Of a stretch of 64,000 bases of DNA, positions 1 to 64,000 are shown piece after piece. The position numbers and the translations under genes were made by a program. Positions within the stretch are counted from its first letter, which is position 1, and each line of letters starts with the position of its first letter. The stretch is taken from IMG/VR virus record IMGVR_UViG_3300027702_000001. One strand, 5' to 3'. Source of the stretch: a virus. The notes beneath the pieces were generated by a model that was given only the letters and a program-made list of their open reading frames with translations, ran no database searches and was not told where the DNA came from.

Positions 1-55
1 TGTCTCCGTTAACAACATCCCTCAAATAACTGAGGTCTCTCTTACTGATAGGCAT
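1..55 (-). CDS. hypothetical protein, 5' part only (MPISKRDLSYLRDVVNGD...), runs off window
   Basis: Manual translation; ATG at 55 preceded by GAGGT SD-like sequence; open to position 1. Confidence 0.5.
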   Translation of the reverse strand, partial: MPISKRDLSYLRDVVNGD

Positions 56-96
56 AATGCTACCTCGTACTACTAGACTGTAATCCCCGAAGGGAA

Positions 97-170
97 CGGG
101 TCAGGCAGGATTCGAACCTGCGACCGACTGCTTAGAAGGCAGTTGCACTAATCCACTGTGCTACTGACCC
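97..170 (-). tRNA. tRNA-Arg (anticodon TCT), CCA not encoded
   Basis: Acceptor GGGTCAG/CTGACCC, anticodon arm ACTGC-CTTCTAA-GCAGT, T-loop GGTTCGAATCC. Confidence 0.93.
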
Positions 171-177
171 ATCTTCG

Positions 178-336
178 CTACTGTTTTTGTAGTTGAGCAA
201 TACGCTCTGCGATAATCTCCGCTTTGAGTAGTTCGTTTTCTGCTAGATGTTCGTGCATCTTGTCAATCAAAACCTCAAGTGTAGATGTGAGAAATTGATT
301 GTCAGAATCGTAATCATCCGTTTTAAAGGAGGACAT
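178..336 (-). CDS. hypothetical coiled-coil protein (about 52 aa, MSSFKTDD...)
   Basis: ORF track 178..363; start moved to ATG 336 because a promoter -10 sits at 364-369. Confidence 0.6.
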   Translation of the reverse strand: MSSFKTDDYDSDNQFLTSTLEVLIDKMHEHLAENELLKAEIIAERIAQLQKQ

Positions 337-363
337 TGTTCTTGCCTTCGAACTACAGAGCAT

Positions 364-392
364 ACTATATATCAGGTTTCGTCTGAAGTCAA
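364..392 (-). promoter_or_regulatory. sigma70-type promoter TTGACT-17-TATAGT
   Basis: Near-consensus hexamers with 17-nt spacer upstream of the small ORF and tRNA. Confidence 0.7.
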
Positions 393-848
393 GGGGTGCG
401 GGAAGTAATCTTTCCTGTAGTACCTGCCTAGAATGTTGGAGTTGTAGAACGCAGGTCTTTTTGATCCGTCAGACTCTGTGAGGACACCGTTGATGAAGAG
501 TTGCTTTGTCTCTTCATAGTTTGTTTTACCTGGCGTAAGGTGTAGGGAGAGTATTTCTCTTTTGAATGCTCCACGTCCGAGGAGTTTAATATCTTCAGTA
601 AGTTCAGGACAACTGCCGTAGTATTTTTTCCAGTCGCTTTCAGTTGTAACTCTCCTAGTCTTACCTCTAGGTTTTCTTTTTGACCAGAAATATTTCCGTC
701 CGATATATTGCTTGCCACTTTGAAGGTTTGTAATCCGATAGACAAAACCGAAATAAGGGTCAATGTTCTCAGATAGAAAAGGGGTTCCTTCAAATATCCA
801 GGGGTTCTCATAGTCAATCGCAGATCCCGTCTTCGTCGTTGATGTCAC
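372..848 (-). CDS. GIY-YIG family nuclease (start uncertain)
   Basis: GFVYRITNLQSGKQYIGRK motif, later SDWKKYYGS and FYNSNI; track start is a GTG overlapping the upstream ORF. Confidence 0.8.
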   Translation of the reverse strand: MTSTTKTGSAIDYENPWIFEGTPFLSENIDPYFGFVYRITNLQSGKQYIGRKYFWSKRKPRGKTRRVTTESDWKKYYGSCPELTEDIKLLGRGAFKREILSLHLTPGKTNYEETKQLFINGVLTESDGSKRPAFYNSNILGRYYRKDYFPHPLTSDET

Positions 849-981
849 GATAGGTTGTAACTCTGTCAGTATCCGAACTACTTATACGGAATGCAGATGT
901 ATCGGAATAGACTTCAGACTTTAGTTCTGCTAGTGCTATCTCAATGTCGTGGATGAGTGTCTTTAGATTTTTCTTTTGCAT
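814..981 (-). CDS. hypothetical protein, 55 aa (MQKKNLKTLIHDIEIALAELKSEVYSD...)
   Basis: Manual translation; TAAATG junction with upstream micro-ORF; resembles small conserved cyanophage proteins as recalled. Confidence 0.65.
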   Translation of the reverse strand: MQKKNLKTLIHDIEIALAELKSEVYSDTSAFRISSSDTDRVTTYRDINDEDGICD

Positions 982-1062
982 TTAGGTAGGTCCTGTTGTA
1001 ATCCCCCAGTAACATAACAAGGAGATGGATGAGAATAAAGCAATTGCTTTGACGTAAATCAT
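982..1062 (-). CDS. 26-aa hydrophobic microprotein (MIYVKAIALFSSISLLCYWGITTGPT)
   Basis: ATGA overlap with upstream stop and TAAATG with downstream start; exactly fills the gap. Confidence 0.55.
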   Translation of the reverse strand: MIYVKAIALFSSISLLCYWGITTGPT

Positions 1063-1229
1063 TGATTCACTTCTTCGGGTGTTCCTATCATATCAAACTT
1101 TGTGATTCCGTGGTCCATTTTGAGGATACGCTCAATATGTCCCTTCACTTCCCAAGGAAACTTCGTCTCCGCTTCTACGAAAACTTCACCAACATCAGGG
1201 ATGTTTACTTTTTGCTTCCAGAGTTTCAT
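1059..1229 (-). CDS. hypothetical protein, 56 aa (MKLWKQKVNIPDVGEVFVEAETKFPW...)
   Basis: Manual translation; ATGA overlap with the talC stop. Confidence 0.6.
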   Translation of the reverse strand: MKLWKQKVNIPDVGEVFVEAETKFPWEVKGHIERILKMDHGITKFDMIGTPEEVNQ

Positions 1230-1894
1230 TCGTCAACGTGCAATTGTTCTTGTAGTTGTGCCCAGTCTTTTTCAAATCTTTCTAGACCATTGTCTGTCAA
1301 GATATGGTTGTACATTTTATTGAACACTTGATATGGCATAGTCACAATGTCTGCTCCTGCATCAAAACAACGTGCGACTTGGTGCACTTCGCGTACAGAT
1401 GCAGCAAGGATCTCTGTCTCTACATCGTGCATACGATAGACTCTAGAGATTGCTTGGACTAGTGATATACCTGAGAAAGAATTGTCATTCAGTCTGCCAA
1501 CAAAAGGAGACATCATAGATGCTCCTGCCTTTGCAGCGAGGATTGCTTGTGAGACTGAGAAGATTAGGGTTACGTTGGTACTGATACCATCGGAGGAGAG
1601 ATCACCACAGGCAATCAGTCCCTCCCTTGTACAGGGAAGTTTAACTGTGATGTTGGGGGCAATACTATAGTATTCATTTGCTGCTTCAAGCATTTCTTCT
1701 GCTGTATCGCCCATAACTTCTGCAGAGATTGAAGCATCCCAAGAAAAAAGATCACTGATTTCTTGGATCACGTCTCTAGGTTTCCTACCTGCCTTCAACA
1801 TAAGAGAAGGGTTAGTAGTTACACCATCAATGAGACCAGTTTCCATTGCGTGATGGATAAGTTCGGGGTCCGAACAATCTAGAAAGATTTTCAT
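1226..1894 (-). CDS. talC: transaldolase (TalC/FSA-type), auxiliary metabolic gene
   Basis: KIFLD, GVTTNPSL, catalytic ITVKLP, TNVTLIFS, SPFVGRL, LAASVR motifs. Confidence 0.96.
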   Translation of the reverse strand: MKIFLDCSDPELIHHAMETGLIDGVTTNPSLMLKAGRKPRDVIQEISDLFSWDASISAEVMGDTAEEMLEAANEYYSIAPNITVKLPCTREGLIACGDLSSDGISTNVTLIFSVSQAILAAKAGASMMSPFVGRLNDNSFSGISLVQAISRVYRMHDVETEILAASVREVHQVARCFDAGADIVTMPYQVFNKMYNHILTDNGLERFEKDWAQLQEQLHVDE

Positions 1895-1936
1895 TCGGGT
1901 AGTACCTTATTATGTTAATATTATATATCCTAGCAT

Positions 1937-1961
1937 AAAAAAACACCCTTGAAAAGGGTGT
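1937..1961 (-). terminator. intrinsic terminator closing the riboswitch micro-operon
   Basis: CACCCTT-TTC-AAGGGTG hairpin followed by a T-run on the minus strand. Confidence 0.75.
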
Positions 1962-1974
1962 GCGTTTCACGAAG

Positions 1975-2133
1975 TTATTTGACCGAAGTGTTTTGATTGA
2001 ATGACAAGTTTAACTTTACCCATTTGGCATAGTACACTCCCCGATAGCAAAGAAAGGCGAATACCTTTTCGGGGTTGTGCTTCTCCTCGTCATACTCTGG
2101 CAACCCATAATCTATTGAGATCTTGAGTCGCAC
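1975..2133 (-). CDS. 52-aa microprotein with YRGVxY motif (MRLKISIDYGLPEYDEEKHNPEKVFAFLCYRGVYYAKW...)
   Basis: Manual translation, GTG start 4 nt after the upstream stop; shares the YRG motif with the DUF4278-like peptide. Confidence 0.7.
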   Translation of the reverse strand: MRLKISIDYGLPEYDEEKHNPEKVFAFLCYRGVYYAKWVKLNLSFNQNTSVK

Positions 2134-2137
2134 GGTC

Positions 2138-2245
2138 CTAACCCCACTGGTGCAAGAATTTTACTTCTGCATAGATTAAGGTTAGGAACGTGGCAGACCC
2201 CAATGTTATGAGTCCCACCACCATTATCGGCGATGATAGATCCAT
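2138..2245 (-). CDS. 35-aa single-pass membrane microprotein (MDLSSPIMVVGLITLGSATFLTLIYAEVKFLHQWG)
   Basis: Manual translation; starts 1 nt after the upstream stop; about 20-aa hydrophobic stretch. Confidence 0.65.
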   Translation of the reverse strand: MDLSSPIMVVGLITLGSATFLTLIYAEVKFLHQWG

Positions 2246-2246
2246 C

Positions 2247-2390
2247 TTAACTCTTTGATGCGAACTTGCGTTCAACTTTGATGCCTCTGTACATCAACTC
2301 GTAGTTACGGTTTGATGATGCTTCGGCAAGTACCTTTGCTTTGTACTCTTTTGCGTTATACTTAACGCCTCTGTAAGTGATTAGTTCCAT
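2247..2390 (-). CDS. DUF4278-like peptide, 47 aa (MELITYRGVKYNAKEYKAKVLAEASSNRNYELMYRGIKVERKFASKS)
   Basis: Two YRG(V/I)K motifs; AGGAG SD; directly downstream of a Downstream-peptide-like aptamer, the known context of this family. Confidence 0.8.
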   Translation of the reverse strand: MELITYRGVKYNAKEYKAKVLAEASSNRNYELMYRGIKVERKFASKS

Positions 2391-2423
2391 TGAATTACTC
2401 CTAAAGTAGTTGGATTTTTAGGT

Positions 2424-2488
2424 CCGTTCCTTTAGTCGTTTGCGTCCCACGGACATTGAGGAGTTGCCTCCTTAATGGTTTGAACGAT
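2424..2488 (-). ncRNA. glutamine-II (Downstream-peptide)-like riboswitch aptamer, copy 2
   Basis: ATCGTTCA...GACGCAAACGACTAAAGGAACGG; P1 CGTTC/GAACG; P2 CATT-AGGAG-GCAA-CTCCT-AATG; family recognised from recalled consensus. Confidence 0.8.
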
Positions 2489-2602
2489 CTCAACCTTTAC
2501 CTGTTCAGATAATTGTTCGTGCTTAGCGACTCTACCTAACAGTACAGCAGCATCTACACAATGGAGATCTGAATACGCTAAAAGCATTAGATGCATTAAC
2601 AT
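2432..2602 (-). CDS. 56-aa microprotein ending ...EATPQCPWDAND, 3' end overlapping aptamer 2
   Basis: Manual translation, uninterrupted frame; TAA lies inside the aptamer core. Confidence 0.7.
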   Translation of the reverse strand: MLMHLMLLAYSDLHCVDAAVLLGRVAKHEQLSEQVKVEIVQTIKEATPQCPWDAND

Positions 2603-2632
2603 AATTTTGGTCCAAACATAGGGATGAACGCT

Positions 2633-2674
2633 CCGTTCCGCGACTTACTTGCGTCTCTTGCGAGATGAACGTAT
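2633..2674 (-). ncRNA. glutamine-II (Downstream-peptide)-like riboswitch aptamer, copy 1
   Basis: ATACGTTCATCTCGCAAGAGACGCAAGTAAGTCGCGGAACGG; P1 CGTTC/GAACG; P2 TCTC-GCAA-GAGA; begins a few nt after a -10 box. Confidence 0.8.
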
Positions 2675-2678
2675 GGAT

Positions 2679-2707
2679 ATGATAACATATCCTGTATTAT
2701 TTAGCAA
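2679..2707 (-). promoter_or_regulatory. sigma70-type promoter TTGCTA-17-TATCAT with extended -10 TG; overlaps a late-type CTAAATA
   Basis: Sequence TTGCTAAATAATACAGGATATGTTATCAT directly 5' of aptamer 1. Confidence 0.7.
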
Positions 2708-2758
2708 TGTTTTTCTTTTTGTAACGTTTCCTTTTGGTACGGTACTGTTGCTGAGTTC

Positions 2759-3388
2759 CTATGCCTTTATCTCGTTTAAGATCCCGCTTAAGTTGCCTGA
2801 GGAACTTAAGATGTAGTTTAAATTGATTATGCATCGATAGTCATTGTACTGCGGATTACTGCTCGCGTGAAAATTGTGACCATCAAAGATAACAAACCTT
2901 CCTTGACGTGGTTCGATCTTAGTTTTCATCGTCAGTTTTTTACGTGATCCATCATACGTTTCATTGAAGAAGAACGTAGGACCATCCGAGTCATTCACAT
3001 AATACAACAACGTCATATGTGGAAAATCATAATCCACGTGTGGTGTATGGTATAAATGCTTTGACTCTTTTCTAGTTAATAGATTAATTTTGATACGTCT
3101 GAACTTTTCAAAGTCTCCAAGTTCATCGGAAAAGTTTTCAGATATATGTTTCCACAAAGGTTCGACAACAATATCCCAAGCGTGTTGGGAAGAGATCTCT
3201 CCTTGATTGTTTACTACTGTGTGTTGAAACTGAGGATCCTCCCCCGACATTTCATCGGGGATAGAATCATTGAACTTAGGATCATACCCAGTTGTTTCAG
3301 TAATCATATACCAAGGCCAATAAGGACTATTCAATAGTCTTGCCTTGATGGGTTCCGACACAGAGGTCGGGACTTCACCAATAAACAT
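2759..3388 (-). CDS. 2OG-Fe(II) oxygenase family protein
   Basis: HVD...H iron triad (HTPHVD, FHASS) and terminal RxxIN motif. Confidence 0.85.
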   Translation of the reverse strand: MFIGEVPTSVSEPIKARLLNSPYWPWYMITETTGYDPKFNDSIPDEMSGEDPQFQHTVVNNQGEISSQHAWDIVVEPLWKHISENFSDELGDFEKFRRIKINLLTRKESKHLYHTPHVDYDFPHMTLLYYVNDSDGPTFFFNETYDGSRKKLTMKTKIEPRQGRFVIFDGHNFHASSNPQYNDYRCIINLNYILSSSGNLSGILNEIKA

Positions 3389-3390
3389 AA

Positions 3391-4584
3391 TTAAAGTTTG
3401 AATCCAGAGAATGTATCTTTTTTAATGTCTTGTTTGATTGCTCCTACAACATAGGATTCGATCTCAGTTTCCTGTGGTGCATTCTGTTGACCTTTAGAGT
3501 TCAACCAATGATTTGTCCAAGGAAGTGGATTGTTTCTAGCAGGAATATCGTAGATAGGATCGATACCGATTGCCTTCATCCTACGATTAGCAGTCCACTC
3601 AACATATTGTCCAAGAAGTTTAGCATTGAGTCCGATCATAGAACCATCTCTGAACAGATACTCTGCCCAATCCTTCTCTTCTTCTACACAACGTTGGAAC
3701 ATTTCCAAAACGTTCTGCTTTTCTTCTTTGATGATGTCGATCATATCAGGATCATCACCTTCCTTCCACTTGTTCAAAATATTCTGAGTAAGTACAAGGT
3801 GCTGTGACTCATCGCGTGCGATAAGTGAAATGATCTTAGCAGATCCTTCCATCTTTTTAAGTTCACCGAATCCAAAAGAGCAAGCGAATGAAACATAGAA
3901 GCGAATACCCTCAAGGATATTCACATTCATAACTGCTCGATAGAGTCTACGCTTGAGTTCTTTCTTCTCCCAGAATGCAGAAGGAGAATCTTTCCAGTCT
4001 TTCTTCCACCAATTACCTTGACCCCATTCCTGAGCGTAGTTGATAAACTCATCGTATGCTGAAGTAACACTTGAAGCACGTGCGATGATCTTCTCGTCAT
4101 CAAGAATAGTATCAAAAATCTCCTCAGGGTTTGCATAAACATTTTTGATAATGTATGTATAGGAACGACTATGGATCATCTCCATAAACTCCCAAGCGAT
4201 CATCGCAGACTCAAGTTCAGGTAGTGAGCAATATGGAATGAATGCCATCCCAGGACCACGACCTTGTACAGAGTCCAAGAGGATCTGGTACCGTAGATTG
4301 CTCGTAAAGATGTGCTTCTGTGCATCAGATAACTCTTGAAAGTCAGAGCGATCCTTCTGGAGAGATACCTCTTCGGGTCTCCAAAAGAATCCTAATTGTG
4401 AATTGGTTAGTCTATCAAAGACAGGATACTTAGCACCATCATACCTCTGGACCCCAAGAGGTTGTCCGAAGAACATTGGTTGCTTCTTTGTATCGTGTTT
4501 TGATTTATTAAATACTGTAATTTTGTCGATGCCTGTTTTCTGGTTGGGATCTCCGTCGGAGATTTTAAACTTTGCAACTGTCAC
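3391..4584 (-). CDS. nrdB: ribonucleotide reductase class Ia beta subunit
   Basis: FFWRPEEV, EMIHSRSY, ILEGIRFY, RDESQH di-iron motifs; C-terminal QETEIESY. Confidence 0.97.
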   Translation of the reverse strand: MTVAKFKISDGDPNQKTGIDKITVFNKSKHDTKKQPMFFGQPLGVQRYDGAKYPVFDRLTNSQLGFFWRPEEVSLQKDRSDFQELSDAQKHIFTSNLRYQILLDSVQGRGPGMAFIPYCSLPELESAMIAWEFMEMIHSRSYTYIIKNVYANPEEIFDTILDDEKIIARASSVTSAYDEFINYAQEWGQGNWWKKDWKDSPSAFWEKKELKRRLYRAVMNVNILEGIRFYVSFACSFGFGELKKMEGSAKIISLIARDESQHLVLTQNILNKWKEGDDPDMIDIIKEEKQNVLEMFQRCVEEEKDWAEYLFRDGSMIGLNAKLLGQYVEWTANRRMKAIGIDPIYDIPARNNPLPWTNHWLNSKGQQNAPQETEIESYVVGAIKQDIKKDTFSGFKL

Positions 4585-6868
4585 AGTCTTCCTCTGCCTC
4601 CAATAGTTCGTTTACTAGTTGATCTACGTTGTTTGTAATTTGTACTGTTGGTTCTTCCTCACCATCTTTCTTATTGTCATAAGTGTTCTGGTAGTAGGAT
4701 GTTTTCCAACCGTATTTGTATGTGTTCAATAGGTCCATTGCCATAACGGAAGAGGGTACTTCGTTATCGGGATAATTTCCTGGATTATAACTCCAGTTGC
4801 CACTGATTGCTTGGTCGAAGAACTTTTGCATCACAGCGACGATTTTAATATAACCTTCATTAGAAGGCATCTCCCATAGGAGAGTGTACTTATTTTTCAA
4901 GTACGGAAAACCTGGAACAATCTGCTTAAGAGGTCCCTTCTTTGATTTTTTAATGGACAGGTAGTCTCTAGGTGGTTCGATTCCATTGGTTGCATTTGAC
5001 ACAACGGAACTGCTCTCTGAAGGCATCTGTGCGGACAGAGTGCTGTGCCTGAGTCCGAACTGTTTGATAGATTCCCTAAGACTATTCCAATCATATTCGA
5101 GTTCTACGTTAGAGATTTCATCTACTTCACTCTTATATGTATCGATAGGAAGAATTCCATCGGCATACTTTGTGTGTTGGAAACCTTCACAAGCACCCTT
5201 CTCCATAGCGATAGCATTGGATGCCTTAAGTAGATTGAATTGGAACGACTCAGATAGTTTATGAACTAGATCCCAAGCACCTTGATCAGAATAATTATAA
5301 CCATTCTTAGCAAGGTAATGTGCTAGTCCAATGTAACCAACACCAAGTGATCTACGTGCAAGAGTAGAACGTTCTGCTGCCTTAACAGGATACTTCTGAT
5401 AGTCAATTAGTTCTTCAAGACCACGTACTGCAAGGTCACATAGTTCCTCCATCTCATTGAGGTTACGAAGTTTACCTACGTTGATAGCAGAGAGGATGCA
5501 CAATGCAATCTCACCACCATCATCATCAATGTGAGAGATAGGATCTGTAGGAAGAGTGATCTCCTGACAGAGGTTACTCATATTCACCTTATCCTTAAAG
5601 GAAGAGTGAGAGTTACAGTGATCGATATTCATAATGTAAATACGACCTGTCTCTGCTCTCTCTTTCAATAGGGAGAGGACAATTTGCGATGCATCAACGG
5701 TGCGTCTAGCAATTTTTTCGTCCTGTTCGTACTTCTCATAGAGAGCATCGAAATCATCAGTCCCAAAAGCATCATATAGACCAGGGACATCGTGAGGACT
5801 GAATAAAGAGATCGTTTCATTCTGAATGAATCTTTCATAGAACAGTTTACTGATCTGAATACTATAGTCAAGTTTTCTTACACGGTTATCTTCGGTACCC
5901 TTGTTGTTTTTAAGAACAAGAATATCTTCTATTTCTTGGTGCCAGATAGGAAAGTGAACTGTAGCAGAACCACCTCTGATACCGTTTTGCGTGCAGCAAC
6001 GTACAGTTGATTCAAACTTTTTGAGGAAGGGGACCACACCTGTGTGTTGTACCTCTCCACCTCTGATTTTAGAGTTGATGCCACGGATTCTACCTGCGTT
6101 GATGCCGATTCCAGCACGTTGTGCGACGTATTTACCAATAGCCATATCACTGCTAAAGATACCATCGAGGGTGTCATCAACATCAACGAGAACACAAGAT
6201 GCAAATTGACGAAGTGTTGTCCGAACTCCCGCGAGCACTGGCGTTGGGAGGTTGATTTTTCCTTTGGAGGTTGCTGTGTAGTAGCGTTGTACATACTCTA
6301 GTCGAGAATTTTTTGGGTAGTCTTGAAAGAGTGTTGCCGCAACCATAATGTACATATACTGGGGTGTCTCATAAAGAACTCCAGTGCTTCTATCCTGTAC
6401 CAGATACTTATCTACGATTTGTCTCAACCCTGCAAAGGTGAAACCCATACAGCGTTCGTGATCAATATAACTATTCAGACAATCCCACTCTATAGGACTA
6501 TACTTATTTAGGATACTACCATCATATACTCCTGCGTCTACACAGCGTTGTACGTGGTCTTGGAGGTGTGGGTAACCAATCTCGTCTGCCCACTCTGGAA
6601 AGACCTGCTTGCGTACGTTAAACAGAAGGAGACGTGCTGCTACATATTGATAATTTGGAGCGTCTAAATCGATTAGATCGCTTGCTGAGCGAATAAGAAT
6701 ATCTTGGATTTCTGATGTCTTGATGCCATCAAAGAACTGTAGGTTGGCATTCATCTCAACTTGTGATTCACTTACACCAGTGAGACCATCACACGCTAAC
6801 TCAACCATCTTATGTACCTTGTCAAGGTTGAGAGGGACGGCGGTACCGTCTCTTTTAATTACGTTCAT
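4565..6868 (-). CDS. nrdA: ribonucleotide reductase class Ia alpha subunit
   Basis: N-terminal ATP-cone (VIKRDG), QFASC, SNLCQEI, TSYY; start set at MNVIKRDG (track start 6880). Confidence 0.97.
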   Translation of the reverse strand: MNVIKRDGTAVPLNLDKVHKMVELACDGLTGVSESQVEMNANLQFFDGIKTSEIQDILIRSASDLIDLDAPNYQYVAARLLLFNVRKQVFPEWADEIGYPHLQDHVQRCVDAGVYDGSILNKYSPIEWDCLNSYIDHERCMGFTFAGLRQIVDKYLVQDRSTGVLYETPQYMYIMVAATLFQDYPKNSRLEYVQRYYTATSKGKINLPTPVLAGVRTTLRQFASCVLVDVDDTLDGIFSSDMAIGKYVAQRAGIGINAGRIRGINSKIRGGEVQHTGVVPFLKKFESTVRCCTQNGIRGGSATVHFPIWHQEIEDILVLKNNKGTEDNRVRKLDYSIQISKLFYERFIQNETISLFSPHDVPGLYDAFGTDDFDALYEKYEQDEKIARRTVDASQIVLSLLKERAETGRIYIMNIDHCNSHSSFKDKVNMSNLCQEITLPTDPISHIDDDGGEIALCILSAINVGKLRNLNEMEELCDLAVRGLEELIDYQKYPVKAAERSTLARRSLGVGYIGLAHYLAKNGYNYSDQGAWDLVHKLSESFQFNLLKASNAIAMEKGACEGFQHTKYADGILPIDTYKSEVDEISNVELEYDWNSLRESIKQFGLRHSTLSAQMPSESSSVVSNATNGIEPPRDYLSIKKSKKGPLKQIVPGFPYLKNKYTLLWEMPSNEGYIKIVAVMQKFFDQAISGNWSYNPGNYPDNEVPSSVMAMDLLNTYKYGWKTSYYQNTYDNKKDGEEEPTVQITNNVDQLVNELLEAEEDCDSCKV

Positions 6869-7863
6869 ACTTTCTTCCATTGAGATAATTTTAATTTTGC
6901 TTGTAATCCTTGATAGGTATTTGATTCTACCAGGGTTTGTACGTTGTGTCCAGCAAGAACCATATCATTAAGATCCTTTTGTTGAATGCCTGACGGGAAG
7001 ATTACTACTTTGTAACCTCTGTCGATGGTGCTTGAGATCCTGTCGGTGATTTGTTTGTTACGTGGTTCGTTATCAAAAACATAAACACAATCGCTCCAAC
7101 CAAGCGACCTAGGATCAAGATCGGACCCACACATAGCAGCACCGTTTTCCAAGAAGAGGGAATCAAACGGTCCTTCCACGAGGTAGACTGGTTTTTTTGG
7201 ATCAAGTCTGTCTTGTCCAAAGACCTTTGGTTTGTTTTCATTATAAAGAATGGTTATATAACGGAGTCTGGAATTTGGCATTAGGGATCTACCCTGTACA
7301 CCAAACCATTGTCCGTCTTTATCAATTAACGGAATGATGATACGGGGTCTATCATTCTGGAGATTGTCAAATGTATGCTTCTGCGAGTTGATGTACTCTT
7401 TGAACTTATCTGCATAGTAGATGAGGTCGAGTTTCGACCCTGTAATGCCTCTTTGTTCAAGGTACTTTCTTGCGGGATGTTCATTATTTAGACTAGAAAT
7501 ATTTGGAAGGTTAGTCCCTGTTTTAAATACTGGTTTTGCTTTGAAGACATCTGGATTTGGATTGGCAACCCGTGTTCTTTTGCCTGTCAATCCATCCTTA
7601 TATCGTTCTAAAACATACTCTTCGTATATGTCTCTTGCTTGTTCTTTTAAGAAGTTGCCAAGAGTTCTCCCTACCCCACAGTTATGACACTTAAAGATAA
7701 TGTCATTCTGTTTGGTAAAGAAATACCCTCTCGCTTTAGATGCCTGCTTCTGGGAGTCTCCACAGTAAGGGCACCTAAAATTATAGAGGGTTGATTTCTT
7801 TTCTTTGAACTTATCAAGTCTTGACCCGACAATACGGGCGTACTTGATGTCAATGAAACTCAT
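6865..7863 (-). CDS. gp61: DNA primase (T4 gp61-like)
   Basis: Zn finger CPYCGD...CHNC, TOPRIM VEGPFDS and DNEPRN, KDLNDM. Confidence 0.95.
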   Translation of the reverse strand: MSFIDIKYARIVGSRLDKFKEKKSTLYNFRCPYCGDSQKQASKARGYFFTKQNDIIFKCHNCGVGRTLGNFLKEQARDIYEEYVLERYKDGLTGKRTRVANPNPDVFKAKPVFKTGTNLPNISSLNNEHPARKYLEQRGITGSKLDLIYYADKFKEYINSQKHTFDNLQNDRPRIIIPLIDKDGQWFGVQGRSLMPNSRLRYITILYNENKPKVFGQDRLDPKKPVYLVEGPFDSLFLENGAAMCGSDLDPRSLGWSDCVYVFDNEPRNKQITDRISSTIDRGYKVVIFPSGIQQKDLNDMVLAGHNVQTLVESNTYQGLQAKLKLSQWKKV

Positions 7864-7875
7864 TCCAACTTAAAA

Positions 7876-8259
7876 TTATTGATCGACGCTTCTAATGATA
7901 CTTGATTGATTGGTTCCTGTCAACACAGGTTTTATAATGTTCTGCCCTAAAGGACTAACAAGGAAACTTATGACACTGAGAGCACCGAAGATGGACCACA
8001 TCTTCTTCTCCATCATCCTGATCCTGTCATCTACCAGTCGGATGTCTCTCTCACATCCTTTCTTGATACTATCTGTTTCTCTATTGAGATCTGCGTGTAT
8101 CCTATCTATCTTTTCAAACAAAACTGTGTCTACCTGATCCTGTTTGCTGAGTTTTTCATTATGCACAGCAAGAAGTTGACCCATTCGTACAGAATTTTCC
8201 TGTAACGAATCGACCACCCGTTCGAGGCGTTCAATTATGGCGCTGTTAATGTCTGACAT
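7876..8259 (-). CDS. hypothetical coiled-coil protein with C-terminal hydrophobic segment
   Basis: ORF track; heptad pattern followed by WSIFGALSVISFLVS. Confidence 0.7.
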   Translation of the reverse strand: MSDINSAIIERLERVVDSLQENSVRMGQLLAVHNEKLSKQDQVDTVLFEKIDRIHADLNRETDSIKKGCERDIRLVDDRIRMMEKKMWSIFGALSVISFLVSPLGQNIIKPVLTGTNQSSIIRSVDQ

Positions 8260-9405
8260 TTACATTGATGCTTGTCGTTTTTCCCAATAATAATGTAGCA
8301 CTTGAGCAGGAAGCATCCGTGTAATTTTTACACCCTTCAACTTCTCAGGTCTGTAGATTTTACGAAGTCTAATCTTAACATCAGCAGGTGATTTACCTTG
8401 GAATATAAATTCAACATCTTCCATCTGCACTAGGAAAGATAAGTATCTTGCCTCAGTGGACTCACAAACTTTATTTATACCATCTGGAGATTTCTTACAT
8501 TTTGCTTTCTTCTTTGTCAGACCACCCTTGCCTTTCATCTTCTTCATAGTACCACCCAACGGTTGATCCATACCTGCGGTAGGTCCGTTCTCATCAGCAT
8601 CAGAGGAGAATCCTGCTCCATCTGCTCCTGATCCTGTACTCATTGTAGGTGCATCTTCGTGCACAAACTTCATACCCTTGGTTGCTTTATCCTTAAGTGC
8701 TTGACGCTTCTTAGGATCCATATTCTTTTCATAGTCTGCTAACTTCTTAGCATAACTAGGGTTATCCATTTTCTTTATTTGCTTTCTGTCTTCCTTGTCA
8801 GGTCCTGTATATACTGCTTCACTTTTGACACCACGCTTTGCCTTATGCTCTTCTCTTCTCTTAGAAATCATCTCACCTCTCTCTTCTGGAGGAGCAGCGT
8901 TACCACCCTTACCAAATTTTCTTTTGTTTCTAATAGATGCTTTGCCATAAGTTGAAGCACCTGCCTCATACTTTGCTTCAACAACAGCGCGAATTTGTTC
9001 TTTAACTTCTTTCTTCTTCTTATCTTTCTTATTGATACTACCTACTCTGGTATTACTATGTGATGTTCCACCTGGGGTTCCAGAGAACATCAGAGAACCA
9101 CCAACACCATAACTTTCTTTATGTTCTTTACCTGGCATCACTGTACCATCAGGCATCTTATGTGCATTCTTCTTAGGACCATAGGTGATACAAGGATCTT
9201 TACCACACCCACAGTTCTTTGTCTTCTCTTCCCCAATCTTCTGAGGTAAATTCTTTTCTTTTGTTTTAGCAAACTTATTAACTGCCTTCGCTCCCATATC
9301 ATTTGCAGCACGCTTCAACTCAGGCGATGGGTTATCCATCTCTCCCTTTTGGGTGGCACGTACCATACCCATAAATTTTCTTTGTGCTACAGACTTTGCA
9401 GGCAT
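8260..9405 (-). CDS. Lys-rich modular hypothetical protein (candidate internal head polyprotein)
   Basis: 381-aa ORF; short basic modules separated by hydrophobic-x-E sites. Confidence 0.75.
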   Translation of the reverse strand: MPAKSVAQRKFMGMVRATQKGEMDNPSPELKRAANDMGAKAVNKFAKTKEKNLPQKIGEEKTKNCGCGKDPCITYGPKKNAHKMPDGTVMPGKEHKESYGVGGSLMFSGTPGGTSHSNTRVGSINKKDKKKKEVKEQIRAVVEAKYEAGASTYGKASIRNKRKFGKGGNAAPPEERGEMISKRREEHKAKRGVKSEAVYTGPDKEDRKQIKKMDNPSYAKKLADYEKNMDPKKRQALKDKATKGMKFVHEDAPTMSTGSGADGAGFSSDADENGPTAGMDQPLGGTMKKMKGKGGLTKKKAKCKKSPDGINKVCESTEARYLSFLVQMEDVEFIFQGKSPADVKIRLRKIYRPEKLKGVKITRMLPAQVLHYYWEKRQASM

Positions 9406-9776
9406 CAGAGGTCACTCAATTGTTTACTTACGGATGGATCAACTTCCACATAATCTAGTGTCCCACATCCAGTTTCGGGGTATCTATTTAAGTACACCAA
9501 ATATGTTTTAAGGATGTCCCAATATTGTTTGTCAACCTTATAGACCAACAAAGGTATTGCAGCATCACCAAACACATTGAATAGTACGATCAAATGATTC
9601 AGTATTAAATGGTTACGAAGAACCCCAGTCTTAATGTATCTCCCGAAGAGACGCTTCAAATACTTGAAGCGCATCATATCTTCTAGGAAATCATCGTATG
9701 TTACTGACTGGGGATTATCGTAGTGTTTCATAGCGAACATCATAAAGTTGTCCGCTGTGAGTGTATTCAAATTCAT
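9405..9776 (-). CDS. conserved T4-like hypothetical protein
   Basis: NFMMFAMKHYDNP...RFKYLKRLF...LILNHLIVLFNVFG pattern recalled from T4-like phages. Confidence 0.8.
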   Translation of the reverse strand: MNLNTLTADNFMMFAMKHYDNPQSVTYDDFLEDMMRFKYLKRLFGRYIKTGVLRNHLILNHLIVLFNVFGDAAIPLLVYKVDKQYWDILKTYLVYLNRYPETGCGTLDYVEVDPSVSKQLSDL

Positions 9777-9794
9777 TACAAAGAGGGTTTATTA

Positions 9795-10616
9795 TTATGA
9801 ACTGAAGGTCAGTGCACCTGCGCCATTGGAAATAACTTCCTCTGTACCACCTGCTGAGGTGATTTTAACGCGATACTTGTAACCATCAAGGGCATCACTA
9901 GCAAGTCCACTGTAAGCAAGAGTTGCTGTAGTGAAGTCAGCGTATGTAATACCTGTGTCAAGGGAAGCACTGACATTGGTCCATCTAGAACCAGATGCCT
10001 TCTGTCTCTGCCAGACATAGACAAGTGCTCCTGGGGTACCAGTTGTGCTTGTAGTAACTGCGAATGTTCCTGCACCTGAAGATGAGGAAGAGTTAGCGGG
10101 TTGACCTGTGATAGTCACAGCAGAAGCAACGTCTGCTACCACTGTATCATCAGCGTCGTCACCAGCAGCACCAGCAGTCGCGTGAACGAATGCAAGACAC
10201 TCTGCCTTGTGACGTGTGTCACCTGCTGCAGTTGTGTATGTGTTATACAACCACCAACCAGGACCTGAGATACCACGAGACTTGTTCTCTGCTAGTACCA
10301 TCTCTGTGGTATCAACAAACACTAGGTCATATGACACGGTGTCTCCACCTTTGATGACATACTCGGCGACTGCTTTAGGAGGTGTTCTCCTTACAGCACC
10401 AGACAAACCTGCGTTTGTGCTACCTGCATATACTTTGTGCAATTCAATTGCAGTTGTACTTGTAACTTGTTTGACGATGTAAGCGACGTTTGCCAATTCC
10501 AGAACATCGCCGACAACAACCGTGTCTGCGGCATTCTTAGTAACTGTTGCGTCACCATTAGTGACTGCGACATTATTGGAGAACGTTGCTGCGTCGATTT
10601 TTCCGAAAACGGACAT
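9795..10616 (-). CDS. probable virion structural protein with C-terminal Ig-like domain
   Basis: T/A/G/S-rich; YVWQ...DGYKYRVKITS Ig-like pattern; preceded by a late promoter. Confidence 0.7.
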   Translation of the reverse strand: MSVFGKIDAATFSNNVAVTNGDATVTKNAADTVVVGDVLELANVAYIVKQVTSTTAIELHKVYAGSTNAGLSGAVRRTPPKAVAEYVIKGGDTVSYDLVFVDTTEMVLAENKSRGISGPGWWLYNTYTTAAGDTRHKAECLAFVHATAGAAGDDADDTVVADVASAVTITGQPANSSSSSGAGTFAVTTSTTGTPGALVYVWQRQKASGSRWTNVSASLDTGITYADFTTATLAYSGLASDALDGYKYRVKITSAGGTEEVISNGAGALTFSS

Positions 10617-10646
10617 CTTAATTTACTCCGAATGTTTCCTATATTT

Positions 10647-10654
10647 TATTTATA
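10647..10654 (-). promoter_or_regulatory. T4-type late promoter TATAAATA
   Basis: Exact consensus about 30 nt upstream of the 9795..10616 start. Confidence 0.7.
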
Positions 10655-10662
10655 CAAACACG

Positions 10663-10682
10663 AAAGGGACCCGTAGGTCCCT
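10663..10682 (-). terminator. probable terminator hairpin
   Basis: GGGACC-TACG-GGTCCC followed by TTT. Confidence 0.55.
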
Positions 10683-10695
10683 AGTGTCTGAGAGA

Positions 10696-10890
10696 CTAAC
10701 CCTGTGATGGGAATAGTGCTTTCTCAAGTGCCTCAACTAGTTGGTCATCAACAGTGTTGTCGGTTCTTGATACTGCTTTCTTTGCTAATGAGATGATCAA
10801 TTTCTTAATCAAGTCATCGATATTATCTGGAATCTTATCAACTGCTGCGTCGATAATTTTGATTGCGAAAGGTAGAAGGAATTTTGTCAT
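10696..10890 (-). CDS. small amphipathic hypothetical protein
   Basis: ORF track, 64 aa, in-line with neighbours. Confidence 0.7.
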   Translation of the reverse strand: MTKFLLPFAIKIIDAAVDKIPDNIDDLIKKLIISLAKKAVSRTDNTVDDQLVEALEKALFPSQG

Positions 10891-10926
10891 AATTAATAGA
10901 GAGAAACCTACTCTATATATGTGCGG

Positions 10927-11316
10927 TCAAGACCCCAGTCCTCGACCCTTGTCATAGTTATCCTTTCCACCGTATCGTGCTACCACATTAGTATAATCTT
11001 TGGTGGTTTTGAACCCACGTTTCTTAGCGTCTGCAGCAGTCGCTTTCTTTTTGTCTGCCATTGCTTTGTACTTACCAGTACCTGCATCAGACTTAGCACC
11101 TTTTGCTTTCTTCTGCTGACCAGTAGGTTTACCGTGCATCTGACGAATCATCCGCTTGACGTTAGATACAGCAGACTTACCCGACCCACCTTTTTGAGTG
11201 GGGGTTCCTGCAGCAGGAGTATTGAGACCAGTACGACCAGGGACACGTCCAGTGGACTTGCCAGTTTCTTTCTCGTAACGATTCAATTCACTGATAAATT
11301 GCTTGAAGGATTGCAT
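10927..11316 (-). CDS. basic protein with capsid-targeting-like N-terminus (MQSFKQFISE)
   Basis: N-terminus resembles T4 CTS MKTYQEFIAE; K/G-rich body. Confidence 0.7.
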   Translation of the reverse strand: MQSFKQFISELNRYEKETGKSTGRVPGRTGLNTPAAGTPTQKGGSGKSAVSNVKRMIRQMHGKPTGQQKKAKGAKSDAGTGKYKAMADKKKATAADAKKRGFKTTKDYTNVVARYGGKDNYDKGRGLGS

Positions 11317-11762
11317 TAGTGTTTATGCGATTCAACAATAACCAAATCTAGGTCAGTGACAGGAACGCTACTATACATTTGTTCTGCCTCATCTACGATG
11401 TCGTAGTGAGTAACAGCGTGAGTATGTCCATACTCATCAGGTTCTGCCATCTCTGCCAAGGTGTGTGCCTCAGGAATTGTATAGCACAGACCATACTCAG
11501 CGTGCTCAACATACTTAGCACAGATATGGGATTTCTTTCCCATTGCTTTGGCAACGGTCTTCCTACGATTCAACAGATACTTATCTGATTTATCGTGGTC
11601 ACCATCGTTGTCAATATCCTTGTCTTCTTTTCCGACAGGATCGAGTTTCTTTTTAGATGCTTCTTTCAGTTCAGCAAGTTCTGCCTGAAGAAGTGCGCGG
11701 ATTGACTCTTTCATCAGTAATTCCTTCTTGGGGTTGATAATAATTTTTGTTTTTTTACCCAT
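11316..11762 (-). CDS. hypothetical protein with DxDNDGD motif
   Basis: LDPVGKEDKDIDNDGDHDKSD motif; ORF track. Confidence 0.7.
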   Translation of the reverse strand: MGKKTKIIINPKKELLMKESIRALLQAELAELKEASKKKLDPVGKEDKDIDNDGDHDKSDKYLLNRRKTVAKAMGKKSHICAKYVEHAEYGLCYTIPEAHTLAEMAEPDEYGHTHAVTHYDIVDEAEQMYSSVPVTDLDLVIVESHKH

Positions 11763-11763
11763 T

Positions 11764-13740
11764 TTACTTTCCGAAGTTAGGGAAGTTCTTCTTGAATAAT
11801 TCAGATGCTTCCTTGTGCTTACCTTTGTTGGTAAGATCCTTAGTTTGTTTAAGGACTGCTCTCTTCTTTAGTTGTTCGGGTGTTGGTTCTTCCATAATCT
11901 GTTTGTTGTAAGCAAGTCTGTCTCTCCAAGACGCTGCATCAGGTTGGCGTGCCTGTGCATTGTCGTGGTCGTAAGTTTCTTGCTGCATTTGCATAAGGCG
12001 ACGTACCTTATCTGTTCTTGTTTCGTCCATAGTAGACTCTTCTCCTAGTTTTCTTGCGAGTTTATCAGACCCTTTAGAGATTGCTCTTGAGGTTTTACCA
12101 ATAACTTTTTTACCAAGATTACCTGCCGCTTTACCAGTTCGCTTAGCAGCGCCTACGCCAGCGCCGACTGCTTTTTTAAGACCTCTGCCGACTGCACCTG
12201 CAGCACGACTGAGAAGAGATCTCTTTTTGGTACCAGTCTCTGCTGAACCACCTGTTGAGGTAGGTGCAGATCCTGAAGAGGATGGAGAAGATGATCCAGA
12301 AGATGATCCACCTGATGAACCTGATGATCCACCTGATGAACTTCCAGATGATGATGAACTAGAAGCAGAACTTCCTTTGAGACCACGCTCTCTGCCTTTC
12401 TGGAATTCAGATTTAGCAGAGGACGCTGCACGTTGTGCTAGACCACTAGCATAACCTGCTCCTCTTACTGCTCCTTTTGCTGCTCCCTTAGCACCTGCTT
12501 TAGCAGCAGATCCTGCCTTAGCAAGTCCTTTCTTTACGATAGAACCTGCCTTGGAAGCAGCATTTTTCATACGCTCTACACGCTTGCCTCTAGAGATACG
12601 CTTTGCACTATCTTTAGATGCTTTTACAGCAGAGTCGTAATAATCTTCGGTGAGCAATTCGAATCCGTCCAAGATGCCGAGTGCTTCATTTAGATTCTGT
12701 TCTGTATCGAAATCTAAAAGTGCCTCTACAACAACATCTTGTAGGTCCTGCTCTGTAAGGATGTCAAACTCGTCACCGAGTTCATCTACAACATCCCATA
12801 CCCATTCCTCGTTAGCGGGTACACAGTTAGGAACGTCTTTACCGTTCTTCTTCTTGGTACCTTTAGCAACGTAACCGTCCCAACACGTACTAGCGCCGAC
12901 GTTTTTACGTGCTTGCTTAAGTCCTTCTCCAACCACAGTTTTAGGAGTCGCACCTTTTGCTTTAATAGATCTTTGATTCTCGCACTGAGGATCAACGGTG
13001 GACTGCTTTTCCTTAGGTGTGTCGATCTTACTTGATGCAGCACTTGGTTTGTTGTTAAGTGTTGCTGCATTAGCAGACTCCTTGAACTTCACAGGCATTG
13101 ATACTGTACCTTTGCCTGGAACATACTTAGTAGTTCTTGGATTCTTAGGATCGTCAGACTTAAAATCTTTGTGAATTTTATCATAATCTTTTTTAGACAT
13201 CTCTAACGCTTCATTTTTACTCTTAGCATTAGAATGATGTGATGGATCACCAAAAGCAGGGTTGTTTCTGTACTCTGGTTTCTGTTTCTTTTGTGCTGCT
13301 TCTAGTTTCTTTGCCTTTTTATCAAGGTAATCTTTCATAGCACCACCTGCCTTACCAGATCCTTTGGTAATACCATATGCACTACCTTCTTCTACTGAAG
13401 ATGGAGTTCCTGGTGCTTCAACTTCGTGCTCAATCACTTTACCATCGGCATCCTTCTCGTGATGCTCAACGTTTAGGGTCTTAGGATAATCCTTGTCACC
13501 CTTCTTAGCAGGTTCTTCACCACGCTTGCGCTTAGCGTGAATATTTGCCCAAAGACCTGCCTTACCTTCGATAATAACTTCAGCAATTGCCTTCTCAGTT
13601 GGTGTGACAAGACGCTTCTCTAGATAGGCATCACGTGCCTCTCCAGTGTAGTTATGCTCTGCGTATTCAACAACGTAAGTTACTGATTGTACGTCTGCTG
13701 GTGAATACTTCAGCAGTTTCGAAGTAATTTTTAAATCCAT
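11764..13740 (-). CDS. large modular Lys/Ala/Ser-rich protein (candidate internal head polyprotein)
   Basis: 658-aa ORF; alternating basic and acidic modules bounded by xxE sites; CTAAATA late promoter at 13763-13769. Confidence 0.75.
   Translation of the reverse strand: MDLKITSKLLKYSPADVQSVTYVVEYAEHNYTGEARDAYLEKRLVTPTEKAIAEVIIEGKAGLWANIHAKRKRGEEPAKKGDKDYPKTLNVEHHEKDADGKVIEHEVEAPGTPSSVEEGSAYGITKGSGKAGGAMKDYLDKKAKKLEAAQKKQKPEYRNNPAFGDPSHHSNAKSKNEALEMSKKDYDKIHKDFKSDDPKNPRTTKYVPGKGTVSMPVKFKESANAATLNNKPSAASSKIDTPKEKQSTVDPQCENQRSIKAKGATPKTVVGEGLKQARKNVGASTCWDGYVAKGTKKKNGKDVPNCVPANEEWVWDVVDELGDEFDILTEQDLQDVVVEALLDFDTEQNLNEALGILDGFELLTEDYYDSAVKASKDSAKRISRGKRVERMKNAASKAGSIVKKGLAKAGSAAKAGAKGAAKGAVRGAGYASGLAQRAASSAKSEFQKGRERGLKGSSASSSSSSGSSSGGSSGSSGGSSSGSSSPSSSGSAPTSTGGSAETGTKKRSLLSRAAGAVGRGLKKAVGAGVGAAKRTGKAAGNLGKKVIGKTSRAISKGSDKLARKLGEESTMDETRTDKVRRLMQMQQETYDHDNAQARQPDAASWRDRLAYNKQIMEEPTPEQLKKRAVLKQTKDLTNKGKHKEASELFKKNFPNFGK
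12270..12370 (-). repeat. low-complexity Ser/Gly-coding repeat (SSSSSGSSSGGSSGSSGG...)
   Basis: Repeated GATGATCCA/CCTGATGAA units on the plus strand, in frame within 11764..13740. Confidence 0.8.
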
Positions 13741-13761
13741 CTGTCGAAAATTTGCGTAATA

Positions 13762-14913
13762 CTATTTAGTCTTTCTGAAATCACTGAACTTCTTGACTCC
13801 CTGCCCAGGTGTCATTGCCTGAACTGCTTGTCTGTATGTATCAGTGCCGATCTTCCAATCGTTACCACTACCATCGTCTGCTGACTTGTGTAGTTCTTTG
13901 ACTTCCATAATAGAAGACAACCAAACGTTGAAGCGATAGTTTTGTGGAGTCTCAAAGATTACATAATTAGTTCCTTTCTTTACGATTGTTCCTCTTACAC
14001 CTGTATCTAGGTGCTCCACTATAGAACCAACTGTAAAGATTTTTTCTTCGAAGAACGCTTCACGAAGATTTTCCTGATCCAACTTAGGAGCGATGTTCCA
14101 AAGTTCAGAAACCTCTTCTTCCTGTTCTTGTTCTTGAATACCCATACCTGCACGAACTTCCATCATTAGTTGTTCAGCAAGTTTCTTTGCTTTGCTAGGT
14201 ACACCCTGAGCAAAACTTTCGAGGTCTCCTGATGCTGCAAACGCTCGCATCTTAGAAGCACTCATACCTTCTACACCCTCTGCATCAGGATCTCTTTCTC
14301 CTGCAGACATTACATTCAGTGTTTCAAATTCATATGCCTGACCATTGTACTTCTCAAGCAATGATTTGAATTCTGATACTCTATCAGAACCAACAACCAT
14401 CGTTACTTCTGAGTAACCCTCTTGATTGAGGTTAGAAAGTACATTGAAGATGTTAGACATATCGCCATCGTTGACGATAGCATCAGAATGATTTGGGAAC
14501 ATCTTTGTCATAAAATCAATCTTAACATCAGGTTCCAATGGATTCTTTTTAGGATCCACAGTACGTGATGGATAGATTCTATAACTATCAGCACCCTGTT
14601 CAGCAACAGTGTTCAATAATTTCTCGTGACCAACAGTAGGAGGATTGAAACGTCCAAAGGTTAGAGCAATATGTCCTAGACCTTCACCGCTTTCAATATG
14701 CTCATCTTCTGCTGCACCTTGATTCGCTCCATTCTGTGCTTGTTCTGCCTCTTTACCTGATACAGGCACAAGACGATTCCCTCCCTCAGACTTAGCAACA
14801 ATGTTACCTTGCCTATCAGCATAGTAACCGTGCCCTGCGTGTTGGAGTCCTCTCTTAGCAGCAACTTCACCTGCAGCGGTGCGTGCCTCAGTTATAAACT
14901 GACTGAACTTCAT
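13762..14913 (-). CDS. HIGH-superfamily nucleotidyltransferase (cyanophage 'cytidyltransferase')
   Basis: FGRFNPPTVGHEKL (HIGH-like), VGSDR, MSASKMR (KMSKS-like); start set at MKFSQFITE downstream of ATAAATA at 14938-14944. Confidence 0.85.
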   Translation of the reverse strand: MKFSQFITEARTAAGEVAAKRGLQHAGHGYYADRQGNIVAKSEGGNRLVPVSGKEAEQAQNGANQGAAEDEHIESGEGLGHIALTFGRFNPPTVGHEKLLNTVAEQGADSYRIYPSRTVDPKKNPLEPDVKIDFMTKMFPNHSDAIVNDGDMSNIFNVLSNLNQEGYSEVTMVVGSDRVSEFKSLLEKYNGQAYEFETLNVMSAGERDPDAEGVEGMSASKMRAFAASGDLESFAQGVPSKAKKLAEQLMMEVRAGMGIQEQEQEEEVSELWNIAPKLDQENLREAFFEEKIFTVGSIVEHLDTGVRGTIVKKGTNYVIFETPQNYRFNVWLSSIMEVKELHKSADDGSGNDWKIGTDTYRQAVQAMTPGQGVKKFSDFRKTK

Positions 14914-14943
14914 TGATATACTAGTGTTTTCCATTTCTATTTA

Positions 14944-16137
14944 TCACCCCCAATTTTTTTCTACTGTGAAGTTCGCTCTAGAGAACTCCAAACGGTCTAC
15001 AATTTTAAGTGCAGAACCTGATTTGATTGCCACAAAACCTTCTGGTGCAGTCACTCTGTAACCGTTATCAGTCTTAATATAGGTACCAATGTCTTTGACT
15101 TTGTTGAGTTGTTTGATGATCACCGCTTTAGCAGCAGTGATATTCATATAAGATGCAACAGTCATATAGACAGCACGTCCGTTTTGCTTCAAGAATTTCA
15201 TACCATTCTCTTTAATAGTGGCATACTTTTTCTTGGTTGTCTCTTGCTTCTTCAGACTGATCTCTTTATCAAGTGCTGCTGCATAGAATGCAGAGAATCC
15301 TAGTGCAACTTGCTGTGCATTTGTGATAGGTTTACCAGTCCTAATAAATGAGTTGAAATATACCTTGAACATAGCAGCAAGCATAAACTTACCTTCACCA
15401 CTAGTCTGTAGGATGTCTAAGAATCTAGATGCTTGCTTGAGAGAACCCTCTGCACGGTTAACTAACAGATCATACTTACTTCTCTCTGTAGGTTTGAATG
15501 TAGAAGCACCTGTAGCGTCAGTAAAGTTTGAAGAGAATACTGCAACGTTAGGTGTGCCCTGCATTCTTCTTGCATCTACACCAAATCCAGGTTTCATATC
15601 CCTGAGTGTAGGACCACCAGTGTATGTGGTATGAAATACAATACCAAGTTGACTTGTTGCTACCTTCTTACCCATAGGTGTGTTAACAGGTACAGCATAT
15701 GTGATGGTATTTGGCATAAAAGTATGACACTTCTGACCATTCATCGTCTTTGTTGATACATCACCTTTCGTGAACAATAAATCACCCTGCAATACACCAT
15801 TCATAGGTACCTGAGGGAGGAGACGCAAGCACATCTTTAGTTTCTTTGCCAGTTCTCCACTGTAATAACTATCAACATCCTCATCATTCATACAAAGTTT
15901 TGGCATCTTAGCGAAGACACCCTTAGTACCAACAAAAAACCTACCAGTTGAGGGATGTTTACCACAAATAACAGCAGGAGCACCGTCCCACTTAGTAGTA
16001 ACACCGACACCTGATGCAGGTTCAGTCAGCATCTTGCCCAGTTCCCTGAGAAATGCAATGGCATTGTGTCCACCTTTGGATCCTTGGTTCAAGATGTCAT
16101 CCTCGATGTGTTCGAGGTGAGTATTCTGCTTTGCCAT
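14944..16137 (-). CDS. conserved hypothetical protein with ATP-dependent ligase-like motifs (DUF6267-like)
   Basis: TKWDG (motif I), LQGD (III), PEGFV (IV), LKIVDR (V); fold assignment is inference. Confidence 0.6.
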   Translation of the reverse strand: MAKQNTHLEHIEDDILNQGSKGGHNAIAFLRELGKMLTEPASGVGVTTKWDGAPAVICGKHPSTGRFFVGTKGVFAKMPKLCMNDEDVDSYYSGELAKKLKMCLRLLPQVPMNGVLQGDLLFTKGDVSTKTMNGQKCHTFMPNTITYAVPVNTPMGKKVATSQLGIVFHTTYTGGPTLRDMKPGFGVDARRMQGTPNVAVFSSNFTDATGASTFKPTERSKYDLLVNRAEGSLKQASRFLDILQTSGEGKFMLAAMFKVYFNSFIRTGKPITNAQQVALGFSAFYAAALDKEISLKKQETTKKKYATIKENGMKFLKQNGRAVYMTVASYMNITAAKAVIIKQLNKVKDIGTYIKTDNGYRVTAPEGFVAIKSGSALKIVDRLEFSRANFTVEKNWG

Positions 16138-16144
16138 ACCTATA

Positions 16145-16975
16145 TTATACCTCGTATCGGATCACAATGGCATTCTGACGGACACCTGTAACTTTGTCCT
16201 TACCCCTGCCCTTCAGTGACATTCTGACACCTGCCACTTTCATCACATCTCGGACTGCCTTCTCGTCAATAGGTTTGACACCTGCTTCAGTGAGTAAATG
16301 GGTTGCTGCTCTGTCGTCATTGTTGAATAACATAGAACCTGTCATACACTCGTGTGTCAGATTATATTTGAAGCAATCATATGCCTTAGCACCATCAGGT
16401 TTTGACTTTGAACCTAGCACTTCTTGTAACTGTTCGTTCAATCCACCTGACTTTTTAATATCTGATAACACCTTTTTAGCAGTAGGTTGATCAACTGTAC
16501 CCTTTGCGTTCTCACATTTGTTATTAATCCTTTCCAAGATCAACTGTAAGTAACCAAGTGTCTGTGCATCTTGCTGTCCACCGCCACATTGTTTAGCAGT
16601 CTTTGCTAATACTTTTTGAAATACTTGAACTGACTTATCGATACCTGCTGAGGTCAACTGATAAGATTTACCCCACTTCATAGAGCATCGGTATGTCGTA
16701 CCACCTGACTTAAACATAATGTCTGTCTTTGGTTCTTCTCCACCACCAGACATTTTCTGAAACGATTGATAATATTTTTGTCGTGCTTCAACGTTATTGC
16801 TAGGTGCCATTGATTCGACAATTCGGTCAGCAGTGGACCGAATGTCATTGGGGATGCTGTTTATACGACCTGCTGCATCTTCATAGTCCTTTTGATTATC
16901 CGCATTCTTATTGATGATCTTACTCGTTGCCGAGTACATCACTGCGTGTTCAAATTGTAACCCTTTGTTTGCCAT
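16145..16975 (-). CDS. putative PD-(D/E)xK-type nuclease
   Basis: N-terminal FEH, PKTD...SMK pattern; ATAAATA late promoter at 16995-17001. Confidence 0.5.
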   Translation of the reverse strand: MANKGLQFEHAVMYSATSKIINKNADNQKDYEDAAGRINSIPNDIRSTADRIVESMAPSNNVEARQKYYQSFQKMSGGGEEPKTDIMFKSGGTTYRCSMKWGKSYQLTSAGIDKSVQVFQKVLAKTAKQCGGGQQDAQTLGYLQLILERINNKCENAKGTVDQPTAKKVLSDIKKSGGLNEQLQEVLGSKSKPDGAKAYDCFKYNLTHECMTGSMLFNNDDRAATHLLTEAGVKPIDEKAVRDVMKVAGVRMSLKGRGKDKVTGVRQNAIVIRYEV

Positions 16976-16997
16976 CGTGGGAATACTTTTTAAGTAT

Positions 16998-17528
16998 TTA
17001 TGAAACCCAATCAGGTTTACGTTCTGGCAAACGTAGATAGTTATCTTTTACCCAAGGTTTTGCAGCGATATACCTTCTATATGCAGTGAAGGTATCTATT
17101 GATTGATCTTGTTTGAACTCGTCGAACATTGCTCTGACGAATGGAGTAGGATGTTTCCCACTACGACCCGTAGGATCACCTGTAGGAAAGATTTTACTAG
17201 CGTGTTCAATGGTGGATTGACAAGAGTGGATTTTGCCATAGCGTAATGTGTATTCATTGCACAGTGCGAGACCGTGTGTGATTAACCATCGCCAGTTGAG
17301 TACAAAACTGTTTGCCCATACTGTACAGGGATGATTGCGAAAGGCACCCTTATCTGTTTTGTAAGGAGTACCGTCAAGTTTTGGTAGGTCACCGAAACCG
17401 TGACCCCACTTCTCTGATCCGACAATAGAAAGCATCTGACAGGTTTCTAGTGGCATCTTGACAATATGTTTGTCAGGAAGCACTCTGGCAGATGCTATTG
17501 GATCAGGGTCCGTAACGAAGATATTCAT
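16998..17528 (-). CDS. pyrimidine dimer DNA glycosylase / DenV-related family protein
   Basis: MNIF..DPDP..SA..LPDKHIVKMPLETCQMLS, HPCTVW, EYTLRYGKIH motifs. Confidence 0.75.
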   Translation of the reverse strand: MNIFVTDPDPIASARVLPDKHIVKMPLETCQMLSIVGSEKWGHGFGDLPKLDGTPYKTDKGAFRNHPCTVWANSFVLNWRWLITHGLALCNEYTLRYGKIHSCQSTIEHASKIFPTGDPTGRSGKHPTPFVRAMFDEFKQDQSIDTFTAYRRYIAAKPWVKDNYLRLPERKPDWVS

Positions 17529-17551
17529 AGACCTGATTATGTGTGGTGTGT

Positions 17552-17740
17552 GAGGGAGGTTGGATTACTGTGTACCAACAAAAGATGGGCATTACTACAG
17601 AGTAAATACATCTTTGCCTAAGACCCGATTGGTAAATCGATTCTACTTTCGTAGCAGCACCACCTGTGTCTTATCACCTTAACCAGCAATATGCCAGTAA
17701 GTTTATTCAGTCACTCCCAGTAAAAGAAGCGTCCCTCTCT
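17552..17740 (-). ncRNA. manA-like structured RNA motif in the 5' leader
   Basis: GGGAGTGACTGAATAAACTTACTGGC...AGGTGGTGCTGC...GTAGTAATGCCC...CCAACCTCCC with at least 7 nested helices; name from recalled consensus. Confidence 0.72.
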
Positions 17741-17749
17741 TACAAATAT

Positions 17750-17777
17750 ATCATAGCATAAAAAAAGAGAGTGTCAA
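17750..17777 (-). promoter_or_regulatory. sigma70-type promoter TTGACA-16-TATGAT (extended -10)
   Basis: Consensus -35; predicted +1 just 5' of the structured RNA. Confidence 0.7.
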
Positions 17778-17785
17778 GCACTCTC
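17760..17785 (-). terminator. intrinsic terminator overlapping the promoter
   Basis: GAGAGTG-CTTGA-CACTCTC followed by a T-run. Confidence 0.7.
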
Positions 17786-17811
17786 AGCGATCCATCTCGA
17801 ACCAAACTTAT

Positions 17812-18093
17812 TTAGCGTTTCTTCCACCTGGGTAGGTAGAATATTGCGAAAGAACTCACCCAAAAAACTGCTAACGCTGACAAATGGATGATTCTATTTG
17901 GATTAACAATGAGACCGATAGTCACGAGTGCAATCCAAGTATAATCTAAAGTACCGTGAAGTCGATACCAAACATTCGATCCTAGTTTTTTAATGATGTC
18001 ATCTCTTCGTCTGCCGAACCACGGTGATACGTGGCGCATCATAACAAAACCCTCATTCAAAAACATAAGGGTGAAACCAATCCAGAAAATCAT
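17812..18093 (-). CDS. hypothetical membrane protein
   Basis: ORF track; three hydrophobic segments. Confidence 0.7.
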   Translation of the reverse strand: MIFWIGFTLMFLNEGFVMMRHVSPWFGRRRDDIIKKLGSNVWYRLHGTLDYTWIALVTIGLIVNPNRIIHLSALAVFWVSSFAIFYLPRWKKR

Positions 18094-18311
18094 TTAGTTT
18101 CTTCTATTGCCTCCTTAATAATATTCTTAAGTTGTCTTCCTTTTTTCTTACTGAGTCCAACTGATGAATCAATCTTTACTTTGACCCAGTAGAGACCAAT
18201 AAGAACAAGTAGAAATGGAATAGATTCTTCCCAAGAGATTGCATTCCACGCATTTGCTGCTTGACCAAGCATTGCAACTGTGTCTGGTGCAGCGAGCATA
18301 TCTGTACCCAT
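18090..18311 (-). CDS. hypothetical membrane protein
   Basis: ORF track; PFLLVLIGLYWV segment; coupled to neighbours. Confidence 0.65.
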   Translation of the reverse strand: MGTDMLAAPDTVAMLGQAANAWNAISWEESIPFLLVLIGLYWVKVKIDSSVGLSKKKGRQLKNIIKEAIEETK

Positions 18312-18877
18312 TACCTGTCCCCCTTCTTACGGTTTTCAGAACGAACAACAGTAAACTCACCCTCAGGATAACGTGTTGCAAGTTTAACTGAGTTACGGAA
18401 GGTAACCTCGTCAAGAGTTACACCGAGTGCAATACAAGCATTCGCGACATACCACATAATATCACCAAGTTCTAGGATAAGATGTTCTTTGTTGTCATCA
18501 TTCCAGGGTTTACCTTGGAACTTAAGTTTCTTAACGATCTCCATAAATTCACCACCCTCAGCAACAAGACCAGAGGCAGCAGTATCAAGACGCTCAATGT
18601 CACAACCCTCACCTTTGAGAGTTTCATAACGTTCCATCAGTGCATCAAAATCTTTTGACTCTTTACTGGTGGTCAAGTTTACAAACTTAAAATACTCAGC
18701 GTAATCAACTTCAAAGGGTTCCTCTGTTTGTCCCTTTTTCTTACGTTTAGCAGCAACCTTTTTACCTGCCACTCCTTGAGGTTCTTGGAATCCTTTCGGG
18801 ATCTGTTCAGCAGGGTTGGAGAAATCCTTCTCCGTCACCTGTGGATCATCACGAAATTCTGCTGTGTTTTCAGTCAT
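18311..18877 (-). CDS. mazG: MazG-like nucleotide pyrophosphohydrolase with N-terminal extension
   Basis: GLVAEGGEFMEIVKK, LELGDIMWYVA, N..KL..RYP motifs. Confidence 0.92.
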   Translation of the reverse strand: MTENTAEFRDDPQVTEKDFSNPAEQIPKGFQEPQGVAGKKVAAKRKKKGQTEEPFEVDYAEYFKFVNLTTSKESKDFDALMERYETLKGEGCDIERLDTAASGLVAEGGEFMEIVKKLKFQGKPWNDDNKEHLILELGDIMWYVANACIALGVTLDEVTFRNSVKLATRYPEGEFTVVRSENRKKGDR

Positions 18878-20253
18878 ACTTTGAAATCATTAAAGTTTTG
18901 TTTAGAGAAGGATAGGATGTCAGATGCATCAACTGTCTCTTCTGGTGCTCCAGAATCAACAATCTTCTTTTGTTCTTCACAATCATACAGACGCATCTTC
19001 GCCCTGTCAACTCCTACAACGAATCTCTTGTTCACTGTAGGATCATTATATCTATTCTTAAGTTGTTTCACCATAATCTGATTCAACTCTTCCATCTCTT
19101 CAGTAGAGATCAGAGCAATCATAAAGTCTGCAGTAGCAGGGAGTCCAAATGACTCCGAAGTATCTGTCAGGTCAACATCAGAATTGCCATACCCACTACG
19201 AGTAGTTTGAGTAGCGGATACGATAGGGACATTATGTTCACCTGCAAGTCCACGTAGTTCTTCAGCAATAGATTTAACAAATGTGTACGAGTTAACTATA
19301 GCACCTTTGTATCTTGATGAGTTACAAATGTTAAGGTAATCGACATAGATGATGTCTGGTACAAATGATTTCTTAATAGAAAGTTCTTGCAGCAGTGCCT
19401 TGAAGTGTCCTACGTGTGCAGATGCAGTAGGGTATTCTTTGATGATAAGACGACCCTTTGTTTTGTTATTAACCTTTTCAATCTTAGAATCAAACATTGG
19501 TTTAGGCAATGTCTCCAATGATTGAATTGGAATGTTCATCAAGTTAGCATCAATACGTTCAGCGATCTTCTCCTCTGCCATTTCCAACGTGATGTATAGC
19601 ACGTTTAGTCCTGCAGAAAGATTAGCAGCAGCACAGTGACACATAAACAAAGACTTACCAACACCTGTACCTGCAAGTGCAATGTTCAATGTCTTCTTAG
19701 ATAGACCACCTTTAGTAATCTTGTTGAGTAACTCAATATCAAAAGGAATCTTTTCTTCTACTCTATGATAGAACTGATAACGTTGATCAGCATCATCGAT
19801 GTAGTCGTGACCAACAGAATTATCAAAAGAAACTGATAGTGCATTAGACAAGATACTTGGAATAGCATCACGTCCCATTGTTTCAGAGTTACCATCAGCA
19901 ATCTGAATAGACTCAAGAAGTGCATTGTAGATAGCACGATCACGACACCACTTCTCTGAGGTAGTTACTAACCAATCGATCTCGTGTGGTTCTTCAGTCA
20001 TATTTTCAAGAGAGGTCTTTAGTTCAGAGAACGTAGTCTCGTTTAGATCTTCTCTTGATTCAATTTCAATACTCAATGCTTCCTTTGAAGGGAGAGCATC
20101 GTATTCCATAAAATATTTTGCAAGTTCATCGAAGATAATTTTGTTGTTGTAATCTTCGAAGTATTCTTGCTTGATGTGTGGAAGTGTCTTACGTGTAAAA
20201 TCCTGATTATGAATCAAGTTTGATACTACGAGTTCTTCTACAGAATTAGACAT
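18874..20253 (-). CDS. gp41: replicative DNA helicase (T4 gp41-like)
   Basis: Walker A AGTGVGKS, ITLEMAEE, VDYLN, SATQTTRSG, QLKNRY. Confidence 0.96.
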   Translation of the reverse strand: MSNSVEELVVSNLIHNQDFTRKTLPHIKQEYFEDYNNKIIFDELAKYFMEYDALPSKEALSIEIESREDLNETTFSELKTSLENMTEEPHEIDWLVTTSEKWCRDRAIYNALLESIQIADGNSETMGRDAIPSILSNALSVSFDNSVGHDYIDDADQRYQFYHRVEEKIPFDIELLNKITKGGLSKKTLNIALAGTGVGKSLFMCHCAAANLSAGLNVLYITLEMAEEKIAERIDANLMNIPIQSLETLPKPMFDSKIEKVNNKTKGRLIIKEYPTASAHVGHFKALLQELSIKKSFVPDIIYVDYLNICNSSRYKGAIVNSYTFVKSIAEELRGLAGEHNVPIVSATQTTRSGYGNSDVDLTDTSESFGLPATADFMIALISTEEMEELNQIMVKQLKNRYNDPTVNKRFVVGVDRAKMRLYDCEEQKKIVDSGAPEETVDASDILSFSKQNFNDFKV

Positions 20254-20803
20254 AGTGGATGTACGTTCCCGCGATGTATTTTGCGTTAGAGATTGCAGGT
20301 AGTCCTGCGTGAGGATATGTCCACGTGGGTGGGAACACTAACAGTCTACCACGTTTAGGAGAAACTTTCATATGTTTGAATTCAGTTTCTCCACCCTCTT
20401 CAACATCATTAAGATACCAGAATAGTACGAGCATTCTTTTAGCAGACTCGTGGTCACCCACATCGACGTGCCATTTGAATTGATCTTCTGAATCTGGATT
20501 GTATCTCTTGATCCTAAACTGTTCAAGTGATGTCTTCATAGGAAAGTATTTCCTACAGTCACACTCATCCATATATCGTTGGATGAAATCGTGAGCAGAC
20601 TGAATCAATGCTGATTGGATTATGTCCCAATCTTTATGTGATTTCTTCTCAATGTGTTCAGTGATATTAAATTGTGCGAAGGTAGGACGACCATCTCTGT
20701 CCCAAATATCGAGTTCTTCCATTTCGAAAAGACGAATGGCATTCTCACATACTTCTTTAGAGATGGCATCATCATAAACCTTGATAAAAGATTCAAGATC
20801 CAT
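20246..20803 (-). CDS. 2OG-Fe(II) oxygenase (prolyl-4-hydroxylase-like)
   Basis: [27 protein letters not shown] motifs. Confidence 0.88.
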
Positions 20804-21812
20804 ATGCGAATTCCTTCTTTGCTGCTTCTTCCAACTTATCCATTATTTCTGGGGTGAAGTATTTCTCAGGATCCTTGAGAATAACAGAAGGGAAGACGCT
20901 AGACTCCCCAACAACAACGCGATTACCCTTGCGTTCAAATACTCCATACTTCTCACCCAACTCCAATAGTCCGTAATACTTGTCAAGTCCCCTTGAGTCA
21001 TAGAATAACCTCGTTTCTACTTTTACATTTTCTTTAGTGAAGCGTGACTTGGCAGTCAAACATTTGATAATATTACCAACGATCTCTTTGTTAGAGTCAC
21101 GTTCTTTAGATTTACTCAAGAAAATAATTGTACTGGCAGCATACTTAAGACCAGATCCTCCACCCATTTCTTTGGTGGGAACATATGCACCTACCACATC
21201 ATATGTATGGTTAGTAACGATGAGTGGTACATTACAACGACCTAGTTCAAGAGTTAGAACACGGAAGATTGCTTTCACAACCTGTGCTCTAGTCATATCC
21301 CTAGTCTCTTTACCTTCCTCACTATCAGATACTTCCTTAGAAGTAGAAAGCATACCGAGTGAGTCAAGACAGAACATCATAGGTTTCCTATCTTCCTCCT
21401 TCATCTTGGAGTAGTTCTTCAATGTCTTGAGTGCCTGTGTTCTGAACTCTTGTACAGTTGTAACAGGAACAACAGCAACACGATTAGCATCAATACCACG
21501 ACTGGTCAGCATATCTTTGGAGACAGCAGACTCAGATTCGAAATATAATACAATACCGTCAGGATTAGAATCCAGGAAACTACGAACGACACTAAGAGTA
21601 AAAAAAGTTTTTCCAGTGCTTGATTCTCCTGCAATAGCGGTGATTTTGTTTGAAGGCAAACCTCCATAAATCGAACCACTAACAAGGGCATTGAATATAT
21701 GAGACCCAGTGTCAACGAAAGAAGTAACGTCGCCTGCAGCAACCCCGTCACTAACGACTGAAGCGTAGTCATTGCCAATGTCGCTGATAATGTCTTTTAA
21801 AAATGATGTCAT
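20793..21812 (-). CDS. uvsX: RecA-like recombinase
   Basis: [33 protein letters not shown]. Confidence 0.95.
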
Positions 21813-24286
21813 AGGAAAAATTCGTCTAGGTTAGCAATCTTCTCTGCCTTCCAATTAATAGTATCCATAATAACCTGTAATGGATCAAGGAAACTCTTCT
21901 GGAATTGTAGATCATAATCTATGTACTTGTCAAGACCAAATTCTTTCGGCAGAGTCTGAAAGAAACTTACCACGTTCTCTTGGATTTTGTTTGGGGTCTT
22001 TAAATAGAGGAACTTTACCTTCTCCCCCTCTTGAATTAGAGGATACTTGTGAGTCAATTTGTTCTTCTTGTTATAGAAATTATATAAGAGTGCTCCTCTC
22101 ACGTGGATAGGAGTACCCTTTGAGTATATTGTAGCAGGGTTTGAGAACTTTGACAGACCATTACACCCACGTGGGAATGCAACATCCTCTGCGTTTAGTT
22201 TCTCAAACCTCTCTCTGAATTCTGCGATGAATTCTTGGGTATCCTGTTCGGTACCATTCATAATAACTTTCATAGCATCCTTAATTGCTGTCCTACAGGC
22301 AGCAGGTGTGGATGATTTAACTGCCTCAATGCCCATCATCTTGATCTTAGGTTCAGTAAACCTAACTCCTTCGATGTCATAAGCGTTGAGAATGTATCTT
22401 TTCTTGGCAGTCCATATACCTTTGTTGGCAATGGTCTCCCTCTTCATCTTCATTTTTTGGTCATACGCCGAAACGTACGTCGCGAGTTCCGAGTAACTTT
22501 TATCAATGTAGGGTTCAATCTTCTCTTGGCAGATCTTGTCAAGTATCCCCACAACTGCGTCTTTATCGCCACACTTACTACCAAAAAATTTATCAACAAG
22601 AGGTCCAAGGTTAAGATAGATTGAGTCAGTGTCAGATGCAATGACATAATCCTCCTTTTCCGTGTTGAGTAAGTTATTTAGGTAATCATTCATACGATTC
22701 TCAATCCAACGGATTGAAACCTGACCAGAAAGAGTGATTGCTTCAGCATTCGCTAGGTTAAAATACCTAAAGTATTGGTTACCAATAGCACCATATGCAG
22801 AGTTCAATTGAATCTTTCTCGCCATCTGTATGTTATTGAAGGCAGAAATATCATCCTGTAACTTTTTGTTACCTGTCTTCTCAAATTCTTTCTTCGCTTG
22901 AATCATCTTCTTCTTAAAGATCACACGTTCATCGTAGATCTTCTGCATCATCTTGGGTAGAAATCCTTGGATGTCTTTCCTGTACTGTGCTCTGTTGGCA
23001 CACACACAGTAATCTCCACTGATTTGTACTTCTCTGTTGAGCAGTCCATCAACACTGGCGGTGGGGTGTCTTGTATCGATGAGGGTCTCAGGCGAAATAT
23101 TATACTGCATAATGAGATGAGGATACAGAGAGTTAAGGTCAAACGAAACAACCCAATCGTAGAGTCCTGGTTTGGGTTCTTTGACGTATGCTCCTGCGTA
23201 CTTGTCGTTCTTGGTGCTCTCTTGTCTTGGGGGGACACAGATTTTACGCTCCTTCAGATAGTTGTAGATGAGTGTATCCCACATACGAACCTGAGAATAA
23301 ACATCCTCGAAGTTTACCTTGGCATCGTATGCCATCACGACAGCAAGTTCCAGTAGTTTCATCTTGTGTTCAAGACGATCTACTAGTTCAACGTCAATGA
23401 TGTTGTATTCAACGAACTTCTGCCAGTCATCAGTATAGAATGCTTTGAAGTTCTCAAACTCACTGTGATCTAACTTACGTTGATCTAGTTCGACAAACGC
23501 AATGTGATCCAGACGATATGATTCCTGATTGGTATATGTAAACTTTCGGTATAGATCAAGGTAATCCAGAATGCTTACTCCAAGAATGTTGTAGGACAAA
23601 TTCCTACGACCCTTGATGTAAACCTCACGCATATTAACTTTGTTCCAAGGTGATAATGATTTTTGCCACTTCTCACCTAGCACACGTTCAATGCGACGAC
23701 AGATATAGGGGATGTCGTACAGATTACAATTCCAACCAGTCACCACATCAGGAGTGTTCTCTACCCACCAAGAATGGAAGTCAGTCAACATCTCCTGTTC
23801 AGTCCAGAAGCAACGATACTCAGTATCAATCTTTGCTTCACGGGTTCCCCAAGTGATGAACTTACCACTAGAAAGATCTTTAATAGTAATAAGAAGCATC
23901 TCCTCTTGACACGCTTCGGTATCAGGGAAACCATTCTCGCAAGCAACCTCGATGTCAATCGTATAGATCTTCATCTGCTCAAGGTTTGCCCTCATATCCT
24001 GAGGGTATTTCTCTGAGATCCATTGATATACAAATCGTTCGTAACCGTGCACCTCAAAACCTTCAACACCTTTATACTTCTCGATGAACTCACGAGCACG
24101 TTTAGCACCGTCTTGTTTGACAGGTGCCATCTTCTCGCCATCAAGAGTCCTCCACTTACCTTTCGGTGATGGAACATACAGCGTTGGTTTGATGATTTCC
24201 TTATACGAAATAGGGACACCATCCTCATACCCTCGGCAGAGAATAGCGTCACCTAGCAGTGTTACGTTTGTATAGACTGAACTCAA
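21809..24286 (-). CDS. gp43: family B DNA polymerase (T4 gp43-like)
   Basis: Exonuclease [31 protein letters not shown]. Confidence 0.97.
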
Positions 24287-24519
24287 AGCGCCTTCTTGTA
24301 GTTGGTTACGGTCTCTTCAGACGGTTCAACTATAGTCAAAACAACGTCGCTTGTCAAGAAGATGTCACGTTGATCTGTGTAGTAGGGATACTTTTCATAC
24401 TTCCCATCAGTAATCATCATACAGTCAGAGATAAGGTATGATGGTTCCTCATCTAGTTCTGTGACTGCACCCATTAGGTGCGTGTGATCCTTAAGAAGGA
24501 TTAGTTTCAGTGGTTGCAT
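24283..24519 (-). CDS. small hypothetical protein (possible Sm-like fold)
   Basis: ORF track; beta-rich pattern. Confidence 0.65.
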   Translation of the reverse strand: MQPLKLILLKDHTHLMGAVTELDEEPSYLISDCMMITDGKYEKYPYYTDQRDIFLTSDVVLTIVEPSEETVTNYKKAL

Positions 24520-24841
24520 TTCCTTTGATACAGGTTTTCCATTTCGATTCCACCTCAGGGTGTGGATTGTAGATTGTAGCGACGTTGCTCAATACTACTA
24601 GTGTAGCATTATTTTTGGAAAGTGGAATCCAAGGGAATAGTTCCAAGTTCAAGTCGTTAATTTTTTGTGGTGTTTCTTGGGTACCCTCGAACAACATTTC
24701 TGCTGCAGCGTGTAGATTCACTTGATAAGGATCCTTCATAAGGTATCCAATAGGGGAATAGGATTTCTCCTCAGGGTACGCTTCTTGAACATCAGCGATT
24801 ACGTCCTCGCCATTGATCATTCTTACGATTTTTACGGTCAT
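24491..24841 (-). CDS. hypothetical protein (possible Sm-like fold)
   Basis: KIVRMINGEDVIADV...LFPWIPL pattern. Confidence 0.7.
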   Translation of the reverse strand: MTVKIVRMINGEDVIADVQEAYPEEKSYSPIGYLMKDPYQVNLHAAAEMLFEGTQETPQKINDLNLELFPWIPLSKNNATLVVLSNVATIYNPHPEVESKWKTCIKGNATTETNPS

Positions 24842-25031
24842 AATTTTCAGTTAGGGTATTGTAAACACCACGAACAATGTTTGCGAATGACTTATGTACA
24901 TCCACATTATGTTCATCGTTAATCATTCTAGCATATCCTAGAACCTCGTCAACATATCTGGTTGGAACATCGAGTGTGATCGATTCATAATCGTCGCTCC
25001 CCCTCGGAGCGCAGTTCACATAGTGATTCAT
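24792..25031 (-). CDS. hypothetical protein
   Basis: ORF track, 79 aa. Confidence 0.6.
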   Translation of the reverse strand: MNHYVNCAPRGSDDYESITLDVPTRYVDEVLGYARMINDEHNVDVHKSFANIVRGVYNTLTENYDRKNRKNDQWRGRNR

Positions 25032-25045
25032 AAAAAAACTCCATA

Positions 25046-25070
25046 GAAAAAGAGACCCGAAGGTCTCTTC
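25046..25070 (-). terminator. intrinsic terminator with cUUCGg loop
   Basis: AAGAGACC-TTCG-GGTCTCTT followed by TTT. Confidence 0.75.
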
Positions 25071-25088
25071 TGTTGTACATTATGTATG

Positions 25089-25265
25089 CTACCAGTCATC
25101 AGCATATGTTGAGCAGTCATTCTTATTACAGTATTGTTTCACCCAACCGTGAACATCAGTTTCGTAATGAAGATGTGCTTTTGTATGAACAAACTCAATG
25201 AACCCTAAGGACCCACCAATGATTAAAATCATATGGACTATTGGGTTCGATAGCAATTTTTTCAT
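25089..25265 (-). CDS. 58-aa hypothetical membrane-anchored protein (MKKLLSNPIVHMILIIGGSLGFIEFVHTKAH...)
   Basis: Manual translation, below the track cutoff. Confidence 0.6.
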   Translation of the reverse strand: MKKLLSNPIVHMILIIGGSLGFIEFVHTKAHLHYETDVHGWVKQYCNKNDCSTYADDW

Positions 25266-25277
25266 TTGTCATAGCGA

Positions 25278-25718
25278 CTACTCAATATTATATACCTTTC
25301 TCTTGTGACTGTCAGGTACAATTTTATTAAGTTCTATGGTCAAAAGACCATCTTTGTAATCGACGCTGCCAAGTTTTACATCATCAGAGAGTGTGAATGT
25401 CCTTGCAAAGGTACGTTTCGCTACACCTTTGTGTAGGTATCCTCTGTGGTCATCGTTCTTCTCTTTGACTGTCCTGATTGATAGGACGTTAGTTTCTGTT
25501 GCGACCTCGAACTCATCCTTTCTGAATCCTGCTAGTGCTACTTCGATCTTCCATTTAGTTTCTGACTCTTTGATCAGGTTGTATGGAGGGTAGGATTTTG
25601 TCTCGTGATCTGCTAGTGCTCTTGACTCTAGTCTGTGAAAGATATTGTCGAGTCCGACTGAGTATGACCTAGATGCCTGTAAGATTTTATCTAGATCACT
25701 TGATGTGAATTGATTCAT
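25278..25718 (-). CDS. hsp20: small heat shock protein (Hsp20/IbpA-like)
   Basis: YPPYNL, EVALAGF, YLHKGVAKRTF, DGLL; start at MNQFTS after an AGGAG SD. Confidence 0.94.
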   Translation of the reverse strand: MNQFTSSDLDKILQASRSYSVGLDNIFHRLESRALADHETKSYPPYNLIKESETKWKIEVALAGFRKDEFEVATETNVLSIRTVKEKNDDHRGYLHKGVAKRTFARTFTLSDDVKLGSVDYKDGLLTIELNKIVPDSHKRKVYNIE

Positions 25719-25772
25719 TTGTACTGCTCCTTTAAAGCGAGAGTTTGGTGTTGTCCCCGAAGGCGACACAAT

Positions 25773-25780
25773 TATTTATA
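25773..25780 (-). promoter_or_regulatory. T4-type late promoter TATAAATA for hsp20
   Basis: Exact consensus about 55 nt upstream of the start. Confidence 0.7.
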
Positions 25781-25840
25781 GTCATAGCAATGGATCACAG
25801 GTACGGTTAAAACGGTATCATATGTACAGTTTTCTCGACG

Positions 25841-25847
25841 CTAAATA
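25841..25847 (+). promoter_or_regulatory. late-type promoter CTAAATA for the plus-strand island
   Basis: Variant consensus 31 nt upstream of 25879. Confidence 0.5.
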
Positions 25848-25878
25848 GGCTAGATGAATTAATTACCTATTTAAAAAG

Positions 25879-26379
25879 ATGAAAAGAGCAGCGATGCTTT
25901 TCGTAATGACTTTGATGACGGCACCTGCATATGCCGATGTTACACATAAACTATCTTCTTCAGTGCAACTCACAGTTGATGCAGCGGCAACCAATGTTCA
26001 ACGTGTTGGGTCAACTTATAGTATTAGTGGAAACAATGTGACCACACAATACACACCTCAAGGTGGAAGTGCTACATCATCTATTGGTAGTCTTACAGTC
26101 TCATCAGGCGTTGGAGCGATTCCAACGTTGTCAGCGACCCAAGCGACTGCAGGGGAAAGTTTCAGCTTTACTCAGTCATTCTATCAAGGGGACGCTTTAG
26201 GTGGTGCTGCACCGACTGTTGGTGAAGTACATAACTTCAGTAACCAGACATCGACTGCTGCTGGATCTGCTGGATCTCTTGCTGGTACTGTGGATTCCAG
26301 TTCAACCACTGCGGTAACTGCTGGTGGAGCGGGTACAAGTGCTGTGGGTCAATTTGTCAGCGAAATCACCATCCGATAA
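25879..26379 (+). CDS. exported S/T/G-rich hypothetical protein
   Basis: Signal peptide MKRAAMLFVMTLMTAPAYA; beta-rich body. Confidence 0.8.
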   Translation: MKRAAMLFVMTLMTAPAYADVTHKLSSSVQLTVDAAATNVQRVGSTYSISGNNVTTQYTPQGGSATSSIGSLTVSSGVGAIPTLSATQATAGESFSFTQSFYQGDALGGAAPTVGEVHNFSNQTSTAAGSAGSLAGTVDSSSTTAVTAGGAGTSAVGQFVSEITIR

Positions 26380-26814
26380 ATGAAAAGAATAGTTGCTACA
26401 TTGGCACTGTTATCTTTCGCTGGAACTCCAGTGATAGCAGTGCCTGTAGTGCCTAATTTCACTCAAGGATCGATGACGTCTCACACTGAGACTACTTCTA
26501 AGGTGACTGAGACAATAAATTCTATGGACTATGCTACTGGTTGGGTTTACTCAGTAAGTGGTACAAATGTAAAACACGATGGTTCATCTATGACACCAGG
26601 TGTCAGTGAACAATCTCAAACTATTGATGGTGTGACTTCAAAATGGACAGGATTAAACGTAAATCAAAAACCAAACTGGACCCAAAATCAAGTGGGCAAT
26701 GCATTCCAGTTCACAGAAACTTATTCTGGACCAGGACTCCAGAATCAAACAATTATTCAGAGGGTAACAGAGGTAACAAGCGTCACAGACACAACCTCAA
26801 TCTTCCAACAATAG
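26380..26814 (+). CDS. exported Thr-rich hypothetical protein
   Basis: Signal peptide MKRIVATLALLSFAGTPVIA; TAAATG coupling. Confidence 0.8.
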   Translation: MKRIVATLALLSFAGTPVIAVPVVPNFTQGSMTSHTETTSKVTETINSMDYATGWVYSVSGTNVKHDGSSMTPGVSEQSQTIDGVTSKWTGLNVNQKPNWTQNQVGNAFQFTETYSGPGLQNQTIIQRVTEVTSVTDTTSIFQQ

Positions 26815-27704
26815 GAGCACTTACCTTTGCACTACTTGCACCACAGATAGCACACGCATCTGATATTGGTGGTGTGTCTGCTACTGCATCTCCAATCGCG
26901 AATAGTTCAGGCTCAGTGACCAATCAGGCAATTCAGGTTTTACAAGGTCCATATATTACTAATACTTATGGGGGTGGTATTCAATGTCAAGGTAGTACAC
27001 TTAACATCACACCATTTGTCACTGGTAGTGCATCTGGACAGAAACCTTGGGAAGATGAATGGTGGGATAATGTATATGATATGCGTGATCAAGAAGGTGC
27101 TACTGATGTAAATGGTGCTGTTACAGGAGATGGAGTGCCCGATAATCCAGGAAATATTTTATATAAAGTTCCTGTAAGAACAGGACAGAAGGATACATAT
27201 AACCTATCTCTTGGTGTAAGTGCTACGTGGTCTATTCCACTTGATAAGAAAGCACAAAACGATTGTAAGAGAGCAGCAGAAACACAGAATGATATGCAGA
27301 GACAACTGATTGCTAACAAGCGATTAGATTTTGAGATCGCGAGATTAAAAAATTGTGGTGAATTGATTCAGAAGGGAATCACCTTCCACCCCAAGTCACC
27401 TTATTATGCAATATGTGCCGACGTTATGGTGAACAACGTGTCATATATCAAACCACACGTACATTCAGTTGAACAAAAATCTACCTCTTCTTCATCTTCC
27501 TCAGTTCGCGAAGTGCCCGTGTCCTCATCCGCTGATGATCTCGGCGGTCCCTTTGAGATTGGAGACGTGGAGTCTTTCCAAGAGCAATCGAAATCTTCGT
27601 TATCGTCTTCTTCACAACAGGTTTCACCACTTTCAAAAGAAGATCAACAATCGGTTTTGCGAGCAGTGCAGAGGTGGCAGCGACAGCAGCAATCGAACCA
27701 GTAG
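26643..27704 (+). CDS. exported hypothetical protein (start uncertain)
   Basis: Signal-like segment about 55 aa into the ORF (LPTIGALTFALLAPQIAHA); Cys pairs and coiled coil. Confidence 0.75.
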   Translation: MDRIKRKSKTKLDPKSSGQCIPVHRNLFWTRTPESNNYSEGNRGNKRHRHNLNLPTIGALTFALLAPQIAHASDIGGVSATASPIANSSGSVTNQAIQVLQGPYITNTYGGGIQCQGSTLNITPFVTGSASGQKPWEDEWWDNVYDMRDQEGATDVNGAVTGDGVPDNPGNILYKVPVRTGQKDTYNLSLGVSATWSIPLDKKAQNDCKRAAETQNDMQRQLIANKRLDFEIARLKNCGELIQKGITFHPKSPYYAICADVMVNNVSYIKPHVHSVEQKSTSSSSSSVREVPVSSSADDLGGPFEIGDVESFQEQSKSSLSSSSQQVSPLSKEDQQSVLRAVQRWQRQQQSNQ

Positions 27705-28287
27705 TAACTATTAGTCCTGCATTAGGAATGTTCTCTGTTATCTGCTGAGTCACAGTCAAAGGTTCAGTAACCTCAATACATTCTTTACCGACAAGTTCGT
27801 ACGCAACTATCTTCTTATTACCCTGTAGGATCTTTCCTATGGGGTTTTTTAATTCTTGTGTCCTAGTAGGACATTCTGTACTAGGGATGTCTGGTACCTT
27901 TGTCTCTGGTACATTCAGTTCTGGTTGATCATTCTCAAACTTAGGTGGCACTACAGGAGGTGCCTCAAACTTTAGATCATCCTTGTTATAGTCCATCGCA
28001 CTATAGGATGGTACACCTGCATCACAATATATCCTTGCTCCACTATCATCGTCAGCAACTAAGTTACTATTCTTACCATCATCAGATGGATGTGCTTCTA
28101 CACACCCAGGCATATCAACAATAGGTACTCCCACCTGTGTAGTTGCAGGTGCATAGATTGGGATTGCTTGAGGTACACTATTGATCCAGTCGTAATTCTG
28201 AATCTCAGGTATCTCCAGTTCCCTCACTCCGATCTCTGGAATCTCTGTCATAATCTGAACTAATGGAAATAGACCAACCGTCTTCAC
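27481..28287 (-). CDS. hypothetical Pro-rich protein with C-terminal membrane segment and basic tail
   Basis: ORF track, 268 aa; converges on and overlaps 26643..27704. Confidence 0.75.
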   Translation of the reverse strand: MKTVGLFPLVQIMTEIPEIGVRELEIPEIQNYDWINSVPQAIPIYAPATTQVGVPIVDMPGCVEAHPSDDGKNSNLVADDDSGARIYCDAGVPSYSAMDYNKDDLKFEAPPVVPPKFENDQPELNVPETKVPDIPSTECPTRTQELKNPIGKILQGNKKIVAYELVGKECIEVTEPLTVTQQITENIPNAGLIVTTGSIAAVAATSALLAKPIVDLLLKVVKPVVKKTITKISIALGKTPRLQSQRDRRDHQRMRTRALRELRKMKKR

Positions 28288-28465
28288 CGAAGACTCCTTC
28301 TTCGATTACTCTAGGTAAGTTACGTTCTTTATCTCTTTTATCTAGTGCTTTGTGATACTCATCGATCTCTGAGTCGAGTTCGAGATTAAATTTTAGCAGT
28401 CTCAACCACATCAAAAGTTTCTCAAGGTAATACTTAATTAACTTTTTGAGGAAGGGACCTATCAT
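28205..28465 (-). CDS. hypothetical protein
   Basis: ORF track; ATGA-coupled. Confidence 0.6.
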   Translation of the reverse strand: MIGPFLKKLIKYYLEKLLMWLRLLKFNLELDSEIDEYHKALDKRDKERNLPRVIEEGVFGEDGWSISISSDYDRDSRDRSEGTGDT

Positions 28466-29016
28466 TCAGTCATCTCCTCTTCGCAGTCATTCAGACTGAG
28501 AGCAATCTCTCCACCAATGTCTGCACCTTTGTTACCACCAAATAGAGCAACACCACCTGCGAGGATTGGACCAACAAACGGTATGCCTGATAAGGCAGGA
28601 GCAGCAGCGGCACCCATACTAGCGCCTACTATTGCACCGCTTTGTTCTCCACCACCTTCCGCCTTGATACATTCTAGTTTCTTGGCAGTTAACTTTCCCA
28701 CTCCGTCAGCGGAATTACCTCCCAGATGAAGAGATCCATCCATAGTGTATTGATTTGACTTTCTGATATTAGTTTTACCACCAATACCAAAGAATCCATT
28801 CTTCTTGTCAACGTATGTATCTTTACTCATCACCTTTGGATCATTACCTTTGTAACTAATCCGATAACCATCTTCTGATACATATGCATCATAAGAACTA
28901 TAGGGTCCTACTGGAGGATTTAATGTTGGAAGTGTTTGTTTGTTTGCAATCAGACCGATCATTCCGATGTGTGCTACACCGAATAATACACCTGCACTAA
29001 CAGCGAACCATTTCAT
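28462..29016 (-). CDS. hypothetical membrane protein with glycine-zipper-like C-terminus
   Basis: N-terminal TM; GAIVGASMGAAAAP...GGVALFGG...GGEIA. Confidence 0.75.
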   Translation of the reverse strand: MKWFAVSAGVLFGVAHIGMIGLIANKQTLPTLNPPVGPYSSYDAYVSEDGYRISYKGNDPKVMSKDTYVDKKNGFFGIGGKTNIRKSNQYTMDGSLHLGGNSADGVGKLTAKKLECIKAEGGGEQSGAIVGASMGAAAAPALSGIPFVGPILAGGVALFGGNKGADIGGEIALSLNDCEEEMTE

Positions 29017-29255
29017 TACATTCCTGGGATAGATGGTTTAATTGGGGGCATCGCAGGACCACTAACATCAGGAATCATATCGTCCATCATATCAGGAACG
29101 ATTCCACCTACTGCTTCGACAACCAAATTGGTTAGTCTTTCTCTTGCCTGTTCTGCAACCTTGTCTCTGTTGGCGTAACCATAAACTAAAGCGCCAGTAA
29201 CTACACCAGCGAACACAAAGTTAACTACAACGAGTCCGTTAATAATTTTTTGCAT
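29016..29255 (-). CDS. hypothetical membrane protein
   Basis: N-terminal TM, Pro-rich C-terminus. Confidence 0.7.
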   Translation of the reverse strand: MQKIINGLVVVNFVFAGVVTGALVYGYANRDKVAEQARERLTNLVVEAVGGIVPDMMDDMIPDVSGPAMPPIKPSIPGM

Positions 29256-29257
29256 AA

Positions 29258-29704
29258 TTACATCTCATACTTTTTAGGATCAGTTTCGGTAGTTATTTTC
29301 AAAGGTGCTTGTTCGACACGAATGACTTGTGCTGGTGCAGTTTGTGATGCTGCAGCAATCAGTCTTTCCATATCTGCCTTTGTTATCCCATTGCCACCAC
29401 CGTTAGCAGCACCATTACCATTGTTCTTTTTGGCGGTTTGGACCCCGAAAGTCGCTAAAACCCCAGTGAAGACGCTGGCTATGAAAGTTGGATCGAGATC
29501 CTGTTCGGGAAAGTTGAGTGCCTTAGGCAGGTCAACGTACGCTAAAGTGAGGATACCACCAGACCAAACAAGAATACCAAGTCTCACGAAAGTAGATAGA
29601 ATCGCGAGTTGTTCTTCCTTATCTTCTGATGCCTCCTTTAGGCGACCAAAAAAACCTTTTGGTTTCTCTGGTTGTTTTTTCTTTTCTTCTTCTGCCATAG
29701 TCAC
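29258..29704 (-). CDS. hypothetical two-TM membrane protein
   Basis: LVRLGILVWSGGILTL-type and FIASVFTGVLATFG segments; CTAAATA at 29761-29767. Confidence 0.75.
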   Translation of the reverse strand: MTMAEEEKKKQPEKPKGFFGRLKEASEDKEEQLAILSTFVRLGILVWSGGILTLAYVDLPKALNFPEQDLDPTFIASVFTGVLATFGVQTAKKNNGNGAANGGGNGITKADMERLIAAASQTAPAQVIRVEQAPLKITTETDPKKYEM

Positions 29705-29726
29705 TATGAAGGACTACTATATATAT

Positions 29727-30149
29727 CTACTCTGCGACCTGACGTTTCTTACCGATATTATATTTAGACTCTAAAATCCAGTCACCCTTGTCCTTGTAAG
29801 AGATAACCTTGATCTGATTCAATGGTGCAAGTTCACCAAGTTCTTCATCAACAACATCTACAAGTCCCCAGTCGGACAGTAGTTTAGTAATTCTGTTACG
29901 ACGTTCTACATCGTTAGAAGTTAGGTTCGCGTGCTTTCCGTCCAACGCAAACAACTCTTTAAAGTGTACGATATAATACTTGCCCTTCTTATGAAGAATA
30001 TGACAACTCTGAAATAATTTCTTTTCCTTTCTCGATGCTACACCGATTCTGGTAAGCGTCTCTCTAACTTTCAGAAAATCATCTGGTTGTTTAAGACTAA
30101 CTTCGACCATAATATCGGGTGACCAAGAAATCTCGATCTCACCTGCCAT
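29727..30149 (-). CDS. regA: translational repressor RegA
   Basis: DDFLKVRETLTRIG, SCHILHKKGKYYIVHFKELF. Confidence 0.96.
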   Translation of the reverse strand: MAGEIEISWSPDIMVEVSLKQPDDFLKVRETLTRIGVASRKEKKLFQSCHILHKKGKYYIVHFKELFALDGKHANLTSNDVERRNRITKLLSDWGLVDVVDEELGELAPLNQIKVISYKDKGDWILESKYNIGKKRQVAE

Positions 30150-30549
30150 TGGTTTTACCTCCAGTATTCATTTTTAATTTAATCAATTCAATCTGATCGT
30201 TGGTCAGAATACGAAGTGCATCCCGTGCTTTTTCATCTGAATACTTAAAGTATTTTTTGATGAGGTCAAGATTATCAACCTTGTCCTTACGCTGCCAAGG
30301 AGAGAAACGACGTTTCTTTCTCAGACTATTTAGATAAAATGAATATTGAAGATCATTATCAAGTTGGTGAAACTCATTGAGAGCATTGGCATATAGCACA
30401 GTCTCTTTGAATCCACTAAAACATTTGTTGACAATGTATGGAGGATACTTCCTCATCCAGTCTTCACCACGTTCACGAAGATCTTCTTTAGTGAAATTGA
30501 TACTGTTTAAGTAATCAGTTAAAGGGTAATCCTTGTGGTGCTTTGACAT
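30139..30549 (-). CDS. gp62: clamp loader small subunit (gp62-like)
   Basis: DYLNSIN, YPPYIVNKCFS, LRKKRRFSPW; position next to regA. Confidence 0.88.
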   Translation of the reverse strand: MSKHHKDYPLTDYLNSINFTKEDLRERGEDWMRKYPPYIVNKCFSGFKETVLYANALNEFHQLDNDLQYSFYLNSLRKKRRFSPWQRKDKVDNLDLIKKYFKYSDEKARDALRILTNDQIELIKLKMNTGGKTNGR

Positions 30550-31354
30550 AGTTGGTGATGAGAAGTTCTTTACGTTTTGATTGTGCAGCGTTGTAACCGC
30601 CTGTAGATCTCATTGTATATGTGAGATCCCATTCTGTCTGTTTGTGATTTGGAAACAGACCACGAGTATTTTCATTTGAATTATAGGTGATCATCCATTT
30701 GCAGGTAGACTCATTACATACACTTGCAAACCTTTGATGATCAAATCCTTTGTGCATAGAACCTTTAGTTCCATACAGGAAATCTTTGATGTCGTATGGA
30801 GGATCTAGGAAACAGAATACATCCTTATCATCAGTCATCAATTCTGAATAGTCATCGTTAGTGATTTCCCAGTGCTCAATGATCTGACCATAGTGTGCAA
30901 GTTTCCTGATTCCTTTCTTACTGAAGTTTGATACTGATGCCTGCTTAGAAAATGAACTGTTCTCTGTCAGTCCAGAGAATGAACACTTATTAAGAATGTA
31001 AAAGTAAACTGCCTGTTGAAACTCAGAGACATTTGCAATGTCTGCTTTACATTTCTGAAAGAGTTCTTTTGCTTTAACCTCATTGTCGTGATGATTCTTG
31101 ATTGTCATCAGAGTATCACTCAATTCGTATCCACGATCTTGAAGTTGTACCCAGAAGTTATACAAGTAAAAGTAAGTATCATTCACCCAGACAGGAGTGT
31201 CAGGATTCTCTTTTGAGAAATAGATTGCCATAGAACCACCACCTAAGAATGGTTCACGAAACTCTTTCACATAATCAGGAAACTGTGGGTACAATTTTGC
31301 AGCAGCACGTGACTTCCCACCAGGATAGCGGAGGGGAGTTTTGTAGGATTTCAT
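30515..31354 (-). CDS. dam: DNA adenine methyltransferase (Dam/D12 class)
   Basis: LRYPGGKS, EPFLGGGS, FLDPPY; start set at MKSYK. Confidence 0.9.
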   Translation of the reverse strand: MKSYKTPLRYPGGKSRAAAKLYPQFPDYVKEFREPFLGGGSMAIYFSKENPDTPVWVNDTYFYLYNFWVQLQDRGYELSDTLMTIKNHHDNEVKAKELFQKCKADIANVSEFQQAVYFYILNKCSFSGLTENSSFSKQASVSNFSKKGIRKLAHYGQIIEHWEITNDDYSELMTDDKDVFCFLDPPYDIKDFLYGTKGSMHKGFDHQRFASVCNESTCKWMITYNSNENTRGLFPNHKQTEWDLTYTMRSTGGYNAAQSKRKELLITNYVKAPQGLPFN

Positions 31355-31355
31355 C

Positions 31356-31529
31356 TCACTGTACTGAAAAGTCATACTCAATAGTAATTACCTTACACGA
31401 TTCACCCATAGAATTCACTCTGGTTGATGTATGCATTATACCACCGATTCTATCTGAAGCATACTTAATGTCAGCAATAATTTCTTTTTCCAAATCCTCG
31501 TAAGGATCGTAGTGCTTGTCAATTCTCAT
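31356..31529 (-). CDS. hypothetical protein
   Basis: ORF track 31356..31556; start moved to MRIDKH to limit the overlap. Confidence 0.6.
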   Translation of the reverse strand: MRIDKHYDPYEDLEKEIIADIKYASDRIGGIMHTSTRVNSMGESCKVITIEYDFSVQ

Positions 31530-32169
31530 TAGGGTTTGGTTGCATAACAGGATCATCTTGAACCAACTTGATGTTGGTCATATTTTGTCCAAAGGGTCCG
31601 AAGTTAATAGGACCAGTTGGAAGTGCATTCCACGCAATATTTGCACGGAACATATCACCCACGTGAGGTGTTGAAAAATGAATTAACCAACTTGGCCAGA
31701 CTACCAGTGTCCCAGGACGCCACTCAGGGGCGCTACAAGCGTTCTTATATGCTGAGGATACTACTTCCATCTGATTGTAAGAACGGACCCAACAGGGGTC
31801 TTGGAACTGCGTTGGGTGACCTTCAGTTAAATTGAAGATACCTGACCAGTATGAAAGAGGGTGTCTGTGTGGTTGATGCATCCCTTCAGAGTGTGGCATC
31901 GATACGTTGCCCCACATCATAGAGATTTCAAACTTACCCCACATCTCAAACTCTTGATCAACCTTAATCTCTTCTAGACATTCTTCGATCCAAGTTGTAA
32001 GTGGTCGAAATGCAGGAAGGTTTTGAAGGTTACCTTTAGTAGACTGTACAGGGTGTGGGAAGTTAAACATACCACGTTCAATAGGATCAAGAGCATCCAA
32101 GATAGGATCTACAAGATCGGGTCTTTCAAAGGTAAAGATCTCGATAGGAAAGATCTCGTGTTTTTTCAT
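31519..32169 (-). CDS. putative 2OG-Fe(II) oxygenase (TIGR02466-like)
   Basis: HQPHRHP..YWSGIF, PGTLVVWPSWLIH, RANIAWN. Confidence 0.8.
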   Translation of the reverse strand: MKKHEIFPIEIFTFERPDLVDPILDALDPIERGMFNFPHPVQSTKGNLQNLPAFRPLTTWIEECLEEIKVDQEFEMWGKFEISMMWGNVSMPHSEGMHQPHRHPLSYWSGIFNLTEGHPTQFQDPCWVRSYNQMEVVSSAYKNACSAPEWRPGTLVVWPSWLIHFSTPHVGDMFRANIAWNALPTGPINFGPFGQNMTNIKLVQDDPVMQPNPNEN

Positions 32170-32249
32170 TTCTTGAATACTCCAAGTCTAGCGAACAGAT
32201 AGACTGTAAGTGTAGTCCAGAAGACAATTTCTAATCCAATGTGATTCAT
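32166..32249 (-). CDS. 27-aa membrane microprotein (MNHIGLEIVFWTTLTVYLFARLGVFKK)
   Basis: Manual translation; ATGA overlaps at both ends, exactly filling the gap. Confidence 0.6.
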   Translation of the reverse strand: MNHIGLEIVFWTTLTVYLFARLGVFKK

Positions 32250-32845
32250 TTTTTCCAAGTAAACATAGAATCATATGTTGCCATATGACTGTTGATGTCA
32301 TTTATATCTCTAAACTCTGCCACACCAACATTAACTGGTTCAGCATTGTAATCGTGTCCAATGATTAGACCACCCTTTTTAATTTTAGGATACCAATCAT
32401 TTAGTTCACGTTTTACTTGTTCGTAATCCAACCAAGCATCAAAGAAAATAAAATCGAATGTCTCATCGTCACAATCATCGTGAAGGGAATCTGTATTACC
32501 TTTCCAAAGTTCTGAACGATGCTGCTCACCAGACCACTTGATGTGATGCTTGGCGATCCATTCGTGCGACTCCATCTGTGCAGGAGAAGTAGAGTTCAAA
32601 GGACCATCACCTTCTGGATTCATCCAGTCAGTGTATGGTTCCCAGTTATCAATACCATACAACTTCTTTACGTTAGGACAGTTCTGCAAAATAGTCAGGT
32701 GACTTTCTGCACGAAAGACCCCAAGTTCTAGACCAATAAGTCCTTTACCGTGGAGTCCAATCAGCAAGATTGCTGATCTAATATCTGTCAGAGCATCTAC
32801 AAAGTTATATGCTTTGGGGTATTTCAATTTCATTTGAACTGACAC
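32246..32845 (-). CDS. class I SAM-dependent methyltransferase (Methyltransf_24-like)
   Basis: LELGVFRAES, GIDNW, DFIFFDA, IKKGGLIIGHDY. Confidence 0.85.
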   Translation of the reverse strand: MSVQMKLKYPKAYNFVDALTDIRSAILLIGLHGKGLIGLELGVFRAESHLTILQNCPNVKKLYGIDNWEPYTDWMNPEGDGPLNSTSPAQMESHEWIAKHHIKWSGEQHRSELWKGNTDSLHDDCDDETFDFIFFDAWLDYEQVKRELNDWYPKIKKGGLIIGHDYNAEPVNVGVAEFRDINDINSHMATYDSMFTWKK

Positions 32846-33771
32846 CTCATCATAAGTTCAGTAAGGAAAGCAACCAAGTTAATCTCTTGGTCAGCAACGA
32901 ACGCTGCCTTGTATTGATACTCACCAATCAGAAGCACTGCCTCAGGAATAGATTGTGGTGACAGATATGTATAGAGACTGTCGTAAACATTCCTGATGAT
33001 CTGTGTAGGTTCATTGTCCAGATTCTGAACAACCCACTTCTTCATCTTAGTAAACTCTTTGTCCTTGAGAAACTTTACTAGGTCGTCAAGTTTAGTATCA
33101 GATACAGCAGCAAGAACACCAGTGTCAATCTTACCAATGGAAGAATAACGTTGGAGTTCATTTAGTGTACGTCTGAAGTCAGGGAAATATTTCTGTACTA
33201 GCGCCGCCAGAACGCGAGGTTCAGCAGAGACTTTCTGCTCTTCAAGGATGGACTGGACACGCTTGAAAAACTCTGCTGCGAGTTGTTGCTTTTGTTTGCC
33301 TGTGATCCCGAAGTCAACAACTGAGCAGCGAGAATGGAGGGGGGCAATGATTTTGTTTTTGTAGTTGCAGGTGAAGATGAATCTGCAGTTGCCACTAAAC
33401 TCCTCAATACTTGCCCGTAGGAGGAGTTGAACATCATTGGTTGTGTTATCTGCTTCGTCAATGATGATGACTTTGTGTTTAGAAGTTGAAGTAAGCGATA
33501 CGGTCGAAGCGAAGTTCTTCGCATTGTTTCTGACTGTATCGAGAAAGCGTCCTTCGTCTGATCCGTTGATGACATAGTAGTCTGCCTCTAGTTGTTCACA
33601 TAATGCTTTTGCTACTGTAGTCTTGCCAATACCAGGAGGTCCAGACAGTAGCAGGTTAGGGATCTCACCTTGCTCTACAAACTTGTTTAGTACACTCTTG
33701 ATATTCTCGGGCAGGATACAATCGTCGATCTTACGAGGACGATATTGTTCACACCAAAGAAAATCACTCAT
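32830..33771 (-). CDS. gp44: clamp loader large subunit (gp44-like)
   Basis: WCEQYRP, GPPGIGKT, IIDEAD, PLHSRC. Confidence 0.96.
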   Translation of the reverse strand: MSDFLWCEQYRPRKIDDCILPENIKSVLNKFVEQGEIPNLLLSGPPGIGKTTVAKALCEQLEADYYVINGSDEGRFLDTVRNNAKNFASTVSLTSTSKHKVIIIDEADNTTNDVQLLLRASIEEFSGNCRFIFTCNYKNKIIAPLHSRCSVVDFGITGKQKQQLAAEFFKRVQSILEEQKVSAEPRVLAALVQKYFPDFRRTLNELQRYSSIGKIDTGVLAAVSDTKLDDLVKFLKDKEFTKMKKWVVQNLDNEPTQIIRNVYDSLYTYLSPQSIPEAVLLIGEYQYKAAFVADQEINLVAFLTELMMRCQFK

Positions 33772-34340
33772 AATGAAATAGTCTCTCCTGAGAGATGTAA
33801 GTTGAAAGAAAATATAATCTTATCTTCAGCAGCACGATGTGGTTGTGACTGGTGGATAAGATAGGATGGGAAGAAAATTATATCACCTTCCCTACATTCT
33901 GGTTCAATCGATTCGATTTGTCCAGTCCACGGATCAATCAACGGTGAGAAGAATGATGTGGGTTTATGTGCTCTACCCAGTTGTGCATAGAATACTGAAG
34001 AGTATCCAACTGCACCGTGATTGTGTGCAGCGTGACAAGTGTTAGCGGGATACTTTTGGCACCACGCATTTGACACAAATGCTCCAGGGTTCATACTAGC
34101 AAACTCTTGGAGAGGTTCGTGCAAGATTGTCATCAACTCATCATAGTATTCTGGGTTGCGTCCTGCAGCATAATACTTGTGGAAATCGCTATACCCACCA
34201 TTGAGATAATCATCTTGCATCAAATCCTGACACTCTGGATCGTTCCAGTTAATCTTGTTCAAGAAATGCATCTTGATAACTTCCCAGTCTTTTACTGAGT
34301 GGATATAAACTGGAACTGAGAAGAGGTCAGTTTGCTTCAT
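33768..34340 (-). CDS. putative 2OG-Fe(II) oxygenase (TIGR02466-like)
   Basis: HAAHNHG..GYSSVFY, EGDIIFFPSYLIH, IIFSFN. Confidence 0.8.
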   Translation of the reverse strand: MKQTDLFSVPVYIHSVKDWEVIKMHFLNKINWNDPECQDLMQDDYLNGGYSDFHKYYAAGRNPEYYDELMTILHEPLQEFASMNPGAFVSNAWCQKYPANTCHAAHNHGAVGYSSVFYAQLGRAHKPTSFFSPLIDPWTGQIESIEPECREGDIIFFPSYLIHQSQPHRAAEDKIIFSFNLHLSGETISL

Positions 34341-35020
34341 TTGCCTTTGGGTTCTAGAGCGATGTAGTATTCAAGATCTGTACTGGTTGATTGGAAGTGA
34401 CCGATCTTGTTCTTAGCAATACGGACTTTGTAATCACCAGGGAGAAGACGAAGGTTCTCTACTTTAAAACAATAGCAGAACTCATCCTCAGGAGAAGAGA
34501 GAACACCAACTGGAACACTGAATGTGTTACTGGTTTCATTCTTCTTATCACAAACCATCAAGTTGATGTTACCACCACCATTGTACAGACATAGGTCAGG
34601 TACTTGGTAAACGGAAGCAGCACGGAGAAGGTCAGCAAGAGTATCAGTGCGAAGATTAAATTCTACATCTACCCCAGGGATGTCCAACTCTTTGGACGGT
34701 GGTTTCGTGATGATGTCTGGGTCACTGTAGTAGTATTGTGTCTTTGCTTGGTGGACTTCATCTTTGATCTCAAGTTTCTGAGGATCACTGAAGTCAAAAA
34801 TTGGGTTCTCAAACAACGAGAGACCAGAGAGGAAAAGACCCAAGTCATAAATCGGGACTTGCTGAGGGAACTTTTCAGTAACTTCGACAGAAGCATAAAT
34901 GTTGCGATTGACAGAGATCGTACGGATCCTACTGCCAGGATCGATAACGATCGACTTATTGATAGTAGCAAAGTTTTTTAGAATCGATTGTGTTTTTTTA
35001 GAAATCTTGACTGTGCTCAT
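34337..35020 (-). CDS. gp45: DNA sliding clamp (gp45-like)
   Basis: ILKNFATINKSI, IYDLGLFLS, FKVENL..LPGDY, YYIALE. Confidence 0.93.
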   Translation of the reverse strand: MSTVKISKKTQSILKNFATINKSIVIDPGSRIRTISVNRNIYASVEVTEKFPQQVPIYDLGLFLSGLSLFENPIFDFSDPQKLEIKDEVHQAKTQYYYSDPDIITKPPSKELDIPGVDVEFNLRTDTLADLLRAASVYQVPDLCLYNGGGNINLMVCDKKNETSNTFSVPVGVLSSPEDEFCYCFKVENLRLLPGDYKVRIAKNKIGHFQSTSTDLEYYIALEPKGK

Positions 35021-35304
35021 TGAGGATAGGATTCAGTAATTTGGTTCTTGTTAGAGAAATGGAATAGAAGGACTGCGTAATGCATCACCTTTAAGAGATC
35101 CATTTTAGAGGATCCCTTCTTATCATAACGAGAGGCATACTTTAGAATGTTACTTCTACAGAATGCCTCAGCATCACCACACGCTTCAATTAGATCTAGA
35201 GTTTGAATCTGATCATTACCTGCTGAATAGTGACCTTGGTATGTTCCGATGATGTAGTCTTTCAATTGTTGAAGAGTTTCCTCTTCTTCATACTTACACG
35301 ACAT
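35017..35304 (-). CDS. DUF3310-like protein
   Basis: HY...QTLDLI...FCRSNILKYASRYDKKG..DLLK..HY. Confidence 0.7.
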   Translation of the reverse strand: MSCKYEEEETLQQLKDYIIGTYQGHYSAGNDQIQTLDLIEACGDAEAFCRSNILKYASRYDKKGSSKMDLLKVMHYAVLLFHFSNKNQITESYPQ

Positions 35305-35458
35305 AACCGTATTGTTCTCGAAGGATTTTTTTGTAAGGTTTCCCTAGTGCCTTTAGTTCAGTAACAAGTTTGAGTTTGTTATGAAGGGCAGTGTCGCCAC
35401 CCAGTTTAAGGGCAGCGACAATAGTGAGGAGTTCCTCGTCGTTAATAGGGAGATCCAT
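35294..35458 (-). CDS. 54-aa hypothetical protein (MDLPINDEELLTIVAALKLGGDTALHNKL...)
   Basis: Manual translation; fills the gap between 35304 and 35485. Confidence 0.6.
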   Translation of the reverse strand: MDLPINDEELLTIVAALKLGGDTALHNKLKLVTELKALGKPYKKILREQYGYVV

Positions 35459-35484
35459 AGGATGCTTTTAGTTTATCAGAGTTA

Positions 35485-36576
35485 TCACCCTAAGTCAACA
35501 TCGTTTCCATTTAGAGGAACAACTTTGTCACCTTCGGGTGCGAAGTCCGCGTCAATCTTATCATACAGTTCGAAGAATGCTTGCTTAGTCTCATCATCAA
35601 ACCTGTTGATGCTGTACTTGATTGCATCTTCTTTGGAACCGAAGATGTTGAATGCCTTGGCAATGTGAACCAACCGACGAGTAGAGATCAACTCATCGAT
35701 ACCGCCTTCAGCAAATGTTCTACGGATGATAGATGCCCAGTCAGCAAGACGCTTACAGAAGTCATCATCAGAGCAGATTGCTTTGAGGATTTTGGTTTCA
35801 GTTACCACTGTTGGGTAATCTTGTTCAAGGGTAATAGCGAAACGCTCTAGGAATGCTTCATTGAGAACATTTGTTCCAACAAAGCGACCGTCATCGCTGC
35901 CTTTACCTTTAGTATTTGCAGTTGCAATAACATTGAATCCTGGGGATGGTTGTACATAACGTCCAATCTTCTTAAGGAATACTCCTTTACCTTCCAGTAC
36001 AGATTGAAGACATAGAATCTTGTTCGATGCAAGGTCAACCTCATCTAGAAGAAGGACAGTTCCTTTCTCCAGAGCATCGACGACTGGTCCGTTGTGCCAA
36101 ACAGTATTACCATCAACAAGACGAAACCCACCAATAAGATCATCTTCGTCTGTTTCAATAGTGATATTTACGCGAATCAACTCTCTATTTAGAGATGCAC
36201 ACGCTTGCTCTACACCTAGAGTCTTACCGTTTCCTGACAAACCTTGGATGTAAGTAGGATAGAATGCTTTACTCTTGATAACTTTCTTGATTGTGGAGTA
36301 GTTACCGAAAGGAATGAAGTTAGGATCTACTGCAGGAACAAGAGATACTGATGGTGCAACTGCTGCTTCGAGTTGCTTACGTGCTTCAGTAACTGTGAGT
36401 TGCCACTTGTTGTAACCTGCTTTGTACTGCTTCATACGTTTCTTGACAGTAGCAAGAGAACATCCGAAGTGGTCAGATGCTGCGAGAAGATTAGGAACAG
36501 AAACTTCTGGTCCGAAGTTCTCTACAAGATAGTTGAAGAAATCTTCTGTTGTGTGTGGAATAGGATCGAAAGGCAT
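35485..36576 (-). CDS. cobS: MoxR/CobS-like AAA+ ATPase
   Basis: GLSGNGKT, LLLDEVD, ATANTKG, AFLERF; the name is the conventional cyanophage label and cobalamin function is not implied. Confidence 0.88.
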   Translation of the reverse strand: MPFDPIPHTTEDFFNYLVENFGPEVSVPNLLAASDHFGCSLATVKKRMKQYKAGYNKWQLTVTEARKQLEAAVAPSVSLVPAVDPNFIPFGNYSTIKKVIKSKAFYPTYIQGLSGNGKTLGVEQACASLNRELIRVNITIETDEDDLIGGFRLVDGNTVWHNGPVVDALEKGTVLLLDEVDLASNKILCLQSVLEGKGVFLKKIGRYVQPSPGFNVIATANTKGKGSDDGRFVGTNVLNEAFLERFAITLEQDYPTVVTETKILKAICSDDDFCKRLADWASIIRRTFAEGGIDELISTRRLVHIAKAFNIFGSKEDAIKYSINRFDDETKQAFFELYDKIDADFAPEGDKVVPLNGNDVDLG

Positions 36577-36611
36577 TTGTTTAGTGTGTTTGATTTGTTT
36601 GCTATGAATTA

Positions 36612-36654
36612 AGTATAGGGCATCTGTGGCACAGATGCTATGGACAGTGTGCCA
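36612..36654 (-). promoter_or_regulatory. putative early promoter: TGGCACAC box + hairpin + TATACT
   Basis: Same architecture as at 38845-38886. Confidence 0.5.
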
Positions 36655-36655
36655 C

Positions 36656-38821
36656 TTATGCGATTGTCTTACTTAGGGATGAGAGCATCTTCTTATTACT
36701 CCCCTTGCCTTTGTAAAGTTTCTTGAAGGCAGCACGGATCTCTTTGATTTCAGCACCGTCCTCAACATCGATGGACTCACTATCTTCTAGTGTGTTTGTA
36801 GGCATAACGTAAAGTACATCATACTCAGACTCTGTGATCTCTACAAACTTGTCCTTACGGAACTTAGCGTGAGCAATGTCAACTCTCTTCAGAGCATTCA
36901 TATAAGCAAGTTGACGAAGGTAACCTGCTGCATCACGTGCGTTAACAAGACGGAACCCGATAGTTGTTACCTCAGGGAATCTCTCCTTAAGATTCTGAAG
37001 GAAGATGTTTACTTGGTATGAAGGATTATCTTCTTTCTGATAGATCTTACCAAGTTTACGGTCACGAAGTTGGCACCTACGTCCGTATGTATTCTCGAAC
37101 AACCTACCTGAGAAGAGACCGTTACGCTCACAGAAGTAAGATGCAGGACCAGACTCACCGTCAGTCAAGACTGAGAGAGATACTTTCTGAGCACCAGTCT
37201 CTTTCTTGAACTGAGGGATGACAGAATGCATTGCTGAGATTGCCTCAATAAGAGGTGTACCACTGAGACCTAGACCTGGAGCGTGGTTGAAACCGTAGTG
37301 ACGACCATACCAGTGTCCTCTGTCGCTGCAGTTAGATGCAACGTTCCTCCAGAATGTCAAGCAAGAACGATCGAAGTCTTTCTTTTTCTTTGCTTCAGAA
37401 GAAAGCATTTCTACAAGACAGAATCCGTTAGAGAATGAGATGTCACCGTAGTTTGGAACAAAACGTTCATCCTGAGGAGACTCCTGATTGTAGAATGCAT
37501 TCCAAGCGTAGGTAAATCCATAGCAACGGAATGGGATGTTGATCTTTCTGCAGAAGTGTGCAAGTTGTAGGACTTGCTTGGCAGTATCAAACAGGCAGTT
37601 TGACATAGAACCTGACCAGTCAAGAAGGAAGATCATACCGTGGTTCTTACCATCAGGTACAACTGTTACTCTCTTGAAGATGTCATCGTTGTACTTGTAC
37701 TGGTGCAATACAGTTGTGTTTAGAACACCAGTCTTAGATGTAAGTGAACGTGCATAGGAGTCTGCTGCTTTTCTGCACTCAAACTCTTTGATAAGATAGT
37801 TGATTTCTTTTTGAGACTTTTTGATGAACTCATTGTACTCAACTACAGACTTGTCAAGTTCTTCTTTCTCGTGATCAGTATCACAACCTGCCCAGTAAGA
37901 CTCAGAGTGATTTACAAGTTTCTCCCAACCGACAACTAGTTTTGTAGTGTCAACAGTAGGGATCTGAATGTACTCAGAGTCATATGTATTCTCAACAAGA
38001 TCCTTGACTGCATCTTGGAATTGTTGATCAGTGATTGACTCTAGAGGATCTGGAGCATCTGAACCTTCTTGTCCGTTTGCTTGCTGATCATCAGTTGGTT
38101 CTGGTTGACCTTGCTCAAAGGATGGATTGTCAATGTCTGCCTCAGGGTTTACGTCCTCTTGGAACTTTTCCTGATCAACAGGAGCATCGCTCTTCTCATC
38201 AGATGGAATCATCTCACCTTGTCCACCACCTGTAGGAGCACCCTTAGAAACTGGAACTTCCTGTGTCTGCTGCTCTTCAAGAGTCTCTTTCATATACTTG
38301 AAGATCTTAAGAGCAACGTCACACGCTTCTTGGAAAGTCTCTGCGTTACCAGTCTCATCTACAAATACTTGCTCTTCAGAAGAGAAAGGAATGTTTCTGA
38401 AGTTACCGATCTTGAAGTGAAGGTTGATACGATCGATAAGGTTTAGTTTGTAAGCGTCAGATGCTTGGAAGAAATCTTGAGCATCTAGATCTCTGTATCC
38501 TCTGTAGAAAGTTTTTGGTAGACCTTGATAGCGTCTCTTCATCATCTTCTCGATACGTGCATCTTCTGTTACGTTGACGTATGACTGAGGACATTTGAAC
38601 TGATCTGCATTCCAGTCAGCAGGAGTATAAAGTGCGTGTCCTACTTCGTGTGCTACAAGTAGATCATAGACCTGCTCAGTTGCTTTCTCCCACTGAGGAA
38701 GAGTTAGAACTCTACGCTTGACATCGAATGATGCTGTCTCGCATTGCTTGTGCTCGATGATAAGGTCTTCAGTTGCGAGCAACTTAGCAAGTGTACCTTT
38801 GACTCCTGTGTTTACTGTCAT
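36656..38821 (-). CDS. HExxH-motif + VWA domain protein (AAA partner)
   Basis: AHEVGHAL, EDARIE, LDWSGSM MIDAS, LSGTPL, LTDGES. Confidence 0.82.
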   Translation of the reverse strand: MTVNTGVKGTLAKLLATEDLIIEHKQCETASFDVKRRVLTLPQWEKATEQVYDLLVAHEVGHALYTPADWNADQFKCPQSYVNVTEDARIEKMMKRRYQGLPKTFYRGYRDLDAQDFFQASDAYKLNLIDRINLHFKIGNFRNIPFSSEEQVFVDETGNAETFQEACDVALKIFKYMKETLEEQQTQEVPVSKGAPTGGGQGEMIPSDEKSDAPVDQEKFQEDVNPEADIDNPSFEQGQPEPTDDQQANGQEGSDAPDPLESITDQQFQDAVKDLVENTYDSEYIQIPTVDTTKLVVGWEKLVNHSESYWAGCDTDHEKEELDKSVVEYNEFIKKSQKEINYLIKEFECRKAADSYARSLTSKTGVLNTTVLHQYKYNDDIFKRVTVVPDGKNHGMIFLLDWSGSMSNCLFDTAKQVLQLAHFCRKINIPFRCYGFTYAWNAFYNQESPQDERFVPNYGDISFSNGFCLVEMLSSEAKKKKDFDRSCLTFWRNVASNCSDRGHWYGRHYGFNHAPGLGLSGTPLIEAISAMHSVIPQFKKETGAQKVSLSVLTDGESGPASYFCERNGLFSGRLFENTYGRRCQLRDRKLGKIYQKEDNPSYQVNIFLQNLKERFPEVTTIGFRLVNARDAAGYLRQLAYMNALKRVDIAHAKFRKDKFVEITESEYDVLYVMPTNTLEDSESIDVEDGAEIKEIRAAFKKLYKGKGSNKKMLSSLSKTIA

Positions 38822-38844
38822 TTGTTTTCGTGTCTTATGTACAT

Positions 38845-38886
38845 ATTATAAAACCCCTCCAAGCGAATGGAAGGGTTAGTGTGCCA
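38845..38886 (-). promoter_or_regulatory. putative early promoter: TGGCACAC box + hairpin + TATAAT
   Basis: Perfect -10 followed by an A/C-rich leader; hairpin directly upstream. Confidence 0.55.
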
Positions 38887-38899
38887 GTTTGTCAACTGT

Positions 38900-39451
38900 C
38901 TACTTTGCGTTAAATGCTAAAGATACTCGTGGAAGATCTGATCGGTTCTCTGATGTTTTATGTTCCATCCAAGATGGGAATAATACTAATGTATTAGGTG
39001 TACAAGGAAAGAATCTACCTTCTTCTGTACCCCACATTGCCATCTTAGAGTATGGATTTGGATTCATAAAAACGATACCACCCATTTGTGGTAGGGTCTC
39101 GTGATAATATACACCAGACACAACAGAGTTAGCGTGAGTATGAACTGCCTGACTGCTACCCTTCGGTAATTTATTTATCCAACTTTGAAAAATTTGTGCC
39201 TCAGGATAAACTCTTTCTAATGCAGTCGTAATAAATCTATCAAACTCTGGCATCTTATATCGTTTGAATAATTGCAGACCGTACATACCATTGTGCGATC
39301 CTTCAACGATAGAACGTTTTGCACCTGGAGATAAGTGCGATAGGATCTCAGGATCATTTGGTAGTGAATTTATTTCCTCTTTAATCAAATTGTTAGTATG
39401 ACTAAACACATAGATCGTGCTAGGAAATAATTCAACCCGATGAAGTTTCAA
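38900..39451 (-). CDS. putative 2OG-Fe(II) oxygenase (TIGR02466-like)
   Basis: HTHANSVVSGVYY, LFPSWMEH, RVSLAFN; probable TTG start at 39451 (track start 39535). Confidence 0.8.
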   Translation of the reverse strand: MKLHRVELFPSTIYVFSHTNNLIKEEINSLPNDPEILSHLSPGAKRSIVEGSHNGMYGLQLFKRYKMPEFDRFITTALERVYPEAQIFQSWINKLPKGSSQAVHTHANSVVSGVYYHETLPQMGGIVFMNPNPYSKMAMWGTEEGRFFPCTPNTLVLFPSWMEHKTSENRSDLPRVSLAFNAK

Positions 39452-39456
39452 TGGGT

Positions 39457-40035
39457 CTAAGAAGTCCTGGGTAAATTGGGAAATCTTACTTCTCGGGTCT
39501 TCTGAGGTATTTTCAGAGTGAAACTGATGGACCATCGTTCTTGGTTTTCATAATTTTGTCTTACTTCGTGGTCATTATAACCTGGCCAGAAGTATAAGTC
39601 ACGCTCTCTTGGGATTTGACAGTGTGTGTATGCCCAATAAGGTTGTATTCTATTTAACGTTTCGACAGAGTGTGCGGGATGATAGAAATATATGTCCCCA
39701 GTGTCACCTGGTGGGACCTTGACATAGTAAGTCCCTGCCATATCGCAATCTGCGTGGTTGTGACGCATTTGGAACCCACCTTTCGGATTGACGTTGACCC
39801 ACATCTTGTCAATCTGGAGTTCTTCATCAAAAGGTTCGATATTCGAGAGTACCCAATCTGCAAACTTTGGATACACCAAATGATATTCAAAGTTAGAATG
39901 AACAGTTGAGTACCCAGTGCCATAAAAAATATTGGTATCTGTACAGATGTCGTCACGATGATCTAGAAGATCAAACTTCAATTCATCGTGCTTACTGTAC
40001 CCATTGTTACTAGTAAAAAAGGGATGACTAAACAT
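39457..40035 (-). CDS. putative 2OG-Fe(II) oxygenase (TIGR02466-like)
   Basis: WVNVN..GG...HNHADCDMAGTYY, FWPGYNDH, RWSISF. Confidence 0.8.
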   Translation of the reverse strand: MFSHPFFTSNNGYSKHDELKFDLLDHRDDICTDTNIFYGTGYSTVHSNFEYHLVYPKFADWVLSNIEPFDEELQIDKMWVNVNPKGGFQMRHNHADCDMAGTYYVKVPPGDTGDIYFYHPAHSVETLNRIQPYWAYTHCQIPRERDLYFWPGYNDHEVRQNYENQERWSISFTLKIPQKTREVRFPNLPRTS

Positions 40036-41753
40036 TATTCATAAAGGAATGATTTACTAAATCCGTTTACTTTTTCAAAACGAATTTGCTTTTCAAACTT
40101 ATCTGCAAGTACCTCACCTTTATGTGAGATTACAAAGAAGTTCGTGTCGCTACCTAGACTCTTAAGAATCTTTAAGAGTTCATCTGTTGCTTGGTTATCG
40201 AGCGATGAATCAAACACTTCGTCAAGAATGAGAAGGTTTGTCGCTACAGAGTTTTTGAGTTTCGCAACGTGTCTCCAAGTAAATAATAATGACAGATCAA
40301 TCTTCTGCTTTTCGCCTTCAGAAAATGAGGCATAGGAGAACTTGTCGCGATGACGAGATTTTATCACCTCGCTAAACTCTTCGTCAAGAGTAAAATTAAC
40401 GAAGGTATCCATCTCACCCAGATACTTATTAATTCTCTGGTTAATGATAGGGATATACTTAGCAATAATTTTAGACTTGATGCCACCATCCTTAAGGAGG
40501 TTGCCAACTAGTTTGTAATCCAAGGTTTCTTTAGAAACTTTAGAACAAGACTCTTCCTTCTCATCGTAAGTTTGTTGGAAGGCAACTAGTTGTTCTCTCT
40601 CCTTCTTGATGTCGGGTAATGTATTTAGACGTTGAACGTGAGATAAGATCTCACTATTCTCTTTCATTAAATTCTTTTCTTCATTATACAAACGGCGGAT
40701 CTCAAATTGATCTTCTGTAAGTTGATTTGTTTCTTTCTGAATACTAGTACAAAGTGACATAGTATCTGCAATCTGTGTGTCAAGTTCAGACACTGCAACA
40801 CGCATCTCTTCGTACTTCTTCGAATAGATAGAAACCTTCATATTTCTAAACGATTCTTCAATATCCTGAGAGCAGGTAGGACAGGTCGAGTTCTTCTCAA
40901 AGAATTCTTTATCCTTGATTGACTTCTTACCTTTGTCTTGTAGTTTAGATTTGATTTTATTTTGCTTCATCAGAATACCTTCGTGCCTCATCAACTCTTC
41001 TTGCATAGACTTGAGTCCGATGACACGAGTTTCAATGAGGGAGATCTCTTCTTTGATCACCAACATTCTATCTTCATTGTCTTTAAATTTATCCTGCTGC
41101 CTATTAATACGCTCATCATTTACTGCTGATAACTTATCAACAGTTCTCTTCTGAGAATTAATTGCTTGTTCTGCAAGTTGTAACTGATGCTCACACTCTT
41201 TGAGTTGTTCTCTGTTATCTTTCATACGCTCCTTGAGGAGCATATTCATTTGCGAAAAGATCTGAATGTCCAGTAGATCTTCGATAACCTCTCTTCGATG
41301 AGGAGCAGATAACTGCATAAAAGGAACAAAAGTCGAACTTCCAAGTATAACAACTTGAGTGAAAGACTTGAAGTTAAGTTTAAGTATCGATTGTTCCAAG
41401 TATTTCTGGTAGTCTCGATTCGCAGCGTCTTGATCAACGAGTTCGCTATTCCTCCAAATTTCAAATACATTGGGTTTCATCCCTCGTACTACTTTGTACG
41501 AAACAGAACCAATACTAAAATCAATTTCAACGAGGGTGTCTCTTTCGTTAATAGTATTTACCAACTGAGACTTGGACACCTTTCGGAAAGGTCTATTGAA
41601 TAATCCAAAGCACAAAGCATCCAACATTGTGGACTTGCCTGCACCATTGTTACCTACAACAAGAGTTGAGGAAGTATCAATTAGATCCAGTTCGGTGAAG
41701 TTGTTGCCAGTTGATAAAAAATTTCGCCATCTAAGTTTCTCAAAAATAATCAT
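40035..41753 (-). CDS. gp46: recombination endonuclease ATPase subunit (gp46, Rad50/SbcC-like)
   Basis: GNNGAGKST, CPTC hook, FSEGEK, LDEVFD, ISH. Confidence 0.96.
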   Translation of the reverse strand: MIIFEKLRWRNFLSTGNNFTELDLIDTSSTLVVGNNGAGKSTMLDALCFGLFNRPFRKVSKSQLVNTINERDTLVEIDFSIGSVSYKVVRGMKPNVFEIWRNSELVDQDAANRDYQKYLEQSILKLNFKSFTQVVILGSSTFVPFMQLSAPHRREVIEDLLDIQIFSQMNMLLKERMKDNREQLKECEHQLQLAEQAINSQKRTVDKLSAVNDERINRQQDKFKDNEDRMLVIKEEISLIETRVIGLKSMQEELMRHEGILMKQNKIKSKLQDKGKKSIKDKEFFEKNSTCPTCSQDIEESFRNMKVSIYSKKYEEMRVAVSELDTQIADTMSLCTSIQKETNQLTEDQFEIRRLYNEEKNLMKENSEILSHVQRLNTLPDIKKEREQLVAFQQTYDEKEESCSKVSKETLDYKLVGNLLKDGGIKSKIIAKYIPIINQRINKYLGEMDTFVNFTLDEEFSEVIKSRHRDKFSYASFSEGEKQKIDLSLLFTWRHVAKLKNSVATNLLILDEVFDSSLDNQATDELLKILKSLGSDTNFFVISHKGEVLADKFEKQIRFEKVNGFSKSFLYE

Positions 41754-42034
41754 TGAAAATCTGGAGGTACCACCACTTGATCAGGTTTTACTACAACATA
41801 GTCGTAGCGATGCGCTAGGCAATTATGTACTACGAGATCGAAATCAACCTCAAGGACATCTAGTTTACGTTTGTAATCGTTTGCCTCTAGCATTAAATTA
41901 TAGCGCACAGCATCATCCTTGTCAATGAAAATCTGCACTGCCTTGGTAAGTGGTTCCTTAGCATCTGGATTGTCAGGATCTGCTTTGTTTACAGCATACA
42001 CCCCTCCGTTAGAATTATCAACAAGGATATACAT
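41750..42034 (-). CDS. hypothetical protein (DUF3110-like)
   Basis: F.DKDDAVRY..MLEA.D...C....Y.VV.P...VVPP pattern as recalled. Confidence 0.6.
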   Translation of the reverse strand: MYILVDNSNGGVYAVNKADPDNPDAKEPLTKAVQIFIDKDDAVRYNLMLEANDYKRKLDVLEVDFDLVVHNCLAHRYDYVVVKPDQVVVPPDFQ

Positions 42035-43080
42035 TATAGGTTTAGACTCTCCACGTATAAGGACTTCAGAATGTTAACGACATTTTTCTTGTCAACAGAT
42101 TCCTCCAAGTCCATAACGTAAGTCTCAAGGATACTCATTGTATCTTCCATCTTCACGTCTTCTTTAATCTCGGGTGCATCTAGTGTAAGATCCTCAATGA
42201 TTTTTAGATCTGCTACATCTGCCTGTTGAATTGCTTTAATCATACGATCAAACCATTTCTGATTAGATCTGTTCTGAACGATTAGTTTGACGAATGCTCC
42301 TTTAAGTTCAGTGAGGTCAGGAATATCATCGTAATCGTTTCTAGAATCATCATAATATAATTTGCAGAATATGTCGTATGGATTTTTTACAAATGTTAAA
42401 TTTAGTGTATCAGTATTTAGTACGTGGAATCCACGATCCTGACCGTAATCATTCCAGTAAAGATGGTACGGATTACCGAGGTATTGAATATTGTTTTGTC
42501 TAGACTTCATATGATAATGACCAGTACACACTAGTGGGAACTTACCATACCTCTCAGGGTTTTCTCCGTGCTCCATTATGTGACCTGGAACTGCCTCGAA
42601 CCCAGATAGTTCTAGGTGTCCAAGTAGAATGTCAGCAGTGGACTTGTCAATAATATCATCAACATCATCTTTATTGTCAGGACAAATCCAAGGCAAGAAA
42701 AGAATTTTCTTCTCACCAAATTTGAATTCTGTTGGTGACTCAATAACAGTAATATTATCATACTCACCTAGTAGATGATTAGGTGCATTCACACGTAGAG
42801 TATTCTTATAATAGATGTCGTGATTACCGATAAGCATAATCATCGCGACACCCAACTCTTGAAGTGGATCAAACCACATTTCCTTTGCAGCATCTAGAGA
42901 TGCAAAGTTGATTGACTTACGCTTATCAAAGGTATCACCCAAACAGAATACTGTTTTGATTTTATGCTTCTTAATATAAGGGATCACAGTATTCGTATAG
43001 AACTCTCTGTACTTCTCAATGAAGACAGGGTGGTCATTACGAACACCGAAGTGTTGATCAGTTATCAGAAGAACTTTCAT
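42034..43080 (-). CDS. gp47: recombination endonuclease nuclease subunit (gp47, Mre11/SbcD-like)
   Basis: TDQHFG, LGDTFD, GNHD, GHLE, GHYH. Confidence 0.96.
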   Translation of the reverse strand: MKVLLITDQHFGVRNDHPVFIEKYREFYTNTVIPYIKKHKIKTVFCLGDTFDKRKSINFASLDAAKEMWFDPLQELGVAMIMLIGNHDIYYKNTLRVNAPNHLLGEYDNITVIESPTEFKFGEKKILFLPWICPDNKDDVDDIIDKSTADILLGHLELSGFEAVPGHIMEHGENPERYGKFPLVCTGHYHMKSRQNNIQYLGNPYHLYWNDYGQDRGFHVLNTDTLNLTFVKNPYDIFCKLYYDDSRNDYDDIPDLTELKGAFVKLIVQNRSNQKWFDRMIKAIQQADVADLKIIEDLTLDAPEIKEDVKMEDTMSILETYVMDLEESVDKKNVVNILKSLYVESLNL

Positions 43081-43312
43081 CTTTGGTTGGTTTAATAAAT
43101 TCCTTTTTTTCGTAGTCGTAGTAAGGGTGTGGTTCTGAAGGTACCCAAGGTTTTTTAGATTCGTTTCCGATAACGATGAATCGATCAGCAGCGAACGTTC
43201 CTGCTAGACTAATCCTGATGTCTTCACCGTCAGTCCAATTCATTGTACCATCCTTTTTGGTATGGTTCATCAACTCTTGGATCCTGTCGATCATTTCTTG
43301 TGTCAGTTTCAT
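43058..43312 (-). CDS. hypothetical protein
   Basis: ORF track, 84 aa. Confidence 0.65.
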   Translation of the reverse strand: MKLTQEMIDRIQELMNHTKKDGTMNWTDGEDIRISLAGTFAADRFIVIGNESKKPWVPSEPHPYYDYEKKEFIKPTKDESSSDN

Positions 43313-43980
43313 TTAAGTTTTGGGATGTCGAAGAGCATTTCGTTTATGTATTTCTCTGCAAACTCTCTGTCAAACCATTGACTTAGAACTGCGAGAGTCT
43401 TCTTGTTTTGTTTCTGGGATTTACAGTACCAGATCTGGTCATCTAATCTTAACATATTATTGACCCAGTTGTCATCCCTCTTGGATTTCCTAACGTGATC
43501 ACAATAGATCATAAGGATGTTGTTGACCAAGTTAATGAAGTCCTGTTGCTCACTAGCGAGATGTAGTCTTTGAAACTTACACCAAGGAGAGAAGATCTCA
43601 CCCCATAGTGGTAATGGTCTTTTGTGTGTGAAATTATATGAGTTACACAACGGTTCTATACTAGCGTAGATGTTACCGCATTCATTTACAGGTGATACAT
43701 CTACAATCGCAGCAGTTACTGTCTGAGGTGTTGCAATAATATCAGCACCAAAGATAGGTATCGGGTACTCAAAGTCTGGAAAGAATACACAGTGGAGTAC
43801 ATCTAGTTTATCTGTCTTTGCTACTTCGAGGTGTAACTTACGAAGACCTTCGCATTTGTAGATCTCATTTTTTATGATAAGATTACCATTGACTATTTCT
43901 TCTTGATCACATTCAACTCTTTCAGCATCCAACCCTTCAATCGCCAAGCGAATGACAGTTGCAAGTTGTTCGATTAACAT
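43309..43980 (-). CDS. pcyA: phycocyanobilin:ferredoxin oxidoreductase (ferredoxin-dependent bilin reductase)
   Basis: RKLHLEVA, LHCVFFP, PIFGADI, AAIVDVSP, LPLWGEIFS, NKKT..VL..WF. Confidence 0.88.
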   Translation of the reverse strand: MLIEQLATVIRLAIEGLDAERVECDQEEIVNGNLIIKNEIYKCEGLRKLHLEVAKTDKLDVLHCVFFPDFEYPIPIFGADIIATPQTVTAAIVDVSPVNECGNIYASIEPLCNSYNFTHKRPLPLWGEIFSPWCKFQRLHLASEQQDFINLVNNILMIYCDHVRKSKRDDNWVNNMLRLDDQIWYCKSQKQNKKTLAVLSQWFDREFAEKYINEMLFDIPKLK

Positions 43981-44462
43981 TAATAACGATTGTTCATTTC
44001 AATACGGGACTTGATACTATTAAGTTGTGCAGTATCTCCGTCTCCGTCAGAATGGAATACTTGATCGAATCCACTCTTCTCAATAATTTTATCTTTAATA
44101 TCCATCTGTCTTTTCTCTTTAGCAATCCTTCTTAGGAATGCATAGTAAACGATTTGAGTAAAATATGCAAAAGGATTCCTGCTTTTAGCAGGATCAAAGT
44201 TGTCAATATACTGAACACAATTCTCGATACCATCTGAGATCATATCCTCCTTGTACATATAGTTGATAAAGTTTGGTCTATAAGAAAGGTGCGTAGCAAT
44301 CTTTAGAAAGCACTCTCCAATATACTCATCAATTCTAGGTTTGGGTTTGTCACGGACTTTAGCAATTTCCACTAGGTCTCTGTATTTAACGATAGCAGCA
44401 AGAAACTTCTGGTTATCTACATAGTGCTGGTTTTTGGTTCGCCGTGCTGCCATTAACGCCAT
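43980..44462 (-). CDS. gp55: late transcription sigma factor (gp55-like)
   Basis: HYVDNQKF, YIGECFLKIA, NYMYKEDMISDG, NPFAYFTQ. Confidence 0.96.
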   Translation of the reverse strand: MALMAARRTKNQHYVDNQKFLAAIVKYRDLVEIAKVRDKPKPRIDEYIGECFLKIATHLSYRPNFINYMYKEDMISDGIENCVQYIDNFDPAKSRNPFAYFTQIVYYAFLRRIAKEKRQMDIKDKIIEKSGFDQVFHSDGDGDTAQLNSIKSRIEMNNRY

Positions 44463-44485
44463 TGTGTTGGTTAATTCATAATGTA

Positions 44486-44514
44486 ATTGTAGCAGAGAAC
44501 AGGGATGTGGTCAA
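44486..44514 (-). promoter_or_regulatory. sigma70-type promoter TTGACC-17-TACAAT for gp55
   Basis: Near-consensus, about 23 nt upstream of the start. Confidence 0.72.
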
Positions 44515-44529
44515 TGGATATTGATGCCC

Positions 44530-44558
44530 TTGACATCCCTCTCTAAAACAATTATGAT
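44530..44558 (+). promoter_or_regulatory. divergent sigma70-type promoter TTGACA-17-TATGAT, antisense orientation
   Basis: Consensus -35 and 17-nt spacer, with no plus-strand gene downstream. Confidence 0.55.
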
Positions 44559-44587
44559 CAACACTGTCAGGGTTGCAAAGGATATAC

Positions 44588-45025
44588 TTAGCTATTACCG
44601 TTAAACAGTTGTTCTAATTTCTTTCTCATTTTTTCTACTTCTCCGATAAGACCCATTTCCTGAGTCAGTTCAATACTCGAATCAGGGAGATCATCGGGAT
44701 GTTTTTTGAACTCTTGTTTACAAAAGAATTTGTACATCAGAACCGCGTCCGACGACATCGGCGCGATCGTAATGATTCTCTCTTCAGGAATGATAAAGAA
44801 GTCTTCATCCGAGAAGACCATCCATCTCTTGAGTCCTACTGCTACTGCTCTCTTATCTTCAATCATCTTCTCAGTGCTATGCACTTTGCCAGGGTCTTGA
44901 ATGAATGCACAATAGAAACCTTTGTGCTCTTCTACTACAACAACTCTGCCAAGCAGTTCCTCTCCAGATGTAAGTTTAATACATCCGTAGAATTCTTCGT
45001 CGGGTTTGATGTAATTTAGAGACAT
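44588..45025 (-). CDS. conserved hypothetical protein (possible Sm-like fold)
   Basis: YGCIKLTSGEELLGRV...W..FSDEDFFII.E..IITIA. Confidence 0.75.
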   Translation of the reverse strand: MSLNYIKPDEEFYGCIKLTSGEELLGRVVVVEEHKGFYCAFIQDPGKVHSTEKMIEDKRAVAVGLKRWMVFSDEDFFIIPEERIITIAPMSSDAVLMYKFFCKQEFKKHPDDLPDSSIELTQEMGLIGEVEKMRKKLEQLFNGNS

Positions 45026-45026
45026 A

Positions 45027-46487
45027 CTAGTTTCCTAATTTGATTTTAGTGATTGAGTAGTCAAACTTTTCATCCTTGTATTGACGGATACGTTCAACTA
45101 AATGGTTCAAAGTTGCATTATTAAAACGACCATTGCTAATGTCATCTGCAAAATCATATAGTGTTGCCTGACTCTTTGAATCGTGCTTCCGTAGTGCCCT
45201 ACCAATAGACTGAAGATTGCGAATCTTAGACTTGGAGGGTGAGGCAAATATCACATTATGTAAGTTTTTTATATTGATACCAGTTGAGAACGTCCCATAG
45301 GATGCAAGAATAATTGCATTGTCCGTGTCCTCACAGATCTGGCGTGCCTCTTCTCGTTCCTCAGTGGGAACTTTACCGTGGATAAAAAATATATGTTTAT
45401 CCCCTGCTTTACTATTTATCATTTCGTAAAGAGGTTCTCCGTGCTTCTCGACGTAGTTGAATAGAATCAGAGTGTTACCAACCAAATCTCTAGCAAGACC
45501 AGTAATAATATTATTCCTTTTCTCGTGGGATATGATATAATTTATTTCATCAAAGTAAGAGTCGAAACCAATATAATCGTGTTTACACAGCAGTACATTA
45601 ATTTTAAGTTCCGTCAGATGTCCTTTCTTTTGCAGGTCTTTTGTGCGTATAGCATTATTAACCTTGCCAAACATACCTTCCAATTGAAGTTGATGGCACT
45701 GCATACCATCCAACGTACCAGTCAGACCGTATCTGTACTTGGCATTGTGGCACTTATTAAGAATACCTGTCAGCGACTTCGCTTTGTAGAGGTGCGCTTC
45801 ATCGCCGATAACAACATCAAACCTATTAAAGTAATCCTTAGACTCTTTGTAGATAGATTGCCACGTAGAAATGACGACAGGACTCTTGTTATAACGGTCT
45901 CTTCCCCCGTAGATTTTGTGTATTGTGTTGCGAGCGTAGAATCCATATTGTTCAATGTCCTTATAAAGTTGTTCAACCAAAGAGGTTGTTGGTACAATAA
46001 TCAAGATCTCTCTATTATATTGTAGGTGCCATCTGAGAAGGCAGTAGATTATAAATGATTTCCCAGATCCAGTGGGAGAGAGTAATAATCTACGGTTGTG
46101 CCGAAGTGCTGAATAAATGCTTTGGAGTTGGTAATCTCTCGCCTTGAAAGGAGTACCCAGAGATCGAACAAAACCATTAACTGCCTCGGGTGTGATAAGT
46201 GTGTTCTCTTCACCAGGGGTACCTGAGTATTTGTTGTCAACTATTGTATAATCATATTCCTTTTTCTGTAACCATTCTTCAAGATAATGAAACAAACCCA
46301 CAGGTAGTTCACCTGTCCCAGGAGAATACAGTCTGATCAATCCATCCCAATACTTGTAGCGTTTCTGTTGCTTCAGAAATTTTGCTTCTGGTACTGCAAA
46401 TGTAAAGTAATCACTTAACTCTCTATGCTGAGATAACTCAGCACCGATCCTAAGGAACGTTTCATTCTTCTTTTCAATGGTAACCAT
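45027..46487 (-). CDS. uvsW: SF2 DNA helicase
   Basis: RDYQ, SPTGSGKS, DEAH, GLTGT, QSIGRALR. Confidence 0.95.
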   Translation of the reverse strand: MVTIEKKNETFLRIGAELSQHRELSDYFTFAVPEAKFLKQQKRYKYWDGLIRLYSPGTGELPVGLFHYLEEWLQKKEYDYTIVDNKYSGTPGEENTLITPEAVNGFVRSLGTPFKARDYQLQSIYSALRHNRRLLLSPTGSGKSFIIYCLLRWHLQYNREILIIVPTTSLVEQLYKDIEQYGFYARNTIHKIYGGRDRYNKSPVVISTWQSIYKESKDYFNRFDVVIGDEAHLYKAKSLTGILNKCHNAKYRYGLTGTLDGMQCHQLQLEGMFGKVNNAIRTKDLQKKGHLTELKINVLLCKHDYIGFDSYFDEINYIISHEKRNNIITGLARDLVGNTLILFNYVEKHGEPLYEMINSKAGDKHIFFIHGKVPTEEREEARQICEDTDNAIILASYGTFSTGINIKNLHNVIFASPSKSKIRNLQSIGRALRKHDSKSQATLYDFADDISNGRFNNATLNHLVERIRQYKDEKFDYSITKIKLGN

Positions 46488-46909
46488 TAGACAGGGAACT
46501 CAAACCGCTTTGCGTCAATCGCGTTCTTCACTTGGAATCCACGATTGTTGATCATCTTTAAGATGTTCTCAATATAATTTATACAAGTTTCGAAATAAGT
46601 TACCCTTAAGGATTGCTTCTGAATATCTTCATCAGAATCTAGGAAGGTGTTTAGATCTCCCTTGAGTACCTTTAGATCAAAGACTTGATTGTTCTCGTCC
46701 GTTTTCTTTCCGCTATACCACAACCACTTTTCACGGTAACACCTCTTGAGTTTGCACTTCTCATCCTCAAGAATTAGTTTGTATTTGTTGTAGTAGATAT
46801 GGTACTTCTGATGTAAACTTGCTATCTGCAAGGACTCGCTGCCCAAATCTGCCTCATTAAAAATAGAGTCCTTAGACCAGGACTCCTGCAACTCTTCAAG
46901 TAATGCCAT
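46487..46909 (-). CDS. uvsY: recombination mediator
   Basis: WSKDS, LHQKY, YSGK, RGFQVKNAI; position next to uvsW. Confidence 0.9.
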   Translation of the reverse strand: MALLEELQESWSKDSIFNEADLGSESLQIASLHQKYHIYYNKYKLILEDEKCKLKRCYREKWLWYSGKKTDENNQVFDLKVLKGDLNTFLDSDEDIQKQSLRVTYFETCINYIENILKMINNRGFQVKNAIDAKRFEFPV

Positions 46910-46912
46910 AAA

Positions 46913-47473
46913 TTAAGATAAATTTTTCTTTCTACCACCCTCGATTGCTTGGATCTCGTATGATAGGTAATCGAATGATACGATTGATTGGAAATATTCT
47001 TGGTCACTAAGCGTACCGTCAAACTCTAGTGTACTAAGTTCCACTGGTTTCAAGTTCGTAAAGACGACATTGTATAGAGGTTGGAAGTTAGAGTTGAGGA
47101 TAGTCAGTGTACCGTCAGCAAAGATGAGATCATCACCTAAACCTTTGATGTTGTTCTCAGGAGTTGCGTCGATCATCTGCTGACGTTCTTCGAACTTCTC
47201 TGGAACTGCAAGACCACGCATCCAGTTATGAAGGATCAAATAGTTCTCCATATTTTCATCTACAAGAAACTGTAGATTGAAACGACCGTAGTCAAGAGTA
47301 CCTTCAAGGTAGGTGCTTCTGTATGGTGTGGGTTGCTCAACCAAACTCATAGAGATGTTTGGTACGTTTGCCATTTGTGCGAAGTATGCAACCTTAGGAT
47401 ACTTTGCCAATGTAAAGCGAAACCCACCTGGACTGAGGAAATTCCTATTGCTTATTTGCGTTTGAAAAGACAT
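46913..47473 (-). CDS. gp3: tail tube terminator / completion protein (gp3-like)
   Basis: NFLSPGGFRF, FLVDENMENY..LHNWM, DGTLTILNS; ATAAATA at 47502-47508. Confidence 0.85.
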   Translation of the reverse strand: MSFQTQISNRNFLSPGGFRFTLAKYPKVAYFAQMANVPNISMSLVEQPTPYRSTYLEGTLDYGRFNLQFLVDENMENYLILHNWMRGLAVPEKFEERQQMIDATPENNIKGLGDDLIFADGTLTILNSNFQPLYNVVFTNLKPVELSTLEFDGTLSDQEYFQSIVSFDYLSYEIQAIEGGRKKNLS

Positions 47474-47504
47474 TATCTAAATGATTGGGTTCCGCCAATT
47501 CTAT

Positions 47505-47672
47505 TTATCCACGATATTCTTGCAGCATATGGAGAACACGGTTAAGCATAAAATGTGCACCGTCCTCCCAGTCTTTAGTTGCTCCTTTATACTGCTTGTC
47601 AAAAATTTCAGTTTTTAGTTTTAGAACTCTGAGGTTGATTTCTTCTTTTGTCACGTAGTTCCTACCAGACAT
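47505..47672 (-). CDS. 55-aa hypothetical protein (MSGRNYVTKEEINLRVLKLK...)
   Basis: C-terminal part of track ORF 47505..48005; ATG at 47672 lies after the gp23 terminator. Confidence 0.65.
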   Translation of the reverse strand: MSGRNYVTKEEINLRVLKLKTEIFDKQYKGATKDWEDGAHFMLNRVLHMLQEYRG

Positions 47673-47700
47673 TTTACTCACTAATACTAATATATTTAAC

Positions 47701-47727
47701 AAAAAAAAGGACCCCGAAGGGTCCTTT
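47701..47727 (-). terminator. intrinsic terminator after gp23
   Basis: AAAGGACCC-TTCG-GGGTCCTTT plus T-run. Confidence 0.88.
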
Positions 47728-47751
47728 GAGTAAACAAATATAAGCGATCGC

Positions 47752-49119
47752 TTACATAAGGTTGTCAACCAAACTACGTCTGTAGTAACGGTTAGCGTTA
47801 GCAGTAAGAGCACCGCTACCTTGAGTTGTACCTTCAGCAAATGGGTTTGCAACAAGACCGTATCTTGTCTTAAATCCGATTTTTGGTTGGAAGGTGTCCT
47901 GACCAACCGCACGAACCATCTGAAGAGGAACGTATGGGCAGTAGAACAGTCCAGCATCATATGCAGAACTACCTTTGTATCCAGCAACGTAGAAGTGTCT
48001 GTCACTTACGTTTGCAGAATATGGGTCAACGTAAACCTTGATTCTTCCGTTAAGAGTACCAGCAAGAGTGCTGCTATTGTCATCAGGAAGTAGTCCACTG
48101 TTGCCAGAAAGAGCAGGAGTATAATCAAGAACGCCTGCCATTGACAATGCAGATGCAACGTCAGCAGAACAGATCAAGATGTTACCCTTCCCGCGTCTAG
48201 TCTCGTGACCGATCGCGTTCATATCTCTTTCGATGTTGAAAAGAAGACCTTTGAACTTCTCTACAGACCATCTACCGTTGGAGTCAACGTCAAGATCGAA
48301 GATACCAGCAGTTGCAGTGTTAGACTGAGAACCAGGTCTTGCAACCTTGTACACAGTACGAACAACTTCACGGTTGATTTCAGCAAGAACCTCAGTAGAC
48401 AAGATGTTTGCCAACTCAGATTCAGCGTCCAATCCGTGAACTGCCTTAAGATCTTGAGCAAGTTCCAAACTGTACTCTGCCTTGAGTGCTCTGGACTTCG
48501 CAGTCACAGTAACTTTCTCAATGCTGAAGTTCATTTCAGCGAAGGCATTAGAACCAGTACCTAGAGTCTCTGACTCATCGGTTCTCATTCCTGTACCGTT
48601 GGTGTATGTACCAGAGTCGTTAAGAAGACCTGGGTTTGATCCTGCCTGAGCAGAACCTGCAGAACCGAATCCACTAGTTCCAGCGGCGTCAGTACCAGTG
48701 AACTGTGAATCTGATTCGTTGAAGAATGCTTCAGTACCAGATGCTCTGTTAGTACCGTATCTAGATCTCATTGCGAAGATCAGACCAGTAGGACCAGTCA
48801 TAGGTTGAACACCTGCAATGTCATAAGCAATAAGCTTAGGCATTGAACGTCTGATCAAGGAGATCAGAACAGGGTCGAAACCTGCAACAGGACCAGTAGC
48901 AGTAGCATCAGCAGAGAAACCTGCTGCTGAACTTGAAGATCCAGTAGCGTTAGTAGGTGCTGCCTCAGTAAGGATGCCTCTTTCTTCTTTTAAAAATGAT
49001 TCTTGGTTTTCGAGCAGAATTGCGGTGACCGCTTTCTTGTAGTTGTCCTTGATGGAATCAAGACCCTCACAATTAAGAACGGGTGACCACTTCTCCTGCA
49101 GATGTTCGGATTTGAACAT
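47752..49119 (-). CDS. gp23: major capsid protein
   Basis: EKWSPVL, FDPVLISL, QPMTGPTGLIFAMR, LKAEYSLELAQDLKAVHGLDAE, PKIGFKTRYG. Confidence 0.98.
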   Translation of the reverse strand: MFKSEHLQEKWSPVLNCEGLDSIKDNYKKAVTAILLENQESFLKEERGILTEAAPTNATGSSSSAAGFSADATATGPVAGFDPVLISLIRRSMPKLIAYDIAGVQPMTGPTGLIFAMRSRYGTNRASGTEAFFNESDSQFTGTDAAGTSGFGSAGSAQAGSNPGLLNDSGTYTNGTGMRTDESETLGTGSNAFAEMNFSIEKVTVTAKSRALKAEYSLELAQDLKAVHGLDAESELANILSTEVLAEINREVVRTVYKVARPGSQSNTATAGIFDLDVDSNGRWSVEKFKGLLFNIERDMNAIGHETRRGKGNILICSADVASALSMAGVLDYTPALSGNSGLLPDDNSSTLAGTLNGRIKVYVDPYSANVSDRHFYVAGYKGSSAYDAGLFYCPYVPLQMVRAVGQDTFQPKIGFKTRYGLVANPFAEGTTQGSGALTANANRYYRRSLVDNLM

Positions 49120-49171
49120 TGCGTTTTACCTCTTTGGGTTTAATAGGGAAAAAATAGTTTAATGACTAAAA

Positions 49172-50161
49172 TCACTTAGTCCAGCGTCTGATGGCGTCAA
49201 CGTACTTGGACATTGAATCAGACATATCTGTATCCACAACTGGTTGAACATCTTCGGCAATCGTTTCAGATGCAGTTTGTGGTTTGCTGCTAAAATAAGA
49301 CTCCTTGAGAGTTTCAATTTTGCTGCGGAATGACTCTTCATTTTCAAACTCAACACCTTCAGAGAGACTTCCAAGTTTCTCCTTCTCGGTTTGGGCGAGA
49401 CCTTCTGCGATCTCAGTCACGATTCCATTCTTAACATAACCTGCCACTTGGTGTGTAAGGTCAACGTTCTTATCAATTTGTTCGTTGAGTTTTGCTTCCA
49501 TCTGATCAAGTTCAGTCACCATATCAGTAATGATGTCTGCCTTCTCCTCGGGAACCTCAATGTGGTTCTCGACGAAAACTTTTTTAAGACCTGCAACCAC
49601 GCTCTCAGCAATCTCTGCTTTGAGACCAGTTTCAACTGCGAGTTGGTTGGCGTCGATCCACTGCTGAGTAGCATAAGTTAGATACTCATCTACTTGCTCA
49701 GCAAGTGTAGTCTTAACTGCTTCGACTTCCTCAGAAAGTGTACCTGCGTATTCCTTATGAACACGGTCAAGTTCCTCGTTGAGGCGTGATACAACAGCGG
49801 CTTCGAAGATCGTCGCTGCTTTTGCTTTGAACTCTTCAGAAAGATCTTCGCCTTCTGTAAGAGCGGCAACGTCAGCAGAAAGGTCGATCTCAATAAGATC
49901 TTCGCCTGGAGCGTTTTCTGCTTCCACCGATTCTGCCTTCTGAGGTGATGCTGCAGAAGGTTTTGTCTTAGGTGATGCTGCCTGTGTTTGTGATGGAGTC
50001 TTCAGTTTGTTAGACTCATCATCAGGTTTTGAGTTCTGAGGTGTAGGACCTCCGAGATTCTCAACGCCACCCAAAGAAGAACCATCAGCAACAGCACCGT
50101 CGAATTTTGCTTCGGTGACTTGCTTTTCTTCGGATGCCATTACTTCATTCTCTTGTGACAT
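49172..50161 (-). CDS. gp22: prohead core scaffold protein
   Basis: LSEEFKAKAATIFEAAV, DEYLTYA..W; TATAAATA at 50201-50208. Confidence 0.93.
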   Translation of the reverse strand: MSQENEVMASEEKQVTEAKFDGAVADGSSLGGVENLGGPTPQNSKPDDESNKLKTPSQTQAASPKTKPSAASPQKAESVEAENAPGEDLIEIDLSADVAALTEGEDLSEEFKAKAATIFEAAVVSRLNEELDRVHKEYAGTLSEEVEAVKTTLAEQVDEYLTYATQQWIDANQLAVETGLKAEIAESVVAGLKKVFVENHIEVPEEKADIITDMVTELDQMEAKLNEQIDKNVDLTHQVAGYVKNGIVTEIAEGLAQTEKEKLGSLSEGVEFENEESFRSKIETLKESYFSSKPQTASETIAEDVQPVVDTDMSDSMSKYVDAIRRWTK

Positions 50162-50209
50162 TAGAGTTGTCTCCTTAGTAGTCTTTGCTATTCGTAAAAA
50201 TATTTATAA

Positions 50210-50860
50210 TCACAGGGTATTCAAAAAATTTGAAAACGCGGAAATCTTCCGCTCTTCAAGTACCCTTTGATTAGCAGCGTTGTCGATTTGCTTCTTCATA
50301 GTGGCAATTTCAGACTCTTGCATAAGTCCGTTATTCCAGACCCATTCTTTGCCTTCCATAATTCCATTAACAAAAGCATCTGGTGCTGAGGGATCAGCAA
50401 CAATATCTGCTGCGGTTGCCAACATAAAATCATCAGCAACGACTTTCGATCCATCTCTTGTTTCTTGGAGTGATCCAATACCACGAGATGAAACGCCTAG
50501 TTTTACACCTTCATCTAGAAGTGAACGTGTAATGTTACCCATAGGAGTATCTAGGATTCTTGCTCTGCCTCTAAAGTTATTACCTTCTTGAACCAGAGAT
50601 GTGATCAGATGTGAAACTCGATCAAGGTTCACAGTAGGACCATCGGGATGACCCAACTCTCCTAGTGCGCGACCGCTTTTAACGTATGACTCGTTGTATT
50701 TAGCAACTTCGCGTACCAGAGTATTAATAGGGTACATTCTTCCGTTGCGATTTTTGATCTCGCCTTGTAGGAATGTTCCTTCTATGTATAGGTTTTTCTT
50801 ACCGTTCTTCTCCTCACTAAGGATCTGAACGTCTTCAATCTGTTCCGTGATCAGTTTCAT
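50210..50860 (-). CDS. gp21: prohead protease
   Basis: NRNGRMY, GELGHP, GVSSRGIGS, DIVADPSAPDA. Confidence 0.96.
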   Translation of the reverse strand: MKLITEQIEDVQILSEEKNGKKNLYIEGTFLQGEIKNRNGRMYPINTLVREVAKYNESYVKSGRALGELGHPDGPTVNLDRVSHLITSLVQEGNNFRGRARILDTPMGNITRSLLDEGVKLGVSSRGIGSLQETRDGSKVVADDFMLATAADIVADPSAPDAFVNGIMEGKEWVWNNGLMQESEIATMKKQIDNAANQRVLEERKISAFSNFLNTL

Positions 50861-51032
50861 CTGTGGGTTCCTCTTGAGTTTCGGGTTTCATCCAGTCACC
50901 TGCAATTTCTTTCTTCTTTGCTTCTAGAGCATCAGCAGTCATTGCTTTCATTGCGTCATCAACTTCTGAACTGAGATCTTTGTTCCCAGAAAAAAGTTTG
51001 TTGACAATTTCTTTCGCTTGGATGGATGGCAT
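50835..51032 (-). CDS. small prohead core-region protein (position of T4 gp67/gp68), 65 aa
   Basis: MPSIQAKEIVNKLF...; start moved from the track (51167) to ATG 51032 after CTAAATA. Confidence 0.65.
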   Translation of the reverse strand: MPSIQAKEIVNKLFSGNKDLSSEVDDAMKAMTADALEAKKKEIAGDWMKPETQEEPTDETDHGTD

Positions 51033-51057
51033 AATAAATGTCCTCGTATAATAATAT

Positions 51058-52680
51058 TTAGAATTCTCCGCGTTTATAGTCTGCTGGAGCGACTGATTCG
51101 ACACCGCTTGGACCTTCTTCTTCCTGAACTTCACCTTCCATTCCCATTCCACCTGCCATCGGTTCACCTGTCATAGGATCAATCGAAGCGGGGTCAGGGA
51201 TCTTACCTTCTTCAATTTCCTTCTCAATCTGTTCGTCGATCTCAGTGATCTCCGCTTCAGTATGCTTAAGAATTTGACGACGGATATAGTCAGCAGAGAA
51301 GTATCTACCAACGAAAGGATCCATTGTTTGAACAAGATTCAAACGCTCTGTTAGAATCTCTTTCTCTTTTAGTTCAGAGAAATAGTTGTCAGCAATATAA
51401 TCATATTGAATATGCTCTGACATATCTTCCCACTCTTCAATGCTGATAACGCCTTTCAGAATGAGTTGAGTTTTAAGTAGATCGTGAAGCAGTTCAGAGA
51501 ACTTCTTACGCAAACGAGTTACGAACTTTTGGAACTTAATCTCGTCACGTGTGATCTCTGCTGCGCGACCTAGGTTGAAGGTTGACTCTGATTCCAGTCT
51601 TGATTCTGGAACGTTGAGTGCACGGTAGAGTTTCTTCTGGAAGTATTTGACATCCTCAAGTTCTCCAAGATTTTGTCCACCTGGGAGCGTAGTGATTTCA
51701 GTACCTCGTCCCCCTTCTCTTCTGGGTAACCAGAAATCTTCGAGCATCGACATAAATTTTCTGTCATCTCTTATTTCTCCTGTGTCTGCATTGTAAACCA
51801 ACTTGTTTCTATAACGAGACATAACCTCGCGGAGATATTGTTCTGCCTTTTGCTTAGGAAGATTACCAACATCAATATAGAAAATACGACGCTCAGGTGC
51901 TCTTGACAGTCTGTAAATAACAAGACTATCCTCGATCATCCTCAGTTGGTTGAGCGCCTTGATTGACTTATGCAAATGTGACATAATCACATTCTTGTTC
52001 ATATCTTTCAAACCACTGTGGGCGAAAGCAATTGCATCAGGAGCAACCTTGATACCAGAGGTTTCCATTGCTCGGAGACCTTTGGGATTGTAAACGTAAT
52101 ACTCTGCAGACTTACCAGCAATCTGCGCTTCCATTGTTCTTGGATCGACAAACTGTTTATCCTTAGGACGCTCCAGTTCAACAACCTTTCTGATTTTTCT
52201 AGGATCAATATATCTTAGTTCTGTGATACCACCTCTAGGGTTCTTGGTATCAATCATCTTGTGGTAGTAGATCTTCCCGTCAATATACCAGCGACGGAAA
52301 ATATCATATGCTTTCTTGTCAAAGTCAAGCAAACGGAGGATGTTAAAGAACTCCTCTCTAATTCTTTTCTTGATAGTACCACTGACTTTGAGATTAGATA
52401 ACTCTACGTCTACAGGACTGTCATCTAACTCACCAGCGATTGCTTCGTTTACTACATCGTCAATAGCGCGATCACATTCAGGATGAATTGACATTGCGCG
52501 ATAACGACGGATTAGATCGTTTTCGTCTTTGTATGTTCCATCAAGATCAATGGCGGTACCGAAATAACCACCACCTGCAACTGGTGTCGCTGCATCATCT
52601 GACTCTTTACGCACGAAAGAAGGACCCTTCGCAGAGTCCTTCTTGGCACGTTCAAGAGAATAACCAAAAAGTTGGGACAT
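51058..52680 (-). CDS. gp20: portal protein
   Basis: IFRRWYIDG, IYRLSRAPERRIFYIDVGNLPK, EDFWLPRREGGRGTEI; TATAAATA at 52707-52714. Confidence 0.97.
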   Translation of the reverse strand: MSQLFGYSLERAKKDSAKGPSFVRKESDDAATPVAGGGYFGTAIDLDGTYKDENDLIRRYRAMSIHPECDRAIDDVVNEAIAGELDDSPVDVELSNLKVSGTIKKRIREEFFNILRLLDFDKKAYDIFRRWYIDGKIYYHKMIDTKNPRGGITELRYIDPRKIRKVVELERPKDKQFVDPRTMEAQIAGKSAEYYVYNPKGLRAMETSGIKVAPDAIAFAHSGLKDMNKNVIMSHLHKSIKALNQLRMIEDSLVIYRLSRAPERRIFYIDVGNLPKQKAEQYLREVMSRYRNKLVYNADTGEIRDDRKFMSMLEDFWLPRREGGRGTEITTLPGGQNLGELEDVKYFQKKLYRALNVPESRLESESTFNLGRAAEITRDEIKFQKFVTRLRKKFSELLHDLLKTQLILKGVISIEEWEDMSEHIQYDYIADNYFSELKEKEILTERLNLVQTMDPFVGRYFSADYIRRQILKHTEAEITEIDEQIEKEIEEGKIPDPASIDPMTGEPMAGGMGMEGEVQEEEGPSGVESVAPADYKRGEF

Positions 52681-52734
52681 CTAATTATTAGAATTTTCTT
52701 CCCAACTATTTATAAGGTTTCAAATTAACTTTAT

Positions 52735-53406
52735 TTAATTTGAGTTTCCAGTGTTGACGTCAGTGTCATAAGTCCAGTATTGAACTTGGAATTCGACGGT
52801 GTACTCTTCTGGTGTATCTGTGGTTCCCCAGTCAAGATCGATCGCAGAAATGTTAGATGGCCAGATACCTTCGAACTTGTATGTACGAATGATCTTACCT
52901 TTTCTATCCATCTGTCTAACTTTTGCCATCGCTTGATAATCAGCAATGGTGTTAGAGTTCTGGAAGTTCTGCTGTAGTGCTTGAATGTTGGTGGACCAAG
53001 ATTCGAAGAACGCTCTCATCTTGAATGACTGATCGTTTAGAACAGTAACGGTCCAAGGTTCGAATGTTCTGTCGCCAGCAACCTTGAGGATTCTTCCTCT
53101 GTAAGGAACTTCCACAACACCAACTGTTGATGCAGGGATGTTTGCTGCCTTCACAAGGAAGGTACCGAATGCGGATGCTTCGGAAGCGTTTAGTTGTGAC
53201 TCACCAGATGAGTTTTCAGTTGCTTCTGCATTAGAACCTGAAACTCCACCTGACTGAGGTGATACCCCATCCTGAAGGATTGGGGGTGCATAGATCTCGC
53301 ACTGAAATAGATTGGGGCGTGCGAAATCTTTGACTTGATCTCGGAAGGAGAAGATCGGAGCTCGTACCGAACTCTGCTCCACCTGTCCTGGTTGTTGTTC
53401 TGCCAT
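52735..53406 (-). CDS. gp19: tail tube protein
   Basis: ARPNLF, PYRGR..K.AGDRTFEPWTVTV.ND, WPSNISAIDLDW. Confidence 0.93.
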   Translation of the reverse strand: MAEQQPGQVEQSSVRAPIFSFRDQVKDFARPNLFQCEIYAPPILQDGVSPQSGGVSGSNAEATENSSGESQLNASEASAFGTFLVKAANIPASTVGVVEVPYRGRILKVAGDRTFEPWTVTVLNDQSFKMRAFFESWSTNIQALQQNFQNSNTIADYQAMAKVRQMDRKGKIIRTYKFEGIWPSNISAIDLDWGTTDTPEEYTVEFQVQYWTYDTDVNTGNSN

Positions 53407-53434
53407 TGTTTTAACTCCTAGTTAGACTCTTGAA

Positions 53435-56215
53435 TCAGGATGTTACTTCAGCGAAACTAGAACCAGTTCTAGTTGCAGTGAAGGTAAGGGTGATGAAGTT
53501 GATAGAGCGGGTAGGTTTCACGAAGATCTCCGCGAAAAATTCTCCTCTGTCAATTGCTTCAGGTGGGTTGTTGCTGCTGTCGCAGACAACCAAGAAATCG
53601 ATGATGCCTCTACGAGACTGAACCGATCTGAGGAAAGGTTCCACAATGTTCTTGAATGAAGCGCGAGTAAACTCGTCATTCAATTCAAAGAGTTGTGTCT
53701 TTGCTGCAACTGAGATTGCATCTTCAAGTACCAAGAACAAGCGACGAACGTTAATTCTGTCGAATGCAGATTGATATGAAAGTGCAGTCTTATCTCCGAA
53801 GAGGACGATGCCTTGTCCAGGGAATGCAACCACAGGGTTTACACGTGCAGCGTATAGTCTGTCTCTATGATCCTTGAGAGGTGAGTAAGCAAGTTTGATT
53901 GCGTTTCTCAATTGTCCTCTGTTGAATCCAGCAGGTGAGAACCACGCTTCTGAATTAAGAGTTGCGCTAAGTGTTAGACCTGCAAGGTCAGCGTTACAAG
54001 GAAGGTAACGATACTTATCGTTGTACTTATCGTAGATGTACTTATAGTTGTTATCGAAGACAGCGTATGATGTGCTAGAGAGTTTATTGAAGTAATCAAT
54101 AGTTCTGTTAACAATCACGTTGGTATCGCTAAGACCAATCACGTCGTTGCGTGAAGGTGAAACGAATGCCAAGCAATCCTTACGGGTTGCAGCGATGTCG
54201 ATGATCTTCTGTGCTTTAGCAACTGTGTCGCTAGTGTCTGCCATTGAAGGTCCCATCAAGATGTAATCTACATCGATGGTTTCTTTGTCAGCAACTAGAT
54301 CGTATGAACCAAGAATCTCAGATCTTGAAAGTGTGTAACCGTCAGTACCACCCTGAAGTGAGTATCTGAGAGTTGAACCCTTTGCAGTACCGATGATCTC
54401 ACGACCAAGGGATGTTTCTGTAGTCTTGATTGCAACTGCTTGCTTGATCAAGTCGAAGTGTCTTGAAACACCAGATCCACCAAAGTCACCGTTAGCACCA
54501 GAGTCAACATCATAGATGCTGCCAGTCTCGTGTGATCCCCAGTAGATGTAGGATGAGATGTTCTTAATAACGTCTCTGTAGTAGATGGTCTCGCCCTGAA
54601 CACCTTTTGCGTCGTTAGACTTAGATGCGAAGAGGAACTTCTCTAGAACCGCACCAGGTGTACCAGTGAGTTTGCCATCTCCATCAAGGACAAGGATGTG
54701 AATTTGGTCCTTAGAACCACCACGATCCTCAACCCAAGGTGAAGTACCAGGTCTAGGAGCAACGTTTGCCCACTTCTGTGAACCACCAAAATATCTTTCG
54801 TCGTATTCTGATCTTACAGAAGCAACGTTCACGTTAGGTGAACCTGCAACGTTGTCATCAGAAATAGTATAGTTTGCTTCGAATGCTTCGCTAGATGAAT
54901 TAGTAATAGTAAGAAGTTGTCTTTCGACTGCTTCAACCTTACCTTTGTCACCAGTTCTTGCACCGCCAGACTCAGCACTCCAAAGAGCGATTACGTCACC
55001 AACTTCAAGAACATCAGATGAGAGTGAGTAGTTAACATCAATCTCGATCTTTCTTGTAAGAGGATCGTAAGCAACAATCTGACCTTGAACAGGAATACTT
55101 ACAGGTGAAGAAGCATCAGTTTCTCCTCTCCAGTATTGTCCTGATTCGAAGTCGCCTGCGATGGATGCGGAATCCATTGTAACTACGACTCTGTAACCGT
55201 AAATCTTAGCACCTGCGTTAGCAGCAGAGTAAGTTACGCTAGTTGTAGTTTGGAATTCCCACTCAGCAGTAGTAGGTTGTGCAAGAGAAAGGATCTGGTC
55301 AGGACCAGCGTCAGTCATTACGACTCTTACAGAGTTACCGTAAAGACCAGGGTGTCTAGCAGCGAACTTCCAGTTGTTAGAAGCGCCTTCAACATTACCT
55401 TCATACTCTTCAAGATTTCTAACCAAAGGAGCAGACACACCAGTTGAGGTCTGTTCGTTGATTGTAGTCTTACCTGCTGTAACAACAAGTCTCTTAACTG
55501 TTTGTCCGTCTGTCTGTGCAGCAGCAGTTGTTTCCAACTTACCACGCTCAACAGTTAGATCGTTACCCGCGATCGCTGTAACCTTGACAATCTCGTCAGA
55601 GACCAAAAGGTGATCGTTGATAGAAACAGCAAGTGATGCTGATGAAGTAATAGTCAGTGTAGTACCACCAGCAGCAAGGGTTCCACCTTGGTTCATTGTG
55701 GTGCTGTTACCTGACTCTTCGATCAAGGTGATGCTTGAACCAGCAGCGTGTGAAGTTGCTGCAGTTGCAAGTTGACCACGCTGTACAGTAAGGTCGTTAC
55801 CTGAAACGTTAGTTACTCTAAGAACTTCAGCGTCGATCAACAGAAGATCGCCTGTCGCGAAGTCTGTCGCTGCTGTTACTGTAAGAGTAGTGTCTGCACC
55901 AGAGAAGGTAGTGACAACAGTTTGTGCTGTGTCAATAGCGTTCTTAAGTGAAGAACTGTTTGCACGAATAACCTTAAGTGTACCACCGTACAGTAAGAAT
56001 TGTGCTGCTGAATACCAGTATTCGTAGTTGTAGTCGTTAGGACGACCGAAGACTGCTAGGAGTTCCTTCTCGCTAGTTACGTCTACAATCTTATTAACGG
56101 GACCCTTTTCAAAGGAACCGACTATCACTGCCACATTATCTAGAGTTGCGTTAGCAACCGTAGTCAGATCCTTTTCAAGTACCACGACCCCTGGCGAAAG
56201 TTGGGTAGATGCCAT
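53435..56215 (-). CDS. gp18: contractile tail sheath protein, enlarged (926 aa)
   Basis: SPGVVVLEKD, WFSPAGFNRG, FGDKT, RINVRRLF, KPTRSINFI; CTAAATA at 56254-56260. Confidence 0.96.
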   Translation of the reverse strand: MASTQLSPGVVVLEKDLTTVANATLDNVAVIVGSFEKGPVNKIVDVTSEKELLAVFGRPNDYNYEYWYSAAQFLLYGGTLKVIRANSSSLKNAIDTAQTVVTTFSGADTTLTVTAATDFATGDLLLIDAEVLRVTNVSGNDLTVQRGQLATAATSHAAGSSITLIEESGNSTTMNQGGTLAAGGTTLTITSSASLAVSINDHLLVSDEIVKVTAIAGNDLTVERGKLETTAAAQTDGQTVKRLVVTAGKTTINEQTSTGVSAPLVRNLEEYEGNVEGASNNWKFAARHPGLYGNSVRVVMTDAGPDQILSLAQPTTAEWEFQTTTSVTYSAANAGAKIYGYRVVVTMDSASIAGDFESGQYWRGETDASSPVSIPVQGQIVAYDPLTRKIEIDVNYSLSSDVLEVGDVIALWSAESGGARTGDKGKVEAVERQLLTITNSSSEAFEANYTISDDNVAGSPNVNVASVRSEYDERYFGGSQKWANVAPRPGTSPWVEDRGGSKDQIHILVLDGDGKLTGTPGAVLEKFLFASKSNDAKGVQGETIYYRDVIKNISSYIYWGSHETGSIYDVDSGANGDFGGSGVSRHFDLIKQAVAIKTTETSLGREIIGTAKGSTLRYSLQGGTDGYTLSRSEILGSYDLVADKETIDVDYILMGPSMADTSDTVAKAQKIIDIAATRKDCLAFVSPSRNDVIGLSDTNVIVNRTIDYFNKLSSTSYAVFDNNYKYIYDKYNDKYRYLPCNADLAGLTLSATLNSEAWFSPAGFNRGQLRNAIKLAYSPLKDHRDRLYAARVNPVVAFPGQGIVLFGDKTALSYQSAFDRINVRRLFLVLEDAISVAAKTQLFELNDEFTRASFKNIVEPFLRSVQSRRGIIDFLVVCDSSNNPPEAIDRGEFFAEIFVKPTRSINFITLTFTATRTGSSFAEVTS

Positions 56216-56299
56216 TGGTTAGCTCCTGAAAAAATCTCAATCTATGCTGATATTATTTAGTAAAAGGTACTGTTCAAGCGGGGAAACGGAACGTGAACA

Positions 56300-56533
56300 T
56301 TACCAATCAGGATACTCAGACTCCTTTCGTAGTTTAGGTTTTTGCTTTCTTGTCTTACTTACTCTTTTCTTTGTACAATATTTGCATTCATACGAATATG
56401 CAGAGGGGTTTTGTCCTCTGTCTTTTCTAGTCTTATAAAAATTATCTGTGAGCGAGAGAGTTCTCAGGCATTTTCTACATTGCCTATCAACAAAGAGGAA
56501 CTGCTCTAGACCCAGTTCTTCTTCTATACTCAT
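56300..56533 (-). CDS. small Zn-finger protein (CxxC...CxxC)
   Basis: CRKC...FYKTRK...YSYECKYC. Confidence 0.7.
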   Translation of the reverse strand: MSIEEELGLEQFLFVDRQCRKCLRTLSLTDNFYKTRKDRGQNPSAYSYECKYCTKKRVSKTRKQKPKLRKESEYPDW

Positions 56534-56643
56534 TTCGGTTCTTCACTCTTCCTTGCTGCGTAACCTAATACGAATCCGAAAGAAAATAACACTAAGGTTA
56601 TTAGTGCTGTTGCCAAGTTAAGTAAGATGCCTTCTACACTCAT
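56530..56643 (-). CDS. 37-aa membrane microprotein (MSVEGILLNLATALITLVLFSFGFVLGYAARKSEEPK)
   Basis: Manual translation; ATGA-coupled to gp17 and to the Zn-finger gene. Confidence 0.6.
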   Translation of the reverse strand: MSVEGILLNLATALITLVLFSFGFVLGYAARKSEEPK

Positions 56644-58286
56644 TTGTAATCCCACATATAGGAGCGATCGCCATATTCATCGGTATGCCAGACCTGTCCT
56701 TCTGGATCTACGAATGCCTCATCACTGAGACCATCATCCATAAATCCGAACGGTGCCATATCCGCTTCAATTGCTTCGCGTTGTTCTTGATACATTCTAG
56801 CACGAATGTCGTTATCGTGGAGTTCCTTAAAATAATCCTGTACTGCTAACCAAGAGAACATCACAAGACACATAGCAAGGTCATCGTTGCAACCTTCCTC
56901 TGCTGCCCAAGACTGTCCTTTTTGAATGAAGGTAGTTAGTTCAGAGATAATATCATAATCACATAGTTGCAACTTATCGTCTTCTAGTAATTGTTTCAGG
57001 TTAGAACAACCAACCTTCTTAACAGCAGTTGACATCTTGACACCTAGTTGTACTTTACCACCAGAGAATCCTTGACCAACAACTTGTCCTGCTCTACCAC
57101 GCATTGCTGCCATTAGTAGATTGTCATACTCAAGATCATACTGTATAATATCTGCAACCTGACCACCAATGTCATTTACTTCTACAAGAATGTAAGCGTG
57201 GTTATATGCTCTTGCAACCTGACAAATAATATCAGGGAATAACATAGGTTTAACTTCATTATTTCTATACTTAGCAACTAATTTATATGGAACGGTAGTT
57301 GTATCGAACAGTGTGAATGCACTGTAGTCTCCATTAATACCTCTTGCTACGTCCACTGTCATCGTATAATTATGTTCCGCTTCTGGTTTAGAGAATACAT
57401 CAAGACCATTCTGTCTTTCTATTGGTTCTTCATATGTCATCACTCTCAACTTACTGGGAGAGATCAGAGTATCTACAGAGCCCAGGAACTCACATTCGAA
57501 CTCAACACGGAATTGTTGTTCACTTGTGTTACGGATAGTCTGTGCTTTCCATTCAGCATCTCTTCCTGGAACCTCAGACCAATGTACTTCTGTTGGGATA
57601 TATTCATTCGTACCACGCTCTGCATCGTGCCAGAGTTTGTAGTACATATTCATCCCGTGAGGGGTAGAGATGATAATAACTTTAGTGGATTTACCAGAAG
57701 AAATAGTAGGATAAACAGAACTAAAAAACTGATCCGCAATGTTATTCGGAACGAACGCGAATTCGTCCAGAAATATGACGTTAAAAGACATACCCCTGAC
57801 GGCACTAGCACTAGTAGATGCAGCAAGGAGTTTACTTCCGTTCTCCAATTCCACTGACCCTTTGTTCCAGCCAATAATACCTTGCTGCATCCATTTAGGA
57901 AGATTCTCGTAACTGAGTTGTAAACGTCCAAGCATTTCTCGTGCAGTTGCTGCTTTGTTTGCGAGGATTGCGACATTGACGTTATCGTTAAAGATTACAT
58001 ACCATAATAGATATGCGGTAACAACAGTTGACTTACCACTCTGTCTTGGTAACTTAGCAATATTAAATCTATTCTCGTGGAACCTGTTGACCATCTGTTC
58101 TTGAAAGTCATACAAGTCGAATGGGATGACACCCTCATCCAGCGACACAATTTTAATGTATCTCTTAATAAAGTAAATAGGATCACCAGCACACTTAATA
58201 AACTCCTTCACCTGTTTGGGTGTGAAGTTAGTAGGTACGTTTGCCTTTTTTAAATTGGGGTTGCCTAGATATGCATCAAGACCCAT
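56640..58286 (-). CDS. gp17: terminase large subunit
   Basis: PRQSGKST, LANKAATARE, FLDEFAF, STPHG, DVARG, NDDL.MC. Confidence 0.97.
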   Translation of the reverse strand: MGLDAYLGNPNLKKANVPTNFTPKQVKEFIKCAGDPIYFIKRYIKIVSLDEGVIPFDLYDFQEQMVNRFHENRFNIAKLPRQSGKSTVVTAYLLWYVIFNDNVNVAILANKAATAREMLGRLQLSYENLPKWMQQGIIGWNKGSVELENGSKLLAASTSASAVRGMSFNVIFLDEFAFVPNNIADQFFSSVYPTISSGKSTKVIIISTPHGMNMYYKLWHDAERGTNEYIPTEVHWSEVPGRDAEWKAQTIRNTSEQQFRVEFECEFLGSVDTLISPSKLRVMTYEEPIERQNGLDVFSKPEAEHNYTMTVDVARGINGDYSAFTLFDTTTVPYKLVAKYRNNEVKPMLFPDIICQVARAYNHAYILVEVNDIGGQVADIIQYDLEYDNLLMAAMRGRAGQVVGQGFSGGKVQLGVKMSTAVKKVGCSNLKQLLEDDKLQLCDYDIISELTTFIQKGQSWAAEEGCNDDLAMCLVMFSWLAVQDYFKELHDNDIRARMYQEQREAIEADMAPFGFMDDGLSDEAFVDPEGQVWHTDEYGDRSYMWDYK

Positions 58287-58551
58287 CTTCTTCCTTCCGT
58301 TTCAAACTATCTATACGCTTCTTTAGTTCTTGATACCCTTGGTACTCCTCTTCAGATACCTCGATCTCTCTGAACCTTACAGACATTAGTTCTTCCCCAC
58401 CCTTTAGTTCATCTATCTCGGGGTGTCCTGTCTTCGGTTTCTTTTTGTAACCGCCAAACTCTTTAATTACTAGCAATGCTTGTAGTCCTAAAGAGACAGC
58501 GATTCCCAGTAACACTAACCAAAATGCTACTGGGACTGGGTATGGTTCCAT
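58276..58551 (-). CDS. hypothetical membrane protein (DUF2973-like)
   Basis: N-terminal TM followed by HPE..EL..GEEL..VRF. Confidence 0.65.
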   Translation of the reverse strand: MEPYPVPVAFWLVLLGIAVSLGLQALLVIKEFGGYKKKPKTGHPEIDELKGGEELMSVRFREIEVSEEEYQGYQELKKRIDSLKRKEEDGS

Positions 58552-58755
58552 TTAGTTTTCGATATACTTTTCTAGTACCTCTAGTTGATCGTGATAATGT
58601 GAGATTTGATCTAGTTCGCTTTCAATCGCTGCCATAATATCTGGATGCTCTCCGATACCAACAGGATTGGTAAGATAAACTTCAATGTTCATCTTATGCT
58701 TTTCAATATTGCCTAGGGCGTGCAGTTTAACTGCTTCAATCAGTTTCTGTTTCAT
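58552..58755 (-). CDS. conserved hypothetical protein
   Basis: H..GNIEKHKMNIEVYL.NPVGIGEH.D pattern. Confidence 0.75.
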   Translation of the reverse strand: MKQKLIEAVKLHALGNIEKHKMNIEVYLTNPVGIGEHPDIMAAIESELDQISHYHDQLEVLEKYIEN

Positions 58756-59212
58756 TTAGTAAGGTACCATAAGATCTACGGATTTCTCTGAGGTATTCGA
58801 AATCCTTTTGTTTTGTTCCTCCGTCATATGACCAAGCATATCCTTCGGTAATCATTTGCTCATTAAGGGACACATCTGCATCCCCGACGTAAATCCAACC
58901 GAGTAAGCGACCATACTTACCGACACCACCAACAAGTTCAGTCCTAATAAACAACTGATCATCACCACTAATGGTTGATTCGAGTTTATCTTTGAGCCAA
59001 TTTGTTGCATCGATACCAAGTGCTTTCTCCTCTAGATCGCGGGTTCTTTTCTCAGGAGTATCGACTCCTGCGATTCTTACCCTTTCTTTTTTATATAGAT
59101 CGAAACCAAGATCGATTGTTACATCGATAGTGTCTCCATCAAGAACTCTGTTGATCTCCGTCACTCGGAAGTTGTAACAACTCTTCCTGCTTGGGGGTAA
59201 CATCTCTGCCAT
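58736..59212 (-). CDS. thermonuclease (SNase-like) family protein
   Basis: VLDGDTI, RVRIAGVDTPE, GKYGRLLG. Confidence 0.88.
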   Translation of the reverse strand: MAEMLPPSRKSCYNFRVTEINRVLDGDTIDVTIDLGFDLYKKERVRIAGVDTPEKRTRDLEEKALGIDATNWLKDKLESTISGDDQLFIRTELVGGVGKYGRLLGWIYVGDADVSLNEQMITEGYAWSYDGGTKQKDFEYLREIRRSYGTLLNETETD

Positions 59213-59348
59213 CGTTCAACTCCACAAATGATCCTTTTAGTATGTAGTAGATATACCAAGAGATCATTATGAGAAGTATTACTAACATAATAATAACTCC
59301 CCATACAGGATCACCATAGTTTTCGTGAGTCCTAAGAACTAGATTCAT
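59139..59348 (-). CDS. hypothetical membrane protein
   Basis: DPVWGVIIMLVILLIMISWYIYYIL TM segment. Confidence 0.65.
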   Translation of the reverse strand: MNLVLRTHENYGDPVWGVIIMLVILLIMISWYIYYILKGSFVELNDGRDVTPKQEELLQLPSDGDQQSS

Positions 59349-59607
59349 CTGTTAAATCAGGCAAACGTTCTTCAACCCAGTGATCCTCGTTCTCAATACC
59401 TGCAGCAGCAACATAACGTAAGATGTGCTGATCGATCTGTTGATAGATTGGATGTAGATCCAGATCCATACTAATATCGTGTGCAATTTCTGAAACTTGT
59501 TTCTCTGATAAACAGTGATCAGGATGCAGAAGGTCACAGCAAGGTATTCTTCTTTCAATTAATTCATTGAGGTTCAGTCGAACCTTATAATCTTTATGAA
59601 TCGCCAT
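59332..59607 (-). CDS. hypothetical protein
   Basis: Track ORF 59332..59697; start set at MAIHKDY. Confidence 0.6.
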   Translation of the reverse strand: MAIHKDYKVRLNLNELIERRIPCCDLLHPDHCLSEKQVSEIAHDISMDLDLHPIYQQIDQHILRYVAAAGIENEDHWVEERLPDLTDESSS

Positions 59608-59809
59608 TGGTTCCCCAGACCCTCCTCGGTATCGCTGTAGATTGTCGCCTTTCCATTTCTTCAATAAGGTGACCATATTCTCTAAACATTCTGTCACCTG
59701 CTATGTAACAGGTTTGACGCTTCCATAAAGCATCGATAATCAACTTGTAATCCTCTTTAACGAGAATGTTATACTCAGTTGACTTTGAGTTGCATTTACA
59801 TTCAGACAT
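59594..59809 (-). CDS. hypothetical protein
   Basis: ORF track, 71 aa. Confidence 0.6.
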   Translation of the reverse strand: MSECKCNSKSTEYNILVKEDYKLIIDALWKRQTCYIAGDRMFREYGHLIEEMERRQSTAIPRRVWGTNGDS

Positions 59810-59832
59810 TTTGGTTTTAACAAAGTTTAGGG

Positions 59833-60177
59833 TTAACCCATTATGTTCACATCTATTCCTAAGAATGGTGCGATCTTTCCAATAACTCTCAGAAAACCAT
59901 CAACAAAGGCACCAAGGAATGCGAACCCAAGTAGCATACTAATAAGTGAGGCATTACGATTATGCCTACGAATCTTATCTTCGATCATTTCATCTACTTC
60001 ATCACGTGTTGGATGATTAGGTAAAATTTCTTTAAAGCGATTTGCCATTGGTTCATCTCCAAGTTCGGGAAGATGGAAATCGAAGTCAATAATATCTTCG
60101 GATGCCCAAAAATCTTCCCAGTCTTTTGGTGAGTTGGTTACATCTTTTATCTCTGGTTTTTCTGGTGATTGAGTCAT
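59833..60177 (-). CDS. hypothetical protein with C-terminal TM
   Basis: RRHNRNASLISMLLGFAFLGAFVDG pattern. Confidence 0.65.
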   Translation of the reverse strand: MTQSPEKPEIKDVTNSPKDWEDFWASEDIIDFDFHLPELGDEPMANRFKEILPNHPTRDEVDEMIEDKIRRHNRNASLISMLLGFAFLGAFVDGFLRVIGKIAPFLGIDVNIMG

Positions 60178-60178
60178 T

Positions 60179-60517
60179 TTAGTTTACGTGAATTGTTCCA
60201 GTCATTCCTGCTCCTTGATGAGGACCACAAAAGAATTCGTAGTCTCCAGCATCAGCAAAAGTGATGTCTTGAGATTCACCAGGGGAGAACATAAGAGACT
60301 CTCTGGATAAATCTGCTCGACCTTCTACAATGATATTATGTGGAGGCAACATATTATTCACAAAGTGAACAGTATCACCTGCCGATATGGTAATATCGTT
60401 AGGTTCGAAAACTAGGTTTCCATTGCTTCCCATAGTTACATCAACAGCATACACAGGGAATGCAAAGAACAGCGTAGCAATGAATGCTAAAATGAACTTC
60501 ATACTTAAGTTTATCAA
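60179..60517 (-). CDS. petE: plastocyanin
   Basis: Signal peptide, PPHNI, Y.FFCGPHQGAGM copper ligands (H, C, H, M). Confidence 0.96.
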   Translation of the reverse strand: MINLSMKFILAFIATLFFAFPVYAVDVTMGSNGNLVFEPNDITISAGDTVHFVNNMLPPHNIIVEGRADLSRESLMFSPGESQDITFADAGDYEFFCGPHQGAGMTGTIHVN

Positions 60518-60559
60518 CTAGAAGTATTTAACTGTGTACAAAAATGAGTTTATGGTTAG

Positions 60560-60817
60560 TCAGGAATCCCTGTCTTTACCAAACACACTAATTGCACCGT
60601 CAACAAAACCACGTCGATAATCCCAAGTATCACCACCTATTTGCCCTCTCTTAGGGTTGATGCACTTGTTGTAATCTGGATCGGTATCACTAATATTATT
60701 GCATACTAATCCTGCTAAGTCTAGTTCGTTTCCTTTAGCGCCAGTACCAGTCCAACGGTGTTCACCGTTCAACCAAGTAGCACCGCATTTGTCACAAACC
60801 TTTTGCTCAAACTGCAT
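60560..60817 (-). CDS. Cys-containing hypothetical protein
   Basis: C..CGATWLNGEHRW...DLAGLVCN...CINP. Confidence 0.7.
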   Translation of the reverse strand: MQFEQKVCDKCGATWLNGEHRWTGTGAKGNELDLAGLVCNNISDTDPDYNKCINPKRGQIGGDTWDYRRGFVDGAISVFGKDRDS

Positions 60818-60844
60818 TGGTGGTCTCCCACAGGTTACTAGAAG

Positions 60845-60873
60845 AATTTAGGATAGAAAATTATATATGTCAA
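60845..60873 (-). promoter_or_regulatory. sigma70-type promoter TTGACA-17-TAAATT
   Basis: Consensus -35 and 17-nt spacer upstream of 60817. Confidence 0.55.
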
Positions 60874-60941
60874 GAAACTCTTTGCAAAAAGATCCGTTAC
60901 CGCAAGGTGGAACTTTGCTCTACCAAGATCTTTTTTATCCA

Positions 60942-61478
60942 TCAGCATTTCCACTTGCGTAATGCTAACGCTTTTCTAGTGGGTTCACCTTTCTCATCTT
61001 TCATTGGTCCTTTGACTCCTCCCATTCTAGCGCAGAAAGATCTTTTCCTAGGACCCCCTTCAGGTTGAGGTGCTTTAAGATCAGACCCAGGATTTTCTCT
61101 CTCATAAGATTTTCTGCCCTTTTCGTTGAGTCCACCTTCTTTATTCTTTCCTTCCTTTCTTTGCCAAGCACTTTCATTTACGTCCTTGTCCTGTAGGAAG
61201 TTGACAGGAGATTTTTCTGGTTTCTTTTTCTTCTTACTATCCTTACCACCAAGTGCTGCCTTAGCAACTTTACCTGCTGAGTATGGATTATCTTTTTCTC
61301 TATTTTTCTTCGTATCCCTACGAATCTCTCTCATCTTTAATGCGTGAGAGATCTTTCTTCTGGCAGAAGGTCTGCCAATAGGAGGATTAGTTTTATCAAT
61401 TGCTCGCGCTACAGAGAGTCCCACACCTTCTTCGATGGGGTCATCTTTAGTGTCTTGGAATTCTCTGAATGATTTCAT
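60942..61478 (-). CDS. basic hypothetical protein (DUF6321-like C-terminus) with CTS-like N-terminus
   Basis: MKSFREF...; ESAWQRKEGK...RSFCARM...RKWKC. Confidence 0.72.
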   Translation of the reverse strand: MKSFREFQDTKDDPIEEGVGLSVARAIDKTNPPIGRPSARRKISHALKMREIRRDTKKNREKDNPYSAGKVAKAALGGKDSKKKKKPEKSPVNFLQDKDVNESAWQRKEGKNKEGGLNEKGRKSYERENPGSDLKAPQPEGGPRKRSFCARMGGVKGPMKDEKGEPTRKALALRKWKC

Positions 61479-61618
61479 TTTTCCTTGTTGTTTTTAGGGT
61501 TAGATGCACAATTCATTTCGTGCTTTTCGATCCAGGTTTTAGGACGCCAATGTCCTTGGGGTGAAGTGAGTCCACAATACTGGCATACCCACTGTCCGTT
61601 GTCGTTTTGATCAGCCAT
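61475..61618 (-). CDS. 47-aa Zn-binding microprotein (MADQNDNGQWVCQYCG...HEMNC)
   Basis: Part of track ORF 61475..61726; ATG at 61618 overlaps the upstream stop. Confidence 0.55.
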   Translation of the reverse strand: MADQNDNGQWVCQYCGLTSPQGHWRPKTWIEKHEMNCASNPKNNKEK

Positions 61619-62294
61619 AATGAAACTTTCTATCCTTAGATTTAGATGGGAGTTTGCCTGAACGCACCTTAGTGGATGATGTTTCACCATATCCTGCAGG
61701 GTGCTTTCCTGCTTTTGTTTTACCAACGCTGTCAGACTTTGCCTTGCTTCCCTTCTCTGTGTAGTGAAGTTTAGCAGACTTGTCCTTGTCTTTAGTAATC
61801 ACAGATTCTTGTCCGTGCTTACGACCCAGACGACGCATCACTTTGCCGAAACGACGTTTCGACATCTTATCAGGTTTGGTAGTGTGGTATGAAACCTCAC
61901 GACCTGTCTCACCTGAATCATATTTATATTCTCCAACACCTTTCTTGTGACCAATACCGTGCTTCTTAAGACCTTTTTCAAGTTCTTTTCTTTTACCACG
62001 GTTCTTCTTTTCATCAGAACCACGGTCAGCACTGATATGTCCAGTCACTTTGGTCTTGGATTTATCCATTGCACGGGCGAGACCACCCTCGGAGATAAAC
62101 TCTCCGAATCCCATTATAGCATACGATTGTGTTTGTAGGTGCATATCGGTAGAACCCTTTTGCTGAACGGACTTTCTCTGGAGTTGCAACTTCCTAAGGT
62201 TGATCATAAGTTGCCTGCGGTCTAGAAGTTGTTTGGTCTTCTTGATCGCCTGATTCTTTGGATCTTTAACTTCTTTGTTGGGTTGCCCTTCCAT
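61611..62294 (-). CDS. Lys-rich hypothetical protein with internal CTS-like motif (MGFGEFISE)
   Basis: Track ORF; start set at MEGQP directly after the upstream stop. Confidence 0.7.
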   Translation of the reverse strand: MEGQPNKEVKDPKNQAIKKTKQLLDRRQLMINLRKLQLQRKSVQQKGSTDMHLQTQSYAIMGFGEFISEGGLARAMDKSKTKVTGHISADRGSDEKKNRGKRKELEKGLKKHGIGHKKGVGEYKYDSGETGREVSYHTTKPDKMSKRRFGKVMRRLGRKHGQESVITKDKDKSAKLHYTEKGSKAKSDSVGKTKAGKHPAGYGETSSTKVRSGKLPSKSKDRKFHYG

Positions 62295-62295
62295 C

Positions 62296-62847
62296 TTAAC
62301 CACCAATCACTTGGACTTGTTCGACAACAACGTCAGCACTACCAGCGGTAAGTTTCACAGTTCTCTTGATCATAGGAACAGTGTTTGCAACGACGTCAGC
62401 ATCACTCAATGCATATGCAGAACCTGCACCAGATGCATCAATATCAGTTGTGATAGTCAGGTCAGTCACAGCAGTTACCTTCTTACCACCTGAAGCGGCA
62501 GATTCAAAGTCTGTTCCAAAACCATCTGTATCACCACCGTCAACTGTTTCGATAAAGTCACCAACTGAGAATGTATGTCTTCCTCCTGCTCCTGTACCGT
62601 TGCCCGCTCCACCAACGCTGAAAACTGCTGTGGCAGCATTAGTAGCGGCGTGGACGCTAATGTTTTTTGATTTCCCACAGGAAAGTAATACTGCTTCACC
62701 TGCTGCAAGTGTGATTGCAGGACCAGCATCGAATTTAATGGTTGAAGCGGAAGCAGCGTATGCCCGTACAACGCCAGTTTTAACGACAATATAAGCGGTA
62801 CCTGATCCACTCACTGTCGTAGTATCTAATACATTTAATACAGACAT
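62296..62847 (-). CDS. probable virion structural protein
   Basis: A/G/T/V-rich beta pattern; ATAAATA at 62872-62878. Confidence 0.7.
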   Translation of the reverse strand: MSVLNVLDTTTVSGSGTAYIVVKTGVVRAYAASASTIKFDAGPAITLAAGEAVLLSCGKSKNISVHAATNAATAVFSVGGAGNGTGAGGRHTFSVGDFIETVDGGDTDGFGTDFESAASGGKKVTAVTDLTITTDIDASGAGSAYALSDADVVANTVPMIKRTVKLTAGSADVVVEQVQVIGG

Positions 62848-62870
62848 CGACTTTTTAATACTTGTTTTTA

Positions 62871-63362
62871 CTATTTATCAGATTTTTGTTGCTTCAGGAA
62901 CTTTGCGAGTTCCGCTGTTGAACCAACAAACATTGTGTTGTTAGTAACGTTCTGTGCTGCTTTGTTCTTCGGTCCTTCTTCAATCTCCATCATTTTCTTA
63001 TGAAGGTCCGCTAACTTATCTGCAGTATCAGCAACGTTCTTAATCAAATTACCAGCAACTTCATATGCTCTAGGTGAGTCAGACTCTTGTGCCAACTCCA
63101 GAATACCATCAACTGCCTCCTGACCTTTCTCGATCAGTGAGTAAAAGTTTCCACGAGAATACTCATAGTCCTTGATCTGTTGATCAGTGACATTTGGTAC
63201 GATTGAATTATTCTTTTGTGGTTGACCTTGTTCTACCAAGGATGTTTCCACATCAAGAGCATCTTCAATACCGTCGTATTTACTCGTCTGCCCCTGTGAC
63301 TGGGTTTCTTGATTTGCCATCTGAGAATTCACTATAGAGTTCATTAAATCCGAAGTTATCAT
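62871..63362 (-). CDS. gp16: terminase small subunit (start uncertain)
   Basis: DYEYSRGN...GQEAVDGIL.LA..SDSPRAYEV...NNTMFVGSTAEL. Confidence 0.88.
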   Translation of the reverse strand: MITSDLMNSIVNSQMANQETQSQGQTSKYDGIEDALDVETSLVEQGQPQKNNSIVPNVTDQQIKDYEYSRGNFYSLIEKGQEAVDGILELAQESDSPRAYEVAGNLIKNVADTADKLADLHKKMMEIEEGPKNKAAQNVTNNTMFVGSTAELAKFLKQQKSDK

Positions 63363-64000
63363 CTGGATCTGCAGTAAGAGGATCAGGTTGAACTGTGTAC
63401 CTTACCTCGCGTGCTGCAGTTACCTTGGAATCCAGTGCAGTATCCACGATCGATTTCTTGATAAGTTTATTGGTAATGTCATTGACAGGACCATAAACAT
63501 ATGTTTTAGCAGAAAAAGAAAGTGTATAGATTAGAGTTCTACGTGTGGTGTAATCACCTTCGTAGTCATCTTCATAAACCACTGAGTTCAATGTGACTGG
63601 AAAGTCTTTAACTTCGCCGATCGCTTCCTGAAGATTCAGGGTTATGTTGAACATCGGTTGAAAGAATGGTAAGATCTGTTCAAGAATCTGGAGACCATCA
63701 TCTTGGTTCTTTGCCATAATCGATAGTTCAAAGTCCACATTGTATGGGACTGGCATAAACGATTTTCTAGTCTTACTATCACTACCCGTATAACGAATCA
63801 CCTGTGTGGGTGATACTTTTCTGGTAGCATCATAAGAGAAACCAGAGATCTCAAAAGAGATTCTAGGTAGTGTGATCTGTACAGCATCTTTAGTTGTAAG
63901 ATCTCCTACTTGCTTAAGACGTGCAAGGAACTTATCTTTAGGACCATATGCCAAGGGTACTTTCATAACCTCAGTTCTACTACCTTCCGTACGCTTAATT
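63280..64000 (-). CDS. gp15: tail sheath stabilizer / completion protein, 5' end outside window
   Basis: KVPLAYGPK, LPRISFE, PVPYN, QILEQILPFFQP, DDYEGD...RR.LIYTL.F. Confidence 0.92.
   Translation of the reverse strand, partial: IKRTEGSRTEVMKVPLAYGPKDKFLARLKQVGDLTTKDAVQITLPRISFEISGFSYDATRKVSPTQVIRYTGSDSKTRKSFMPVPYNVDFELSIMAKNQDDGLQILEQILPFFQPMFNITLNLQEAIGEVKDFPVTLNSVVYEDDYEGDYTTRRTLIYTLSFSAKTYVYGPVNDITNKLIKKSIVDTALDSKVTAAREVRYTVQPDPLTADPDDNFGFNELYSEFSDGKSRNPVTGADE

Follow-up and report, generated by a model that had tools for sequence, protein, structure and literature searches.

A micro-operon of four small genes on the minus strand

The window, the whole 64,000-nt stretch of viral DNA analysed here (IMG/VR record IMGVR_UViG_3300027702_000001), carries a micro-operon on its minus strand at 1937-2707, in which a promoter and a glutamine-aptamer RNA precede four conserved small genes and a terminator. 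A sequence-only reading of this DNA had proposed the promoter, a first aptamer, the four open reading frames (ORFs) and the terminator, all of which are present. It had also called the unit hidden; the unit is self-contained and its small genes are real, but three of them belong to existing families (phrog_504, phrog_5049 and phrog_6192).

2679-2707, minus strand: sigma-70-type promoter, TTGCTA-17-TATCAT with a TG extension (extended -10), found by motif
2675-2692, minus strand: palindrome GGATATG-TTAT-CATATCC around the -10 box, scored as a plus-strand hairpin
2630-2674, minus strand: unit 1 (aptamer 1), found by covariance model
2596-2619, minus strand: seven-codon upstream ORF (uORF; MFGPKLC) that overlaps the ATG of the 56-aa ORF and starts at the family's conserved start codon
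2432-2602, minus strand: 56-aa gene, phrog_504 (E = 1e-18), T4-like GC 430, two invariant Cys
2247-2390, minus strand: 47-aa DUF4278-like (IF17-like) protein with two YRG motifs, phrog_5049 (E = 1e-20)
2138-2245, minus strand: 35-aa single-pass membrane peptide with the conserved motif LIY(G/A)E, homologues in 20 loci
1975-2133, minus strand: 52-aa protein, phrog_6192 (E = 7e-24), T4-like GC 432, one YRG motif, GTG start
1937-1961, minus strand: intrinsic terminator with an 8-bp stem (1961-1943), a 3-nt loop and a T run

The unit is flanked by nrdA, nrdB and a 2OG-oxygenase gene on one side and by talC on the other. The earlier placement between nrdB and talC is right as to neighbourhood, but the gene directly upstream is that for the 2OG-Fe(II) oxygenase (2759-3388), with nrdB (3391-4584) and then nrdA farther out; the link to nucleotide and carbon metabolism drawn from this position is an argument from gene neighbourhood only and is not supported. 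Judged from the promoter sequence, the first base of the sensor is probably also the transcription start, near 2672. Most of 88 related loci are laid out in the same way, with TTGACT-17-TATAAT stopping about 7 nt short of CGTTCA, and 53 of the 88 have an NtcA box (GTA-N8-TAC) upstream of the -10. No such box lies within 150 nt upstream of the window's sensor, the sole match (2859) being inside the 2OG oxygenase gene. The arms of the palindrome around the -10 box vary in sequence among phages while keeping their complementarity. Compared with G001, a 95%-identical relative of the window, the terminator and the RNA elements (100 nt) carry no substitutions, versus 6-8% in the ORF bodies. A weak RT-8 match over the terminator and matches to snoRNAs were set aside as chance.

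All four small ORFs recur, in 17-67 other phage loci; their annotation in relatives is hypothetical protein or DUF4278 protein. The 56-aa gene has the codon-position entropy of a protein-coding sequence (1.50/1.00/1.68), with its Cys residues invariant in 91/91 and synonymous variation present. An AlphaFold2 model of its product has three helices (pLDDT 84) and found no match better than E = 5 in the PDB with Foldseek; by sequence, there was no Pfam or NCBIfam family, the best PDB match had E = 0.55, and the Atlas held unnamed viral clusters only. The putatively translated uORF derives from two insertions, one of a T and one of about 25 nt, when compared with 10 other phages, and is common to the window and G001. 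The 47-aa protein matches Pfam PF14105 with E = 4.8e-5 and 24.1 bits, under the cut-off of 25.3, and its syntenic homologues in P-TIM40 and S-SSM5 carry the RefSeq name DUF4278; on these sequence grounds we treat it as DUF4278-like and as a probable relative of the host glutamine synthetase inhibitor. It has no PDB relative by sequence. In IF17 the C-terminal region is needed for glutamine synthetase inhibition, and short picocyanobacterial homologues without that region exist (Klahn 2018, PMC6212724). The 35-aa peptide has no PHROG or Pfam family. Homologues of the 52-aa protein occur in 17 loci, and its similarity to the DUF4278-like family is a local, YRG-centred profile match only (66% probability, 18 columns).

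Two conserved units and a helix that closes around a gene

The leader and the 3′ end of the 56-aa ORF contain the following elements, with roles assigned in the nested model described below unless noted otherwise.

2666-2671, minus strand: CGUUCA of unit 1, 5′ P1 strand of the outer core (nested) or of aptamer 1 (series)
2654-2665, minus strand: hairpin UCUC-GCAA-GAGA, P2 of the outer core (P1a of aptamer 1), from covariation
2646-2653, minus strand: linker CGCAAGUA, with the ligand-site bases C17-G18-C19 and the type-I E-loop half AAGUA (roles from PMC6698751)
2641-2645, minus strand: AGUCG, 5′ strand of the shared helix P3, pairing with CGACU (2438-2434)
2633-2639, minus strand: GGAACGG of unit 1, 3′-type P1 strand
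2621-2630, minus strand: box CGUUCAUCCC, identified by conservation as the 5′ half of the second core; it supplies a P1 strand, the base A6 and UCCC, the 5′ strand of the helix around the ORF
2481-2486, minus strand: local CGUUCA inside the ORF, lineage-specific (1/90 variants, kept in G001)
2445-2448, minus strand: GGGA, 3′ strand of the ORF-closing helix, pairing with UCCC (2624-2621)
2439-2444, minus strand: CGCAAA, inner-core linker (C17-G18-C19) and ORF codons D-A-N, from entropy
2434-2438, minus strand: CGACU, 3′ strand of shared P3; the stop codon begins at U2434
2424-2433, minus strand: AAAG-GAACG-G, with the type-I 'GAAG' junction, the 3′ strand of outer P1 and G41, from 19:41 covariation
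2398-2406, minus strand: CUUUAG-GAG, overlapping the Shine-Dalgarno sequence (SD) GGAG (2401-2398) of the DUF4278 gene and pairing with CUAAAG (2435-2430)

Aptamer 1 scores 58.4 bits (E = 8e-15) with a covariance model built from 72 other phage aptamers, the window being left out of training. The Rfam search suggested by the sequence-only reading stayed below threshold, by contrast, at 24.9 bits for Glutamine (RF01739; gathering threshold (GA) 35) and 24.7 bits for Glutamine-II (RF01704; GA 33). With neither unit reaching the threshold, the earlier assignment to the Glutamine-II (Downstream-peptide) class is not supported. Across 1937-2707 there was no match at Rfam gathering thresholds, in a banded search that could not score a 248-nt outer core and that also missed the published 235-nt match in S-ShM2. 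Sub-threshold Rfam matches recur at the same syntenic site in 5/5 relatives. Within unit 1, CGUUCA is identical in 72/72 aptamers, and the hairpin at 2665-2654 shows both-side changes at all six modelled pairs (72 sequences; 96.7% paired; 0/500 shuffles as high).

Directly 3′ of aptamer 1 lies a second CGUUCAUCC box (2630-2621), which is the conserved partner of a 3′ half at 2448-2424, so that the whole 56-aa gene is placed inside an aptamer helix. The box is invariant in 11/11 BLAST-fetched phages and unsubstituted in G001; it is followed by an ORF in 91 loci and belongs to a compact local aptamer in 16. The 3′ half is near-invariant across more than 100 phage variants, and in one locus (L097) it is still conserved although the ORF stops before it. 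Between the two halves, the ORF-closing helix is paired in 90/90 units, with a mean of 5.9 consecutive pairs (0/2000 shuffles as high), positions 1-4 always paired and several pair types at positions 3-5; the paired fraction is 0.83 in register versus at most 0.58 when one strand is slid. The window's version of this helix is just 4 bp long, and the AUG of the nested gene (2602) is 19 nt into the loop; in most relatives that AUG falls within the closing helix, a place taken in the window by the uORF. Synonymous sites of the 56-aa gene are frozen where the cores overlap it: CGCAAA has an entropy of about 0.09 at all three codon positions and no substitutions relative to G001.

The GGAACGG-AK-CGUUCAUC junction is invariant partly by construction, because most loci were collected by a pattern that fixes it; it is also present in the 10 BLAST-fetched loci. 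In a scan of 185,579 cellular genomes with a 17-nt junction, nearly all of the matches listed (at least 120) were chance occurrences in unrelated genes, and the genuine ones among them (L140, L211 and L226) were contigs from MAG bins that are short or resemble cyanophage. Those listed matches included no copy in a host chromosome.

Covariation between the units points to interlocked cores

We consider it probable that the leader forms an interlocked double glutamine aptamer, in which two type-I-like cores share one P3. The outer core would be a type-I-like three-way junction: P1 would pair CGUUC (2671-2667) with GAACG (2429-2425), the hairpin at 2665-2654 would serve as P2, P3 would join AGUCG (2645-2641) to CGACU (2438-2434), and CGCAAGUA and AAAG would form the junction strands. 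The inner core would adjoin the opposite end of this P3 and have its strands in permuted order, with a P1 of GAACG (2638-2634) and CGUUC (2630-2626), a P2 of UCCC (2624-2621) and GGGA (2448-2445) that encloses the uORF and the entire 56-aa gene, and CGCAAA as its junction. The inner P1 pairing, between the GGAACGG of unit 1 and box positions 2630-2626 across the 3-nt loop G-A-G (2633-2631), forms unforced in folding.

Both copies of each P1 strand, CGUUC and GAACG, are present and invariant; because they never vary, P1 shows no covariation, and the choice of P1 partners rests on the indirect evidence of the 19:41 pair, P3 and the motif halves. Position 19 of unit 1 and position 41 of unit 2 are paired in 108/108 cases (C:G in 101, G:C in 7), the pair being C:G in both window cores. 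All five pairs of the P3 linker helix AGUCG:CGACU are intact in each of the distinct alpha-type units (69/69), among which are one compensatory and two wobble variants, and AGUCA:UGACU occurs in 4 units; in beta-type linkers, which form a duplex in trans, the end pair is seen as U:A, G:C and A:U. As the seven G:C cases are probably one clade and the AGUCA:UGACU cases probably one or two, these counts represent few independent events. The parts of a type-I three-way junction come together only across units, AAGUA and AGUCG being in unit 1 and CGACU and AAAG in unit 2. In compact relatives the Rfam type-I model gives one spanning match above threshold (97 nt and 40.3 bits in L061; 88 nt and 39.6 bits in L042). 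The lengths published for Rfam glnA matches in cyanophages run from 92 to 235 nt (PMC9964418 Table S7), and the 235-nt match of S-ShM2 spans the whole GC-430 ORF, which fits the outer core of the nested model. Taken together, both P2 helices, P3 and both cross-unit 19:41 pairs covary, the elements are conserved and the nested gene has a coding signature; the cross-unit covariation points to interlocked cores rather than two aptamers in series, in a fold that comes nearer to the three-way junction of type I and has a C19:G41 pair like that of type II.

The series arrangement, which we consider unlikely, would keep aptamer 1 (2671-2633) local and split aptamer 2 into 2630-2621 and 2448-2424, with the ORF in its P1a loop; each unit would pair within itself, and the linkers would be unpaired or touch only each other. 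Each unit does contain a full CGUUCA...CGC...GGAACGG core in the normal order, the Rfam models align to single units, and beta-type second units with a local mini-hairpin AG-UUCG-CU pass the type-I threshold alone (L025, 40.3 bits; L090, 37.1 bits); the ORF-closing helix is common to both models. Pairing within units would, however, put G.G and C.C at the conserved 19:41 pair of both units in the seven G:C variants, and it leaves unexplained the AGUCR:YGACU covariation and the trans-compensating beta-type haplotypes, which break the local mini-hairpins. Alpha-type single units would also each lack one type-I junction half (unit 2 has no AAGUA, unit 1 no RAAG). Folding of the window RNA gave -72.8 kcal/mol for the nested form and -70.4 for the series form, which is thus 2.4 kcal/mol less stable. 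The two-step gate of independent aptamers put forward in the sequence-only reading conflicts with the same cross-unit covariation, which implies one shared helix. Its second aptamer, a 65-nt element at 2488-2424 in the 3′ end of the 56-aa ORF acting as a second sequential switch for the DUF4278 gene, survives in its conserved 3′ half but is hardly credible as a whole. The covariance model matches 2489-2421 with 24.5 bits (E = 6e-5), the local CGUUCA is unchanged in G001 although the rest of the ORF body has 12 substitutions, and one compensating change relative to G001 is seen in the inner hairpin. Yet the local CGUUC occurs in 1/90 ORF-containing variants (that of the window, and also G001) and is missing from the other 89, in which the 3′ half is nearly invariant; the covariance match skips the entire P1a region, the stem beside the junction has an AA/GA mismatch, and this fold was the least stable of the three (-67.5 kcal/mol). 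The local CGUUCA may be a lineage-specific decoy at most.

It also seems quite improbable to us that the leader is a diverged, ligand-independent relic serving mRNA stability, processing or translational coupling of the small ORFs. In favour of a relic, every Rfam match in the window is below threshold, and folding energies do not show in which direction the SD would be controlled; against this, C1, G2, G18, C19, C39, G40, G41 and G35, all the bases reported to contact glutamine or build its site (PMC6698751), are retained by both cores in over 100 variants. The frozen synonymous sites likewise speak against a relic, as does the association with DUF4278, which is shared with hosts in which both riboswitch types work in vivo (PMC6212724).

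A helix beside the Shine-Dalgarno sequence and possible glutamine-ON control

The stop codon of the nested gene sits in the strand that pairs beside the SD of the DUF4278 gene. This helix, CUAAAG:CUUUAG, is part of the window's minimum free energy fold and appears in an RNAalifold consensus of 89 sequences; its key pair is A-U in 35, G-C in 27 and G-U in 23, and the A-C combination is never seen (Fisher 9e-5). A local hairpin CCUAAA/UUUAGG was rejected as a conserved SD-sequestering element, being lost in UGA-type relatives in which CURAAG:CUUYAG is kept.

By homology with host aptamers, each core of the interlocked RNA may bind L-glutamine. The folded RNA would then pull CUAAAG (2435-2430), together with the stop codon, off the CUUUAG beside the SD, and high glutamine would switch on translation of the IF17-like DUF4278 protein and probably of the coupled downstream peptides. 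Such glutamine-ON control is proposed by analogy with host homologues: both riboswitch types place DUF4278 genes under glutamine-ON control, for which relief of ribosome-binding-site (RBS) pairing has been put forward (Klahn 2018, PMC6212724). In RNAfold's aptamer-folded states the SD pairs with a second CCUAAA copy (2422-2417), so release of the SD is not predicted from thermodynamics alone. Ribosomes on the nested gene would have to unwind both cores, which would make sensing and nested-gene translation mutually exclusive.

Relation to known glutamine riboswitches

The type-I glutamine riboswitch (glnA RNA, RF01739) is exemplified by the gifB (IF17) leader of Synechocystis (Klahn 2018, PMC6212724), and its structure is that of Ren et al. 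2015, as summarised in PMC6698751. The phage RNA resembles it in the P1 of CGUUC and GAACG, the adjacent hairpin, the C-G-N linker, the long-range 19:41 pair, the AAGUA and GAAG junction strands, the third helix P3 and the DUF4278/IF17 gene downstream; glutamine-ON translational control through relief of RBS pairing is the type-I feature in hosts. Unlike type I, the phage cores would share one P3, the inner core being strand-permuted and one helix holding a translated 56-aa gene. The outer P1 would span some 248 nt, the 19:41 pair is of the type-II kind, C:G, and single phage units reach 25 bits against a threshold of 35 (15.9 for the local unit 2).

The type-II glutamine riboswitch (Downstream-peptide motif) was reportedly described by Ames and Breaker in 2011. 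This class, RF01704, is found in marine Synechococcus and Prochlorococcus (structure in PMC6698751), and its aptamer still binds ligand when split into two RNA pieces (PMC6698751). The phage RNA shares with it the marine picocyanobacterial setting, a CGUUCA...CGCA...CGAC...GGAACGG core with C19:G41, a GAACG-flanking helix whose 3′ strand abuts the start region, and a short DUF4278 protein downstream. It differs in giving no clear sign of an H-type pseudoknot with a tight P2, and in that the flanking helix CUAAAG:CUUUAG, with its 24-nt loop, takes in G35 and the stop codon of the upstream gene.

Tandem glnA RNAs have been noted before (Weinberg 2010, PMC2864571). Like tandem riboswitches of the glnA and glycine classes, the phage leader has two same-ligand cores, which would permit a sharper response; known tandems, however, are complete aptamers side by side, whereas the phage cores would interlock through shared or crossed helices around coding sequence. 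The glnA matches of the T4-like cyanophages S-CREM1, P-TIM68, ACG-2014f, S-PM2 and S-ShM2 belong to the same element family but are reported only as 'glnA cis-regulatory RNA', the double core and enclosed gene not being described there (PMC9964418). We found no published description of an interlocked, gene-enclosing glutamine-sensor layout.

Implications for cyanophages

What stands of the earlier regulatory proposal is a DUF4278-like gene downstream of a glutamine-riboswitch-like leader with two sensor cores. Tentatively, the leader could be a new riboswitch device, in which interlocked glutamine cores surround a translated gene, ribosome traffic wipes and resets the sensor again and again, and host glutamine chooses between the two-Cys protein and an IF17-like glutamine synthetase inhibitor. 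Aptamers of riboswitches are as a rule compact and non-coding, and doubled ones stand side by side. If true, cores that share a helix and enclose a gene would be a new coupling of metabolite sensing to translation, and would account for the way in which standard RNA-family scans overlook these elements, or get their size wrong, in hundreds of cyanophages. Abundant marine phages may in this way read the nitrogen status of their hosts, as glutamine, and answer with IF17-like proteins.

The micro-operon and its neighbours

The window comes from a T4-like cyanophage, and the micro-operon lies on its minus strand among the following features.

Features at and around the micro-operon
4565–6880, minus strand, nrdA
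3391–4584, minus strand, nrdB
2759–3388, minus strand, 2OG-Fe(II) oxygenase, between nrdB and the micro-operon
2707–2679, minus strand, promoter-like TTGCTA-17-TATCAT
1961–1943, minus strand, terminator with a T run
1226–1894, minus strand, talC, on the far side of the micro-operon from the oxygenase

The promoter-like box, the four ORFs (56, 47, 35 and 52 aa, minus strand) and the terminator with its T run listed by the sequence-only reading are all present. The peptides that it called hidden are real genes but not newly discovered: relatives annotate these ORFs as hypothetical or DUF4278, their ORFs fall in T4-like gene clusters 430, 660 and 432, and three of the four proteins are phrog_504, phrog_5049 and phrog_6192. 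The synteny survey it proposed recovered many cyanomyoviruses with nrdB followed by a ~54-aa ORF, a 47-aa ORF, small ORFs and talC; homologues of all four proteins occur in 17–67 of the fetched loci. Compared with G001, a 95%-identical genome, the four ORFs carry 12/2/19 substitutions at codon positions 1/2/3. By sequence, the 47-aa protein is DUF4278-like (Pfam DUF4278 at 24.1 bits, below the cut-off of 25.3; E = 4.8e-5), and the 52-aa protein matches this family only locally, around YRG. The 56-aa protein is predicted to form a three-helix fold (pLDDT 84), for which structure and sequence searches returned no informative relative.

Elsewhere in the window are a tRNA gene (97–170, minus strand, 73 bits) and a full-length manA RNA (RF01745; 17549–17742, minus strand, 179 bits), a cis-regulatory motif already known from cyanophages. 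In P-TIM40, a manA RNA lies directly between the DUF4278 gene and talC (locus L004, 2019–2213).

A compact first aptamer

At Rfam gathering thresholds, nothing matched in the operon region. A permissive search at 2630–2674 gave Glutamine (RF01739) at 24.9 bits against a threshold of 35 and Glutamine-II (RF01704) at 24.7 bits against 33; the Glutamine-II class proposed by the sequence-only reading is matched below threshold, as is the other class. Similar sub-threshold matches occupy the same syntenic place in 5/5 relatives. An alignment of 72 distinct compact aptamers, all taken from other phages, shows covariation at all six pairs of the hairpin 3′ of CGUUCA (96.7% paired; 0/500 shuffles as high). 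A covariance model trained without the window gives 58.4 bits (E = 8e-15) for the window's first aptamer. Two alignment rows (L063 and L105) change A6 to G together with C17 to U (CGUUCG ... UUGCAAG), that is, A.C to G.U at the two bases that the solved type-II structure places in one plane beside the ligand site.

A gene within the second unit

The 3′ half of the second unit, GGGACGCAAACGACUAAAGGAACGG (2448–2424), is nearly invariant across the phages examined and includes the last codons and stop of the 56-aa ORF; its D-A codons have an entropy of ~0.09 at all three positions, synonymous sites being fixed too. The sequence-only reading had closed this unit locally, from a CGTTCA at 2486–2481 that occurs in 1/90 ORF-containing variants, namely the window itself, and also in G001. 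The conserved partner is instead an upstream box, an invariant second CGUUCAUCC (2630–2621) two bases past aptamer 1, which in relatives passes directly into the ATG of the ORF. The ORF follows the box in 91 loci; in 16, there is no ORF and the box leads into a normal compact aptamer.

Bases 3′ of the box pair with bases 5′ of CGCAA in the distant 3′ half in 90/90 units, through matched changes (UCCCAUG/CAUGGGA, UCUAUG/CAUAGA, UCCUC/GAGGA and UCUUAU/AUAAGA). No shuffle of 2,000 reaches the observed value, and the paired fraction is 0.83 in register versus ≤0.58 when slid. Because the residue encoded at this site swings among W, I, E and V, selection there appears to act on RNA rather than protein. 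In one locus (L097), the ORF stop precedes the conserved 3′ half. Judged by its codon-position entropy (1.50/1.00/1.68) and two invariant Cys with synonymous variation, the 56-aa ORF is nevertheless coding.

Of the loci with no local 5′ half in their first unit, 29/29 have an upstream box and ATG, which opens a different 61–75-aa ORF ending at the 3′ half of that unit; the gene-in-aptamer design therefore recurs. In these first units (L007, L015, L023, L048 and 25 other loci), the helix closing around the gene also covaries, and the encoded family has the consensus LLLALTLAHH...W.MSCE...KV.G.C.

The window has a T insertion and a ~25-nt insertion between box and ORF. The family's start codon (2619) here opens a 7-codon uORF overlapping the ORF ATG (2602); only UCCC/GGGA remains of the closing helix. 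G001 shares both insertions, the uORF and the short helix, with 0 substitutions in 100 nt of RNA elements versus 6–8% in ORF bodies. A hairpin inside the ORF (2456–2473, AGGAG-GCAA-CUCCU), beside the local CGUUCA, lacks its top pair in G001 (locus L131), where an extra bottom pair (A/C to C-G) is present; it may be a lineage-specific structure.

Earlier publications describe cyanophage glnA RNAs, glnA RNAs in tandem and the association with DUF4278 (PMC2864571; PMC6212724; PMC9964418); our literature search found no description of a gene within an aptamer or of interlocked cores. In a cellular-genome scan for the junction, the genuine matches among those listed were only cyanophage-like contigs. 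Two bacterial-MAG contigs, L211 (193,981 nt, binned as Synechococcus sp.) and L226, resemble cyanomyovirus DNA, with ~80% identity to ACG-2014h and S-RSM4 in phoH, ssb, exonuclease and td.

Probably interlocked rather than serial cores

The linker of unit 1 (AAGUA-AGUCG) is complementary to that of unit 2 (CGACU-AAAG). In units of the alpha linker class, 5/5 linker pairs are kept in 69/69 distinct units, including variants with AGUCA:UGACU (4 units), GGUCG:CGACU (4) and AGUCG:CGGCU (1). Linkers of the beta type, which read AGCCGACU in both units, pair in trans (5–7 of 8 pairs), and the end pair of this duplex may be U:A, G:C or A:U; haplotypes with broken local mini-hairpins retain the trans pairing, and 14/5,000 shuffles reach the observed value. 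In solved glutamine riboswitch structures, a base pair joins position 19 of the linker to position 41, which follows GAACG (PMC6698751). Here position 19 of unit 1 and position 41 of unit 2 are paired in 108/108 units (C:G in 101, G:C in 7, the seven probably being one clade), among loci mostly fetched by a pattern that itself fixes the junction; the P1 strands never vary among the loci compared.

Two glutamine aptamers placed one after the other would mismatch both units of the seven G:C variants (G.G and C.C), and we do not favour that arrangement. In compact alpha-type relatives, the Rfam type-I model gives a single spanning match above threshold (97 nt, 40.3 bits; 88 nt, 39.6 bits), whereas their single units score 24–34 bits. 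Five published cyanophage matches to the 53-position Rfam glnA model are 92–235 nt long (PMC9964418 Table S7), and the 235-nt match in S-ShM2 encloses the entire GC-430 ORF. For the window RNA, the nested fold (−72.8 kcal/mol) compares with −70.4 for the serial and −67.5 for the sequence-only reading's local pairing; the ligand-free MFE is −77.2 kcal/mol. Linker pairing, 19:41 pairs, spanning matches, published lengths and fold energies therefore favour interlocked cores: two type-I-like cores sharing helix P3, the inner one strand-permuted with its P2 closing around the gene. Of the tandem gate first proposed, the two sensor cores stand, and the cross-unit 19:41 and P3 pairing supports their interlocking.

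Control of transcription and translation

The −10 box is central in an inverted repeat (window 2675–2692, and related loci) that ends right at the sensor. Its arms vary among phages yet stay complementary (for example, GGTCTATAATAGACC and GTGTTATTATTAACAC); it could act at the DNA level, or as an RNA hairpin when transcripts read through. In 53/88 related loci (L001–L130), a canonical NtcA box (GTA-N8-TAC) sits just upstream of the −35, ~50–60 nt upstream of the sensor. It is absent at the sensor promoter in the window and G001, a possible sign that NtcA input was lost in this lineage.

When the stretch running from the 3′ half up to the start of the DUF4278 gene was folded as an unbiased consensus across 89 sequences, one helix emerged, pairing CU[A/G]AAG (which holds the stop codon) with CUU[U/C]AG abutting the SD. 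Its key pair is A-U in 35, G-C in 27 and G-U in 23, never A-C. The helix is present in the window's MFE and competes with P3 (C2435, U2434), the AAAG junction and G35. In cyanobacteria, both glutamine riboswitch types turn DUF4278/IF17 genes on, and relief of an aptamer–RBS duplex has been proposed (PMC6212724); by homology, glutamine would switch the 47-aa gene on. In the aptamer-folded states from RNAfold, the SD is paired with a second CCUAAA copy (2422–2417), so these folds do not themselves predict SD release. Lying downstream of the sensor, this copy is able to base-pair with 2400–2405 in the SD region; it is common in UAA-type relatives and not kept in UGA-type ones.

Ribosomes completing the nested ORF would have to open inner P2, P3 and outer P1, and from this geometry it follows that translation of the nested gene and folding of the sensor would be mutually exclusive. 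We conjecture that the phage may put this exclusion to regulatory use.
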